This document shows, in pieces, positions 1 to 64,000 of a DNA stretch of 64,000 nucleotides (its first letter is position 1; the number at the start of each line of letters is the position of its first letter). The position numbers were made by a program, and so were the translations under genes. Source of the DNA: Yuukianura sp. NJ FZ-2021 (taxonomy: Eukaryota); the NCBI GenBank assembly GCA_046563655.1, contig CM102290.1:4836001-4900000 (forward strand). Direction: 5' to 3'. The notes under the pieces were generated by a model. The model saw nothing but the letters and a program-made list of their open reading frames with translations. It was not told the origin of the DNA and did no database searches.

Positions 1-2999
1 GCACGGAAACGACTCTCTAGTAATCTATATATGTCCGATCAATTGTTCCGACAAGAACTAAATAAGAGGCAGAAGGGGGTAAAGAATGCCAAGGTCACAA
101 CACAAGCTTGGCTTCAAGTGCTTGACATGATGTGAGGCATGTCAGTCACTGGGCAAACCATGACTAGGTGAGGAGAGCCAACGTCCATTTACAAAGTGGT
201 CGAAACCACTTGAGGGGAAGCTTAAGGTCGTGACTTGGAGGAAATGAAAATGGAGAGGTAAATACGCCAAGGAATCTTCTTCCTCTCAGAACCTCTGTAG
301 CATCCACATCCCAATGTACCATGAACATACACCGAGAGAAGAGATGAGGATGCTTGATTGCTAGAATGGAATTTTAACATTTGACAAGTGGAAGCTCATG
401 CTGTGGAAGTTAGCTTATTGAAATCCATTAATCAGTCACAAGCACAAGCATTCTCAGAAGTTTCAAAACCCATTTTCAAGTGTTTACAGTTTGTCAAATT
501 CGGAATCGTGACGAAGAGGCCTGTCACAGAAGAGGAAAGACCTCCGCCCTTAAATTCCCATAGTGTGATGCCTCATGCTAAAAAAACAGTTACACACTGA
601 AATGTTCACAGGGAGCAAAACAAATTAAGCCGTGACAGAACACAGTCATACATCAATCCTGAATTTTCCAATTCCTTTAAGAGCTAAAGTCCTTCGATCC
701 CGGATTACTTTGGACAGAAGTCAAGGAAGGAGGTCTTGGAATGGGGAAGTCTTGTCACTTTCTTACTCTTCTTCAGATGATATGAAGCACTTTAAAAAGT
801 CTTGAATGAATTTCCAGATTAAGGATGGATGATACACTTTTCAACTTGAAAAAGTTACATTTATCTCTCCCGTCTAAAGTCTACACACACGGAAATGTTC
901 CTTCACAACATCCAGAAATCCTTACCTAAACAAGAAAAGTTTTCAAACAGTTTCCAAAAATTAAAACTGGCTTTTCTCGCGTTTTCAAATTTAAAAAAGT
1001 TTTGCAGCAAGATTGAGCCTCAAGGAATATTTGACTTGGGGAATTGGTGTAATGTAACAAAAAAAAATGTCGAAATAATTTTTCGTTTAATTTCAGTGTT
1101 TTAAGCAATCAATCAACTTTTGTTCCCCTTCATACGCCTATATTTTATAGCAGCACATTCTGCCTTCAACCTCCGTGCAAAAACCAGTTGAAGTTTCAAG
1201 GTTGTGACGAATCTGTAACTAGTCAAGATTTCAAATACAAGTCATACAGTGTACTGTCGTCTCGTTAATTTACGATTAAAAAATACGATTAGATGCAATG
1301 AATTCAAGTGCCCGATATGCTCGGAGCTCCCACGGAGCGTCTTCAAACTGTACTACGCAAGTCTTGTGAAGCGTAAAGAAATTGGAGGTCAAAGATACCT
1401 AAGTGTCACCGTCCATACACAAGAAATTGATACTTCAAGAACTTTTCATACGCGTTTCTGTTTATGTATGTCTATATTTACTGATTCAGTGTATTTGTCC
1501 AACGCAAACGTAAAAGTTCGAAAAGAGTTAGCGTCTAGTCTTTGGATTTGGAATTAATCTTAAGACTGCAACACACACTGCTGACTGCTGCATCATGTTT
1601 TCCATTTCTTTGATTTTTTTTTCTTTGAAGATACAAATGTCTCGCCCCGCAGAGCCGGTTTTTCGATACAAAAAGAACAAACTAAAAGCAAAATAAAAAG
1701 TGCTTTTATAAATTCAAATCTTTTGATTGTGAATCCTAAGTTCCCACACAGCAAGGTTTAATAGCCATTTCTACTTCTCCAGAACCGTCACGTCTAGCCA
1801 TTTTCAAAAAAAAAAAAGACAAGACAACCAACTTTTCGAAAAAAAAATTTTTTTTCCTTCAAACGAAATAAAGAAAATAGATCTGCGTCTACCGGTTTTT
1901 ACGCACTCAATGAAACTTGAGCTCGTCTCCGACGCATTGGAAAAACAAACAATATGGCGGAGACTTCTGTACGTAGCAAGAGATCAAATTTAACATAAAC
2001 ATTCGCACTTTTAGTACAAGAGTGGAATGGAAGTGAACTTTAACGAAGTAAAAGACGAAAGAGTGAAAACAAACCAGGAATATTATTTCCATTTCACTTT
2101 TCAGAATTGGAAAAACTGAGAAAAAGTCAAACGTCAGTTAAAATTATTATTATCATGCTTCCATGTCATTTACGTTCACTTTTTCCTGCCTCAAAATAGC
2201 GTGCATTATATGGGAATTTAATGACGAACGTCATCCACCACTGCATAAACAAAGTGCTTTTCAAAAATTGGCGGATTTTCAAAAAAATTCAATGTCAATG
2301 TCAAACAATAATGGGAAGGTTCCAGATTCATTGAATTTGGAATCCAGCAAAATTCTACAGCAACTTTAAAATTTTTTACGACTTTTAAGCTAAAAGTAAA
2401 ACTTAACCTCTCACAATAGTAAAAAAAAATTAACCTACCTAAAGCGCATAGGAATTTCTGACTCATACACATATTTTAATAATCTTTGATTATTTATAAT
2501 TTGACTTGGAAGTTTCTATAGATTCTGCGTGAAGGGAAAGGGGCCGCCCCTTTAATAGCTTCAACACCATGCATGCAATCCCAACCGTCCGTCGTCGGCC
2601 TTGCAAAATTTCTATAATTTAGTAATTGCTAATAATTTCCTCGGAATAATAAAATATTGCACCACAGACACAGAGATGATTTGTAAAGGTACTGTTGCAA
2701 TGCAATTCCAATTTCAATTAATAACAGCACAGACAATTCAAACTCGGTTTGATTCATCATCCCCTTTCAGACTTTTGACAACGTCAGTTTTCTAAAAAGT
2801 AAAGTTCCCAACGGATGTGAACTCTCAGTGTTTGAGATCAATACAATAACCTTAACAGTGATCATGATGATCAATGAACCCAGTGATTAAAGGCTTAATT
2901 TCACATTAATTACAAGCGCAAGTACAATTTCTCGTTTTCATCAGCATTAACTGTATTTGTTGTACGAACTTGACCGTTAGTAAGTAAAGTCAGACTTAC

Positions 3000-3259
3000 G
3001 TTAGATTGTAGGCGTATGTGAGTCAAATTGTTGATGGTGACGAAGATGTGAAGATGATGATACTGAAGACGTTAGCCCCCAAAGGTACAAAAATAAATAG
3101 TAGAGCAGCACTTCTTCGGATTTGAAGAAAGATGACGATACGGAAGATCCAGGCAGCGATGTCTTCCTGATGCTGAAGAAGATGAAGATGTCGCGGACAT
3201 TTGGCGAAATGGATACCAAAAACCTGGAATCGGATTCAACAAAACTCAACACCAACTGA
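3000..3259 (-). promoter_or_regulatory. Candidate (non-coding) first exon of a minus-strand gene whose body lies left of the window
   Basis: Minus-strand TCAGTT initiator at 3259-3254, then a ~260-nt segment ending at a perfect GTAAGT donor (2999-2994). It contains only a short ATG-initiated ORF that ends inside the exon. Confidence 0.4.
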
Positions 3260-3494
3260 ATTCTCGAGAATGAATGATGTTCAATTTTTAATTTTGTTTA
3301 AAAAACTTACTTTTGAAAGAATCTCACATGCCGTTGCCAAAAATTTGATCGTAACTATTTGTATGTGGAGGAATCCAGAAAGTCCAAGTCAATAACACAC
3401 GACGTTACAATAGCGAACGATTGTTGCTAAACAATAAGTGTGCCGTTTACGAAGTATTAACCGATGATTAAAAGTTAGTTGGGTTATCCAGTAC

Positions 3495-3621
3495 CTTTGT
3501 CCAGTGTCAGTGTGCTGGAAGTGGTTAAAACCATGTCTATTGAGGAGAGGAAACTCACAAAATTGATGACGAGGCTTCTTCCGTCTACGTCCTACTCCTA
3601 CCACTTTCAGTTGGAGACTGA
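3495..3621 (-). promoter_or_regulatory. Second candidate alternative first exon of the same left-running gene
   Basis: Minus-strand TCAGTC initiator at 3621-3616 and AAAG|GTACTG donor at 3494. An ATG at 3534 would give MVLTTSSTLTLDK in phase 1. Confidence 0.35.
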
Positions 3622-5178
3622 ATGAACACAGCAACACGCCAGAGACTCCTCTTTCTCCCTTCACTTTTACACACAACTGGGGTAGTAAAAATGTTAAGTT
3701 AAATATAAGCAATACAATTTGTAATTTACAAAAATAACAAAACGTAATTGTTATCAGGTCGCTGTTAAATCTACAAACTGTGTGTAGCCTAATGGCGCCA
3801 AATTAATTACAATTAATTTTCACCCCTACGAGAAAAATGCAGATGAAACCAGATTGGAAATATCCTCAGTCCTCGTCTCTCCAAATCCAAATGCTAATTA
3901 ACTCCTATCTGTATTGCTGCAGCATTCAAAAAGTCCTTACAAGTCGTATAAGTACTATTCGTAGTTCAATTTGTTCAATGCCTAAAATAGCACTGAATTC
4001 GGTCAACGATTGATCCTGCACGATGCCAAATAGCTCGTGAAAGACTGGGCTGACAACCTAACTTTCACCGGAAGTTGCGGTAGTCGTAAGGTTTAGGGTA
4101 AGTGATTGTACCCCCCGGTTAGCAATACATTGCACGCCCCGATACAAATCAGACGCTGGAAATTCAAAAATTCTACATTTACGCTGTACCCCTTCCTTCC
4201 TGTAGGTCAGGTCAGGTTTATACCTAAAACTACGATTTAATAACCTAAATTCTAAAATTTCAATTTCATTGTATTGCAACTTGGGGGTAGAATGAAATTT
4301 TAGAGAATTCGAATCAGTCACCCTACCTTACGTCAACCGAAGTGATATACTTTACTAAAATATGTCGTTGGACAATATGTAACTAATGGACTTCCTCTGT
4401 CCTTCGGTAGGGTGACAAGTTGTGTTACTGGAGATGATGAAATTAATTGCGTTTCAAGCAACATTATTAACTATCTCCTAACAATGGTTGATTAGGCTAT
4501 TTGTTAAAGGAGGCAGCATTGCTAAGATAAACATTTCCGCCTTTTCCCTGTGACATTGACCACTTGTTGAGAACTTAAGGCCTTGACAATTGGAGCTCAG
4601 ACAGTCCGTGAATACGGTTATGCTCAATATAAAGTTGAAATGAAGATCGTCTAAATATTAGCAATCTCAGGCCTCATAATTTGTTTTGTTGCAAATTGGA
4701 ATTAAATAGTCTGTTAAGGAGCCTTGGCATACAGGTGAGAATTAGACAACCGAACATGGTTACGTTAAGTCAGGAATCAAGTACTAAATTACAAGAAGGC
4801 TAACTATAACAGAATGAGAATAATTGAAACCTTTTTAAGACGAGGAGGAAGCATTTCGAGTTCAAGAATACCGTTTGCCTAATGTCCACTTTATCAAAGG
4901 TCAAACGACTGTTGTCACTCCATCTTTAGGCATAGCTAGGTCACATTCATTTACACAGCGCTTACTACCACCAGTCTCCTACAACAACGCACAACCTCGA
5001 GTGACATTCATTCTGATTAACAAGTCCAACGAGGATTCGTGTTGCCCTAACCTATTCAGTGTGAGTTTTGAAATTAAGTTAACAAGAGTACGGAAGCGCT
5101 TGTGAAACCTATGGTACGGTTTCCAAAGGCAAACGAATGTAAACAAAAATGAAAATTCCGTACCTTGGGACGATTAGG

Positions 5179-5191
5179 TGACCTTTGACCT
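5179..5191. promoter_or_regulatory. Perfect nuclear-receptor DR1-type element TGACCTTTGACCT
   Basis: Exact AGGTCA-A-AGGTCA on the minus strand; identical copy at 55989-56001. Function not shown. Confidence 0.3.
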
Positions 5192-5626
5192 TTATGTACG
5201 CCTATGACCAAATTCAACTGCCGTTCAATGTACATTAAAAGGGTGCAACCTACAAATCACAATTCAGAATTTGATTAGAAAACTTTCAAAATTTTTAATT
5301 TTGATGATTTAACATTAGTAAATACCGAACCATACACCAACCTTTTACAACTAGTTTTAGTGATATGATTCGAAACATGCAGCCATTCACCACCTACCAG
5401 TTAACACTCGAACCTTACGTTACTAAAGTAAAATGTCTCATCAAACATTAACAGTATTTCAGGGGTATGATCTAAAAGAATGTCATCCAGTAAAACCAAA
5501 ACAAATAATTTTTTGTAGAAGACGAAAATTAGAAATGAAAAAATATATGTAAGAAAAGATTTAAAGCACGTTACGATGAGGAGATGCGGAGAGTGATATC
5601 GTCTTTACAGCTAGTGTTGCTATTTT

Positions 5627-8581
5627 CTAACGAGTTTCGTGTAATCCATAGTCTTCCCATATTGTAGTGTCCAACTCGCTGTCAGCATGCTCAGCCTATA
5701 AGATGGAGGAAAACGTTTTTAAAATATGAATTTGAGACTAAATAGCATGGATTCAGGATAGTCACTAGGTTTAGGTAAATACGTTCGTAATCTAAAATAG
5801 AATGTTGACAATTAGTTACATCCTCGTCCTCTTCTTCGTCCAAGTCCATCTCTTCTCCAACAGTGACTTCAAATGGAGCATCCGTCCCACGTGAACTACA
5901 AGGGTCCAGACGATCTAATCCTTGGCGAGCGTCTTTATTTGACGGATCCAGTCTGAAACAAATTAAACACAACACCAAAATCAGGATTTAGAAACTACAC
6001 GAAATCAGTAGAAATAATTTACCTCAGTGCGATTGCATACTGATCAGCTGCACTTTCTTCTTGTCCGTTTTTACACAACATAGCGGCTAGTCTTACATGT
6101 AACTTGCTTGGAGAAACTCGAAGGTCAATGTAGTTTTTGAGCATTTGTATACCCTCGTTGAACTTTCCCTCCTGATGGGTTGAATTGAAGTTATTTAACG
6201 ATAGTAAGTGAAGAAATAACGCTTCGATTGCGCGGCGATATATAATAATAAAAATGAAAAGTTATCATTGGTTCGACTTACAGATTCGTAGATGTCAGCG
6301 TAGGTCATAATAGCTGGCAAAAACGTTGGATCAGCTTCCAGAGCCTTCTCCAGATACGTTTTTGCCTTTGTTACTGTCAAAGGATCTTTCTTCAACGCAA
6401 TAGCACAGAGCTGTAACACATTATAACTTTTAATTAGTTTACGATTTTATACAATAAGTACTACCTATAAGTTCAGAATTATACTACATAGGTAATATGT
6501 TTTCATTGATTGAACAAAATATGATAATAAAGTATGTCAGTTTCTTACGTTGAATACACGCGGAGTATGTCCGACTGCCTTCAATGCACTGATTGCTACC
6601 GTCATGGCTTCTCTTATCCGTGAGGTAGCTAGGTAGCAGTCAACGATACCACGATAAGCTTCATATCGTTCCGGATTCCGAGACATAACCTCCCGAAAAC
6701 ACATAACAGCTTCCTGATATTTCTTCATTTTGAGGTAAATATGGCCTTGACAAATTATTCCTTCCGGGTTAGTCATCCCCAGAAAAGTGGCACCCTATAA
6801 CACATTAAGTTAGAGCATTACCTTGGAGTAACTTATCAAATTGTTCGTTGGAAATCTTTGGATTCAATTGATTCTACACTACTACTCATAGCAGCCTTAC
6901 TGAAAAAAAGGATTAAGTTTTTCTATCGGATGATCATCGAAAAAGTGGACGTTTTGTAAAAATAACCCCAAATGAATCCCCAAATTGTTACAGTACAACA
7001 AAAATACAAAATAACACATAAACTTCCAGTGTCGATTGGGGCAATTTTTGCAAAACCGACCACTTTTCGCTGATCACCCTGTAGAAAAACTTGATCTTTT
7101 TTAAGTAAGGTTGCTACGAGTAGTAAACTTACTCGGACCGCGAAGACCTGAGCACGATTTAATCGGCCGAGAGACATTGTGTGATACGCAGATGCGATCC
7201 ACGGTTCACTTTTTGATTCTCGAAGGTTATAGTCATTCAGTCTTAGTTGTAATTTGTAGAGTTCTTGCTGCATTTCTTCTTGCCAAAGAGCGAACGCGTA
7301 GAAATCCATACCTTTCATATTGAGTGGCTCGAAGTGTAGGGCCTATGAATCAAACCAGTATGTCACAGTAATACGCCTGTTTTTGTCAGTTTAAACTCTG
7401 CCGAAAAAGTACTCACCCATTGAAACGCGTTAGTTGCTGCAACATAGTCCCCGTAGTTAATATTTGCCATGCCGAGACTGTGGAGTAGAGAAACACATCC
7501 TGTTAACCTCTTCTGTTGTCTGATTTCATTGAAAATCTTGATTCCGGCGAGATGGTCTTTGGCGGCGACAGCCGCTGTGCCACGGATCCAACTGTTATAC
7601 CTAAAATAAGATTCATTGTCAATAGAAAAGAATCATGGATAACTTTTATTAAAAACAGTCTAACAACCAACCGCACCGAAGCCTTACCAGTTCAAGTTTG
7701 TATTCGACTTTGCAGTTTTGTCACGCACTAGAGACTGTACGTCATCTTCGTTACATCCCAGCAAAATTAACTGTTCTACTGCATCAAGTGCCATTGGACA
7801 CACCTAATGGGAAGAATAAAGATTTGAAACAAAATCAATTCCAAATTTCAATAACAAGTTGGCACTTTTAAGTATACCTTTAGAACTTCTTTGTAAGATG
7901 TAATCGCAGCTCGTTCCATACCAGTCTTCTTATACAAGTGACCCATGGCCATGTTGATTTGAACTGTGCGTTGTTTTGCAGGAATCGTTTCTAACCACTT
8001 CAGAGCATCAGCTGTTTTCTTATTTTGTGACATGCATAGATATACCTTATATTTCAAATCTGTAAATCAAAGATCAAGGAGTTAAAAGGTAACATTTAAC
8101 AAATTATAAACAAACCTACCTGTGGAACTTCCGCAATTATCAATTAGTTTGCTCTTCATAGTAGGATGTAGCTTGAAAAGTGGTTTGTATAATTGTAGAC
8201 ATCGACGATAAAAGGCTTCCGCTCGATGGAAATCCAACAGTCTATAAGCAGATTCTCCACACATAAAATACACATGGCAGTGTTGGTGCTCAGTAAGAAG
8301 TTCCGGTTGCTGCTGAGCCAACCCCAGGGCCCAGCTACTCTGTTAATTAAAAATTAGTTGACATATTTATTCAACCTGGAAAAGATCTGTAAGTTACTGT
8401 CACCATTCTTAACATCATCAAAACGTCGCAGCGTGCTTACAAAAGTCAGAAGGTTTGAGTATAACTCATTGTCGAACAAAGCTTTTAATTCGTCGTAGTA
8501 GAAGTTGCTTCTTCGAATTTTTTGGTCCGATTGACCAGAAGAACCACCGGGGCCAGCAGCCGGTGAGTTTACAGTTGACAT
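5627..8581 (-). CDS. ANAPC7: Anaphase-promoting complex subunit 7 (TPR protein), 11 coding exons, 592 aa
   Basis: Exons (minus) 8581-8441, 8339-8120, 8059-7878, 7803-7688, 7600-7417, 7342-7133, 6794-6549, 6410-6282, 6171-6023, 5952-5820, 5695-5627. All introns GT-AG with consistent phases, total 1779 nt. Translation has APC7 motifs: IPAKQRTVQINMAMGHLYKKTGMERAAITSYKEVLKVCPMALDA, MKGMDFYA, EPW, YRGIVDCYLATSRIREA, KAKTYLEKAL, ALRLDPSN and an acidic tail. Confidence 0.95.
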
Positions 8582-8585
8582 TGTT

Positions 8586-8666
8586 CTATGTATAAAAGAA
8601 GCACAAACATGAAATTGCTAATTCACCATTCCTTTTAATTGAACTGAAGTTGTGCAACTCACATAC
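8586..8666 (-). other. ANAPC7: 5'-UTR intron of ANAPC7 (upstream non-coding exon begins at 8667)
   Basis: GTATGT donor at 8666; pyrimidine tract plus TAG acceptor ending at 8586, 4 nt before the ATG; 81 nt, typical intron size here. Confidence 0.65.
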
Positions 8667-8887
8667 CTTATTCTTGGTCAGTTCCCACAGATCGAGTAAC
8701 GACTCGTAACTTGAGCGCTCCAACACTGGGTACAATCTTCAGTTTAAAATTGATTAATACGTACATCAACAATTAGTGGAGCACTAACCCTAGGTAGTAT
8801 AACATGACACTGTTTTGGTTGTTTACTTTTTATTTTGGTTAATTAAATTCAGTTTTCAGTTTCAGGTTTATCCAAGTTGCACACACA

Positions 8888-8995
8888 GGGATCCCCTAAA
8901 AGGCGGAACGCGGAAAAGGCGGAAAACCGCGCACTATACGAGGAAAAGGCGGATTACCGCGTACTATACGAGAAAAAACCCGGAGACTCGCGCAC
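8888..8995 (+). repeat. Left TIR with ~29-30-bp internal repeats (core CGCGCACTATACGAGGAAA)
   Basis: Two full units plus a partial one; reverse complement of 12072-12198. Confidence 0.9.
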
Positions 8996-9505
8996 CAACC
9001 TAACCGCCACCAGCCACCACCGAGGCTTCAGAACAAAACTGCAACTCAGCCTTTGACCTCAACAGATGGTCACAGAGTCGTGTGTGATATGCCAAAATGA
9101 TCTCACTGACCTCAACAACTTTTGTAAGGGTCATTTTTGATGTTGTCAGGAGACGCCGGGTCAAATTTTCTGGACTTAGAGAAATTTTCATCTGCACCAC
9201 GTTTGATAGAATCCAACCAGACGATTTAGTTCTGCTCTCGGCTGCTTGCTTTTCCTTCTTCTGTTCTAAATGGCTACAAAGTCAGCTTCTGCAGCAATTC
9301 CCTTCCGAGCAATTTGCAGCTTGCAATATCCCAAAAACTTCGCGATGCGCGATAATCTTAGCCGTTGTTGATTAGACTAGGTTAATCAGTTTCTTCTGTT
9401 TTGAATTGACTTAGTTATTTTCATTCTCGTTTCGGCAGGATTGTTGGTCGAACATATTAATTGGGATAACAGTTGGTGTGCTCCGTGAAGAGACCTCGCT
9501 TCAAC

Positions 9506-11798
9506 ATGACTACTCCCATTTTAAAACTTCCGAAAAGAGGCACGTAAGGACGTTACTAAACCGAATTCATGCGGCAAATTGATTTTTTTTGAAGTGATTT
9601 CGAAGAATTGTAAGAGGGATAAAAATGCCGACTTTGTGTAAAAAGCTGGAACTTTCCCTATGAGTTATCACTTACTTTTTTTAATTAGGACGGACTGCGA
9701 CACAAGGGCAAGATGTTCAATTTGTCAGGGGTTCTCCGACATTCCGGAATCGTAAGTTTTAAGATTTTTTTAACACATGAAACTAGTTCACTCCACAATA
9801 AAGACAAAGTCGCGAAGCTTTTTAATGATTGCAATAATTTTTGGGATTTAGGGGAGAAGAAAAAAATGAGGAACGTAGACCAGGGATATATCCGAAGACT
9901 TTAAAATTTGGTCATAATGAAACAGGTGTCATTCCAGTTCATAATCAAGATCATCAAGATGTAGGTGCCAACGAACACCTTGCGCTTGGTGAGGCACGAA
10001 TTTATTCATGTGTAATAAAACCGTTTACTCTGTGTAAGATAATGTCTAATGACATTTGGCAAAAAGTAGAATTACTAAATAATTTTATTTATTTATTTTA
10101 CAATTAATTTATATTTAATAATTTGTACATTTTAGTAGATGGGACACCTACGCTTCCCCTCCTGAGCGGTATAACACTTCGAATGAATCGACGACACCAC
10201 TTAACACAGAAGGCAACGGCGGTGAAAATTTTGTACATGTCCAGAATGGGACCTCTCAGCAACTCAGCATCTCAGCAATTCATCGAAAATTGGCACATAC
10301 AAACATCCTCATGTGTGGACTCGGAGGACTCGGAGTAGAACTCGCAAAAAACGTTTGTCTGGGTAAGCATCTGGCACTTCAAAAAGTTTTTGCAAAACGT
10401 CGTTCCATGGATTCGGATTTAGATTTGAATTTGGTTGTTTCAGGCGGTATGAAATCCGTGACTCTGCAAGATACAGCTAAAATATCCTGTATTGATCTGA
10501 GCAGCCAATTCTACTTGAACGAGGAGCACATTGGGCAGAATCGTGCTCTGGCTAGTCGAGATCAGTTGGCCCAGTTGAATCCGTATCTCAACGTGAAAGT
10601 CATCACAGAACCACTTACGACGGAACTCATCAAGAACTTTCATATCGTCGTGGTGACGGATCGCGTTGGGACTGAAGCGACACTGTGTGAGTTGTCTTGC
10701 TTTTGTCACGAGAAGAACATCATTTCATTTCATTTCATTTATTCTCCTGTTTCTGGCAGGCTTTTCAGAAGAAGTAATAGTGATAGTTTTTTTGAAGTGT
10801 AATTAATATTAGTTAATTAAAGATCGCTTTCATCTTGCTGAAACTCGCGGAGTGTTTTCTCGCTTGTTCAGTGACTTTGGAGAGGGGTTTGTGGTCAATG
10901 ACTCCAACGGTTAACCACCAATTACAGCATTGGTTGCCAGTGTGACGCAAGACACGAATGGGCTCGTCACTTAGCTCGCCATGGACTGGAAGACGGGGAC
11001 TTTGTGACGTTCACTGAAGTGGTCGGCATGGAGGAGTTGAACGGATGTGAACCAATGGAGGTCACTTTCACTATCGGAGACACTTCAGGTATCCACGCAA
11101 CTGGAGTTGAATTATACACACTGATACTATATATATGTAATTATGTACCATTGGTGTCTTTGTGAATGCAGGGTTCAAGGCTTATGAAAGTGCTGGGACG
11201 GTGGTGCAAGTGAAGAAACCGGTTGTCGTGGATTTCCAGTCTTTTGAAGCGTGTCTTCGTTAACCTGAAGTTGTTTACAACGATTTTGCCAACCTGGATC
11301 AGTCGAATCAGCTTCACTGTGGATTCCGTGCCCTGGATTGGTTGGTGGCTGAGACTGGGCGACTCCCTAAGCCTTGGAACGAGGAGGATTCAGCAGTGGT
11401 TGTGGAGATGGCGAAGGACATCAGTGCCACTCTCAAAAATCCCCTGGATGGGGTGGATGAGAACTTGCTGAAACTCTTCTCCTTTGTGAGTGCAGAGAAT
11501 ATTTGCCCAATGAATGCTTTCGTCGGATGTGTGGCTGCTCAGGAAGTGATGAAAGCCTGTACTGCAAACTTCTACCCCATCAAGCAATTTAAATTTTTGG
11601 AGGCTGTCGCCCGTCTCCCACCACCACCTCCACCAGCCCATCAGGTAAATTTAAATCAAGATCATAACCAATCATTTTAAAAATTCACACTTTTCAAAAT
11701 AGTGTTCAAGTGCTTTTAATTTTTTTGTTTGATTTTGTAGGTTGAACCAACTACTGGTCAAATCAATCTGCCGGATTGCAATGCAGATGAGGATTTGG
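9506..11798 (+). pseudogene. UBA1: Decayed chimeric gene: unrelated N-terminal exons, then the N-terminal half of ubiquitin-activating enzyme E1 (IAD, FCCH, four-helix bundle), then a short unrelated C-terminal exon
   Basis: Exons 9439-9543 (ATG 9506), 9689-9751, 9852-9988, 10136-10362, 10444-11088, 11172-11644, 11741-11798 with GT-AG introns. UBA1 motifs: [126 protein letters not shown]. Lesions: TAA at 10912 and 11261; frameshifts near 10835, 10972 and within 10136-10290; an apparent ~6-codon deletion near 11063; a 104-bp insertion. Confidence 0.9.
10722..10825 (-). mobile_element. 104-bp insertion, probably the 5'-truncated 3' tail of a non-LTR retroelement (LINE/SINE)
   Basis: Interrupts the UBA1-like frame between KNI and AFI. 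ATC is duplicated at 10719-10721 and 10823-10825. The minus strand ends AATAAATG(AAATG)3, a poly(A)-signal-plus-microsatellite tail. Confidence 0.65.
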
Positions 11799-12071
11799 GT
11801 AAGCCGTCACTTTTTCTTCTCTAAATATGTAAACAAGGTAGGGCAGTGCTCAAAGGTTGAGCACAGGTCTTCTGGAGGAAGTTGACAATAATTGATGGCA
11901 CCTAAACCAACCTGCTTCAAAACTGGGGAAGAACTGACCTTGTCCCTTGTGTGTTTGCATGATGTCAGTTGCGAAATTTTTAACTTTAATTTAGGTAGTT
12001 TAATTAACTAAATTCTAAAAGATCCTAAATTCTAGCATAGTTTAAAATGTTTTTATTTGAATAACGGCCAA

Positions 12072-12198
12072 TAATCCGCGTTTTCCTCGTATAGAGCGCG
12101 TGTTTCCGCGTTTCCTCGTATAGTGCGCGGGTTTCCCCGTTTCCTCGTAAAGTGCGCGGTTTTCCGCCTTTTCCGCGTTCCGCCTTTTAGGGGATCCC
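12072..12198 (-). repeat. Right TIR with three ~29-bp internal repeats
   Basis: Three TTTCCTCGTA(T/A)AG(T/A)GCGCG units followed by the terminal ...CCGCCTTTTAGGGGATCCC. Confidence 0.9.
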
Positions 12199-13868
12199 GC
12201 ACACACAGACTCACGAATATGTAACTCCGTCACTTATGGGCAAAACCTGAAAAACCTTCGAGAAACGAAAAAATTTAGTAATTCCACGGCAGGCTTTTCA
12301 CTAAACATTTTCACCTACTTTTTACATTTCGATGATCATATTTTAACTGTTTTTAATATCAAGCGTTTGCGTTAGTGCTTGATTTCCTTGCTTTTTCATA
12401 AAACTCCATTCCTCGCTATAACGTGCCAAAACACTCAAACAAGAGTTAAAAGCAAGATACTGTAACTATAATAATGAGCCAGAATTAATGGTAAGGTTCG
12501 AGGCAGTTGTTAATACAAATCGACTGCTGTAGGCTAATCGGGGCCTATTTCATTCTTATCAAATATATTACTTTAACAAATTAATAAAAAAATTTGCCCG
12601 TTATTGAGAAGGGAAAAGGTGAGAAACGGTAGTGCCAGAGTGCAACCTGATTATATTAAGTTCATTTTTTTCCGAAGAATTTTTGCCTTCACTTTTCCCG
12701 CTACGGATAAGATGCCAAACTCAAGGTTTTTCGTTTAGAAAGTGTTACGTAAAGTTGAAATCTTATTACGATTAATCAAGCGATTTAAATTAAAACTTAA
12801 AGACTACTTCGTGTCCCACAGAAATAAGAGTGAAAATTAGACCCAAAAATATGATCCTTAGCTGACTATAAACAATACCCCAAGAACATACAAAAGTTAC
12901 GACCACGACCACGCTCGTTGCGTGGCTAGGTGCAATTGAGAGTAACAAACAATAAACTAGAAATGTCGATTTAGTGTTAATTTGAATTATGCAATTAAAA
13001 CGTTTTGTAATTTTTACAAAAGTAATCCAAAATTATCCATACTTTAAAATTTAATCCTAATTAAAATTACCAATTAAATATGCTTTTAGAACCCTTGTCG
13101 CCTCTTATTTAGTATTTTTTTTCTTTCATGTGAAATTTCCACGTCAACTACCATCAGACAACCAAGTACATTGCGTTGATGTCATGGTTGACTAGTTTTA
13201 TTTTTGGTGTGAGAGAAGAGCCGAAGTTAATTATAAATAAGTTTAATTATGTTTTTACATCATGAATTGGATGAGTTTTTGTGAATTACTAATTGAATTG
13301 AGGTAGTCTGAGTTTGTAGGTGGCGGTATGGTAGTTGTGTGTAGTCAGAGGCTATATAGCGGAGGCTTTAAGGGTGTTCGTTGTTCTAATTGAGGGAGAG
13401 TGAGGCATCTCTTCTCCAAGATCACTATATGACAACACAAGAAAGAAGAATAGTCAATAGACACTCTCTGGGTCAACCACTTCTGCACCACAGTTTTACT
13501 TAGAAATTAATTAACACTTACCCACACCAATTATTCTAGTTTCACAAACACCAATTACACCAGGGGAGGCCGCGGACACCCTCACTTTCAAGCTGATTTC
13601 TTCAACAATACGTCTCAAGCCACCACTCACACTGACCTCCGACCTTTCTCAGTACTCAACCCATACTTAATGCTCATCCACGACAAGGTCAGGGTCTTTC
13701 GAGACCAATGGGTACGTCTCTACACAACAACTGCAACTGGATAACGGACCTGGTCAATTCGTCCCCAACCAAAGCTACTTTACCCGGTGATTCCTTTTAC
13801 TTTCATCTTCCCGTTGTTGGCCCTGTTCAAACTTCTTCCACATTCATCATCATCATGAAGATGTGGAT

Positions 13869-16800
13869 ATGGAGGTGTACAGCAGCAACGTAAGAATAAT
13901 TTTTAAAAAGACTATTTTTTTTGGGTAAATAAGAATATGAAAAGTCACTGGATGTGAAGTCAAATCTCGCCAGTGAGTGAAATGAAATGTTACTCGACCT
14001 CCTTTTCTTAAAGAACTTTCTCCAATTCCCTACCACACAAGTTCTCTAACTTGTCTCAACTGACTTTATTATTTTTGTTTCAGAATCCATTTAATATGCG
14101 ACAACACAATTTGAATACCCTTCACCTACAAGGAACAACACCCGTTACTAAGCTGAAGACAGGGTTAACCTTTCCAACGGTTTCAATGTCTTTCTCAACT
14201 ACCACTACGGCAAAGTCTCTCGATCTCCTTCGTCAAAACATTCAACGCTCAGTTAATCAAGATATCAGAAATGTTATTTCTAAATATATGGAGGTGAGTG
14301 AAAGCTGGACATTGAATATGGCTATTTACGCAAATTACTAAATTACCTATGGTTTTGAACTTCACAACTAACATAATCAGTTTTGCTTAATTCCACAGCT
14401 ATTCTTCAAACCCGGTATAGAGAATATTAGAAGTAATTCTGGTCCTGACTCTGTCACTGATGATCATATTCACACCATGTGCCGTCAAATCCTCGAAGAT
14501 GCCAAGAAGATGTACCCTGGCCGCTCTTCTACTCCGTCCCCTTCGTCTATGTCCTGCAGTACTGGAAGTGCAATAGATCACGAGTCATCGGACTATTCAC
14601 AAAGTCACAGCCAAATTAGCAATGATCAAGTCAAGGTCCCTCATTCGGTACGACTGTCTCTGCATTTCCCTATCCAGTATAATTCAACACTGCAATAATG
14701 TGGAATTGGTTGTATTCTTTAGAGCCCAACGTTTGGAATTAAACGTGAATCGGATGATACCGACTCTGAAGCGAGCTCAATGTCGAATGCAAGCAAGAAG
14801 ATGAAGAAAGCAGCCAATAATAAAGGCAGCAAGGCTAACGATAGCTCTGTAGGAAACAATAATGCAATTAACAATGGGTCAGCGACAAAACCAAAGAAAC
14901 CGTCCGGTCCATCGCGGAAGCATGTGGCCAACTGGGAACTGGAAAAGCTAATTCCAGACACTCTGTTTATCATGGGAGCCAAGTAAGTATTTTCAACTTC
15001 AGTTATGCAAAACTATCTGATTGAGGAATGAATGGTCAGCTAATAACATTTTCTGATTTCGAAAGTAAAGGCGATTGTGAAGAATCAATCATAACTTGTA
15101 TGTATTCCTAGGGCCAACAAAGCACTTGGATTTGCTCAAACACGCGGTCGTCTTTACGTTAAGCATCCAGGCCTGTTTAAGTACGCTAGCGATTCTGATG
15201 ACAAAGAATGGCTGTCAAAGAACAAGCTAATGCCTGCCACTGGAGGACGAGCCTACATAATGTTACTGGAAGATATTGAAAAATTGGCCCAAGACAACAA
15301 GTGAGTGAACTTTATTCACCTGCCGATTCACGAACAAAGTTTTCTGTGTTTTTTATAGATACCTTGCACTGGGAACATATAACTTTCTAACTACTAACAA
15401 AGTAGAACCGGTTTTATTAGGCTTTTGAATAATTTATTGTTATTGTTTTCAGAACAATTTTTTTTTCCTTCCTGGACAATTGAGTTAATTCTATTTCTTT
15501 TACTTACAGATTGAACGTGACAATTAATTACGATGACATAAAGGGATTTCGTGTTCCCGACTTTATTTTAGAAAAGATGAAGTCGTACATTTCAAAATGG
15601 AAGAAGTTATATGCTGAGGAAGCCCAAAAGCCCGCTATTCCTGCCAACAGGAACCGAACGCAGAACTGTATGACTGTGAACCTTGGTAGTAGCACTGTCC
15701 CTGCTAATTCAGCACAGCCAAACGCAAATGGAACTACGACCAATTTACCGTCGATCAATCCTCCACCACCACCATTACCTCTTCATTCGCCCATGCAGCC
15801 TTCTCAAAAACCTCATCCTCACGCCCATAACAATTCGCAGAATCTAAACAGTTACCACATCAGTGGGAATTCTATCGCGAACAACGTTATGTACGAACAG
15901 GAGTTAATGCCTCTTCCTCAACAAACTCATGACTTGGGTGAGATGCGAGAATTTCTTCAAATGGAGAAACCCCCACCGATGTACCCGGGTCACTCGGGTC
16001 AGGTTCACAACATGCAATCTAACCAGTCTTCTCATGGTGGCTATGTCCACTCTACGCATTTAGACCCCATTGAACAGGCAATAACAAAAGGAGATTGGAG
16101 TGGTGTTTCCGATAGGAGTCTCTTACAATACGCATTGCAGGTAACTTCATAGTGCAATTTAATTACACCAATCTGGAGCGACAACTATAAAGACTTGCGC
16201 CCGGTTGCAAGTCCTTCCCGCGTCGCAAATTCAAATTTTGCGACGTTTGGTACTCAAGAAACCGGGAGCAAGTAGGATCGCAAGAGGATAGCAACTCTTG
16301 CCATCCTCCTTCTCTTTCTCCATTGAAACCTTTCTCCTAGCAGGAGAATCCCTACCTATAAAGAGCTCCTCCTCTCAGTAGCATAGCAACTTCCGTGATA
16401 TCTTTGCGGCTAGTCGAGACTAGCCGCAAACTTGCTACTTGAATGGTTATTAAAGATTAGAATCTAAATATAAGCACTACTAAGTGAATTAACACATGTA
16501 ACAACAGCCTAACATTTTCTAAGCATATTTTAAGCATACCCTAATCATAATACCGTCACTTTATGAAGTTGTATTACTATTGCTAATGGAATTATGTGAT
16601 AGGCATATGAGTTGCTTTGAAAGATGGAAGTTAATCCTGTTCTGGGGTTCTTTACAAAAGAACCCTTTTAAATTACCCCGTTTTGGTTAAAGTTTTACAT
16701 TATAAGGCCTCAATAACCAATTCTACTTCATAATTGCCTTAAAGATCGAACAATACGTGATAACAACAATAAACGATGACAACTAATAGGTACATGTGTG

Positions 16801-17474
16801 TCTAAAAGTATTACGATAATTGTAATACTTGAAAAAAGACAATTGTCACATGCACTTATTGTTCCAAACATTGTGCCAGCACGTCTCATCCGTGTTGTCA
16901 ACTTCGAGATTTTGAACTTTTGTGAGGAGGAAGCCACTCAGCTCCTCCTCCGATCGCAGTTTGGAGAAAAGTCCGTCAACTTTGCCACCGAGAGAGAAAG
17001 AGTTTCATGAGTACCAAATTGTCAAAGTCGCAGACAAGTGTAGCAAGCAAATTTGCTCTAGCAGATTTGCAACCACTCTTTATAGTTATCGCTCCTGAGG
17101 TGTACTAAAGTGATGTATTTGTATTGTATAGAGTACGCGAAATCTAGGATCATGGGACCCCCAGGATTCGTTTGACTTGATTGATAGTGTTACGAACGGG
17201 AACATCTCGATTCCTGGAAGCATGGGAGAAATGGAAAAATGGGAGAGACTTTCTTCTGGAATAGCAGGTGAGTCAGATTTAAAAATGTGCCAAACTTTAT
17301 AACCTGTCTGCCTGTTTTTAAATTAACTGTTTCAATTTAGGCGAGATTTCTCCACTCCTGCAAATTTCACCTGACGCCGGATCACATCTAACTGCGCCGC
17401 CACTGGGACCAGTGAGTCCTAACTGTGAGCTAAGTGCAGTACTGGATCAGGCCTTTCACTACCCCGACACATGA
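13869..17474 (+). CDS. DNTTIP1: Deoxynucleotidyltransferase terminal-interacting protein 1 (MiDAC HDAC-complex subunit), 8 coding exons, ~609 aa
   Basis: Exons 13869-13889, 14084-14293, 14399-14647, 14723-14982, 15112-15300, 15510-16140, 17132-17267, 17341-17474, phases consistent. Motifs: NPFNM, SLDLLRQNIQRSVNQDI..KYM (dimerisation domain), FIMGAKANKALG..TRGRLYVKHPGLFKY..D..DKEWL..MPATGG.AY..LEDI, GFRVPDFILEKMK. The start codon, the exon-3 donor and the last two exons are less certain than the core. Confidence 0.92.
16166..17102. mobile_element. Non-autonomous DNA transposon/MITE (937 bp) in DNTTIP1 intron 6
   Basis: Imperfect TIRs CACCAATCTGGAGCGACAACTATAAAGA vs CACCTCAGGAGCGATAACTATAAAGA (reverse complement of the right end), both followed by GGTTGCAA. 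TA on both flanks (16164-16165, 17103-17104). Removing it shrinks the gene's longest intron (991 nt) to ~52 nt. Confidence 0.72.
16403..16430. repeat. Perfect 13-bp-arm palindrome TTTGCGGCTAGTC-GA-GACTAGCCGCAAA
   Basis: Read directly; lies inside the intronic element. Confidence 0.9.
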
Positions 17475-18297
17475 GGAACAAAAACCAAAACTTCATTCAA
17501 GTATCGGTTGATTCTCACGACGAAATATTTTAGGGACGAAGTGAAGTACGAAAGTTAATTTACTACAAGAAAGTAAGTTATTACATAATAGCATGTTTCA
17601 GTTAAGTGACTTTTCTAGAGAGCTAATGAGCATGAAAGGCCAGCATTTATCAAAATGACATGAAAGTTTTAAATTTAACTTGTTCCAAAAAGAAATCATT
17701 ATTGTCTTATAAAGTATTTTCGCACACTTGAAGGCACAAATGATTTTTCTTACTCGGTGAGGTATGGTGTGATAAGTCCAGACAGACGCCTCAATAATTC
17801 TATAAGTTTTACACTTAATGTGGAAATTTAGTACTATTAAGACGAATACGATGGACTCGACCACTTATAACTGTTTACTGTGAAGTTGTAAGGACTTGAA
17901 AAATGTACTTACCGTAATTTTTGTTTTTTGTTTTGTTAAACTCAATTTTAAAATGCTATTTTTTGCAAGCTCATGTTTGTAACCTAAGAATTTCATCAAT
18001 GCGAATGATAGGGTCAAAACAGGACAATTCTAGAAATACTTGGTGTATTATATAATTTTAATTATTTTCATCTAAGTACTTTTGTTTTGTTTATGGAACG
18101 GATATCTTGTGGAACTGTCGTCGGTTAACGGTTAGTTACGACAGTTGGGCTGGTAGCTGTGGAAAATTCATGCACTTGTTGTTATAGTCCTTGAACAGTC
18201 TTCACAAAGCACAAATCACAATCACATTTGTATTGTCATGTTTTTTTTTTTATATTTTAGTTACAAAATTATGTTAAGCATTGTTCTTTTTTTTTGT

Positions 18298-18303
18298 ATT
18301 AAA
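18298..18303 (+). terminator. Possible poly(A) signal (ATTAAA) of DNTTIP1
   Basis: Ends an ~830-nt U-rich stretch after the stop codon and is followed by GT-rich sequence. Confidence 0.35.
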
Positions 18304-21300
18304 TGTTTTTGTTTATGATAGAAACACCTAAATTCCAGTGTCACCGGTACGAATGTCAAAAGAGTCATAAATAGTTTTAACGGGACGAATTGCAGAGATT
18401 AATGGTATGCTGAGAAATGACTCTTCTATAGTAGTTAAGACAAAACCTCAGCTAAAGTTGTTTTTACTCTATCCTGCTCTAACTCACTTTTATTTTATTG
18501 CAATGGAACCCCACTTAAATAATAATGATGAGTCCAAAATATTTAAATAACTGAATTTATGTAATAAACTGTTGGAACCGACTCAGTACCACGTCTAACC
18601 CCTACAATTTTTTTTCGCACCCCATAACTTTCATTATGTCAATTTTTTAACTTACAGGCTCTAATCATCACCCCAGCACGTTTCCTCTTTGTTTCTAAGA
18701 TGAGACGATACCGTGGAGACATGGATGTGAAATGTGAAAGCATGGCACGTTTATCACCCCCTTGTTTGGGGTGACATGGACTCTAATGTCACCAGAAGCC
18801 ATATCGACATGACAAAACAATAGGTTGACTGGCGATGCCAGGACAGGGAATTCCTTTGCCAAAAAATACAAAGGTCATTCCCTCCAGTCTTTTGTTGTAT
18901 ATTCATTTTGAGTCCATACTCCACTGGATCCTTTCATAACTTTCTCTCTACAAGGGAGAAAGTTGTGCTTTGTGAGGCAGGACCTCCCTACTTCTCTGAT
19001 TCACAGAATGGGCCATAAAATGAACATAATCGTTTTCATAATCGTGAATAATCTGATATGGGGTCTAACCTTCCCATGGAACAGCATGCAGAGGGCCCAA
19101 GGGACTTCTGCTGCCCTCAAAGTCCCCAGGGAGTCGCTGTCAACGCTTTGTACTACAATTCCTACTCCTACACTATTTCTGCCTGGAATACTGGAAGATG
19201 GTACTACCACGGAGAGGAATTTGTAGAGAAAATTTGTCTATCCCTGCCAAAGTATAGCACAAGAACTTCACTCCCTCGACCAGATTGACGGATTTCATAC
19301 TTAAACTGAAACCATTAATTACAAAGTTTTGACTTAATGGAAACTTTGTGGGAGAAAAGAGCTTTAAAGGCTGGACTTGCGGTGGTAGCCAAAAGGCAAG
19401 ACGCTTGATGATCTCTGACTCTTAAGTTTTGTGACTCTCTTTCCCGTTTGGTTGAAGCTTATGGTGTCATGGTGGTTAAAGGTTCTATTTTAGAAGAGAA
19501 ACAAGACGGAAATTAATGGACGTGTTAGTCAATAAAGTGCAGCGAAAGTTCTTATTTAACACCAAGAGCCATAGTCTTAAGCAACTTAACTTTTCTAATA
19601 GAACTTGGACTTTCAAAACTTTGGAGAAGCTTATGCTTTCACTTTCTGCTTTCTTTGGTCTCCCATAATGAATTTGTTTCCTACTATTTTCTACCCATAA
19701 AACTAAGGAAGAAAGGAAACGACAAATTTCAACAAAAAATATAGTAATTTCAAACAATTTTCTACTAAAAATCAATTCACTGGAAGTCATGCTCCGCTGG
19801 AAATCCAACATCTTGTTGTTTAAAAAGTTTAAAAAAAGTCGTCTTCTTCCATAAGAAGATCTTGATTGACTGACTTTAGATGATGAGCTATTTACAGCAA
19901 AGTAGACAAAGAAGTAAACACCTTAACCCAACGGCAAGTGTCAAAAGTAGAGTGGATGTAGGCGTTGATTTTGTAATTGGCGTAACTGCTGAAGAGAAAG
20001 TTGTTGGAAATGAATTACTAGTTACTTGCCTAACTACCAAAAGAACTAAGGCTATCATCCGGTCTACGTCGTAGGTTGTTAGGTTGAAATGGACTATGGG
20101 AATGGCGCCAGTTTGGACTTGAACTTAGCGTCGGAAGCTGTGAATGAGGACTTCCGTTGGCAGATTAGTAGAACGGGATATTAAAATATATTAATGGTAG
20201 CGGAAGAAGGAGAAAGTTGGCTGGGATTCTTGAGACTTGGGGAGCAGTTTTAGGATGGTTCGTCTATGGCTGTTAGGATAGGTTAGGCTGTTCCTACATC
20301 CTAAATGGCCCTCTTCCTCTTTACCAAGGGGAAAGAACCAACATCAAACTTTTTCCTAATTGAATCCAATGGCCCTAACACACTATTGGGACAAATCAAG
20401 GAGAACCAGAGGGGTCAAAGGGTCAGTTGAGTAAAACACAAACTACTTTTCCCGTTGTTGGCCATCAAGTCAATCATGTCATTTGGTCGACAGCAGCGAC
20501 CTCCTTTCTCCTTCCAAGCTGAAATTAAAATGGATAGTTAAGTTCCCTTGTTCATTCTGAAACCAGGAGATTTTCGGCCATCAAAACTTTTGCAATTACT
20601 GTTAAAGCTCAGCAGCTCCTGCCCTTCCTTCTCTGTATAACGACAGACAGATACGGAGGAGACTCAACTTTCACTGTGTGAGGAAATTAGAAACAAAGAC
20701 TACTCTCCCGTCGAAAGCTTTCTAAGTCCGCTCACTTTTCAATTAATAAAAAATATGAGAAAGGCGGCTGGATCAGTGCAACGATAGCTTTATAGCCGAG
20801 ATGTGGGGTAGGAGTTGGAATTGAATTAAAGATAAACTAACCGAGACAGCTTAAGAAAATATTTTGACAAGAGTCAAGAAGTGATTTGAATTTTAAGTTT
20901 ATAGAACAAGTTTCAACTTTCAATTTAATTTAATTTTGTCTTTATTTTCTGTGCTCCGTTGAAAATTCAAAATTTCAAGAGAAGCTGCATTGCAGGTGAA
21001 GCCTCAATCAAATTCCAACCCAAATTGTTTTTCAGAGTTTTCAGAGCAAATAATCTAAAAACAGAAAAAGACAGTTTAAAAAAAACACATTGCTTTCCTC
21101 TTAAAATAAAGTCTTCGAGTCCACCCAGCAGAGTAATTGGAATCCGTAAAATGCCTCCTCCCGACTGTAAATTTTAATGTTTAATTCCACTTTAAGTTTT
21201 CTTCACTTTCATTACCATTTCAATTTAATTTTCCGTGATTCTTTTCTTAGATTAAAAGTTACTAAACGCCCTGCCTTTCTGTCTTCTTCTCCTTGGAAAA

Positions 21301-24300
21301 GTTTCTTATTTGGAGAGGATTCAATGGTGTTCAACTTTGATTTACACTTTATCCCCTCCGCCTCCTCCTCCAGGAACTTTCTCCAGGAAAATGTGAATCT
21401 TGAATCCTCTGGACCATTTTCACTTGAGTCCATCATCAAAGGCACAAGTGGAGACTACTACTACTGCCAGTACTATTGCAAGAAGACTAGGATTTTTGTA
21501 GAGACTGTAGGACCCAAAACGGTTTCGCCTCCTACAATAAACAAGCCTTTTGTTCCAGGCACCTTGGTGGGAAAAGTAAAAGTGAAAGCAGAAAAAAGTC
21601 GGAAGAGATGGCGCATTGCTTCCACTTGAAGCCAGCCAAACGACGAAGGACGACGTGACATTTTCCAAGAGGCCTAAACCCCTTGAGCCACTAATTTGAG
21701 TTTCCTTCTTTCTCTTTGTCCTAGTCCTACTTTGTTCCTTTTGGCTCCACCGTACCCACCACCGCCACCATTTCTCGACGCCTAGATTAGGAAACCAACT
21801 TTCTCCAAAGTTTCAAAATTCTCCCTACGTCGCTAGGTACTAAACGCACAGGAGTTCGCGAAGAGTGGAAAAGAATGGAGGAAGTATTATATGAATTATA
21901 AAATCAGAACCTCTGTAAGAATTAACCCTGCAGCTTCCTTCACGCTCTTTTCCATGTCCGCGACCCTGTTCCCCCCACAACTTATGAGCCAATTTAAACT
22001 GAAATATTTGTCACTAATTCCATCTGGGAAGATCTGTGAAGTAATAATTTCTTGGCAAGTTCTGGAAAGGACTCAAACCGCAAAGATGCCAAGATACCTC
22101 CGAGCCTTACACATAGGGAAATAGGAGCTCAAAGTGAGACAAGATTTTACATGTGTTTAAATGGGATTGCTTGTCTCAGTTTGGGCTCCTTTTTCCCTGT
22201 GTGCCTTATTCCCCCTACACCATCTTCTTACATACCGCGGTGGATCACTATACTTGAGAAGGCCAAGTTAACGTAGAATCTTGGGTTAGTTCCATTGTTC
22301 TGTGACACGAACCTTATTCCGCAAGATCCTTAAACCTTTATTTCATGTTCACCACCAGGAAATTGGGCTCTTTGGAAATTTTTTACAAAAAGAACTTGAA
22401 CTGCAGCCAACATTCAGGTTTCCAACGTCCATCTACCACGTCCTGCGAACCTTGGCTTTCACTTTAACTAGTCCTTTTTTTCTAACTTTGATTCTGGCTC
22501 AGTCGGCTTTTCTTAATCGAAGAAAATGAATTTAATCAATCAACCTAAACTTTGTAGCTCATTTCCAGTAATTGCCTATATAAGATTTAATTACTTTGAT
22601 CAAGAATAGGAGCATTTCCTTCTAGATTTATTCGAGAGGAGACAGGAGCCAAGAAATTGTCATTGAACCTTAGTAATTGATTGGAAGTTGGAGGGTAGGG
22701 AGACAAGGAAGATCCTCGCACTTTGGAAACCGGAGACATGGAATCAATTTCCTAGGGAAGCCATGTCAGGCAATGGAGAAAGTTTTAGTCTAGGAACAAG
22801 GCTAAGCCTTAACACACCACGGATCTCGACAAAAAGAAATACACACACATGGGAAAACGGAACGTTTCCAGTCCGCTTGTATTTTCTAACATTCTTCACC
22901 TTTGTACAGCTCCGTAACTCTGCATTTTCTATTCTAATGGACTCGGAGGTCAAAAGCTAAGACAAGGTCACAGACAAAAAGTTACGCGTAGACCATTCTG
23001 TTCAAGCAACCAAAATTTTGTAATCGATACTTTCCCTATTCGGATTTACATGTTGTTTTTTTTTTGTGTGAATTCAACATATTTTACGGTCATGTTTTAC
23101 CCTTTCTTTACGAAAACAACATCATCCAAATCTAGTTATTCTAACACACCTTTTTCCTTCCAAGCAGCAAACATTTCCGCCTATTTTTAAGTTCGCAACG
23201 ATTCTACAATCTACTTCTTACATTCAATTTGAAACCGCTTGCCTAGCATTACTCGAAAATGTTGCAAATCTCATTGTTAGTAACATTTTGGCATTTCTGG
23301 AGGTCGAGGGAGAAGTGAAAGTGCTAAGCCCTAACACATTCTGAAAATTCTGGAACGATTGGAAAGGACTATGGTTAGGCCAACAGAGGCGCATTTTGTA
23401 GTTCACAGTTTGAGAAATTCGTAAATCAATCCCAGAGGAGGAAAGCCGTCTTGGAGATACATCCTGGATTCCAAAATGTGTCCTTTCGCAACCTCACATA
23501 ATTCAAACTTTTGCGGTAGAAAAGAGTGGAGCTAAGCCTAAAAATGGACTGGAAAGTGGAAAGGGGCTCCAGTTTGAGGTGACAGCCTCTCCAGACGGAA
23601 ATGTCACAAGAATAAATCAATGGGAACTTTTACAATTCCGGAGTATTGGAGGGCCTAATGAAGATGGACTTGAAATGTAGAATGGATATCAAATTGAAAT
23701 GTTAAAAAAAATATAAAAGTGTAGCAAAAGACAGGACGCGTGTGGTGGAAAGTGTTGTTTTGATTTGCAGGACCAAAAAGCATTCCTTTGCATGTATGTA
23801 TGACAGTTTCATGCAAAGTCTAAATGTAACCATGCCACCACGTAGTCATAAACTTGGCAGTTGAGACAAAAAATTTAAAATTACTTCTAGTATTATATCG
23901 TTTTGAGCTGTTGCCAGGTCACACAGTTACCACCAACTTGTCACCACTATTAAGATGTAAATATTTGAAAAGAAATGACTTCAAAATAGAAAAAAAGTAA
24001 CTTTTTAAGCCAAAATATGATGAGCATGTTATATCTCCTAAATCCCAGACTAAATTTTGGAGGTATAAGAGTAGTGAGTGTTGGAAAACTTGATTTAAGC
24101 AGACAGAGAAAGCTTATCCCTCCATCCAAAGTCCTTCCTGGAAGAGCTGACAGGGAATCGTCGTGCCTGAGTCTCAAAAGCGGTTCTAGGAATATTATCC
24201 CGTCAACTAACCTTTCTCCCTTGCTAACTTTCTACTACCCATTCCTTTACTACAAGGTATTGATTGAATCCAATGCGCCGAAACAACAAAAGGCAGCAGC

Positions 24301-27300
24301 AGCAGCACCAGCGGCCCACGGAATTGAACAATTTCTTTTTCTTTCTCCAAACCCCTAAGGCACCTTCCTCCTATTTCTATTTCGGATTTGGACGACTTTT
24401 AATACTCAAAACTATGTTTGTCTCGGATCATCTCGAAACAACAACAAACAAAATCCTATACGCTTAAAAAACACTCTAGCATCCAGCGATATTGAAATTT
24501 GAATTTGCGGCATTCTAAATTGAATTTACAATTCTATCTACAATTTCGAACTGCTGAAGAATCCACGACTCACCTTCCAAAACCTGTACAAAAAACGTGT
24601 AAGAAGAAAGAGAAAGTTCTGGAAAGTGTCCGCGACTATTGGAGTTGCCGTTGACAAATATCTGGTCAATTGGGAGGACATTCAGTGGGTAGTGAGTAAA
24701 TCCTAATGAACCGGGCTGACGGATGGGTTGGGAATCAAAGTTTTGGGAGAGATGTATGGGCTGATAATGGTAGAAAGTGAATGTGGCAGTTAGGTTAGGT
24801 TAGGTGACTAGGGTTTAGGAGAAAGTGGACATTGAGAGATTGGAGACAGGGCGACTAGTGCGGGAAAAGCACGGCCACAGTGTCCCCCTTCCGTTAAAAG
24901 ACTAATCTTCTCTATTTCTCATTTGATTAGCCTCGTCCTAATGAGAACACTTCAACCACATCCCTCTCCCTTTCATTCTCCTTCGAAAGGTCACCGTGGC
25001 ACGAGATTCCGCAGTGAAACATCTTCTTAGAAACAAGAAACTTCTGGCCAATGGTCTCTCCAACTGCAAATTACGTATTAGGACGAAAGGACGATGGTTT
25101 GACCAAAAATAGTGCTGAAGAGAAATGAAGAGCAAAATTCACCGCCCAACAAATTGGAAAAAAAAAACTAGAGCCCGTGAACACAATAGAACTTAAAAGG
25201 TCATCTTTGAAAATCGCTTGGAAATGATGGAAATGGAAATGAAATGAAGGAGCGACGCAGGAACTGCGGGGAGAAGATGTTAGGTTATTATTACCCTACT
25301 ATCACATTAGTTTTTACAATAGACTAAAGCACGATTTCGAGATTAATAGAATTCAGAATGAAATGTAGAAACCAAAAAAAAGTCATTAGTTTTTCCTAAT
25401 TCAAAGTTCAAAAATGTTTATGAGGGGAAAGTGAAAGTCTGGCCTTAGAAAAGTTGTCTATTTTAAATAGGAGATTTGTAGGGTAACTCCGCCTAGTCCC
25501 TATCGGTTAAGTTATGCAGAGTGCACTTTCGAAGTTTGATTGGAAATTTGGTTTAAAAAGACCTCCGGCGGAACTATGCGTGGATTGTGTCGAGTATTTT
25601 CCAATCTTGAGCTTTAGGAAAGTTCAAGTTTGAACTTATGTTTAGAATCTTTGAAGTTTTTGGACTTGTGAATTAGTGTGCTGAAGGCTAATGTGTTTTC
25701 CCCCTCTTTGTACTACACTCTCTGGTTCGATGGAAATCGCAGAGTAAGTTGAAAAGGAATACTTTGTCGAGGGAGCCTCCTGTATAAAAATATGATGTGG
25801 AGTGATGATTTATGGAAATCGTTAAAAGTCCTGTAGCCCTTCTTTTTGGAATTCGGAGTGGTGGTGGCCTTTCTCCTTTGGATTTGGCTTGGGAAAGTAA
25901 GTTTTGGTGGAAACAAAGACGGGGGAAGAATCTGAGGAGGCAATAATTCTGGCCGTCAGAAGCAGAAGATCGTTAGAGTCAAGAGAGACACAGTTCTCCA
26001 CTCCGCCCCTTTCAAGTCCCTCTTCCTGGAAAATGGAATTGAATACAAGACCACATTATTTCAAAGGGAACCTCAAGAACAAAGGGTCCCCCCACCCAGG
26101 CCACCGCTCGACACAACCCGCAGCAGCCTAAACGACACAACTCTCACTTTCACTCCCTTCTCCCTAGGTTGAGGCCTCAAGTGAAAGTTCTAACGGACCA
26201 TCGTGGACGTCGTCACCGTGCACATCGGAGGAGGGCTAGAGGGCTCGGAAACACTAGTGCCAAGTACCTATTAAGAACAGGGTTCGTTCCAGGAACCTGG
26301 TGATGATGTAAATAACTTCATCTCGACACATTTCCGTCCAGCCTTATCTCCTTTATGGGACATTAGGCCATGATCAACTGATCACTCTCCGCTTTCCGCA
26401 CCCTACAACGCTTTTGAAATGGCCCATTATCCATTAAACCCAATCCAATTCACTCCTTGGCTTCCCACTTCCATTCCCTCCTACTCTCCCAGTTGTAGCA
26501 ATGACTCAAAAATTACTATCAAATCTATGAGATCCACCAAAACTAATTACAAGTGACGAGAACATTCAAATGACAATGCTTAATCATCCTTGACAAGAGA
26601 TAGGAAATGGAATGACAAGGGAGACAAAAGTGGTGCTTTCACTTAGAGCACAGCCACACTATCCCTACCACACACTAACATAGAGCCACACCAAGTGCAT
26701 TCCAACCAACATAGACTCTATGGGGGCGTACTCAGAAAGATTGCGAAGCGTTAGCTTGTTAAGCTCATCTTTCTCGTGGCCTTACAGTGGTGTTTTGGAG
26801 GAACAGAGTCACACACATTAACCTTATGAGGGGAATAAATCAGGACTCCCGAATTTTCCCTGGAGTCTGTGGATATCAATTTGTTAAAGTTTCATCAAGA
26901 TGTCACTTTGGATCTTGTGTGCTAAGCCATTTTGAGCCTCTGTTTTGTTGGAATGCTTTCCCTTAAAGTGGAATGTGGGGAGAAAGTATTGTTTGGCGGG
27001 ATGAGAGTTGACAGGCGGATGTGTGGAGGAGGTTTCGCCTGCGACTTCTTCCGACTCCACCGAACGACCAAACGACCGACTTCCCACAACACTGTCAAAG
27101 AGATTGAAAATGGACGACGTGGAAAGGCGGGAAAGGAAATTCATGAAATTGATAGAACTTGTTGTCGCTTTCTCATAAATAAGAGCATCCTCATTCAACC
27201 ATAGTCACTAACTTCTGGCCCATCCCGCTCCTCTTCGATATTAAAGGAGAGATAAATTGACCGAATGATTTTGAGTCGAACTTTGCAAGACGACAGGTCA

Positions 27301-30300
27301 TACATTCTTCCGAGATCGGATCGTAAAAGACGACCCAACTACTAACCTAAGCCAAACCATCTCTTCTTTCCAGTATAACCGGTCCACTCGGCTCACCGAT
27401 CCGATTCGCTTGATGGAACCTTTGTTGAGACCTCAAGATGTCAAGCGACATTTCAAATCTCGCTGTCACGAAATCCTTTCCAACATTTTCCAGTGGACAT
27501 CAATGACATCAAATCAAATCGATTTTCCTCAGTCAGCCTTTTCACGTTGTCCGGCGATTGAACTGAGCATAGAAAAAGAAGCACTTACAGGACAGGACAA
27601 ACGTTTCTGGATGTTTGCCAGTTTCAAGTCGATTCAAATTGAAATTTGTTCACATTTATTGTAGAGCCTACCTCAAATTTTAACAACCCAGCACTCAATT
27701 ATATCAATGAGTCCAGACTGCTCATGCGCAGTTCATTTTTCGGTCTGCGGTAGATTCTAATTCCAAAAATCCAAAGTCTTAAGAACGTAGTATTTTCTTG
27801 AAAAGAGCAAAACTTTTGTTTTTGAAGTCCAAAACCTAACTTTGCTAATCGTAAGTACGAATCAGTTTGCAGGAATTAAAAGTATATTTTAAAAAGACCT
27901 CAGGAAATACTATACAGAAACCAACGGAAGAAAGCGCCTTCATTTTCGTTTTTTTTTTCCCATCGGGCAACTTTCACTCCTCTGCAAGGAAAAAAAAACA
28001 AGAAACAGCCACAAAGACACGCTTTTCTTCCGGCAAAAAAAAAGCTGAACATAGAAGAAGAGCATTCGTGTTTTTTCCTGTAAAAAAACGGAGAAAAAGT
28101 TTGGCTTTAGGAATAAAAGGAAAAAAAAAGTGATGTGCGTGCCGTATCTGGCATTTCACTGGATATTTTTTCAGTAAGGTTTCAAAAGACGTAAAGCACT
28201 CATTTCATGCCTTGAACTTGAGTTTTTTTTAAATATGGAAGAAAGGAGCCAAAGAACTTAATAAAAGAAGAAGAAGAAGATGGCAAAACTCACTTTTTCA
28301 GTTCCTTTACATTTGAAACTCTCGAATTTTTTTCTTTAGTCGAGGCTATATTGAAAACTTATCTCGAATGACTGGTTGGTTGATTCGCAACGCTCTTATG
28401 GAGAAAGAAGGACTTTTCCATGTTTTCCGTTCGTCACCCTTAATTGAATTCAGCTAAATGGTAACGGAGCGAAGGATTCGCGCCCTTTGTAAAAGTACGT
28501 TTAAAAGTAGCGTTGGACTCCGTGCTTTACATGAAACGGAAATCCACTACTGTCATCTGTCACATTCCTTCAATTTTGTGTTACTCAGCCTAGAATCCTG
28601 TATAACATATCTCAGCAGAAAAAGATTTTGAATTTTGGCAGTCACGGGAGAAAAGAGCACTGAAAAAATTGTGACGCAGAACAACTAAAGCCTGTTTCCT
28701 ACTAGCTGAGAAAAAGAAACTGTGAGTACTTAAGTCCCCGTGCCGTTTTGTTCCCAGAGGTTTCCCTGCCAAATCCAAAGGGAAATTTTCCTTCCGTTTC
28801 AAACCCAAAACTTTCACCCACTCAGATTCGCATTCCAGGAAGGAAAACCGTAGAATTTTGTTGGATTCTGCAATTCCGATGCGGAGGAGCAGACAGAGAA
28901 AGTTGGAGAAAGTATTTGATCACAAATCGTTAGTCCCATCATAGCATAACATCAACCAACGCCTTTTGCAAAGACTCACAAAGTCCGAACAATAGGGCCG
29001 TTTTAGTTCCAACTTCCGGTAGACACTATCCTCCACCTACCTTGAACTTAACTCACTTTCTCCCAAGCTCAAGCTTAACTCTAAGTCATAAACGTGTAAA
29101 CAAATGTATGGGCGTTGGTTCACAATCAGAAAAAAAATATGATGACCATGCCAAGCGGCAATTCATAAAAATTGAGGAAATTGATAAAATACGCTCCCTA
29201 CTGCGACGAAGCATTGTGCTAAAGCGGGGATTTACGAAGCAAATCGATTTTCAGTGAACATTTTTCTCAAAAGGCCAATTTAAAGGAAACGCGAATGTGT
29301 AATTTATTTTTATTTCACCGTTCTTGAGTAACTTGCGCCAAAAATCAAGCAATGAAAACGTTCAAAGCAAAAAATGTGAAACCTCAGAGTGTTGCTGCTC
29401 TTGAAAATTAGGAATTCGTAATCACATGGAAAAGTTAGTTAATCGTTCAGATTTTAAAGCTTTTAAAGCTAATTAATGCTTGTTACAGTATAATTTCATG
29501 GGGTGATCTGTCAAGATTTCTATTTGATATATTTCGGGCTTTCTTGCGGAAGTATAATTCCGTTCTAGGGCCAAGATTTAGAAATTAATCCAGTCCAAAT
29601 GCATTTTATCGCCAATTCAGCAAAGTAAAAAGGAAGGGAGAGAGTGGGTCACATTTTGGCAGAAGGAAGTAAAAGTGTGTGGCATGGTGGTGGGTATTTG
29701 GGATTGAGAACTGCATTCGTAATCACAGCAGGAAGTTCTTGGGGCTACGAAAGCCCAAGACTTTCTTCCCAAGAAGTCCCTCTAAATCCCTACTAAAACT
29801 CTGCCAGGAACGGAGGGAAAAAGACCAAAAGTAGAGAAGATGTGCCAAGAAATGTCCATCCAAAACCAAAGCCACACCCAAAGTACTTGGATTTGCCAGG
29901 AGGGCTACTAACCATAAGGTACCCGCACCTTTCCTAAAGCCACCTCCAGTCGTACGTACTCAAAGGCCTAACCAAAAGGATCTTTCCATATTCGCCACAT
30001 CAGCATTAAATGCACTCACTTTTCTTCGTCTTCTTTTTTTTTCCACCAAACCGTCGTCGTCGTCAGATGCCCCTGAACCAATTTTTTCCTTGTCTAGTGA
30101 CTCCGCCAAAAAATGAAATAAAATGGTTCTAAAAAAAGACAAAAGAGAAAAATCTGGACAAGCGAATTGATGAATTTGGAAGTCTGAGAAAGAAAATCCA
30201 ATGAAAAAAGACAGAAAAGAGCAAAGGACTTTTTCATCCGTTTTCTATTGAAACGAGCTGAAGTGGTTTAGCCAAATCCAGCTTCAGTAGAAGATGGGTT

Positions 30301-33300
30301 GTGGATGTAAACAATCGAGAAAGTGAAACATGGGATGTCATCCAGTTCCTTCCATATAGCCTCTGGATAAATTGAAATTCATATTGAGCCACCACTGTGT
30401 CTCTGTCACTAGCGAGACCCACAAAAAAAAACTTTCTTTTAGCCAAAGTTTCTGGTTTGTAGTTACTGTTAGGTTCGGCAGCGGAGTCCTTCCAGTTTGA
30501 TATTTTCAGGGGAGAGGACTTGTGTGGGCGGATTCCTTGTGGTTACTTTATGTCACTAATCAATTCTCACCTTTTCATCAAGTCCTTTATGGTCCCTTCA
30601 CATGAGATTCATAAAACCAAAACTAATTTCTAGAAAGTTCAAAATTGAGCCCCATTGTACCTTGAGTAGAAGTCTGTTTTTCCATCCTAGTAGTTACCAA
30701 GATCCAGTGAGATCTAAATGGTCTAACCGCCCAACTCCCATTCAAAGATTTACTGCGTCAAGAGGTCAAAGGAACTCCACCTAAAATTCCCTAAAATCTC
30801 AACTAAAACTTCCAGGTATCTCAGTACATAGTTCGATCCAGAGAAAGCTTGGACGCCATTTTGATAACCTAGCAAAACCCTACGTAACATATAAGCGCAT
30901 TGCGCTATCCTCATTTTTGGCCAATCTTACAAGTCGAGCTCCACCTTTGGCGTTTTTTTTATTAAAAAAAACAGGGCAATGTCGGTTTTCGTTTTAGGTT
31001 AAAAACATGGGAAGCATTTTGAACTCATCAGCTCAGTGCGGAAATGGACGGTGGTGTCAATAGAATTTCTATAATGTTTTTGTATGGTTTCACTTTCATT
31101 CAGACTGTGGAACCAGAACATCCGTTTTCAAGAAAAATTTCCTCAGATACTTTTTGCGGAGAGAAGTTTGATGAACTGGGGAGCCTTTTTTTGCCTCAGG
31201 TGAAGCTTCGACACAATCAGATATGAGAAGACTGGCTTTCACGGCCATCTCTGTCAATTTAAAGCCCTTTGAGGCCCTTTGGATCCATTATGACTTCCGT
31301 CTTGATCACTCTAGCATTATTGACGAGGCTCCATGTCCAGCATTTGGTCCGGAGTAACGGAAAGAAAGCAAAAAGTAGACGAAAGGCAATTCACAAAAGT
31401 ATTGGTTACAAGCGAGGCAGCGACAGCACTCCCACTGGAACCTGAGACAATCCATTTTCTTCAGCCTTGTTTTCTAAACCATCCAACCCACATTCAATCG
31501 ACCAATGTCTCGAAATACTCAAAATGAAAAAAAAACGCAGAGGAGCTGGAACTTTTATATACAAAGCATTTGTGAGTTACTTCTCTTTCTAGATTCAAAG
31601 TTCACAGTAAAGGTCAAACAGGAACCTCAAAGACGCAATTCTTCATTCGTAGGACGTTTCCAACTTTTGCTGGTTCGGTACATCCTAAATGGGCCGAAAT
31701 GGTGTTCCAGAGATACCCTATGCCTAGTCTGCACTAGACATCCCACACCATACATCCCTCCCTTACACACTCGGCACGGAAACATGAAAAAGTATCACTT
31801 TAGTATCCGAAAAACTTTGTTTTATTTCCCGGACAAAATAGAGAAAAGTGATCTCTCCTGAAGCTTAGATCCGACTAGGAAAGACTTTTCTTTCATATTC
31901 CAAGTACTTATCGCCTGTTCAAAAAGAAGTTTTTACTTAAGTTGGGATGAGTAATGGATTCGCTCTTTACTGTCTTCTAGTACAGCCCTACTCAAACTTT
32001 AGCGTCCTAGACAAAGTTTTTTTTTCTCAAACGAGTCATAACGGGATGCTGGATACGAAATTCATCACAAATTCCAGACATCCGGACTTTTTGTTGAATT
32101 ATAACGTAATAGCCAAGAGAAAGCAAACATCATCGCATTGAAAGCAAAAATTTCAGTGCCGAACTTTTCTTGACACCAATTCTAAAAAATAAAGCAACAA
32201 CAAAAATTGGAAAGTGTCAAACCGAATTTAAAATTTCTCGACGTCGAAAATGTTTTGTAAACTCAAATTTTTCGACACAACCCTTTTTTGTTACCCTTCA
32301 CTGCTTGAGATGATTAATAACATTTTCAAACGTTTTTCGACGCAAGAATTTTGAAAGGGCTCCAAATTTTTTTTACATTGACTTGGGGAAAGTTTTCAAA
32401 AAAAAAAAAAAGATGTCAAAGCACACTTTTTTTCTCCAGACACCTACCTAAACTCATTTGAACGCCATAAAACGTGAAAACAACATTAAATTTTTGAAGT
32501 ATCAAACCGGAACTAAAATTTTTCTACCTCCAAAATATTTTTTTTTTTATAAATTTTGAAAAAAAAATCGCCGTTTTGGCATATTTTTCATGGAAAAAAT
32601 ATTTTCACTCGTCAAAAGGTTCCAGTCAAATCTTAATTTTGTTAACCTGCTGATGCTTACAAAAATCTCAGAATGTGATATCATTGATTGCATACACTTT
32701 TAGACAAACGAACTTTAGGAGTTATAGTCACTCCTACAGAACTATGAGTATTGTAGTGTAAAATATTATAAGTAAGGGATTTTGAAGCCAGTGTGCTAAC
32801 GAGATTTTGTCTATAGTGGAATTAAGAATTGAAATAAAAATTTGGAAAGACGTTTCTGGAAACGGAATTTAGGAATACAAGAACTCATTGTATTCATTTT
32901 TCATTGTTATTGGACTTTTAGTTGGAAAGAGAGGCTGGCAGTTGCCTTTTGAATCGCTTTGATTCCAAGTCCTTGGAATGAAAGAGAAAGCTCAGCAGAG
33001 CCGTATTAGGGAAGATGCCTCTTTATTTTTATTTTGTCAAGTGTCATGGACCGAGAGAAAGGAAGACAAAACAAAATCCATTCTTCCACCCAGGCCTTTG
33101 TGCTTTCTAGTTTTCCCTTAGCCTCTAACACAATCTTACTCATCCCAACTTATTCGCTCATGAAAAGGAGAAAATTATTGGGATTCGAGATGAAAGCGTT
33201 TACAGAAATCACAACTAAGGCTCTCCTTCATGTGATTTCCTCCCTACTACGTACAAAACGACTACGGAATGACACAGTGGAACTGTTCTGCCGTGAGTAG

Positions 33301-36300
33301 TACCTTTAGATACGGAGGTTGCCATGTTCAAGTGGGTGGCTCAACTGTCAAGGGAGAGCGGGACTTCCAAGGAAGATGGATGTGAAGTTCATTTCATTTG
33401 GTGTCTGCGGGGTGGACATAATAGTGAGCAAGGTTTTCTTCTAATCAACTTCTCCCTCTTCAACCCATTTCGAGGTCAAAGAGCATTTAGTTCCACGTCA
33501 GCCTCAAAATGACTCTCTTAAAAGTGCCTACTGAGGTTTAAGCAACTCTCCGAACCTCACAATCTATTCAGGAGTATCTAACACAACCCAACTAAACAAA
33601 TACAACCGTTTAAAATGTCACACAAACGGAAAACATGAAGCACAAAAAGACTTTTTGGAACCGTAAGCTTCATGTACATACTCATAAGCATGCTCAAGCA
33701 ACACGAAATTTTTAAAGTTCTCGCGAAAACTTGAATAAAAAAAAAACTTAAACAAAACATCCTGAAGCCGAAATGTCCTTATAACACAAATTTCGTGTCA
33801 ACTTTGAAAAAATATACGGAGAAAAAAGTTGTTAACAGAATGTCTCATATTTGAAAATTAGCAAAAGAACCATATACTCTGCATGAGTATAAAAAAACCA
33901 AAGGTCAAAGGGCAGCATCGTTTCTCGTTATTACGTTTCCAATCCAGCAGAAGCCAAGAGTCACTTTCTTTCAAAATTTCAAAATTCCAATTCCCAAGAC
34001 GTTAGAGACCTGCATGGTCCTAAAGTTTTTGAAAAAAGACGAAAACCTAAGAGAAAATATAAGAGAGGATGAGGGAAGTCAACTAAAAGTTTATGAATCC
34101 GGATGATGAGATTTTTTTTTCTTTTAGAAATGAGAAAGAGGAGACTAATTGAGAAAAAGTGAAAGCAAAAGAGAAAGTGAATGCCGGTGGGAGGAGTGTT
34201 CGTTTAGAAAGAGAAAAAAAAATCCGTTAAAACGAAAAAAATATTCGATCACAGCCGCTTCTCTTTTAGTTTTACTTTTTCAAAAGTGGCTTTTGGCTCG
34301 TCCTTTAGTTGCCATTTTACCCAATCTCATAAGATTTTTATTCATACGCTCAACTTTTTTTTTCTCTGAAAAAGTTAAGAAAGAGGCTAAGTCAAACTTT
34401 GTTTCAATTCCAGTTCCCATTTTCTTCCTTCCTAAAAACCTACAAGGTTCACTGGCTCAAATTCCAGAATTTTTGTTCAGAAAAGTAATGAAGAAACTGG
34501 AGGAGGTTTAAATGAAAAAAAAAAATGAAAAGAAAAAATCATATTTATAAGCCTATACAATGAGTAACACAAAATCCTTAAGAAAAGCAATTCAAAAAAA
34601 TCCGAACTTCCGTGCTGCTTGTCTAATGCTTTCAGCATCATTCAGCACCGAAACACTTTCCAGCGGCGTAAATTAAAAACACAAAAAGAACTCAATAGCT
34701 ATGCACACAATCAGTTTCTAGAAAACTTTTCCTTTTCTCTTTTTGAATTTTCCTGGAGGAAAAAAAAACGGAAACTTTTTCTCTTCTTCTGTTCTAATTA
34801 AGACATTTTCTCGTCAAGAGCATTTTCCGTCCAAAGTGGAACAATTTAAGATCCTAAACTAAGGAAATGGAGTCTCCGTAATTATGATGAATGAGAAACT
34901 GTGGTGGCCAGGCCACTACATCTTATGAGGCGGGAAGCAGCGCGTTCTTTCCGTTCCCAACTGCCGTGAACGTTACACTAGTCATTTGGAAAATGACGAT
35001 GACAGTCGAAAGTTTCCGCTCAAAATTTTGAATTCTCGTCACTTCCGCTCACTATACTGATTTGTCTTGATTGCGTAATTAACGTTATGAGAGCTCCTTA
35101 GTCTAGTCATTTTCTCTACTTATATAAGCTGATTCCCAAGAGCACTAGGCGATTAAGGCTTAACGTTCTAAACTTAATTTCCTCTTCTAAACATCTTTCC
35201 TCCTGCATCAGGATCTCCTACGCAGCCTTTCTTCAAGCTTTAAGAAGATTCCAAAAATCGGAAATCATTAAGAGCCCCAGGGGAAGATTTAAAAGTGTAA
35301 TGGCGTTGCAAAATGTTCCACTTGAAACCTAATGCGACACTTATTACCTTTTAACAGACGCAAAAATCAACGTAAACTACCAAGTGACAACATTATTGGA
35401 CAAAGTTGTGCGGAGGCAATTCACTGATGAGAAGGAACTTGCTTTTAGCCCAAAACGTCTAAAACAAAAAAAGTATAAAACGCGGGTTTTCAAAAGATTT
35501 GATCTAAGCTTGAAAACCTTAAAAGACTTTTGAGGTTTGTAATCTCTTACAGCTTTCACTTTGTGTTAAAGGCTCTTCAATTATCAAGTCATGGACTTCA
35601 ACCCCGTGGGTTTCATTCAAAGTTTGAAGTTCTTAGCCCACGCGTTCTCAGGGTTCCGGACCATTGTGAGTCCCTGGAGGCGGAAACTTGTGAAAAGTTT
35701 TAACATGAGGTAGGATATGATGACTGGTGTTATTGAATTCAGCACTAACCTTGCTTAGAGGTAGTGCCTAATGATTTCTTGTCTCCAGAAACCCACCACT
35801 ACCACTACCGTAGCCTATCTTTCGTGCATAATAAGGGGAAGTGTGCGATTTCTAAGAGAAAGTTTGGAGACATCAAGGAAGGGGCGGTGCGTCTCGTTTC
35901 TTCCGCCACGTCGACTACTCTAAGACTTGGAGCACAAGGGAACGACGTTGTCGTCATTTTCCTTTTCTCTTACGGAAAGTTGGAAGCGGCATGGAAATGT
36001 TGTTCCTGAAGATGCCTAATCGTCTGGTAGGGATCTCTGACTTGAGAATGATAAATACGTCCAAGAGGAAGCTCTTTTCTGACTATTTTTAAGAAGATGC
36101 TGCCTACTGTAGTCGTTCCAACCAACACTTTCTTTTCCCGAGCTTCCATACTTTCCCATGAAAGGAAAATGCTACTCTCTCTCTACCCAACCAGGCTCAA
36201 ACTGATAATTTATTTTTTCATCTTCCGAATTCCTTATGAAATTTCACTGTCACTTTCTCCCTCCTGATCTCATTTGCAGTTAAGCGCGTTCTCATAAACG

Positions 36301-39300
36301 CTACGCTCCTCACTTGTGTTGCTTCCAAAAAAAAAGAGGTTAGAGTAGACTATGATTCTAAAGGATCTCCAAAAATTGTAAAGCAAAAGAGAAGCGACCT
36401 TCGAGTTATTACAATGGCAACATTGAAGGAGAAGAAGGACATGGTTGTGGAAAATTCCTTTTCCGCCCTTTAATAACCACAAGTAAAAATAAAAAATTCA
36501 ACACGAGTTCTGCTAATGGTTTCCGTTGGCACTGGAATTCTTTTGTGCGGCTGGAACGGTTGGAAAGATTTTGATTTATTTGCAGAAGCCTTAACTTTGT
36601 GCCTCAGCGGAGCGAGATGGATGATCATAATCAGCAGGGACAGAACCCGCGTTCGGATATACGTCTCTACCACATACAAAGTTTACAACCAAGAACCCAC
36701 TTCAAAGACCTCATAATCAAATGGAGGAAAACTAGCGGGTGACAAATATTGAAATTTTTAGTGCTGAAACCTCACAATTTTTTCCGTGATTGTGCTCCCC
36801 TCCTCCTCGTCCAAGTCCCTCCGCCCTATTTAGATCTCAAATCTTGAGGAATTTTCCAAGTGGGTCCTTGGAGGTGGTGAATTGGACTTGAAGTGGTTGG
36901 TGAAGCGAAGAGGGAGCGGTGTGGTTTAAGTGCCATTGTCACCCCTTGCTCTTCCCTTATGAATGTACAGAAAAGATGCGGGCGTCATCAACATCTTGCT
37001 GACATGAACATTTCAAAATGCCAAAAAAGAAACTTTCGAGAGAGATAAAGGGCTCCTCAGAGGACTTTTTTTTTACTCCACTGAATTGGAATTCACGCAT
37101 CTCCATCATTGCTTGGATTTTACACGGAAGAGGACTGACATTGGGCCGTGGAGGCTTCAGAGGCCCTGCAGCCGTAGACATACCTCTAAAATCCCGTGGC
37201 TCACATTTATGAACCCTTTGCTCCAGTAGACTACGTTATGAAGGACCTTAGAAGTTGAGGGAGCAGTGCGGATGTTCCCTGGAAGCTCAAGTCCTTTTGG
37301 CATAATATCGCTGTCTTCCACACTCCTTCCATTCATTCATTCACAATTCTGATTTATGCTCATCACTTCTGTCAAACCTTCTTCCGTCGTTTTCCCTACT
37401 ACGACTTAGGAATTAATACGACAGAGAAAGCAAGCGAAACGAGATTAGACTCAGGTTGAAAGACTCTGCTCTCCTGACTTTCTCAACTTTTGCACAGATT
37501 TCAAGCCTTGTCACACTCTCCAACCCCATTTTTCAAAAGAAAAGTCGAAAATCAAAATTTTAGAAAGTCTCTCAAAAAATAGAAAGAGTTGACACACCCG
37601 TTTTTCAAAATTGAAAATTTCTAAACATAAAAATATACAACCTAATCTTACAACCACAATCCTTCGTACGTTAATGTTTCTCTGTTCAGTAAGACGTTGC
37701 AAAAATGACCACTCAACACTGTGGGAACAACGCTGTTTGCTTCACAAAATCGCAAGATTAGAAAATGATATACTGCCAAACTTAAATCGGGAGTCACCTT
37801 CATTCAGCCCAGGCTTTGAAATGATGTTTTCTAGTATAAAATCATTCCTCCCCCGATTGCTTCTCTCAACAAAAGGTTAACCCATTTCCCCATTCTTCGA
37901 AACTAACATTACCACGAAACACTGTGCCACTCGTGTGAAAGTTTGTTGCTGGCACTGGAATGTACTGCCTGGGACCTAGCACCACCGTTTGCTTTCCCAG
38001 GTCAAACGAGAGAAAGTTTTTGGAAAGTGTTTAGGAAGAAGTAGGACAGGTAGAGAGACTTGAGGTCTCGAATGGTCCTTGTCGCTACCTTTCTCCACCG
38101 TCTCCATCGCCTGCTGGGAAGCCATTTTAATGGAAGTAGATTTTGAATCTTCCTCCAGGAACCTACGTGATAAGAACAAGAAAAAAGCCATTTCCCAGGC
38201 TACACCCAGCAGCATGCCAGTTCTTCCAGGGCATGACCTACCAAAAAGAAAAAGGTGACAAAATCTATATGGATGGGAACCAGGGAAAGCGTGGTCTATT
38301 TGCATCTACGACCTCCTTTATATCTCCGGCGGCGAGGCTATCACCTCTCCCCGCCTCGAGTTGAACAAAAAAGAAAAGAATGCAGTGGTGATTTCTTTGG
38401 AAAAGCAGTGTGGAGCCCCTTTAACTTTGGTTATACAGATTAGATTAAATGGCAATTCTTGGAAAATGAGGCGAAGAAGGGAACCTCTGGAGCTACTGCC
38501 AGTAGTTCTGTGATGGTGGACGGGAAGTTGCGAGTGGGGAAGTGAAGAGGGCCAATTCCTCCGACTACGGGGAAAGTACTGTGTCAGATCCCGCGGAAAG
38601 AGCCCCAAGCCTCTTCTCTCCGCTTTTCGTTTCCTTTGAAAACACTAATGCCCAAATTTTATTTCCGGTTCAATAACCCGGAAACCCTGCGATAAGAACG
38701 TGTACGAATTTATCACCTAGTCCACGTGAAACATGCTTTACCTCACTGTGCAAGACGACCAAGACCCTGCCACCCTGGCACGTCGGCACACTCAAAGGCT
38801 TCCCTTTCTCCCACAAGAACACAGGCCAAAGTTTGAGCCACCTACACCCCATGTTCCTTGTGACGAACCTTTAGCTCTCCTCACTGGTTCCTCCATTACA
38901 AAACTTTCTCCTCTGGGAAAAATTTTTGAGACAAAACTACGTTTCACTCCAAGAGTTTTGAAACAATCTCCAATTTTGAGTTAAAAAGTCAATAGTATAA
39001 AAAATTATGCTCAATAGTAAAAATTTGGTATTCATACTAGGTCATTTGTCAGCTCTTTTGGAAGCAAACTTAGAAAGTACGGGTTTTTAAAAATTCAAAA
39101 TAACCTTACCTACCTGCTAAAGACAGGTTTTTAGTAAAGACAAGAAGCACCCTGTGGTTGTAGTGGTAGAAAGCAGGGAAAGGAATAAGGATTTAGGATG
39201 CTTACCTTGAAGATGTCGAGAGACGAATTTATTTTCCGATTCAGAGTTACGACTGCATCAGGGAGGTCAAAAGATGCATTTTTTCAGCCATTGGGCCTTG

Positions 39301-42300
39301 AGTAACCGGTTTGGTTGACAAGGCTTGATTGGAAATTCCCTCCAGAAGACTCAATTGAACACATATTGTCGTCAGCAAAACTTTGAACTGCACCTTCTGA
39401 GTTATTAGTCACAGGGATTGAGCGGGAAAAGACGCTTTCTTGAGGAAAGAGATTTAGGCACAGAGAAAGTGCGTCCATCCATTGTGTGGTTGAGCAGAGG
39501 CCCTTAGATCAGTCTTCAATCCATCTTCATCCAACAACTTCAGTTTCGACACGTGGAAGCATACACACAAAGTCTTCTTTAACCCACAGAGTTCAGCAGT
39601 AATCAAGTCCAGGGAGAGTAAGAACTCCGCCTCCAAAAACCAATGAATAATGACTAGCTGAATGAAAGGTCTACTTCAAAAGGAAAACAAAAAGAAAGAA
39701 TTAAATATAAAAATTAAATAAACAAAACACTATTGATTTTGTACTTGACATACAGTGTTTTGATTTATTTGATAATAATCATTGCTACATTGAATGATTT
39801 CATTTCCTTGAGAGACAACTACGTTTTTTTTTTCAAATGCTACGAACTTACGAACCATTATTAGATCGCATACAAGTTTGTAATATTTAACTTTTAAGTA
39901 TAATTGCGTAGTAATAATAATAATCAATTTTTACTCTTAAAGTTAACGGTTAGCAGCTTTCTTTTTGTCCAAGACAAACACGCAGTTTGTTTTGTTCTTA
40001 AAGGATGGTAAGTTTGAACCACTTTTCTTTACCCACATTTGATTACAACTTGTATAAGGATTTATATAAGAACTTAGGAAGTAAATATAATTTACTTTCA
40101 AGTGTTTATACTTAAAGTTTAAGTAATAATATTGTATATACGTGGAATAGTCATCCGTTTTTGAATAGTAATATTAAGTATATGAAGTGGGGAGGGACGA
40201 GCATGGGAAAAAGAGGGACTTTTGGGAACCTTAAGACCTAAATATAATATAATTCAATATATGTCTGTTTGAGACTTTCATTTAAAAGTAATTCTATTTA
40301 TTATTACTTCAAAGTTATTGCTTTTCAAGAGAGAAGAGAATATTTTTTTCCCATTCTGAATAACTTTCCCTGTAAGGAATTGTTTATTCAACTTATAACT
40401 TATATCTTCCCTTCTCGTAATTTAACAAATCCAATCCCAACGCAAAGAAGTCTTTCCCTGCTCCCTTTCCCTCTTCCTATTTTCTACGAAAGGACTCCTT
40501 CGGAACTTCAACTACTAACTCAAGTTCTACAAGTCGAAGCAATTTTATGTTAGTTTGTTGGAGATGTTACTACATAAGTTAAGTATAACAACAGCTAACA
40601 CGGACTACAAATTTAATTATGGACAGGCGCATCGGCAGGGAACCGCAGCAGGAACAAACACAATTTTTGTTAACTTTCTCCGTATAATCATTAGTTTCGT
40701 CAACCTTTAACTTCTGCCTGAGACGTTTTAGCTCCACACTTCTTGAGAACTCAACAGTATAACACACTCCTTACTAACCCTATTATTCTCAACAAAGTCA
40801 GTGCTCAAGGTACAGATGCAGACATCATGGTAAATAATTTTTAGGGAGAAGGGAGTAACTATGTACAAGAGGAAGAGGCATTACTAGGAACCTCCCCGGG
40901 ACTCAACTTTTCTTTTTAATTTTTGGAAGCGGTCAATTAATTATGAAGACAAAACATTGCAATTTAGTTTTAGTGTGTGATGTTGATTGTTTAAGTGTTA
41001 AGGGTGTGTCACAGTCATGGTTGAGAAGTTTAGTGTAAATTACCCTTGAAGGAATCAAATGCTCCAAGTGAGCTCTCGCTTATGTAGGTTTCGGCTTCAA
41101 CTTTCACTCTAAGCAATTGCACTTTAAACTTTTGGCGGGGTGTTCTTCGGCATACTCAATGCTGCGCTGGAGTTAGCGGTGTGTGTAAAAAATAGCCACA
41201 AAAAAAATTAGCGTTATTTTCACTTTTTAGATTGTTAGAAACCATTCGCCAACAAACGGTTAGAGAAAAAAAATTTTTTTTTGCTTGAGAATTACGTAAC
41301 CCTTTGGTTGAAAACTGCGTATCGAGTCATATTGACGGAAATCACCAAAACATTTCTTTTCAGAACATTTAAAACGGATCAATGAAAGAATTGTTGTCCG
41401 AAAAGTTCGATTTTCACAAAAAAGTTGCAAGTGCAAACGCTTGAGTGAAAGTCAATACCAAACAAAAACATACCAACGGCACTTTTGCCAATCCTCGTAA
41501 TTAAAAAGAAAAATATCGTCGTCGAACAAGAGTACAAACGCTAATTACCAGTTAAACTAAGAATCCACTTAAGCATAATAACTTGTTCAAATTAGGTAAC
41601 GACTCCTCATTTTTCTCAAAAGTAGGACGCAACAATAAGCAATTTTGTAAGTAGGTAGAAGGGGTCCTTTCACAATTTAAATGTCACCACACCCGCTTGA
41701 CTGGCCATGCGACATTCTCATCAACCTTACAAAAATCCATTTGAGCTGATTCTACTCCATTAAAGGCTCCAATCAATCTAAAAACACGTTCACAAAAACT
41801 CCCTTATTCTTAAAAAAACTGTTTCCATTATAAAGTTCCAGTGGAAAAGGAAGTATGACAGGAGGTGGAAGTGACATTTATAGGGAGTGAAAGTGAGAAC
41901 CTGCATTACAATTAATTCCCTAGGCTATACTTTTAGACTTTTAAGTGACGTTAGGTATCCTCTAAACCATTCTTCCCAATGACCAAACAATGAAAGGAAA
42001 GTTTAAAAAAAGTATTAAGTCCAAGGGAAAGTTGGTTCCGTAACTCATGAGAGAAAGGACTCAAGGACACATGTCAACGGCAGGAGAAAGGAATAGATGG
42101 ATAGGAGTTTAGTAGTAGTAAAGAGTTCCATAGAAGAAAATCCCAATAAAATCTGGGAGAAGAAGCCCATTTTGTGGAAAACGACGCAGTTGAGTTAAAT
42201 GCCACTTTGGTGAAGGGAGTTAGTACGCTAAAGTGTACGTGGAAAAAGAAGTCCCGCCAACCCAAAGAATGGTTTCAAGATTTCATAAAAATGTGCTTGA

Positions 42301-45300
42301 GATACGGGGGGAAAAGCTTCAAAAAAGAAACTTTGTGGTTTCAATAAGATCTTTCTTTTCCACAGATGGAATTCCATGTTACTCTTCTTCTTTTTTCCTG
42401 ACTACAACCCTCTCCCTCCCTTTTCCTTTGAGTAGTCTAATACCAAACAATGGATATGGATTAAATTATTAGAAAAGTATATTGTAAGTTATATAGGCTG
42501 AGTTTCGTATTTTTTTTCTTCCTATTTTTACTTTTGACAGTTTTAACAAAGTTTTTCTCCCTTTTTCCATCTTCGCTACAGCAATTCCAAGGAGAAAATA
42601 ATTTTTAGACATTTTCTCAGACAAAAGTTATTCTCTCAAAAGTCTACAATTTTCAAACTTTGCAAAATCTGCCATATCAGGACCAACTTTTTTTCTTCTC
42701 AGATTCTGAACACTGCAAAAACAAAACCCAAAGCTCCCTCTCAATTTTCCAAAACTGTTATTTTTAGGATTTGAGTTGTAAATTTTTTCTTGACGCCGTT
42801 CACAATTTTTGAAACCTAAAAGTCCATTGCATAAATATGTTCACATTTTTTTTAAACTTTGTAGAAAAAGAGAAACCATTTGCACCTTGAAGTGTGAAAA
42901 CTGCTAAGGTTTTGAACATTTTCAAGGGTGAGTATCCGAATAAAGAAAGTCACTTTCCTTTTTTTCCTAGGAAAGAAAGTTTAAAAAAAAACACCTTTCC
43001 ATGTTAGCCAAGGTATAGTAAAGTAACACTCTCCTTTTGAACAGCTTATAAAATTGTGCAACGAACAGCTCTTTTCCTGTGATATTATAACAAACAAGTC
43101 AACCACTTCCGAGATCCTTCTTCTCATTCTTCTTTAAATGCCAGTCAATAACCAAGTCCCTATTATTATATAATACAAAAAAGTTTACGGATAATCTATT
43201 TCCTATTCTTCCACTTCTATCGAACCCCGCAGCAAGTAGTTTTCAAAATGCCTATTCTTGTTAAAGCATGATGGAGAGCTGCTCTACGTCTACAAAAACA
43301 AATTGCCACATCTCCCTTTCTTTTTGTCTAAATGTTTGATTTTTCCCAAAAACCATCAAACAAAACCATTTCAAAAGCTCTAAAAAGCAGAGTTCTCAGC
43401 AGAGATCATAATGTTCATAGTATACGGGGTTTGTCCCTGGTGATTTCAAAAGTCAAAACGGAAAGAAAAAGTGATACATTTCAACTTGAGTTGAACTAAT
43501 AACACAACCGAAATTTTTATAATGAACCTAATACGTCAGAATTAATTTTTAGAACAAATAAAAACGCTAATGGTGAAACTAATTCTTGTATCACATTCAA
43601 AAGACCTTTGTTCTTTTCTTTCCAATTCTTAATTAGTAAAATCCATTACACTTTTGGAACCTATTTGTGATGAGATGTGCAAAAATTAAACAATAAATCA
43701 AGGAACCGATTTCAGAGGATGAGATTGACGCAAAACCCTTAACGTTGTGCTTAGGATACTGGCAGACAAGGAACTACGGTGAGCTCAAACGCCGTCTTTG
43801 AAAAACAATGTCAAGGTTTACGTTATAGGTACACGCACGTTATAACATTATGATTACCGTAGGATTCAGAAGGAGCGTAAAATTATAACCCTGTGATTTA
43901 TGTGATTCATGTCTTGGATCTGATCTGTGACACATTACAGCCTCAAGACTAAAACTTACGTAACACTTTTCGTGTTAGTTTAGGAGAACGGATTAAGGAG
44001 GATGTTAACGAGACTTATAATTTGATTGTTCCTCAGCTGTGTTTTTTTAAAGTGAAAGAGGAAAGAGCTCTAGGTTGTTCCATAATACTGTTCCAACTCA
44101 TCAAATCTTTACTACTCGGAACAATCCATGCACAAATCCTTTGACAAACTTTCAATGATAATCCGGAGTTACAAGAAGTTCTTGCAGAAATTCGTGGAAA
44201 TGGAGGCCGCAGAGGCAGTACTGTCTAATCCAAAACCTCCTTTGATTAATTCTTCCTTTTAGTAAAAGTGGATTTTCGAATGTTAGAGTAAAAGATGGTG
44301 ACAAAGAGGTAGAAAACTTTGTATTCCTTTTACGACGAAATGAGATCGATGAAGGAAAAAGTTTTGATTTTGAGTGTTGGAAACACGGAGCTGCAGCAGC
44401 TGCTGATGAAGTAATTAAAAACACAGGTTCTAAAACTTCAGCTTCCCATTCAAAATGAAGAAGAAAAAAACAAATCTGAACTTTAAAAAAAATGAATTTA
44501 GACACTAAAGGAAAACACGTTTGAAATTGAAGTAAACGGAAAGAGAAAGTATCAAAGAAAGTAAAGGTAAAAGGGCAAATGTTAAAAAATGTTGTCCATA
44601 GGGTTATGCCAGAGGTCACTAGGAAGAAAGTGCGGTAGAAACCATCATTTTTTTTTTCGAACGGTTTGTTTTGAAAAGTTGAAAAAAGGCGCCTAGAAAA
44701 AGTCGTCGGAGAAAGTGGAGACATTCCCATCTAGCCTATCTGCCTTCCGTTTTGTTTGCCTATTGATTTTACTATTATGCACACTTTCTCCGTCACTCAT
44801 CTGAGGACTTTGGTGCTGCCGCCTACCCTAACACTGCTACCAGAACTCCCTCCGACCTGGCACCAGCCTTCGCTTTCTCCAATTTCGTAACTTGACTCTC
44901 AAAGAAAGTCTACCCACCTCCCTCAAATTAATATCCAAAAACTTAAAAGTAAAACGCAACAAAGTTGGAGAAAACTCAGACGGGGTGCAGGTTCAAAGTG
45001 AAAAACAGAACAACTTCTCAAAGTTAAACTCAACCTCCAAACGCTATCCGGAACTTTGAACACTTCCATGCGTAAACTCCCGCCCAAAATCTATTGCACT
45101 TACAAATTCAGGGAAAATGATTACATTGAAAGAAAACTAAAAAAAAGATGACCAGAAATCATAAACTGAAACACAGAGCTAAAAGGAATTCTAAAATCAC
45201 TTGTTGTTCTCAGTTCCTGCGTTTCGGAAGTGAAAAAAATCAAACGAAGATGAGACGAATCAAGTATTACATGTTGGAGTGCGTTTCGTAGAATGCAAAA

Positions 45301-47072
45301 CCCCGCACAAAGCACACGCCAAACTGAAAAATTTCAAGAGAGAGTTTTCCCTGGTTCTAAAAATTGAGCCATTTTTCCAGGAGGAAGTTGTAGTGCATGT
45401 GGTAGTGCGGAGCATGAATAAAGGAGTTTTTCTGAAGTAAATTATGCATGTTTACACATTGAATCATAGACCATTGTCTCAATCTCAAAAGAACCCAGAG
45501 AAGAAGAAGGGAAGTAAATTGAGGAGATAGTAGTGTTGTTCTCAGGGGACAAAATATGTTTGCATTGCCCTACACGCCTCACCTAACTGAGGAAAACGCA
45601 GGGAAAAGTTTCCTTTGATCATCCTATTTAGGCATTGCGTTCTACTAACCAAACCGGGACCAATTTAGCAGAGAAGTAAGTAACCAAAACCCAAGAGAAA
45701 CACATAGTCAAATGATACAGGTTCAAAAGCAGAGCAAATTCACCTTACAAATAAAAAAAAAGAGTAGAGGGGAAAGTTATATTGAAGTGTATCAGCTAAA
45801 TCACCTTTTTTCTCCAAGCGACGAATTAGAATGAATAAACTATTATCATAAATAATGATTGAACGCGGGTTTTTTAAGAGAGAAGAGCAAAAAAAAAAGT
45901 TTTTTTTTTTACTTTCACTTAACTTTCAATTACACCGATTCTTCAAAACCTAGGGGCTAACATTTGAAAGGACTTTCACTTTAAATTTTCAGTATCAGTT
46001 GTTGTTTTAGTTTTTGAAAAAGATGGAATTGAGTTTAGCTAAAATTGGTTTTGGAGAAAGCGGGCCAAAGGAGATTGTGATCCGTATTAGCTCGTTAACC
46101 TGGTTTAGGATTGAGTTTGGCAGAAGACAAGAGAAAGTGGAGAGTATAAGAGACATAGACAAGTGAAGGGCTCATCCCATGATGCTGCCAGTATTTAGAC
46201 GGGAATTGAAAGTGGAGGATGGAACGTTACCCTGGAGGAAATGGCCCAGTTATTGCCACCAGCTGCTGATCTTAGGATCATCTGACTTATCAAGAGGAGA
46301 GAAACATAATAAACTCAGAATTCAATAGTCCACTCACTAGCTCTCCACAGTTAGAACTTAAAGCACATCATTTCATCCACAAACCAAAAACAACTTCCCT
46401 AGAATAACTTTGAGGCACTCGTTGTTCTTCCCTTTAGAAGATCTAATACTTCGATGTACAAAATTTCCTCACACTTTTTGTTGGTTCCAAGTCAGACAAG
46501 TTATAAGAAAATAAGAAAAAAACAACGAGCAGAGAAATGGAGGAGAAAGAGTCGACGAGGGAAGGCCAGACAGAAGGAGTAAATCTTGAAGGTTGTAATT
46601 GGCTATTACTGGAGGATGGAGAGGAGATTCTAGAGAGGGAAAAATTGAAGACTTCTTGTCTTTTGGTCCAATTGTGAAGTGGTCTGAAGAAGGAGACAAT
46701 AACAATAAGTTCAAGGACCTTCAAACCCTTAAGTCTTATGGCTAGACTCTGTTAAGATCCACTAAAACCTCCATTTACCAACAAAACTCGAGGGACCGAG
46801 GAGAAAAATACACCGAGAGAAGTTTATCTAAGCTTTTCAAAAAATTTCCAATTTAGAACACTGGAGAAATATTATATTAGGTAACTCCTTTTTCAATTTA
46901 ATTTTAAAATAAAAAAACACTGGCCTTTCAGATGCTGTTTTAACACTGAACCCGTCTTTAGGAAAAATTTGTGCATAGCCTCCATTTTCATGATAAAAAT
47001 TAGCACATCTGTCGCTGGTAAACAAAATTGCTGCCGAATTCCACCAGAACAAGAAAATCACCGCCACTTTCC

Positions 47073-47226
47073 CAAAGATTGTTTTTTTTTTTCAGCGCAC
47101 AAAAGTGAATTATTTGAAGTGAAAATTTTAGCATGTTTAAAAAAAATTTCAAAGATTATTTTTTTTCAGCGCACAAAAGTGAATAATTTGAAGTGAAAAC
47201 TTTAGCATGTTTAAAAAAAAATTCAA
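47073..47226. repeat. Two-copy tandem duplication, unit ~75 bp
   Basis: CAAAGATT..TTTCAGCGCACAAAAGTGAAT(T/A)ATTTGAAGTGAAAA(T/C)TTTAGCATGTTTAAAAAAAA occurs at 47073 and 47150. Confidence 0.9.
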
Positions 47227-49678
47227 TTTTCTAATTTTTTTTAAATTATAATTTCAATAAACCTTGGCCCTGATCTGACTCAAGGTGGAAGATTGCATTA
47301 ACTTCACATCGTCTCCAACTTTCTCCACTTTTTCTTTACAAAAACCAACTAAACTAAACTCCTTTTTTTAGCGGTCGTTAAACCATCACATCAGAATCAG
47401 ACATTTTCATCATATGGAAGAGTAATATTAGTGTAATAGAGGAGGAGGATGGAAATCATTCATTTCCTCGCCTTGCATCTTAAATTATTAATTAAGACAA
47501 ACCGACGCGCACTTTCTCCTTACTTGCTAACATAGTAGACGAACGTACTTCTTGGAGACTAAAAATTGCTAACGAACTTAACAAACTTCTTTTCAATCTT
47601 CCACGTCCCAATCTCTCTCCTGCTCTAACCCAATTCTCTTTTCTTCCCAAAGTTCCTAGATTTCAATTCCCAAAAAAATGTTGGAAAAAGACGGATGAGT
47701 TTAATCAATCAACTCACTCAAGGCTCCATCGAGGTATATTGCAATCTTATTGCAAATATTGTCAATTGTTTTAAACCACAAGACAGGTGAGACAATGCCT
47801 GACCATGGTTTGGCAACTAAACCCAAAGATACTAACAATAATTTTTCAATTCAAGATTGGCAACAGAAGGCTCAGATTCCAAAAAGTCTAAAAGACGCAA
47901 AATTCGAACAAATAAAATCCTGCTGATGTGTGCACAGAAAGTGTGATGAAGAATTCCGACAAAATAAAATGAGTAACTGAAACCAAATACTGACTAACGG
48001 AAACCATTTCAATGTACAAGTTTGAGTAAAATTTGTAAAAACTTAAAAACCAAAAATTGAAAACTTAAAATTAAAAAATAAAAATAAAAACTGAGTTGCC
48101 GTTTGTTCGTAACTTCTAATTTCCAGAAGGAAAATAGGAGAAAAGCTGCATAATTATGAATGGTACACAAGGAGAGTTAAGAGGGCGGAGGTGGTTCGCT
48201 TAGAATAGAAAGGTCACAAGCCTCAATAATCAATCCATCAATCATTACAGTAATTTCTAAAGTGTGGGGGGTGTAAGGGGGGTCCCCTCTTAAAACTAAA
48301 GTCGCCTCCTAAGGCTCTTTTAGAACTTAGACTTACACAATTTGTCAACTCTAACTTCACGGAACGCTCACGTTCTAAGAGTCTTAAACAGACGCCACAA
48401 AAAAACTGAACAAGAAACCGTGTCAGAGCGAGTCGTTACTTTCTCCTTACTAACAGAAGGCGGAAAGAGATGCGAAAATGGCGACCAGAGAAAACTAATT
48501 AACTTTAAGCATCAAATTTTTAGTAGTGAAGGATCTTGGCTTCTGTACAGCCTTCTAAAACAAAAGTCTGGGAAAATGAAAAGGCTGTTTTTGTTACCTC
48601 AGTCGAGCGGGAGTTGAACCTCTCCAAAATGTCAGTCTCTCTCGTCATCTTGTAAAAAGAGAGGGAAAAGAGTAGGAGCAGGACCAAGTTCTTTCTAAAC
48701 TTCTGCCCTTGTGCCTCTCCAAAGTAAAACTTAGGGAAAACTTGGGCAGTTCGTCATAACCTCTAAACTTAAGATGGGTAAGAAGTGAGACAGTTGAGTA
48801 GGGAAGGAAGAGAATTAAAACTTTAAAACTTTTTGGTGTACCGTGTAGTCGCGCATTCGGTTCGCAATAGCAACCCCTCTGAAACGAAAATGTTACTTTG
48901 GCGTAAGCGTTCCTTACAGCCTCAAATGACCATTTTAAAAAAGAAATTTAAAAAGTTGAAGAGCTTTTGAAACCTGACAGACTTTGAAACATGTACAGAG
49001 AGACTCAAAGTCCATCCAGTTCAAACTCCTTTCCCGCCAAGTAATGGTAACGCTCTTAAGAGGTATAGTGGTAGCATATGTAAAACATTACGTGTAATGT
49101 GGAGGCAGTAAATGGACTTTTCTCTCCTTTTCTGTCCAATACGAAGAAGTGCGGGAGTTGTTTGGATGGAGCGACAGCGGATTGCGTTTTGGTTCTGTGT
49201 ATGGAAATGTATTCGGAGAAAGTGATTGATAAGACGTGTGGCTTCTTTCTTCGAATCCGGTTCATGGTAACTCTCTTTCTTCTTTGTTCATGTTCGCATG
49301 TAGTCGTCGTGTTTTTGTTCGTAGTCTTGCCAGATTTCTTTCTTTCTTGCTTGAATTTCGTGGGAATTGATAAAAAAGGAAGTTGGTAGATTTGGAGTAG
49401 TAACTTTCCGTTGGAATTCCATGACACTCCATTTCATTTCCAATGGGATAAGGTGGTTCGGATGGTGGAGGAGGCAGGTTTAGTTTAAATCTGGAGGTTG
49501 TGGTGGTGCCGTTGGTTGATGGTGGGAGCCTAATGTAGTGTGATGGTGTTGTGGTGGATAGGGCGGGTTCTTTCCCTTGATCTCCCTGTTCTTGCTAAAG
49601 ATGAAAAAGAAAGAGGAGACAGTGGAGAAAGTGAGAGACAGAAGACGGCAGGCGGATTGTGTGTGGACACAAGGTTAT

Positions 49679-52600
49679 TTAATGGTATCCGTTTGTAAAT
49701 GCGGCAGGTATCAACGGTCCCTGTCAAATAAGTACATGAGTCCATTAAATTTCACAATTTTATTAATTACCTCAATACACTAAGGAAGATTACCGTCAAG
49801 ATTCCAAAATTACTCAAAATCAAGATTATTAAATAAGTTAGTTCAGCTAATAAAAGGTTAAAATTAATTTTAGTACCTGCTCCTGGCTAAGTAAAATACT
49901 TTCACACACTTCAATTTCCGGAAGGTCAAACCAAACCTTCCGTTCACTCTTACCGGTTCAGACAACCAGGGAGGATTGGATAGGTGGTACGGTGTGTAAA
50001 AAATTAAAAAAGTGGATAAAATCATACAAAATTCAATTGTTACGACACAGGCTAAAAAAAGAGACACAATTAGTTAAGGTTAAAAATTAGTGGTAAAGAA
50101 CATGATCAAATTAAAATCATACTCACAATTGAGGTCCAAGGAACTCCCTATTCTAAAATGGAAAACAGGTTCAGGGATTGTGAGGATGCCACACATTGTT
50201 TTGCGTCCTCAGACAGGAGGACTTAAGGGGCCAAGGACTTCACAAAGTCTTGAAAAGGGCACAGAGTACACTAACCCTTGACATTGTGCTGAGAGTTTGG
50301 AAGCCAGAAGGCTGTGGTGACGTGGCTTGTACGTAGCTGCCTAACTGGTCACTACCGCCGTAGAGTTCCAAGGGCCCCGGAGAGTTGGGAGTAGGGAAAC
50401 CTCGATTCGATGGAGAAGTTGGCGGACCAAATCCAGCTCCTGGGTAGTTGTTAATTACTGGAAATTAGAATCACAAAGCAAGTATTAGCCATTAATCTTA
50501 GTCTGCCCACTTCTGTCGTCCCTCTACAAGCCTCTCCATGGGAACCCAAACGCCTCAAATCCTCTCCCATCACCATTTCTCTAATGAAAACCCGGGAATT
50601 ATTGGACTCTGGAGGTCCACTTTCTCTTTAACTCTCTCACTCTCCTTTCCTCTATCCTAACCTATCCAATTGAGGTAATTCTAACGTTAGGTTAATTAAT
50701 GACGAACCTGATAGAGCCTGCGTTAGGAGTGGGCTGTTGTTCGGAGTTAGCTGTCCATTAGGGAGCTCAACTGTAAAAAATACAAAATATAACCAACATT
50801 GTGTAACTCAATGTTTTCCCAAGGTCAAATTTCAACAAAATTAAAAGACAGAGGTTGGCAGAATTTGCAAACTGAAACAGCAGTTTAGAGACAGCTAGCG
50901 TAGCAGTGTCGAACAAAACCCAAACGATGAAGTGGAATATAGATTGGGTGAAAAAAGTATGGCCGGTGTCATGAAACTGGGGGAAAAAAATACAACTAAT
51001 TGGAATAACCGTAAGATTAGTACACTTTTTGCATGTTCACCTGCGTGGTTAACACCGGGAATTGGGTGTTTTTTTAGTGTAAATGAAAGGACAAAGGCAT
51101 GAGGACGTTGAGAAGGCAGGAAGCTGAAAGGAGAGAATGCAAAGGTGAAATTGATTTCCTTTGGAGGAAAAGCGTGTTAGTGCTTAGTGAAGAGAGAGAG
51201 CGAGGAGAAAGGATCCAACAGCTTTGGAACTTTACCTTGTAAGGTTTTGACTACTACAAAGTGAGAATTAATAATAAAGTGACTCAGGGGGAGTAATAGT
51301 ACAGTAGTTGTACAGAAACAAGTAAGATGGAATCGGGCTTGTGTGGCTCCGTAAACAAGGCCAACATAACTACAATTGTTCAGAATAAGAGAAAGAGAGC
51401 GAGAAAGAGAGAGAGAGAGAGTGAGTGATAGAGAGAAAGAAAAGAGAGAAATGCTTTGATGGGCAACAACAACATGAACAAAGTTACAAAAGTCATTCAG
51501 GGTTTGTCCATATATTATGTCATCACGGAGGACTGGGGGAGGGGATTGCTTCGAGGCTGCAGGACAGTACGATTCATGTACTCTACAAATGTAGGTTCCT
51601 CTTTTTTGGATGACGTAACATATGGAACACCCCATAAAATCCACTTACGTTGGGTGGGACGGCCATCTCGGCTTACACTGGAGTTGTTCACACCCTGATT
51701 AGCTCCACCGTCGCGTAAACTCGCCTAGGAGCACACCAAGTAAAACAGGTTTTTACAATACATGAACTTATGAATAATTTCACCAATTCAGACTTCGACT
51801 CATTAACCACCACCACTGTTCCAACTTTCTCCGCAAAATCTCATTACCTATGATTTCCAACACACGCCTACGAAAGCACACAACTTCCCAATAAATTTAG
51901 GGTTTGGAATTACTAACTCCGTGTGTTGCATGTTAATAAGCATAACATAACATACTGGGATAGGAGGACGTACCTGAGCAGCGGAGTAGTCGTAGTAGCC
52001 AGAGGCGGCGGCAACTGCTGCCATATTTGCTCTATCGGCACTAGATCCAGATCCTGGCGTTCCCACACCAGGAGCAGCAGGGAAGTAGCCGTAATTAGGG
52101 AAACCTGAATAACAAATACAAAACGTTCAATTAATTCAAATCATAATTCAACCCATTCTATCAATTATCCAAAATGGTTTCACATTTAAACAAGAACATG
52201 GTCCAATATAGAACCATTTTCCATGGATTTCTCCACACAGCTTCTTTTTTAATTACGACAAAGTAAAACATTATAAGACAAATTATTGGAGCGAAATGGA
52301 AAACAAAGGAGAGAGAAATGGAAGAAAAGAGGATAAATGTCATTTCATTAGTAATTCTACACATCTTTGAGACTAACATGTTTACTACATGTTTATGTTA
52401 AGTCCATGTAAGAGTCAAAGCCAAAAAACCACGTAGAAAGCTCAAGTTCTCTCTCTACTTGTCTAATTACACAGCATTTAGAAACAAACAACACATAAAC
52501 ACAATACATGCATCCAACACAGTAAAGTGAAAGTCTCTCTCCACCACCCCACTTTCACTGTTACAAAACTCTAGTCCTCTCCATAATCCTATTCTGGTAA

Positions 52601-55600
52601 GTATCCAACATGCAATTTACTTATACAAACCATATGGAGGGCATATGCAGACTAGATTAGTGGCAGAATGGTCAAATTACACAGCACCTCTCAACCATAG
52701 ACCAAATATGAAATATATTAAAGCCTTTTTTCCGTCTTCTTATAAGTCGCCAGGAAAAGTAACGTAGTCCAGGAGCACAAGTAACAAAGGGAGCTTAGGT
52801 TTTAGGAAGGAGTTGCAGCACTAGTAGCAGATAGACTACTTATTCTATGACTTACTCTTCTAATTAAACTAAACTAGACTTTGTGAGTTAAGGTTCAGCC
52901 AACTGGAATAACAAATAATGAGATTGTAGCTCAAAGGACTCTCCACAAAGGGGTTAGCCCCTTCCTCAAATGGTTCCAGAGGTTTACGACCTCCATAGAC
53001 CTTCAAACCACACACATACACAGACAGAACTTTGCGCACCACAACCAGAACACACTTCCGCAGCATTGTAGCGAGATATTCTACCCATTACCACCACCAC
53101 CAAAGTCAATCAAGAAGAGTTTCATTAACTAAAATCGGTTAGGCTCTAAATCAGAGAAAATCCCGTTGAGCAGTTCCCACGGAGGGCACGTCAACAAAAC
53201 TCTTCCATCAACCCTGATTGATGGATCTCCTTCCGTTCGTGGTAATGGCAGAAGCCTCTCGTTGGAATCTGGGCACTTGTACTTTAGGCAAACCTAGCGT
53301 GGGTTAGGAGAAAGCACTCCTGGGAAGTGTGAAAGTCCGTTTCTGTGTCCTTTAACGTATGTCTACTAACTCATTACACTAGTCAAGAGATCTAAAACAC
53401 TAACGTAATAGAACACTCATGCTTAACGTCTCCAAAGAGTCAACTGATGCGTTAAGACTATAGTCCATCTAGTAATTACCTCTCCACTACTGTAATTACC
53501 TACACTAGACATCTCTCTGTACAACTAAATAGCTCATCACCATTTTCCCAAAAGTACTACGGCTCATTTGGTTAATTTCTAGTGATGGGTGCTATCACTG
53601 CAGAGTAAATGTAAGTTACTACAATCTAAAGACAAAAAAAGTAGTCAATAATTCTGTTTTGACATGACAGACAGAGACAACAACACAAAAACTAGGCCCA
53701 TGAACTTTTGGGCTAAAACAAAAGTTGAAAGGAAGAAAGTACGAGTGAAAGTAGTCTGAACCATTAACTCAAAGTATTAAAATACGGGTCGAGACACCAC
53801 TTTGGACTCTAACCACAAAAAGACACTATGTAGAGAAAACCCAAACGATGGCATAGAAATCAATAATAAAAGAATTACATTGGTTGATGGTTTTCATGGC
53901 TTTGGAACAGAGTTGAGAGACAGGGAACAAAAGGAGGGAAAGGGAAGACTGTGTGCGGTTCTTTTTAAATGAAACAACGAACCACCAACCACCAACCTCA
54001 GTTGGAGAAATCAAAGCTTTCTCCACTGCGGATAACGTTTCCTCCTTTGCCAAAGGAACGAGCGGGAAAAGAAGAAGAAAAAAGCGCTAAATTCATTTGA
54101 TGATGGAGAATGGAGTTAAGTTGGAACAAAAGGACTCTGGTGGATTTAGAAGGAAAGGAGAAAAACCCAGCTAAAAAGCCTAGAAATCAAAGTGGTAATC
54201 TAGGTTAACTTCTCTCCACTACAGAACTAACCCACTGATTAAACTTCACAAAAGAAAGACAAAAGGACTTCAATACACTCCACATCTAACCAACCAACTA
54301 AAACTCCAAACTCCCTTTTACCCACACAACTAAAGTTGTTACGCTAAGGGTTAAACAATTAATAACTCAACTAACATCCTCCAGTAACTTTCACTTTGAT
54401 TTACAGCAAAAAAAAAAGTTTCTGCTCAAGAGGAAAATTTCTCGGTTCATTAGTCACAAAATTAAGTGAAAAACTAAAGTCCTAAGTCATCAACTAAAGA
54501 CTACGCAGTTAGGCGGTTAAAAATAAATCAAGGGGTCAACATAGTCTAGTACTGACTCCAAGTTAAAAGAATATTTGAACAAATGACGATTTGAAATTAC
54601 CTAAAAGTTCTTATTTTGTGAAGAAGTGAAGAGGGGCAAGAGGTAGAGTGGGCTCGAGCGAAACGTTGAGTTCCACAATCCCGGAAATCCTTCCATGTTG
54701 AGAGCAAAGACATGAGAAGTAAAAGTGGTCAGTGGACGTAGGTTGGCCAGTAGAGGAAAAAAAAGTCGTAAGGAAGAAGTTAACCTCGTAAAACTGGAGT
54801 CTACAGGAGTAGTGGCCGCAGAGACGTCCAGAAAGTAAAAGTTGTGAAGACAATGGAGGACCACGAATACAAAGTCCAGAGTACTTATATCGAAAGGTAA
54901 TAACAATGGGAACCGCCTAACTTCTCGCACAACGTCCACAACCGTCCCAATTTCTATTCTATCCACCATTCTCAAACTTTTCAGAATAATACACCGTCGG
55001 AATTTTGATTGGTTTATTTAGAGTAATTTTGTGTTTTACTCTCATCACAAACGGAGTAGCTTAGAGTAAGAGAACATAGGGAAAGTCCCTTTCCCTGGAT
55101 CATATTAAACAATCCTTATATAACGGTTACACAATTAATTGCCTCACACTTATAATTCATTTCTGAATCCATTTTAACTCTTCACTACCTCATGAGTCCT
55201 TTCCACAAGAGGACACAAGTCCCTTCTGCTTCAAAACGCAGCAACAACGCTACAAATGGCCTCGAACGGGAACCTTTGGTATTTAATTCCTCTCCTCCAA
55301 CCTCTTTCATTTCAGATGAAACAGAATCAAAACCACAGAATGTTCAAAGACCAAGGAGGCGATGTTTTAGACTACAGAAAAGAGAAAGAGAAAGTTATGT
55401 TCGGCTACAGTCGAACTATGCTGTACAATCAGGGATTGAGTGTTATAAGAGTGAAAAGAGGCTGAGGAAAAACAGTCTTTGTTCCAAAGCCCATTCTGCT
55501 CACAGTTCCAGTGGGAAGTGGAGTCCGGAAATGGAAAGAACCCGCCTCCCTTTCTATTCCATTAACAATGAGTAATAGTTCCAAATTCAAAAGTTAGTTA

Positions 55601-58600
55601 GGTATGAAAATGATAGTGAGTCAATGGGAGGAATATTTATTAGGATGGTCTTACGCAAGAGAAAGCCAACTTTAGGGAAAGTCACAGGAGAAGAATTATT
55701 CCAAAGGCTCTTTTAGACCATTGAAGCACAAAGGACTTCTCTTCCTTTTGTTTTTCCTTTCTCCTAACTATTCCACAAAAACTACAGAAACAACTTGGTT
55801 AGTTGAGAAGCAACTGAATACTATGTGAACCTAATACAATAAATACAGGGGATTCCGGATTGAATAGTAAAATATAACTTTCATTTTCAAAATTGTCAAG
55901 GGGAGGAGGTTCTCGGACCACAAATGTCCACATAAAGTCTGCATAATTTTTCAACTCAATTTCCTCCCACTGCTAAATCCATTTCTTGTGACCTTTGACC
56001 TCACGCTAACTTCATTCACACCTTTTAACAAAAATCATAACAGGAGAAGGCTAATACTTACTTAGCAACAAACTCAACAACTTGACAGATCTAAGAAGAC
56101 ATCTTACAAGCCTGAGCATAATTACTCAACATTCGAGTACATACCTTATATATTCTAACTTATTTGTTCAACTTCAATTAAATATCTTAAAATATTATTG
56201 CATGTCGTAATTATTATTTTTAATTATATAATAGCACCCATCAGTAGAAGTGGCAGAATGAGCAATATGGAAAGAACTAAAGCTCAATTCCAAAACTCCC
56301 ATTTTCCCAAATAAACTGGCCCTTCTACCTAAAAACTCGTAGCCCAAATTCCCCTTTTCTGCAATTCTAACAGGAAAGAGTCCTAGAAATAGTCCGATTA
56401 TTGATTTCTAGTAAAAAACTGCTTTCTCTCCCACTATTCCCTTCATTTCCAAGGAGGCTGATTTTTAAGACCTACGTTAGACTACACACAGAGCACTTCA
56501 ATAAGTACTCACTTCTTATTAAGTGAAGAACCATAGTTATAACTACAAACAGCCTCCCTTCAACTACAAACAACTTCCGCTTCAGCCTACTTTCTCTAAC
56601 TCTTATAATCAAGTAGAGAAACACTTTAACATGTTACAGGAAGACACCAACTGCCAATACATCTATATTAGACGAATCTACCAATCAAATAACGACTTTA
56701 TACTTCCCTTGGGAGATTGGAGATTTTTGCCTTAGGTTACGTTTTCAACTTTTCCTGTTTTTAAAACCAATTCTAAACAAACCTAAGTTAAACCACTCCT
56801 CTTCATAAAAACGGCCCAAATATATCCGTAACTTTGGAATCGCACTTTAAAGTATGAAATTATATAATAAGTTTAATTGTTTTTAGATATTTTACGTTAA
56901 TCACACTTCTCCATTTCAATTTCTTTCTGTTTTAAGTTTAAACCTTTTTTGCCTCACTGGATTTGAACAAATTGAGAAAGCACTTTCGTCAATGTCTCTC
57001 TCTCTCTTTCCATGGATTGAATTCCAAAAAAAAAAACTTTTAAAACGGCGCCGCTTTTCCCCCGTCCCAAAGATATGCGAATCCACGTCGACAATCGATT
57101 TAACTTCCGCCAGTTCCAGGAGCCATATAAACTTAAAATTTAGCAATTTAAATGCAACTTGATATTTATCATTGTTAATGATATTTTCCTTTGCGAAAAA
57201 TCGTTAATTCAAACAGTAAAAAACATTTTTAGGCACGGTTTGCCTTTTTAGAGTAAATTGAGTTCGTCTACATTTGCGTTATGGAAATTTAAAGCGTCTT
57301 AGGTTTTGCAAGTTCGATTGCTTTGCTACAAGACGTCAAAACTTTTTTGGCAGCGGTTGGGCGTAGATTTGATTTTGAAGTTAGCAATTTTGTAAACTCA
57401 AATAATTGATTCAAAGTACACAGTATTAGGAGAATTGACGTATTTGATCTCATCATCGCCTTTCCCTTGTCCCCCATTAGCATTTTGCTTTGATTAATGA
57501 CACGAATTGGATAATATGAAGGTAGACGGGTTAATACGAGGTCAATCCTCCGTTGTTCGACCAACGTCAAAAACTTTCTCCCTACTCAGCATGTATTAAG
57601 TCATTTCCATTTTGGCAGCATCATATCGGATTTGTACTGCCAAGGTTAGGTTAGGTTAGTTATGTTTTACGTCACATTAACTTCACATTGTCCAGGGAAA
57701 AAGTCAATCAAAGGCCTAACCTTGACCCAAAATAGGATCGCTGTCAGAGTAACCGCCGAACCTTTCGCAAGTCTTCGAGAAACACATAACCTACCGCAAA
57801 TTAAAAAGTTCATATTGACGGTGGAGTGGAAGTTTGTGATCCTAGGGATTGACACATTTTGGTGAGTTAAATTGGGTTAGGCAATCCATTACTCTTGCTG
57901 AGTCCAGGCGTCTCATTAACTTTGTATGAGCCGGGAATGGTTGAAATGAAGAAATAAATTAAGAGGTGGGAATTGATAGTGACAAGTGGAGAGAAGGGAG
58001 ATGCTTGGGAAAAAGGCAGTCCTTAGAACATGGGTTGTCAATATGGGGGCTGAATTATTCATGGCCTCCGCTCTTCGGACATCGTCTTCCACCCCACTTG
58101 GAATCAGGACAACTCCATTATGGACAGGAGGGAATGAGAAACAAGACGCAAACTTATCATCCGCATGAATACGCTCCTCTAAATATTAGAATACGCCTGT
58201 CAACCTTCCAAACGGGGTCTCATCCCAACCTCATCTTTGGCACGAACAAAACGTAGCACTTCTTTTCAAAAGAAGCGGAAAGAACCAAAAATCCAGACGA
58301 CTCAGCAGTTGAGCCAGAGAAGGAGAAAGATTAGAAAGTGGATGAATAAGGGAAAGTGTTCCAAATTTGAGTCCCTGTGTGTACAAATTCTGCGGTTCCA
58401 TCCATCCAACATTTAGATTTCCCCGCGAGAGAGAAAGAGCTGTTAATCTTAATCCCCAGCCTCAGAACACTCTAAAGTGTTGAGGAGTGACTCAAAGGAC
58501 GTAGGAAAGCTAGGTTATTGATTCGAGACACTTTTCCAAGGAAACTACGACATGACCTCAACTTTGGGGTGAAAGCGGTCCATAGTCATCTATTCAACTT

Positions 58601-61106
58601 TCCTCCTGTCTCTTCTTTAGTTTAACCAACTTTGAACTTTAGCGGGAGAAAGAAAAACAAGGAAAAGTCCAAAGACGCATTTTCACCTTGAACAGAAATG
58701 TCAGAGACTTAACCACCACAATTTACTTTCATTCACACAACCATCCAGCACTCTCTTCCGACAATCTCTCCGAACCAACTTCCCATTCCTCTGTTCAAAA
58801 TTATAATAAACAACCAAAGTTCCTATTACTTAAGGTTTCACAGACGAAAAACAAGAGCTACAAAGTTCCAAAATCCATTCCAAACTCTAAACCACCAAAT
58901 TCCTCATCTTTTCCATCTCTCCAAATCTCACGTCTACTGTCCAAATTACTTCCCAACTCAAAAATTTCATCCTCTGCTTTCAGCAACTGACAAAATCACT
59001 TTCTAATTAAAACCCCCTTTTGTTGAACTTTTGTGGATAAATTAAAACAACAGCACCTAAAATTCAACAAAACTTTCTCCAAAAAAAGTTTGTTTTTCGC
59101 AATATTCGCGTCTAAAAATTTCGACTTCAAGTAGTACAAGAACCTCAAGATTGACATGTTTTCTAAACTTTTCACTTTCTGAAACCAAAATTTTGTTGCA
59201 ACATGCTGTCAAATTGGATCCAGAGGTTAGGCTTGCTTTCACCCGTTCTACAAACTTCACAATCTTAATTTGTCTTGAGTTTATTCACACAACTTTTGAC
59301 GGGAAAATTTGTACAAGTAGAGTTCCAACTTCCACAACATTCAAAAGACCTCCTTGGGGAAAAATATAGAAGTTTAGTGTAGATGGATATCATATACTAG
59401 GAAATAAGTGAACCAAATAAAGTGCAGATCCACAATCCATTTAGCCCTCGTTTTAGATTCAATCCTATTAGGAAAGCAGGCTCCAAGAACAGCATATGCT
59501 CACCCCATTCTCCTCATGTTTATTTCTCTTTCTCTCCACACTCCATGACTTTCTCCGCCAGATCTCAGTTAGCTAGATTTGTTAGGCTATTCGACATGGT
59601 CTACCTTAGGGGGACCCCTTCTAAGAACTACCATAGCAACACCTTCGTCTCGAATTCAGACACTGGATCTCAATGATGATGAGGCCTAGCTCTTAGCCCT
59701 ACCATCTCTTCCCGCTCTCTGTTCTGCATCAAAAGGAAAAACCTTTCAATTAATGGACTCTCAAGATAGGATTCTGCCATTCAGCTTCCCATTCGCAAGA
59801 ATTCTCCATTCTGTAGCATCCTTTTCACTCAACTATCCGAATCCTGTCTCGCAACTTCCCATTCATTCACGCTCTCTCTACTTTTTTCTCTCGTAGAATC
59901 AAGCGGGAAACGAAACGTTCCATACCGGTTTTTCGGATACTAATGATTCGTGACAACATTGAACTCCAAACGTTTTCAACGATTCCTCTCCTCCTGTCCT
60001 ACCAGCATCCACCTCCTTTCGTCCGTGAATTAAGAACCAAATAATTGATTCTCCAAAGACGAAGACACAAGTTTCTTCCGATGAGTCAGAAACCGACATG
60101 CAAGAAGCTTTCCCGCGCTCATCTCAGCCCATCTCGTCCATTTATTATTTCGCCTCAACCTGCTTCCTATTTACCACTGTCGGCTCAAACCCAATCCTAT
60201 TTATTTCTGCACTCCACTTTCTGCCGTTCCACTTTCCAAATCCGTTCAAACTCACTCCAAAATGCACAAGTGAGTCCAAACCCCACCTTGACACGCAAAT
60301 GAACAAAGGCAGGAAGTGAGCAGCAGCGCCAAAACCATTCCATACGCGATACAAACTTTAATCTTGGGAATAAGGCTAAAACTCAAAATCTTCCGGAGCC
60401 TTACGAACCAAATCAAGGAAAAGTGAGTTAGCAAGTATCTCACATAATTGCCCAACATCACACCGGAGATAAAAGGAGCCATAAGGAAAAAACCATAAGA
60501 GAAAATAGATTTTGTCAATAGGTTTAAGGTTAACTTATTGGCGTAAGATGCATTTCTAGCAGGCAGTGAAAAGCGCGCGCTTTTAGCAGCCCAGAGAAAG
60601 AGAGTGAGGAAGATATGAGGCGAAGGTGCTTTCTCTCGTCAAGTGATCTCTCCAGTTTCCCACTTTTTGTAGAATCCCTATCAGTCCATAACCGTAACCA
60701 TAACCCTAGTCGTCATTCATCACTACCGTGCGCAGTAATATTCGGAGCTTATGAGGACGTAAAAAAAATTAAGTCCATAATATCGATGGAGAAGCCTTTT
60801 CTTATTTCTTGTGGGCCAACACATAGCCCGGTCCATGAGACACGAAGGAGAAAGTGAGTCTGTTCGTAAGTTTTAGCTGCAGACTGTGCTTTTTGCATGA
60901 CATGTTTGTTACATGACCCAACTAAGGTCATGTACTTGCACAGTTTTAGGTCATGTAGTTGCACAGTATTTACAGTTTCATGGAGTAGAGGCAGTCGAGA
61001 GGGTAAGGTAGACATAAATGAGTACCTGTGGGATATGGCAGCCCAAATCCAGCATAGCCACTGTAGCCACGTCCAGTTGCATAGGCAGCGTAGGCTGCTG
61101 GAAAAC
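49679..61106 (-). CDS. Rbp6: Musashi-family RNA-binding protein (Rbp6/MSI type), 3' coding exons only; RRM exons lie beyond the right edge
   Basis: Exons (minus): 61106-61026 (GFPAAYAAYATGRGYSGYAGFGLPYPT), 52104-51974 (GFPNYGYFP...AAVAAASGYYDYSAAQ), 51724-51649, 50770-50708, 50457-50276 (GFGPPTSPSNRGFPTPNSPGPLELYGGSDQLGSYVQATSPQPSGF), 49720-49679 (GPLIPAAFTNGYH*). All GT-AG, phases chain correctly. NSPGP..LY, SPQP and the terminal GPLI..AFTNGYH are Musashi C-terminal hallmarks. Confidence 0.93.
51388..51450. repeat. Imperfect (GA)n microsatellite in a Musashi intron
   Basis: Read directly. Confidence 0.85.
55989..56001. promoter_or_regulatory. Perfect DR1-type element TGACCTTTGACCT in a Musashi intron
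   Basis: Exact match; identical to 5179-5191. Confidence 0.3.
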
Positions 61107-64000
61107 CTGGAAAATACAAAACACAAATCTGTTAACACCGAATCACATCAGGAGAATCTACGGTCTAAAATATTGTAATGTTTCTACAAGCTCAGCAGCC
61201 ATAACTCCTCCGAAGACTATCAAGGTTTTAAATAAAAAAAGGCAATGGAGAAAGGACGCTGGGATTCGAACGACAAGACAATAGGAGAGAAAACGATGCA
61301 CAAAATTAATAAATTAACCCACCACAAAAGCACCCACCCACCAACAACAACTTATAAATCCCAAAACACTGGAAATTGCCAACAAAAGAAACTATAATTC
61401 CGAGAACCAAATCAACTGAATAAGTTTTACACTACCGCAACATTCAATCTAACAACTTTGAAGCCTACTTTAAGTAAAAAACGTAAATCTGTTTCTTCAT
61501 TAAACCCTAAACTACAAATCAAAATTAAAAAACGTGTTTTCGTAGTTAATCATCATTACTTCCAAATTGTCATGGGTTTACACCGTAAGTTGGAACCCCT
61601 CGACACTTTCTGTCTCCTTTTCCATCAGTTATAAATTAAAAAGTTCCTGTCTTTGTTACTAAACTTTAGTTTCAACCAATCTTTGACTTTCGGGAACTCT
61701 TAATAAATCCTAGGTGACAATTTGGCTTAGAGTCAACAAAAAGGTGTCAAGAACAATTTGGAAAAGAAATGATGAATTACAGGTCCAGGAATAATTCACA
61801 AAAGCCCAAAGAACTTCTTGGATCTCCTTATGTTTTCAACAGATCCAAAAGTTCAAAAACTAAAATCACATGCTTATTCCGGCAGAAGCTTTGGCAATAA
61901 CGGAGAAAAAAATGTTAAAAAGTTTTTAGGGAAAAGTAATGCGGAGAAAGTCCGCTACTCTTTGTCCAAACACCAACCACTCTCTTCGTAGAGACCAAAA
62001 AATATGCACACAACAACAACAACGAAAAACAAGGGAAAGTGTAAATTAAGAACACAACTTTCAAGTTATCTTTTTTTAAAAAACAGAGCTCAAAAAAGTA
62101 CTTTGCACAGGCAGTTAATAAATCCTCCACCACTACCGCCACCATCAGCAAAAAAAAAGGAAATCCAAACAAAAAATTCTAATTTCTAAAAAAAAACAGA
62201 CGGTAGGCTTAGAAGCCGGTAGAACCGAAAACACAAAAAACTCTCAATATTTCAAATCCTTTGCCCAATCTTTCACTTTCTCCATTTCCGCCTCCCTCAA
62301 GGCAGAGTTGAAAAAAATACAACGTAAAAAAACGTAATTTAGTCGTAAAGAAACCTTCAAGAAAAAAAAAGTGTAAACTGAATAACCATGAGCATTTCCA
62401 TAAAAAAAAAGAATTCACCAACTTTTTCTCTCCAGTTCAAAGTTGGTCACAAGGTAGGCAGTGAAAGTGAAAGTTGGCATTCTCTAGTTGCGGCGGGAAA
62501 TTTGATATTGAGCGTGTTTTGCTTAGTTTTAGTAACTACTCCACCGTTCGACTTTCCTCTGCTTGCTCTAGCACTTATTGGATTGCAGCAAGAACTTTGC
62601 TGTGGTTCTTGTCTCAGTTGTAGGCAGAAGGGCCGAGAGTCTAATAGTCAATTCTATGCTTTTAATGAGTGAGTGTTTTTGTAGGGCTTGCTTAAGGGAG
62701 AGAAGCTTAAGGTGAAAGTTGCTCTTCCTTCTATTCACTCTCAACCAAACTTTGTAATTGGATCAAAGCTTTGTTCAAATTAAGTTCATTTGTAGGAAAC
62801 ACCTTAACTGCAAGTACAAAAACACAAGACACGGCACTTCTGCCACACTCCTCCACAACTTCCGACCACAACCCACTTCCTATTTCTAAAAAAATGAAAA
62901 GTTCTAAATCACTACAAAAATCGTCTGCTCTTCTACTTTCTAGTCTACAGAATCAGAGTAAAAGTTAACATACCGTCAGGCAACGCTCCCAAAGACCACA
63001 TTAAATCTATAACAATTCGAGCGGCACAAAAGAAAAAAGAGACAATATAGAATCCCAGTCACAGATTTTTTGCGCAAGTCTCCAACAAAACCGTCAACTC
63101 AATTTTCATGGGTTATTTGATGCGAGTGTGTGGACTTGGATTGCTGACATCATCAGAAGGCAACACTGTTAATCGCTGCTCCTAAAATACACTCTCTACG
63201 TACTACAAACTACTCTAAAAACTAGTTTTTTTTAAAAAAAAAAACAAACACGTTTCCAAAGTTCTAGTTTAAAATATACTAATATGCAATGTATAACTAA
63301 GTTAAAACATTTGGAACTTAAAAATTCACACTTTCCTTTTCTAAAATCAAAAACTAGCAGAGTAGTATAATATAAAATCCAGGACAATTTTTTGTCTATA
63401 TACATTGGAATGAGGTGAGGAGTGGAATTGGATTTTGGGAAATTGAAACTAAGGAAAAACTAAAACTAAATGAAGATGATTTCTGTTCACCCAGTGAAAG
63501 TGAAATTCATCTGTCTACGCACTGCCATGTTCAACACTGCACTCCACTACCTCTAGGCCAAATAGTAGCATAAATTTCTAACTCTGTTCCTACAAATCGA
63601 ATTTAACTAAATAGCATCTACCTCACTAAAATCTACACTCAAACCATACCTTCCAAATTATACTTTCAAGTCACTGCCAATTTTCAACGCCACGGGTGTC
63701 AAAACTATCAGAAGAGGAGGATGAACATCGCCAAAAAATGTTCAAGCGAGAGAGAAAAAGGAAGAAGGCATTTTTTTATATCGTTATATTGAGAGCTGCT
63801 GCGTTCTCTACACGGAAAATTTATCGTTGTCATCCACGTTCTAAAAAAAAAGACAAGACAAGTTTCGGAACAGATTTTTTTGATTATTTTCTATTGAAAG
63901 AGCTGGAAGGAAGGGAGGAGACCTTTCATTTCTCTTCTGTTTTTGCTTTCTACTGTCAAAACTTTGTTGTTCGAAGACGGTCTGACATTAGATCAGGTCA

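Follow-up and report, generated by a model that had tools for sequence, protein, structure and literature searches.

Has a DNA transposon carried a piece of a ubiquitin-activating enzyme gene through an animal genome, and is that piece a working gene of the transposon or the remains of a host gene? The question is raised by a unit in the 64,000-nucleotide stretch of DNA analyzed here (the window), which an earlier note interpreted as an animal Pack-MULE-like transposon ferrying half of the gene for the ubiquitin E1 enzyme UBA1. Very probably, the unit is a nonautonomous cut-and-paste transposon of the Pack-TIR type that carries a decayed UBA1 fragment and that moved to its present site after it had been loaded.

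Results

The unit spans positions 8888-12198 (3311 bp) and is flanked by a 9-bp target-site duplication, GCACACACA, read from the sequence at 8879-8887 on the left and at 12199-12207 on the right. End-to-end alignment of the termini gives 58 matches in 59 bp, with columns 1-48 and 50-59 identical and the mismatch in column 49, and a repeat search recovers inverted arms of 62 nt with 97% complementarity (8888-8949 and 12137-12198); at lower identity the pairing extends to 106 nt at 88%. The near-identical termini, the perfect duplication, and the length of the unit reported earlier are thereby reproduced. The element starts with GGG, and each end, about 110 nt long, consists of some 20 unique terminal bases followed by tandem units of 29-30 bp, which presumably serve as transposase binding sites. 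The left composite terminal inverted repeat (8888-8993, plus strand) has 2.3 copies of a 30-bp unit at 8908-8977, and the right one (12093-12198, minus strand) is associated with 3.3 copies of a 29-bp unit at 12075-12171. An exact search for the 26-nt terminus gives two occurrences in the window and none in 100 shuffles, and neither this count nor blastn revealed a second copy of the element or of its ends in these 64 kb. One contig joint, from 6993 to 11833, has 26 letters on its shorter side; blastn with the element as query gave no copy at that place in the window, so we took the joint for a short repeat match. Single-stranded DNA folding of the left end is unexceptional (z-score -0.34).

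Public contigs were aligned to the window in four runs (X1-X4), X3 being the run of a second study. A cutoff of 85% likeness was used to trim the alignments, which makes distances approximate, and we consider the best matches; another 1048 pieces lie beyond those listed, as do 182 loose ends and 187 differences. Contigs of X2 (record 11, 638 nt) and X4 (record 24, 5215 nt) connect 8878 straight to 12199, with 10 letters fitting both sides; what they miss is precisely 8888-12198 and one of the two 9-bp repeats, a single GCACACACA being kept. The filled form is present in the same sample, in X1 record 4 (1310 nt covering 9151-10460, 0 differences) and X2 records 12-13, and interior pieces at 0 differences also occur in X3 (records 19-21). 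No empty-site contig is among the matches listed for X1, and no contig spanning either junction is among those listed for X3. That one sample has both the filled form and an exact empty site means a true insertion that is polymorphic in that sample: the unit is a single, recently inserted cut-and-paste transposon, polymorphic against its empty site. The empty site that the earlier note had proposed looking for thus exists, and with it the ends belong to one transposon and not to two independent insertions. Over 3412 flanking letters, the empty haplotype (X4 record 24) has 34 differences from the window (1.0%). Summed contig depth in X1 is about half as high in the interior as in the flanks, and the termini and 11831-11889 show much higher summed depths; such depth is not a copy number, and both observations are hints only.

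The element sits in a spacer of about 2.2 kb between two divergently transcribed genes. To its left is a TPR-repeat gene (6022-8584, minus strand; TPR_19 at 7.3e-08 in the ORF 6540-6794, with weaker TPR matches at 6022-6446 and 8085-8342); about 295 bp separate the likely ATG of this gene, near 8584, from the left end. To its right is DNTTIP1 (14096-17471, plus strand; tblastn with P0004, E 7e-96, 50% identity, residues 1-301), with about 1.9 kb between its ATG and the right end. DNTTIP1 is closest to springtail proteins, in agreement with the animal host supposed earlier, and on account of this neighbor we regard the host as an arthropod, probably a collembolan.

Pfam matches (ThiF, 9.3e-15; E1_FCCH, 1.2e-13; E1_4HB, 9.6e-17), together with tblastn and the contigs, locate a fragment of a UBA1-type E1 gene (ThiF/IAD, FCCH, and 4HB) at 10284-11608 on the plus strand, with introns at 10366-10442 and 11090-11172. 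It aligns to residues ~55-410 of 1037 (tblastn with P0001), about a third of UBA1 and not the half previously stated; only ThiF, FCCH, and 4HB are matched, and the active adenylation, catalytic-cysteine, and UFD parts of a functional E1 are missing. The reading frame is interrupted by three in-frame stops (TAA 10912-10914, TAG 10972-10974, and TAA 11261-11263) and two frameshifts (near 10836 and near 10972). Compared with parent-like contigs, the cargo also has deletions of 10 nt at 10972 and 18 nt at 11061, and an insertion of its own of ~100 nt within 10710-10839, where X4 record 28 has 27 nt and the window 130. An apparent third intron at 10707-10821 is missing from the parent-like contig and was reassigned to this cargo-only insertion. 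A variant genetic code behind the in-frame TAA and TAG was rejected as well: the G of parent-like contigs at 10912 shows the stops to be mutations. Of the intron-containing UBA1 gene described in the earlier note, the E1 domains and the introns hold, with the qualification that the gene is broken; judged by these lesions, the cargo is a dead pseudogene fragment.

The interior was duplicated from a host gene that has a copy elsewhere. A better preserved, parent-like UBA1 gene lies on a separate contig (X4 record 28, 14,899 nt), and shorter contigs of it occur in X1-X3. It differs from the cargo by 57 letters over 10295-10709 and by 69 letters, with 49 gap letters, over 10840-11586, together 126 of 1162 letters (10.8%), and the alignment is collinear through both introns, which bears out the proposal of capture at the DNA level as opposed to retroposition. 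At 10836, 10972, and 11061, the parent-like contigs have 1, 10, and 18 letters more, respectively, than the cargo, and at 10912 they have G where it has T, and so they are free of four of its lesions; the 10 and 18 letters and the G at 10912, which forms a sense codon, were found in 4 of 4 runs. Set against the 1.0% of the flanks, the 10.8% makes the capture look much older than the present insertion, provided that the cargo indeed derives from the 14.9-kb contig and that both have changed at comparable rates; on this basis, the loaded element probably moved after capture. No second copy of the cargo that might mark a donor site is among the contigs listed, an observation compatible with cut-and-paste transposition and no proof of movement.

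Pfam matched no transposase family in the 160 window ORFs of at least 75 aa or in the 57 element-overlapping ORFs of 30-74 aa (0 of 217 in total); the element therefore has no recognizable transposase, as noted before, and is nonautonomous. The interior at 8994-10283 has no Pfam match or other recognized homologue, and 9151-10460 is found only in the element's own contigs among the matches listed. Contigs over ~9067-9219 break off at both edges (loose ends at 9050-9219), so that this part is a repeat present elsewhere. The ORF at 9838-10104 (89 aa) had no match among 1.84 billion representatives, and UBA1 residues 705-721 matched 9283-9333 so weakly (E 0.8-0.9) that we attribute this to chance. 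A short, unrelated, high-copy repeat lies inside the element at 11831-11889, where many contigs break off on both sides: loose ends before 11830/11831 were counted in at least 21, 13, and 11 contigs of X1, X2, and X4, and loose ends behind 11889 in at least 12, 13, 2, and 9 contigs of X1-X4, respectively. The whole window gave no Rfam match at the gathering threshold and no tRNA gene in a tRNA scan, and a bacterial-type promoter and terminator scan of 8800-12300, a model unsuited to a eukaryote, returned 6 promoter-like sites against 6.1 expected.

Other contigs, among the matches listed, have only the termini in common with the element and differ in their interiors. X4 record 25 shares 8888-8977 and then diverges, at least three X2 contigs have loose ends at 8977, and at least two X3 contigs have different flanks before 8887. 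One X2 contig holds a short form in which 8952 is joined to 12024 with 39 other letters between. A 23-nt terminus had no match in metagenome contigs; a 19-nt terminus had one (L001), which diverges right past the 19 letters and was dismissed as chance.

Discussion

It is scarcely credible that the locus consists of two independent small elements around a resident UBA1 pseudogene or segmental duplication, with no single mobile unit. Short MITE-like members do occur, as the joint from 8952 to 12024 illustrates, but the empty-site contigs miss exactly 8888-12198 and one 9-bp repeat, and the ends are inverted with one matching duplication around both. We also consider it very improbable that the UBA1-like sequence encodes an E1-derived protein which selection maintains as a functional accessory or cargo of the transposon family, comparable to the ULP1-like genes in Arabidopsis KAONASHI MULEs. 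The clear E1 domain matches and a cargo that is complete between good ends would suit such a gene; the three stops, two frameshifts, two deletions, and ~100-nt insertion would not, nor would a span of residues ~55-410 of 1037 without the catalytic-cysteine domain, stops that the G at 10912 in parent-like contigs identifies as mutations, or the other interiors of the listed contigs with the same termini. The suggestion that a transposon family has taken over a gene of the ubiquitin pathway, as cargo or accessory, finds no support for similar reasons: the cargo is a lesion-filled pseudogene fragment, no second copy is among the contigs listed, and the terminus-sharing contigs diverge inside. In the Arabidopsis KI-MULE, a ULP1-like protease ORF is common to a family, unlike the broken E1 fragment found here once among the contigs listed. 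The likeness to KAONASHI/KI-MULE, an element mentioned in PMC8277862, is that of a MULE-type element with coding sequence from a ubiquitin-like pathway.

Alternatively, a cargo-less member may have inserted first and acquired the UBA1 piece in situ by transposition-independent gap filling. Such gap filling is inferred for most single-copy Pack-TIRs in the account of Tan et al. 2021 (PMC8277862), and the lack of a second cargo copy among the contigs listed is consistent with it. However, the site is cleanly empty in the other allele, and the cargo differs from its parent by 10.8% plus several indels whereas the haplotype flanks differ by only 1.0%; in situ capture would thus far predate its own polymorphism, and we give it a small chance of being correct.

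Under our favored reading of a loaded Pack-TIR-type transposon, an earlier family member would have copied at least ~1.3 kb of the host UBA1 (E1) gene at the DNA level, introns included, perhaps by gap repair or template switching, and the captured copy would then have decayed to a pseudogene fragment. Excised by a transposase that an autonomous relative may supply in trans, and reinserted by a 9-bp staggered target cut, the loaded element would later have entered the ~2.2-kb spacer between the TPR gene and DNTTIP1, where it is polymorphic. A bolder version is quite improbable in our view: a genuine Phantom/Foldback-like Pack-MULE, still mobilized by a live transposase, whose UBA1 fragment, lying in a bidirectional promoter region, would give rise to an RNA that targets the parental E1 gene or alters the expression of both neighbors. 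If true, it would provide a natural animal case of a large, multi-exon captured fragment moving long after capture.

Regarding the superfamily, comparison with published descriptions leads us to lean toward a MULE of the Phantom/Foldback-like kind. Merlin (IS1016-like) elements of the same anatomy are a lesser possibility, and any other superfamily is less likely still. The 9-bp duplication lies inside the 8-11-bp range given for MULEs (PMC6446971), and arthropod MULE termini are described as mostly having three G/C bases at their start, with MULEs on record in two collembolan orders (PMC13359780). Tm1, a Mutator/Foldback element of the Phantom subclass from root-knot nematodes, resembles our element in its composite tandem-repeat ends, 9-bp duplications, short MITE-like and longer members, and animal host, although its units measure 13-15 bp and not 29-30 bp, the likeness being one of architecture (PMC3169594). 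Tm1 is also described with a transposase-encoding member, whereas none was found here in 217 ORFs. For Merlin elements, widespread in animals, the reported TIR length is 24-462 bp, with GG conserved at the terminus and duplications of 8 or 9 bp (PMC8101967), and the GGG start and the 9-bp duplication agree with this as well. No IS1595-type transposase is linked to the ends of our element, and the portions of that paper on which we draw mention no capture of gene fragments by Merlin. The tandem-unit ends with 9-bp duplications known in Phantom/Foldback-like MULEs (PMC3169594) and the collembolan records (PMC13359780) weigh against Merlin while remaining compatible with it.

Gene-fragment capture by animal transposons has already been described, and the element joins the known Pack-TIR kind, with its TIRs and target-site duplication, its lack of a transposase, and an interior copied at the DNA level from a host gene whose parent lies elsewhere. 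In 100 animal genomes, Tan et al. 2021 report 370 Pack-TIRs, and they describe Ssk-FB4 of Drosophila melanogaster as a Pack-MULE (PMC8277862), so the novelty implied by the earlier note was overstated. In the portions of that paper on which we draw, the 100 reference genomes held no Pack-MULE and, among insects, no Pack-TIR. Like the animal Pack-TIRs and Ssk-FB4 described there, our element is a nonautonomous TIR element with duplicated host sequence that includes introns and is polymorphic in populations; Ssk-FB4 has the long ends and 9-10-bp duplications of FB4, compared with 9 bp here (PMC8277862). Ssk-FB4 is multicopy and holds an entire small gene, for which function has been argued. Our element, in contrast, contains about a third of a large gene, dead and without a second copy among the contigs listed, and its host is a probable springtail and not D. 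melanogaster. Its capture of at least 1.3 kb by far exceeds the median of 224 bp given for animal Pack-TIRs (PMC8277862). Plant Pack-MULEs, as summarized from Jiang et al. 2004 in PMC8277862 and PMC6446971, likewise combine TIRs and 9-bp duplications without a transposase and carry gene fragments copied at the DNA level, mostly as noncoding, decayed cargo; here, in contrast, we deal with an animal host and with ends of ~110 nt built of tandem units, and MULE membership is only a candidate assignment. A restricted literature search found no publication that pairs a ubiquitin-activating enzyme with a Pack-MULE.

With a dead cargo and no second copy among the contigs listed, this locus is no demonstration of a transposon family taking up a ubiquitin-pathway gene. 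It is a clean, well-bounded case of a DNA transposon with a host gene fragment in a hexapod, and because the filled and empty alleles are both in public data, it could be used as a population marker. It also offers a test case for whether transposition spreads captured fragments in animals or whether such fragments originate where they lie.

An insertion polymorphic within one sample

The 3311-bp element (positions 8888-12198 of the window) is a true insertion that is polymorphic in the sample of sequencing runs X1, X2 and X4. Five public runs contain the stretch: X1, X2, X4 and X5 come from one sample, and X3 from another study with another organism label. We aligned contigs of X1-X4 to window positions 6500-14500 at 85% likeness. 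In two contigs, one of 638 nt (X2 record 11) and one of 5215 nt (X4 record 24, contiguous over 6500-8878 and 12199-13231), position 8878 is joined straight to 12199, skipping 3320 letters, with 10 letters that could belong to either side, and a single copy of the 9-bp repeat is retained. The extra, tenth letter is a G, both the first base of the element and the next base after the duplication; we take the duplication as 9 bp because only this length leaves symmetric ends. The filled form is represented in the same sample by X1 record 4 (9151-10460) and X2 records 12-13, with 0 differences to the interior. Since filled and empty contigs come from one sample, that sample carries both forms. No empty-site contig was seen among the X1 contigs listed. 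Interior pieces from X3 (records 19-21) match the window with 0 differences, and a junction-bridging contig is absent among those listed for this run. The empty site that the earlier note had proposed looking for is present and precise, and an origin of the two ends in independent insertions is refuted by the same contigs.

A repeat search places the inverted arms at 8888-8949 and 12137-12198 (62 nt, 97% complementary). End-to-end alignment of the termini has one mismatch in the first 59 columns, reproducing the earlier count of 58 identical bases in 59, and the ends pair across 106 nt at 88% when lower identity is allowed. Two copies of the 26-nt terminus are present in the window, against none in 100 shuffles; apart from the mutual pairing of the two ends, no part of the element is repeated elsewhere in the 64 kb. 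The duplication, GCACACACA, lies at both ends (8879-8887 and 12199-12207), also as claimed. Both ends are composite: some 20 unique bases precede a series of tandem units (30 bp x 2.3 at 8908-8977 on the left; 29 bp x 3.3 at 12075-12171 on the right). The target at 8879-8887 consists of a short (CA)4 tract; being a single site, it cannot demonstrate preference. A MULE family targeting TA microsatellites is reported (PMC4486113).

A decayed UBA1 cargo copied with its introns

ThiF, E1_FCCH and E1_4HB (Pfam) were matched on plus-strand ORFs of the element interior, and residues ~55-410 of a 1037-aa UBA1 protein (P0001) align to 10284-11608 by tblastn. The E1 domains reported earlier are thus recovered, but the fragment is broken and covers one third of UBA1 rather than half; missing are the second adenylation half, the domains with the catalytic cysteine and the UFD. 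It contains in-frame stops at 10912-10914, 10972-10974 and 11261-11263 and frame changes near 10836 and near 10972, and the cargo is a pseudogene fragment.

A better-preserved, parent-like version of UBA1 was recovered separately, on a 14,899-nt contig (X4 record 28) and, in X1-X3, on shorter ones. Relative to the window, the parent-like contigs have one additional letter at 10836 (X1 and X3). In all four runs they read G instead of T at 10912, so that the stop becomes a sense codon, and have 10 additional letters at 10972, which restore the frame, and 18 additional letters at 11061. We attribute the cargo stops to decay because the parent-like contigs lack the T at 10912 and have the frame restored. 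A variant genetic code as the cause of the stops was rejected, given the G that these contigs read at 10912. In X3, depth is ~164 on the parent-like contig and ~4-8 on the flanks and element interior; possible causes are sample mixing, a deeply sequenced related species and RNA-like material.

The window and X4 record 28 align collinearly across two introns (10366-10442 and 11090-11172). Both are common to the cargo and the parent-like copy, so the copying took place at DNA level, the mode that the earlier note had deduced from retained introns. An apparent third intron is instead a ~100-nt insertion peculiar to the cargo: 10710-10839 comprises 130 letters in the window versus 27 in X4 record 28. 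This cargo-only stretch resembles an intron, with an AG boundary, and includes a (TCATT)4 microsatellite at 10720-10740.

Over 1162 aligned letters, cargo and X4 record 28 show 126 differences (10.8%) in addition to 50 gap letters; the empty-haplotype flanks (X4 record 24) show 34 differences from the window over 3412 letters (1.0%), both distances being taken from alignments trimmed at 85% likeness. If X4 record 28 is the true source, capture would long predate the divergence of the two haplotypes; the insertion must have come after it. Because capture would precede this divergence and insertion follow it, the loaded element would have moved. We infer, as the simplest reading, that it arrived with its cargo already aboard, which hinges on correct identification of the source.

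Related copies and internal repeats

Several contigs point to a family. X4 record 25 (294 nt) matches 8888-8977 with different sequence on either side, three X2 contigs diverge from the window behind 8977, and two X3 contigs have foreign flanks before 8887. Another X2 contig, a MITE-like short form, has just 39 foreign letters separating 8952 from 12024. The element-related contigs listed have only the ends in common, and none of those from X1-X4 holds a second cargo copy. With the cargo decayed as well, the suggestion that the family had adopted a ubiquitin-pathway gene as an accessory is not sustained.

In all four runs, contigs aligned to 9067-9219 stop matching at either edge, with loose ends at 9050-9114 on one side and 9150-9219 on the other; the stretch resembles part of a different repeat that was nested in the element or captured by it. 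Very many contigs align to 11831-11889 (59 bp), breaking off at both edges, with varied flanks before 11831 and a fairly uniform continuation behind 11889 that is unlike the window. This segment probably represents the terminus of a different high-copy repeat family, unrelated to the element. Summed contig depths are consistent with the family and repeat readings, as hints only.

Superfamily and host

As the earlier note stated, the unit has no recognisable transposase: 0 of 217 ORFs (all 160 window ORFs of at least 75 aa and 57 element-overlapping ORFs of 30-74 aa) matched a transposase family. No homologue was found for the left 1.3 kb of the interior, where ORF 9838-10104 had 0 matches among 1.84 billion representatives, and the element ends are absent from metagenome contigs except for one chance 19-mer.

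A neighbouring gene places the element in an animal genome, as had been supposed. To its right lies DNTTIP1 (14096-17471, plus strand, at least four coding blocks), whose best matches are proteins of the springtails Orchesella dallaii and Folsomia candida (~50% identity across the first 300 residues). Because its nearest relatives are springtail proteins, we regard the host as an arthropod, probably a collembolan. On the element's other side, a TPR-repeat gene (6022-8584) occupies the minus strand and probably starts near 8584. The element occupies the spacer between these divergent genes, ~295 bp from the likely TPR-gene start and ~1.9 kb from that of DNTTIP1; the insertion lies in the upstream region of the TPR-repeat gene.

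The 9-bp duplication fits the 8-11 bp given for MULEs in the part seen of PMC6446971. It also fits Merlin elements, for which the consulted text of PMC8101967 describes terminal GG, also present here, and 8-9-bp duplications. We nonetheless lean towards a MULE, because the ends resemble those of Tm1, three G/C bases open most arthropod MULE termini, and MULEs are tabulated for Poduromorpha and Symphypleona (both in the sections seen of PMC13359780). Tm1, of the Phantom subclass, shares with the present element composite tandem-unit ends, 9-bp duplications and MITE-like members (PMC3169594, in part). On this evidence a MULE is the somewhat probable assignment and Merlin an unlikely one.

Gene capture by animal transposons

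A literature search pairing 'ubiquitin-activating enzyme' with 'Pack-MULE' returned no paper, which says little past the collection searched. In the portion consulted of Tan et al. 2021 (PMC8277862), the median Pack-TIR capture is 224 bp, the reference genomes are without Pack-MULEs and the examined insects without Pack-TIRs; one polymorphic family, Ssk-FB4, is named Pack-MULE because FB4 duplications are 9-10 bp. Measured against that text, the present element is of the same kind as these Pack-TIRs, distinct only in host, in how large a piece, spanning several exons, was captured, and in both alleles being public. The earlier reading is supported in part: the element is a real transposon with a Pack-type capture, its MULE assignment is putative, and the adopted accessory gene gives way to a pseudogene fragment. 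Since gene-fragment capture by animal TIR elements is already known from the same source, as far as consulted, the element is a further example of this process, of modest interest.

Follow-up and report, generated by a model that had tools for sequence, protein, structure and literature searches.

A non-autonomous TIR transposon carrying a broken fragment of the host UBA1 gene

A transposon that carries part of a ubiquitin-activating enzyme gene raises the question of whether its cargo is, or once was, a gene for half of an E1, or is host DNA that was copied into a mobile element and is being lost. The sequence-only reading of this locus had described a spliced chimera that joins the N-terminal part of UBA1 to unrelated sequence and stops where heterodimeric E1s are split. 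It had offered three options for the predicted half-E1: a decoy, a subunit of a split E1 or a neutral exon-shuffling product. The analysis covered the whole surrounding stretch of 64 kb (the window), and all positions refer to it (Table 1). The locus is probably a Pack-TIR, a non-autonomous TIR transposon with captured host DNA that was mobilised after capture and is now decaying. The description as transposon cargo and as a DNA-level chimera of a UBA1 N-terminal part with unrelated sequence stands, and the neutral product fits best among the three options.

Table 1. Features of the element, its cargo and its target site, in window coordinates
Feature	Position	Strand	Remark
Target-site duplication, left copy, 9 bp (GCACACACA)	8879-8887		Identical to 12199-12207
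Left TIR	8888-8993	+	Begins GGG; core 8888-8949, 62 nt
Left arm, akin to many dispersed repeats	8994-9308		Many repeat break points
Putative 5'UTR intron, GT..AG, 58 nt	9381-9438	+	Motif only
Putative exon A	9506-9543	+	ATG in CAAC context; GT donor
Putative exon B	9689-9751	+	AG acceptor; GT donor
Putative exon C	9852-9988	+	AG acceptor; GT donor; leaves phase 1
Non-UBA1 stretch, acceptor 10136 to UBA1 start	10136-10283	+	Open in two frames
Captured UBA1 fragment	10284-11620	+	IAD part 1, FCCH, 4HB, IAD part 2
~97 extra nt with ATTTC repeats inside a UBA1 exon	10722-10818	+	Relative to host-like contig
In-frame TAA	10912-10914	+	GAA in host-like contigs
10-nt frameshifting deletion	10972-10973	+	Relative to host-like contigs of all four runs
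18-nt in-frame deletion in FCCH	11061-11062	+	Relative to host-like contigs of X1, X2 and X4
Second in-frame TAA	11261-11263	+
Non-UBA1 tail	11621-11798	+
59-nt fragment from a very common dispersed repeat	11831-11889		~260x single-copy depth
Right TIR	12096-12198	-	29-nt subterminal repeats at 12082-12171
Target-site duplication, right copy, 9 bp	12199-12207		Perfect match to left copy

The interval 8888-12198 is a non-autonomous TIR DNA transposon of 3,311 nt, flanked by a TPR gene on one side and by DNTTIP1 on the other. Its 62-nt termini are 97% complementary, and the pairing extends over 106 nt at ~88% (87.7%) against 12096-12198; this pair is the only long inverted repeat within the 64 kb. 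The left TIR contains subterminal direct repeats of ~30 nt at 8908-8937 and 8938-8967. A Pfam search of the 208 window ORFs of at least 70 aa found no transposase and no other TE family, and a scan of metagenome contigs for the TIRs gave no matches. TIRs with a target-site duplication, an interior free of transposase and an interior drawn from a host gene located elsewhere together describe a Pack-TIR.

The superfamily is most likely Mutator-like, which would make the element a Pack-MULE. This call, held with moderate confidence, draws on duplication length and TIR form because neither an autonomous partner nor a transposase was seen. A 9-bp duplication, long TIRs, G/C-rich termini and subterminal repeats are all MULE features. 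According to the available text of the respective papers, MULE families of Aedes have 8-9-bp duplications, with TIRs longer than 100 bp in 12 of 14 families and subterminal tandem repeats in most of those (PMC5225508); arthropod MULEs have G/C-rich TIR ends, and two species of springtail are known to carry complete MULEs (PMC13359780). Assignment to Merlin, or to another superfamily with 8-9-bp duplications, is possible but unlikely and would leave the Pack-TIR reading unchanged. Merlin elements are described, in the accessible part of PMC8101967, as having TIRs that span 24-462 bp and end in GG, with duplications of 8 or 9 bp; the element agrees in TIR length, GG end and duplication, features that do not discriminate Merlin from MULE. 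Against Merlin, long TIRs with subterminal tandem repeats, a 9-bp duplication, a GGG terminus and host gene fragments form the classic MULE combination (PMC5225508, PMC6446971, as excerpted), and the complete MULEs of the two springtails point the same way.

In form the element resembles non-autonomous Muta1 derivatives of Aedes aegypti, which share an arthropod host, 8-9-bp duplications, TIRs that reach or exceed about 100 bp and have subterminal tandem repeats, and the possibility of precise loss of the element together with one duplication copy (PMC5225508, in part). The comparison concerns form, not TIR sequence, and the available text of that paper does not describe host gene fragments in these derivatives.

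Contigs and read depth from four public sequencing runs (X1-X4) were compared with the window. Empty-site contigs join position 8878 straight to 12199, so that the element and one copy of the duplication are gone. One such contig comes from X2 (638 nt, depth 147.5) and another from X4 (5,215 nt, depth 32.1, equal to flank depth). In X4 the depth over 9309-9911 is zero, and in X1 the element's contig has a depth of 112 against 234-244 in the flanks. The insertion is missing from X4 and from part of X2, and it is polymorphic rather than fixed because the exact empty site is present in contigs of public runs. The empty allele differs from the window flanks at 26 of 2,412 positions (1.1%). Excision of MULEs can be precise, at ~90% in yeast with flanking duplications (PMC5225508, as excerpted), and the empty site could therefore reflect excision rather than a pre-insertion allele. 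Under either interpretation, the element moved.

Within the element, similarity to UBA1 begins at 10284 (RKLAHTNIL), matching the start at ~10280 given by the sequence-only reading, and ends at 11620 (...ARLP). The fragment corresponds to residues 55-414 of the 1,037-aa Varroa UBA1 and to about residues 92-434 of human UBA1, has Pfam matches to ThiF (1.4e-14), E1_FCCH (1.1e-13) and E1_4HB (8.2e-17), and keeps introns at 10363-10443 and 11090-11171. A search of a protein collection with the UBA1 part returned three matches, the best being a mite UBA1 at 45% identity, and a query with the ThiF exon returned none; the host's own UBA1 is apparently absent from that collection. A host-like UBA1 contig of 14.9 kb was present in X4 at single-copy depth (33.6 against 32.1). 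It aligns to 10295-10709 and 10840-11586, introns included, differs from the window beyond 10295 and 11586, and runs on at both ends. Over 1,162 nt, cargo and host-like gene are separated by 126 substitutions (10.8%; ~89% identical). The cargo is a DNA-level capture from a host UBA1 gene located elsewhere.

The remainder of UBA1 is not nearby. The C-terminal half (residues 415-1037, with the active adenylation domain, the catalytic-cysteine domain and the UFD) has no match anywhere in the 64 kb. Upstream of 10284, likeness to the UBA1 N-terminus is not significant, with shuffled sequences scoring at least as well in 182 of 500 trials and in 127 of 500, in agreement with the earlier view that the N-terminal segments are unrelated to UBA1. 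The peptide TSQQLSIS was considered as a conserved N-terminal motif of UBA1 and rejected, its score being no better than that of shuffles.

In 4p22, the crystallised 446-residue N-terminal part of human UBA1, the C-side end of the fragment maps to chain position 441. It is at most a few residues away from the IAD/AAD boundary, and the earlier observation that the cargo ends at the split of heterodimeric E1s is correct; this position is best read as a coincidence of the break point. Among heterodimeric E1 chains, the ThiF part is closest to SAE1 (E ~4e-8), with SAE2 and NAE1 at 0.02-0.03, a likeness that, judged from the sequence comparison, reflects shared ancestry of the domain only. The cargo covers the region homologous to SAE1 (Aos1), NAE1 (APPBP1) and 4p22. 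Unlike SAE1 and NAE1, it comes from UBA1 itself, as its FCCH and 4HB show, has stops and frameshifts, and is without the first ~54 residues. The proposed equivalence to an SAE1/NAE1-like unit fails because the break on the N side has cost the domain these ~54 residues, and what is left is a truncated and broken copy rather than a complete inactive adenylation fold.

That a TIR element contains ~1.2 kb at ~89% identity to host UBA1, an essential gene, could suggest a role at the RNA level, in which read-through or TIR-driven transcripts would enter small-RNA pathways and either modulate UBA1 or bring about silencing of the element. Cross-talk through siRNAs has been proposed for gene capture in plants (maize preprint 10.1101/777037, as excerpted). 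Such a role is improbable here: the UBA1 part has no second, inverted copy within the element, the insertion is polymorphic, and at a divergence of 11% few long perfect matches are left.

The pattern of divergence bears on whether the cargo was ever under selection. Among the listed coding differences between cargo and host (25, less than a quarter of all), 17 lie at third codon positions, and 12 of the 21 codons that they touch are synonymous. Relative to a rough model of a constrained host gene and a neutral cargo, this excess has p = 0.017 for positions and p = 0.085 for codons. The cargo may therefore have been constrained in the past, or its donor may not have been the present-day host allele. 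An element that before its decay expressed a chimeric half-E1, with a new N-terminus joined to IAD-FCCH-4HB and an end right at the domain boundary, and that was selected for a time, for instance because the product interfered with the ubiquitin E1 as decoy or dominant negative, would be compatible with these counts, and we give it only a slim chance. If it were true, the element would have been a transposon-borne modulator of host ubiquitination, with the synonymous and third-position excess as its trace, and run X3, from organism B, in which host-like UBA1 sequence has a relative depth of ~30-fold, might hold amplified, less decayed copies. The excess in X3 may reflect either target enrichment or a genuine amplification of an element that bears UBA1.

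Capture could in principle have taken place without transposition. The available text of Tan et al. 2021 reports 370 Pack-TIRs in 100 animal genomes, mostly hAT and Tc/mariner, with no Pack-MULE among them and no Pack-TIRs in insects or birds; most single-copy cases are attributed to gap filling next to the parent gene, with a bias to parents within 15 kb (PMC8277862). The present locus resembles these elements in being a TIR element with a host gene fragment and an apparently single-copy cargo. The UBA1 part might accordingly have entered a resident element through gap repair independent of transposition, which accounts for most single-copy animal Pack-TIRs (PMC8277862, in part), or be a segmental duplicate between TE ends, and the single-copy appearance of the cargo's N-terminal part would suit this. 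Both are very unlikely, since what the alternative allele lacks is the element in full plus one duplication copy, not the cargo by itself, the window contains no UBA1 parent in the 8.9 kb left of the element or the 52 kb right of it, and the cargo-host divergence of 10.8% is ten times the 1.1% between filled and empty alleles. The latter ratio also suggests an age order, with capture before insertion. Unlike most single-copy animal Pack-TIRs, as described in the accessible text of PMC8277862, this element has no parent nearby and was inserted or excised, with its load, as a unit.

For the preferred reading, a Pack-TIR mobilised after capture, template switching may have copied genomic DNA into an ancestral element while it was being replicated or a double-strand break was being repaired. 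One piece would be the 1.3-kb stretch of host UBA1, cut within exons at both ends and retaining two introns. At least one further piece, roughly 9150/9300-10283, would have brought in ORF-like segments bounded by splice motifs. The loaded element would later have been moved as a unit by a transposase acting in trans and binding the TIRs and subterminal repeats, and its landing between the TPR gene and DNTTIP1 would have made the 9-bp duplication. The UBA1 copy would since have become a decaying pseudogene.

The non-UBA1 parts retain an exon-like layout, much as the sequence-only reading had outlined it. The putative 5'UTR intron has GT at 9381-82 and AG at 9437-38, the ATG at 9506 stands in its CAAC context, and the three N-terminal segments are phase-compatible, have GT..AG borders and remain free of stops when joined (238 nt). 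Beyond the end of UBA1 similarity, the predicted non-UBA1 segment with GT..AG borders is also present: in the tail, a proline run extends to 11644, the GT..AG interval spans 11645-11740, and a segment of 58 nt (11741-11798) has a GT donor behind it. In total, GT..AG is kept at 7 of 7 proposed intron borders in the non-UBA1 parts. None of putative exons A, B and C has a Pfam family. When 1.84 billion representatives were searched by HMMER with exon C (45 aa), no real relative emerged; the only two matches, tandem-repeat proteins over 13-24 residues, were rejected as repeat artefacts.

The proposed junction from 9988 to 10136 does not lead into UBA1. Phase 1 after 9988 combined with the acceptor at 10136 enters the frame of ORF 10108-10338, with a stop at 10336-38, whereas the UBA1 frame is that of ORF 10122-10802. 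Acceptors that would bring exon C into the UBA1 frame are limited to weaker ones at 10210, 10213 or 10276. The suggestion to build a consensus ORF from genomic copies also fell away: for 9309-10112, no other contig at least 80% alike was found in X1 or X2, where coverage holes prove nothing either way, and without a second N-terminal copy no consensus ancestor can be rebuilt.

The UBA1 reading frame is not uninterrupted. At the ~97-nt insertion the window has 130 nt (10710-10839) against 27 nt in the host-like contig, and the insertion shifts the frame to a stop at 10800-02. An ordinary intron was rejected for this interval, which does not start with GT and faces 27 nt in the host-like gene. 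A GTAATA at 10774 with an AG at 10821-22 could remove 49 nt in phase, but this putative splice would leave 17 foreign codons and the stops unaffected. The 18-nt deletion also appears as a gap in the alignment to Varroa UBA1. The second TAA is confirmed by an X3 contig without differences to the window over 11063-11431, while the first TAA and both deletions are read from the window assembly alone because none of the listed contigs of the element's own type spans ~10643-11061. Host-like UBA1, at single-copy depth, is intact at all three comparable lesions. At least three lesions in the cargo (the two TAA stops and the 10-nt frameshift) are beyond rescue by splicing.

That the cargo is a present or recent gene for a catalytically dead half-E1, an IAD-FCCH-4HB protein with a new N-terminus that would serve as a decoy for ubiquitin or E2 partners or provide a split E1 with its regulatory subunit, is hardly credible: the end at the IAD/AAD boundary, SAE1 as the closest heterodimeric chain, the canonical splice motifs with open N-terminal segments and the synonymous and third-position excess would speak for it, but they are set against the unspliceable stops and frameshift, the further FCCH deletion and insertion, the best acceptor (10136) out of phase with the UBA1 frame, the loss of the first ~54 domain residues including a conserved motif ahead of residue 55, an insertion absent from X4 and part of X2, no second N-terminal copy at or above 80%, and no C-half gene in the window. 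The working half-E1, as decoy or subunit, is thus not borne out, with two stops, a frameshift and an unfixed insertion. Most likely, to go by its reading frames, the element makes no half-E1 protein. The locus then has no bearing on E1 biology, and the 'half-E1' would be a pseudogene fragment.

In plants, new gene structures arise by a textbook route, the capture of gene fragments by Mutator-like elements. Pack-MULEs were reportedly described in rice and other plants by Jiang and colleagues in 2004 and Juretic and colleagues in 2005. Like them, the present element is non-autonomous, with long TIRs, a 9-bp duplication and no transposase. It also shares a mosaic interior of DNA-level genomic fragments with introns, break points inside exons and a copy that is mostly pseudogenised. 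Unlike them, it resides in an animal, probably a springtail, its family looks small rather than comprising thousands of copies, and its link to a Mutator transposase is putative. To our knowledge, Pack-MULE-like elements are barely documented in animals. With MULE-like ends, 1.3 kb of UBA1 and movement as a unit long after capture, the locus would therefore serve as a useful example, from an animal, of transposition-competent gene capture.

Two parts of the element are related to dispersed repeats. The left arm (8994-9308) has ~14-44x single-copy depth (4,700-7,000 against ~240 in X1), shows loose contig ends at 9050-9219, and has no recognisable protein and no Pfam family. The 59-nt piece near the right end reaches a depth of 61,243 against ~240 in X1, and loose contig ends occur at 11830/31 and 11889 in each of the runs. 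Scanning 8500-12600 with Rfam and for tRNAs gave no matches, and these scans gave no indication of a SINE or tRNA origin for the repeat parts. Some contigs, which are fragments rather than full copies, are common to the element over 8888-8977 and then diverge. Two contig-level joints may represent relatives of the element without cargo: one in X4 connects 9054 to 11831, with just 25 letters on its short side, and one in X2 connects 8952 to 12024 with 39 other letters between.

The interval 9381-11798, which the sequence-only reading had described as a spliced chimera whose intact ancestor encoded a catalytically dead half-E1, falls within a larger unit. This unit, 8888-12198, is a 3,311-nt non-autonomous terminal-inverted-repeat (TIR) transposon with a 9-bp target-site duplication (see table). 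Its TIRs begin GGG and form the sole long inverted repeat in the whole 64 kb, and each element end has between two and four direct repeats, 29-30 nt long, in subterminal position. The rest of the 64-kb window contains no further sequence resembling any part of the element. Profile comparison detected no transposase or other mobile-element family in the element's ORFs, nor is there one among all 208 stop-to-stop ORFs of at least 70 aa in the window. The 59-nt piece in the right arm is part of a very abundant dispersed repeat, with no Rfam or tRNA matches. Within the repeat-related left arm, upstream of the ATG previously proposed as the start codon, lies a 33-codon ATG-initiated ORF (9270-9371, plus strand), which would be an upstream ORF if the region were transcribed.

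Features of the element, its UBA1 cargo and the neighboring genes
Feature	Position	Strand	Details
Exon-like ORFs with TPR repeats	6540-8066	-	profile comparison
Target-site duplication, 9 bp	8879-8887 and 12199-12207		identical GCACACACA, directly outside the TIRs
TIRs, core	8888-8949 and 12137-12198		62 nt, 97% complementary
TIRs, extended with mismatches	8888-8993 vs 12096-12198		106 nt, 87.7%
Left-arm repeat-related stretch	8994-9308		likeness to many dispersed repeats
Lesion 1: ~97 extra nt with ATTTC repeats	10722-10818	+	window 130 nt vs host-like contig 27 nt
Lesion 2: TAA	10912-14	+	GAA in host-like contigs
Lesion 3: 10-nt deletion, frameshift	after 10972	+	vs host-like contigs of all four runs
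Lesion 4: 18-nt deletion	after 11061	+	vs X1, X2, X4 contigs
Lesion 5: TAA	11261-63	+	window sequence
Dispersed-repeat piece, 59 nt	11831-11889		~260x single-copy depth, all four runs, sharp repeat borders
ORFs with DNTTIP1 dimerisation domain	14012-14695	+	profile comparison

The element is an instance of the known Pack-MULE/Pack-TIR phenomenon, in which a TIR transposon carries a host gene fragment. Tan et al. 2021 deal with animal Pack-TIRs (PMC8277862), and the term Pack-MULE has 0 occurrences in the main text of a 2026 arthropod MULE survey (PMC13359780). That survey describes G/C-rich arthropod MULE termini and complete MULEs in two springtail species. Aedes MULE families make 8-9-bp duplications and have TIRs longer than 100 bp in 12 of 14 cases (PMC5225508), and 9-bp duplications are also described for the Rehavkus group and others (PMC6446971). 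The element resembles animal MULEs in its 9-bp duplication, its ~100-nt TIRs beginning GGG and its subterminal tandem repeats, and on these sequence features MULE is the somewhat favored superfamily. Merlin elements likewise combine 8-9-bp duplications with GG ends (PMC8101967), a likeness that the element shares, making assignment to Merlin a possible but rather unlikely alternative.

Contigs from four public sequencing runs (X1-X4, from two studies and all presumed to be DNA; X3 carries a second organism label) were compared with 7500-13500. In an X2 contig of 638 nt (depth 147.5), 8878 is followed immediately by 12199, and a 5,215-nt X4 contig has the same junction, at a depth of 32.1 that equals the X4 flank depth. 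In both empty-site contigs the element is missing together with exactly one duplication copy. Depth in X4 is zero over 9309-9911. The filled form is present in X2 too, at depth 60-75, and in X1 a contig of the element itself (9151-10460, with 0 differences from the window) has depth 112 vs 234-244 for the flanks. The insertion is polymorphic. One sample record covers X1, X2 and X4, so this is either a mixed or a heterozygous sample. Between the empty allele and the window flanks, 26 of 2,412 letters (1.1%) differ. For the mosquito MULE Muta1, flanked by its duplication, about 90% of excision events are precise (PMC5225508), so the empty form may be either a pre-insertion allele or the product of precise excision. 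In either case, the whole element moved as one piece. The best explanation, which we hold with considerable confidence, is a non-autonomous TIR element, still or recently mobile, carrying a decaying gene-fragment capture.

Contig-level joints hint that relatives without this cargo exist. One X2 joint connects 8952 to 12024 with 39 other letters between, giving a miniature form of ~280 nt, and an X4 joint connects 9054 to 11831 with just 25 letters on its short side. Several further contigs are common over 8888-8977 and then diverge. The 39 internal letters of the miniature relative are rich in CCTAA units; the complementary sequence, TTAGG, is the telomere motif of arthropods.

The extent of the UBA1 similarity is as originally read. 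In a tBLASTN comparison, a 1,037-residue mite UBA1 matched the window over residues 55-414 only, at 10284-11620; residues 415-1037 have no match anywhere in the 64 kb. Pfam domains were found on three of the seven submitted ORFs: ThiF (1.4e-14), E1_FCCH (1.1e-13) and E1_4HB (8.2e-17). The fragment lacks the first ~54 residues and with them the conserved motif before residue 55, and UBA1 likeness upstream of 10284 is no better than that of shuffled sequence. Against solved structures, the last UBA1 ORF aligns to human UBA1 313-434 and extends to chain position 441 of 4p22, an N-terminal fragment of 446 residues. The C-side end thus falls where the inactive adenylation half gives way to the active one, as proposed. 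The E1 domain names, and the correspondence of SAE1 and NAE1 to the N-terminal half of UBA1, derive from E1 structure papers. The human UBA1 stretch aligned with the ThiF part is 92-183; among heterodimeric E1 chains this part matches SAE1 best (E ~4e-8), followed by SAE2 (~0.02) and NAE1 (0.03), a ranking that agrees with this correspondence. The N-side cut does not lie at a domain boundary. The fragment's C-side stop at such a boundary is probably a coincidence, and the description of the cargo as a chimera holds, with UBA1 and non-UBA1 parts inside a transposon.

A 14.9-kb X4 contig, which carries either the host's UBA1 or a very closely related paralogue of it, aligns to 10295-10709 and 10840-11586, taking in introns 10363-10443 and 11090-11171. 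Its depth (33.6 vs 32.1 for the flanks) is that of single-copy sequence, and it runs on at both sides, where it is unlike the window. X1 and X2 also contain host-like UBA1 contigs at about single-copy depth. The cargo is a copy made at the DNA level from this gene, cut inside exons; a retrocopy origin is rejected. The cargo differs from the X4 contig by 126 substitutions in 1,162 nt (10.8%), ten times the divergence between filled and empty alleles, suggesting that capture long preceded the movement behind the polymorphism. Gap filling beside the parent gene is the route by which most single-copy animal Pack-TIRs arise (PMC8277862), but the absence of a UBA1 parent from the window, which extends 8.9 kb left and 52 kb right of the element, argues against it here.

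In X3, depth is 2-8 both in the flanks and in contigs of the element itself, and repeat parts scale as in X1. Host-like UBA1 contigs, one intron included, reach 164-188 over about 10430-11535, or ~30x baseline, unlike the same sequence in X1, X2 and X4, where it is single-copy. This excess may come from target enrichment, or else a UBA1-bearing element may really have been amplified to ~30 copies in the second organism label.

The proposed N-terminal exons A-C (9506-9543, 9689-9751 and 9852-9988) do have canonical splice borders and are open when joined, and introns in the window are short and GT..AG. The proposed splice from 9988 to 10136 misses the UBA1 frame. Phase is 1 after 9988, and the acceptor with the best context, 10136, enters a frame that stops at 10336-38 rather than the UBA1 frame, for which the only acceptors are 10210, 10213 and 10276, all weaker. 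The UBA1 part also has five lesions, the first of which alters the frame and is followed by a stop. Judged from the sequence, splicing would be unable to remove at least three of them, and with the out-of-frame 10136 junction this contradicts a spliced, in-frame half-E1. Lesion 5 is confirmed in an X3 contig (11063-11431, 0 differences from the window), and the N-terminal junction lies within the equally identical X1 contig; lesions 2-4 are read from the window assembly alone, with no window-type contig listed there.

Putative exons A-C are distinct from native UBA1 5' exons, as had been claimed: the host-like contig is unlike the window before ~10295 though it continues for kilobases, and a native origin is rejected. 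No Pfam family matches the exon-bearing stretch (roughly 9150/9300 to 10283) or 11621-11830. Among 1.84 billion representatives searched, none is a credible relative of exon C, and no other X1 or X2 contig is at least 80% alike over the N-terminal cargo part.

Selection counts use 25 listed coding differences, a part of all those between cargo and host-like UBA1. Third codon positions account for 17 of the 25, and 12 of 21 affected codons are synonymous. A complete lack of constraint is excluded (p = 0.002), trivially so because the host gene is constrained. The excess lies weakly above a rough expectation of a constrained host and neutral cargo (p = 0.085 for codons, 0.017 for positions), which would allow for temporary constraint, for a donor distinct from the present host allele, or for bias in the rows shown.

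The element lies between the TPR and DNTTIP1 genes, near the upstream side of the TPR gene; judged from their ORFs, the two are apparently divergent. One DNTTIP1 exon has only two matches, both in springtails: Orchesella dallaii (59% identity) and Folsomia candida. They make a springtail the probable host of this eukaryotic sequence. Elsewhere, 47082-47226 contains a tandem 71-nt unit in two copies, 94% alike and spaced 74 nt. At 57292-57585 (minus strand), a weak resemblance to Nrap domain 1 that falls below threshold (E 3e-4, 21.4 bits vs a cut-off of 31) may point to an exon from a gene for a nucleolar RNA-associated protein.
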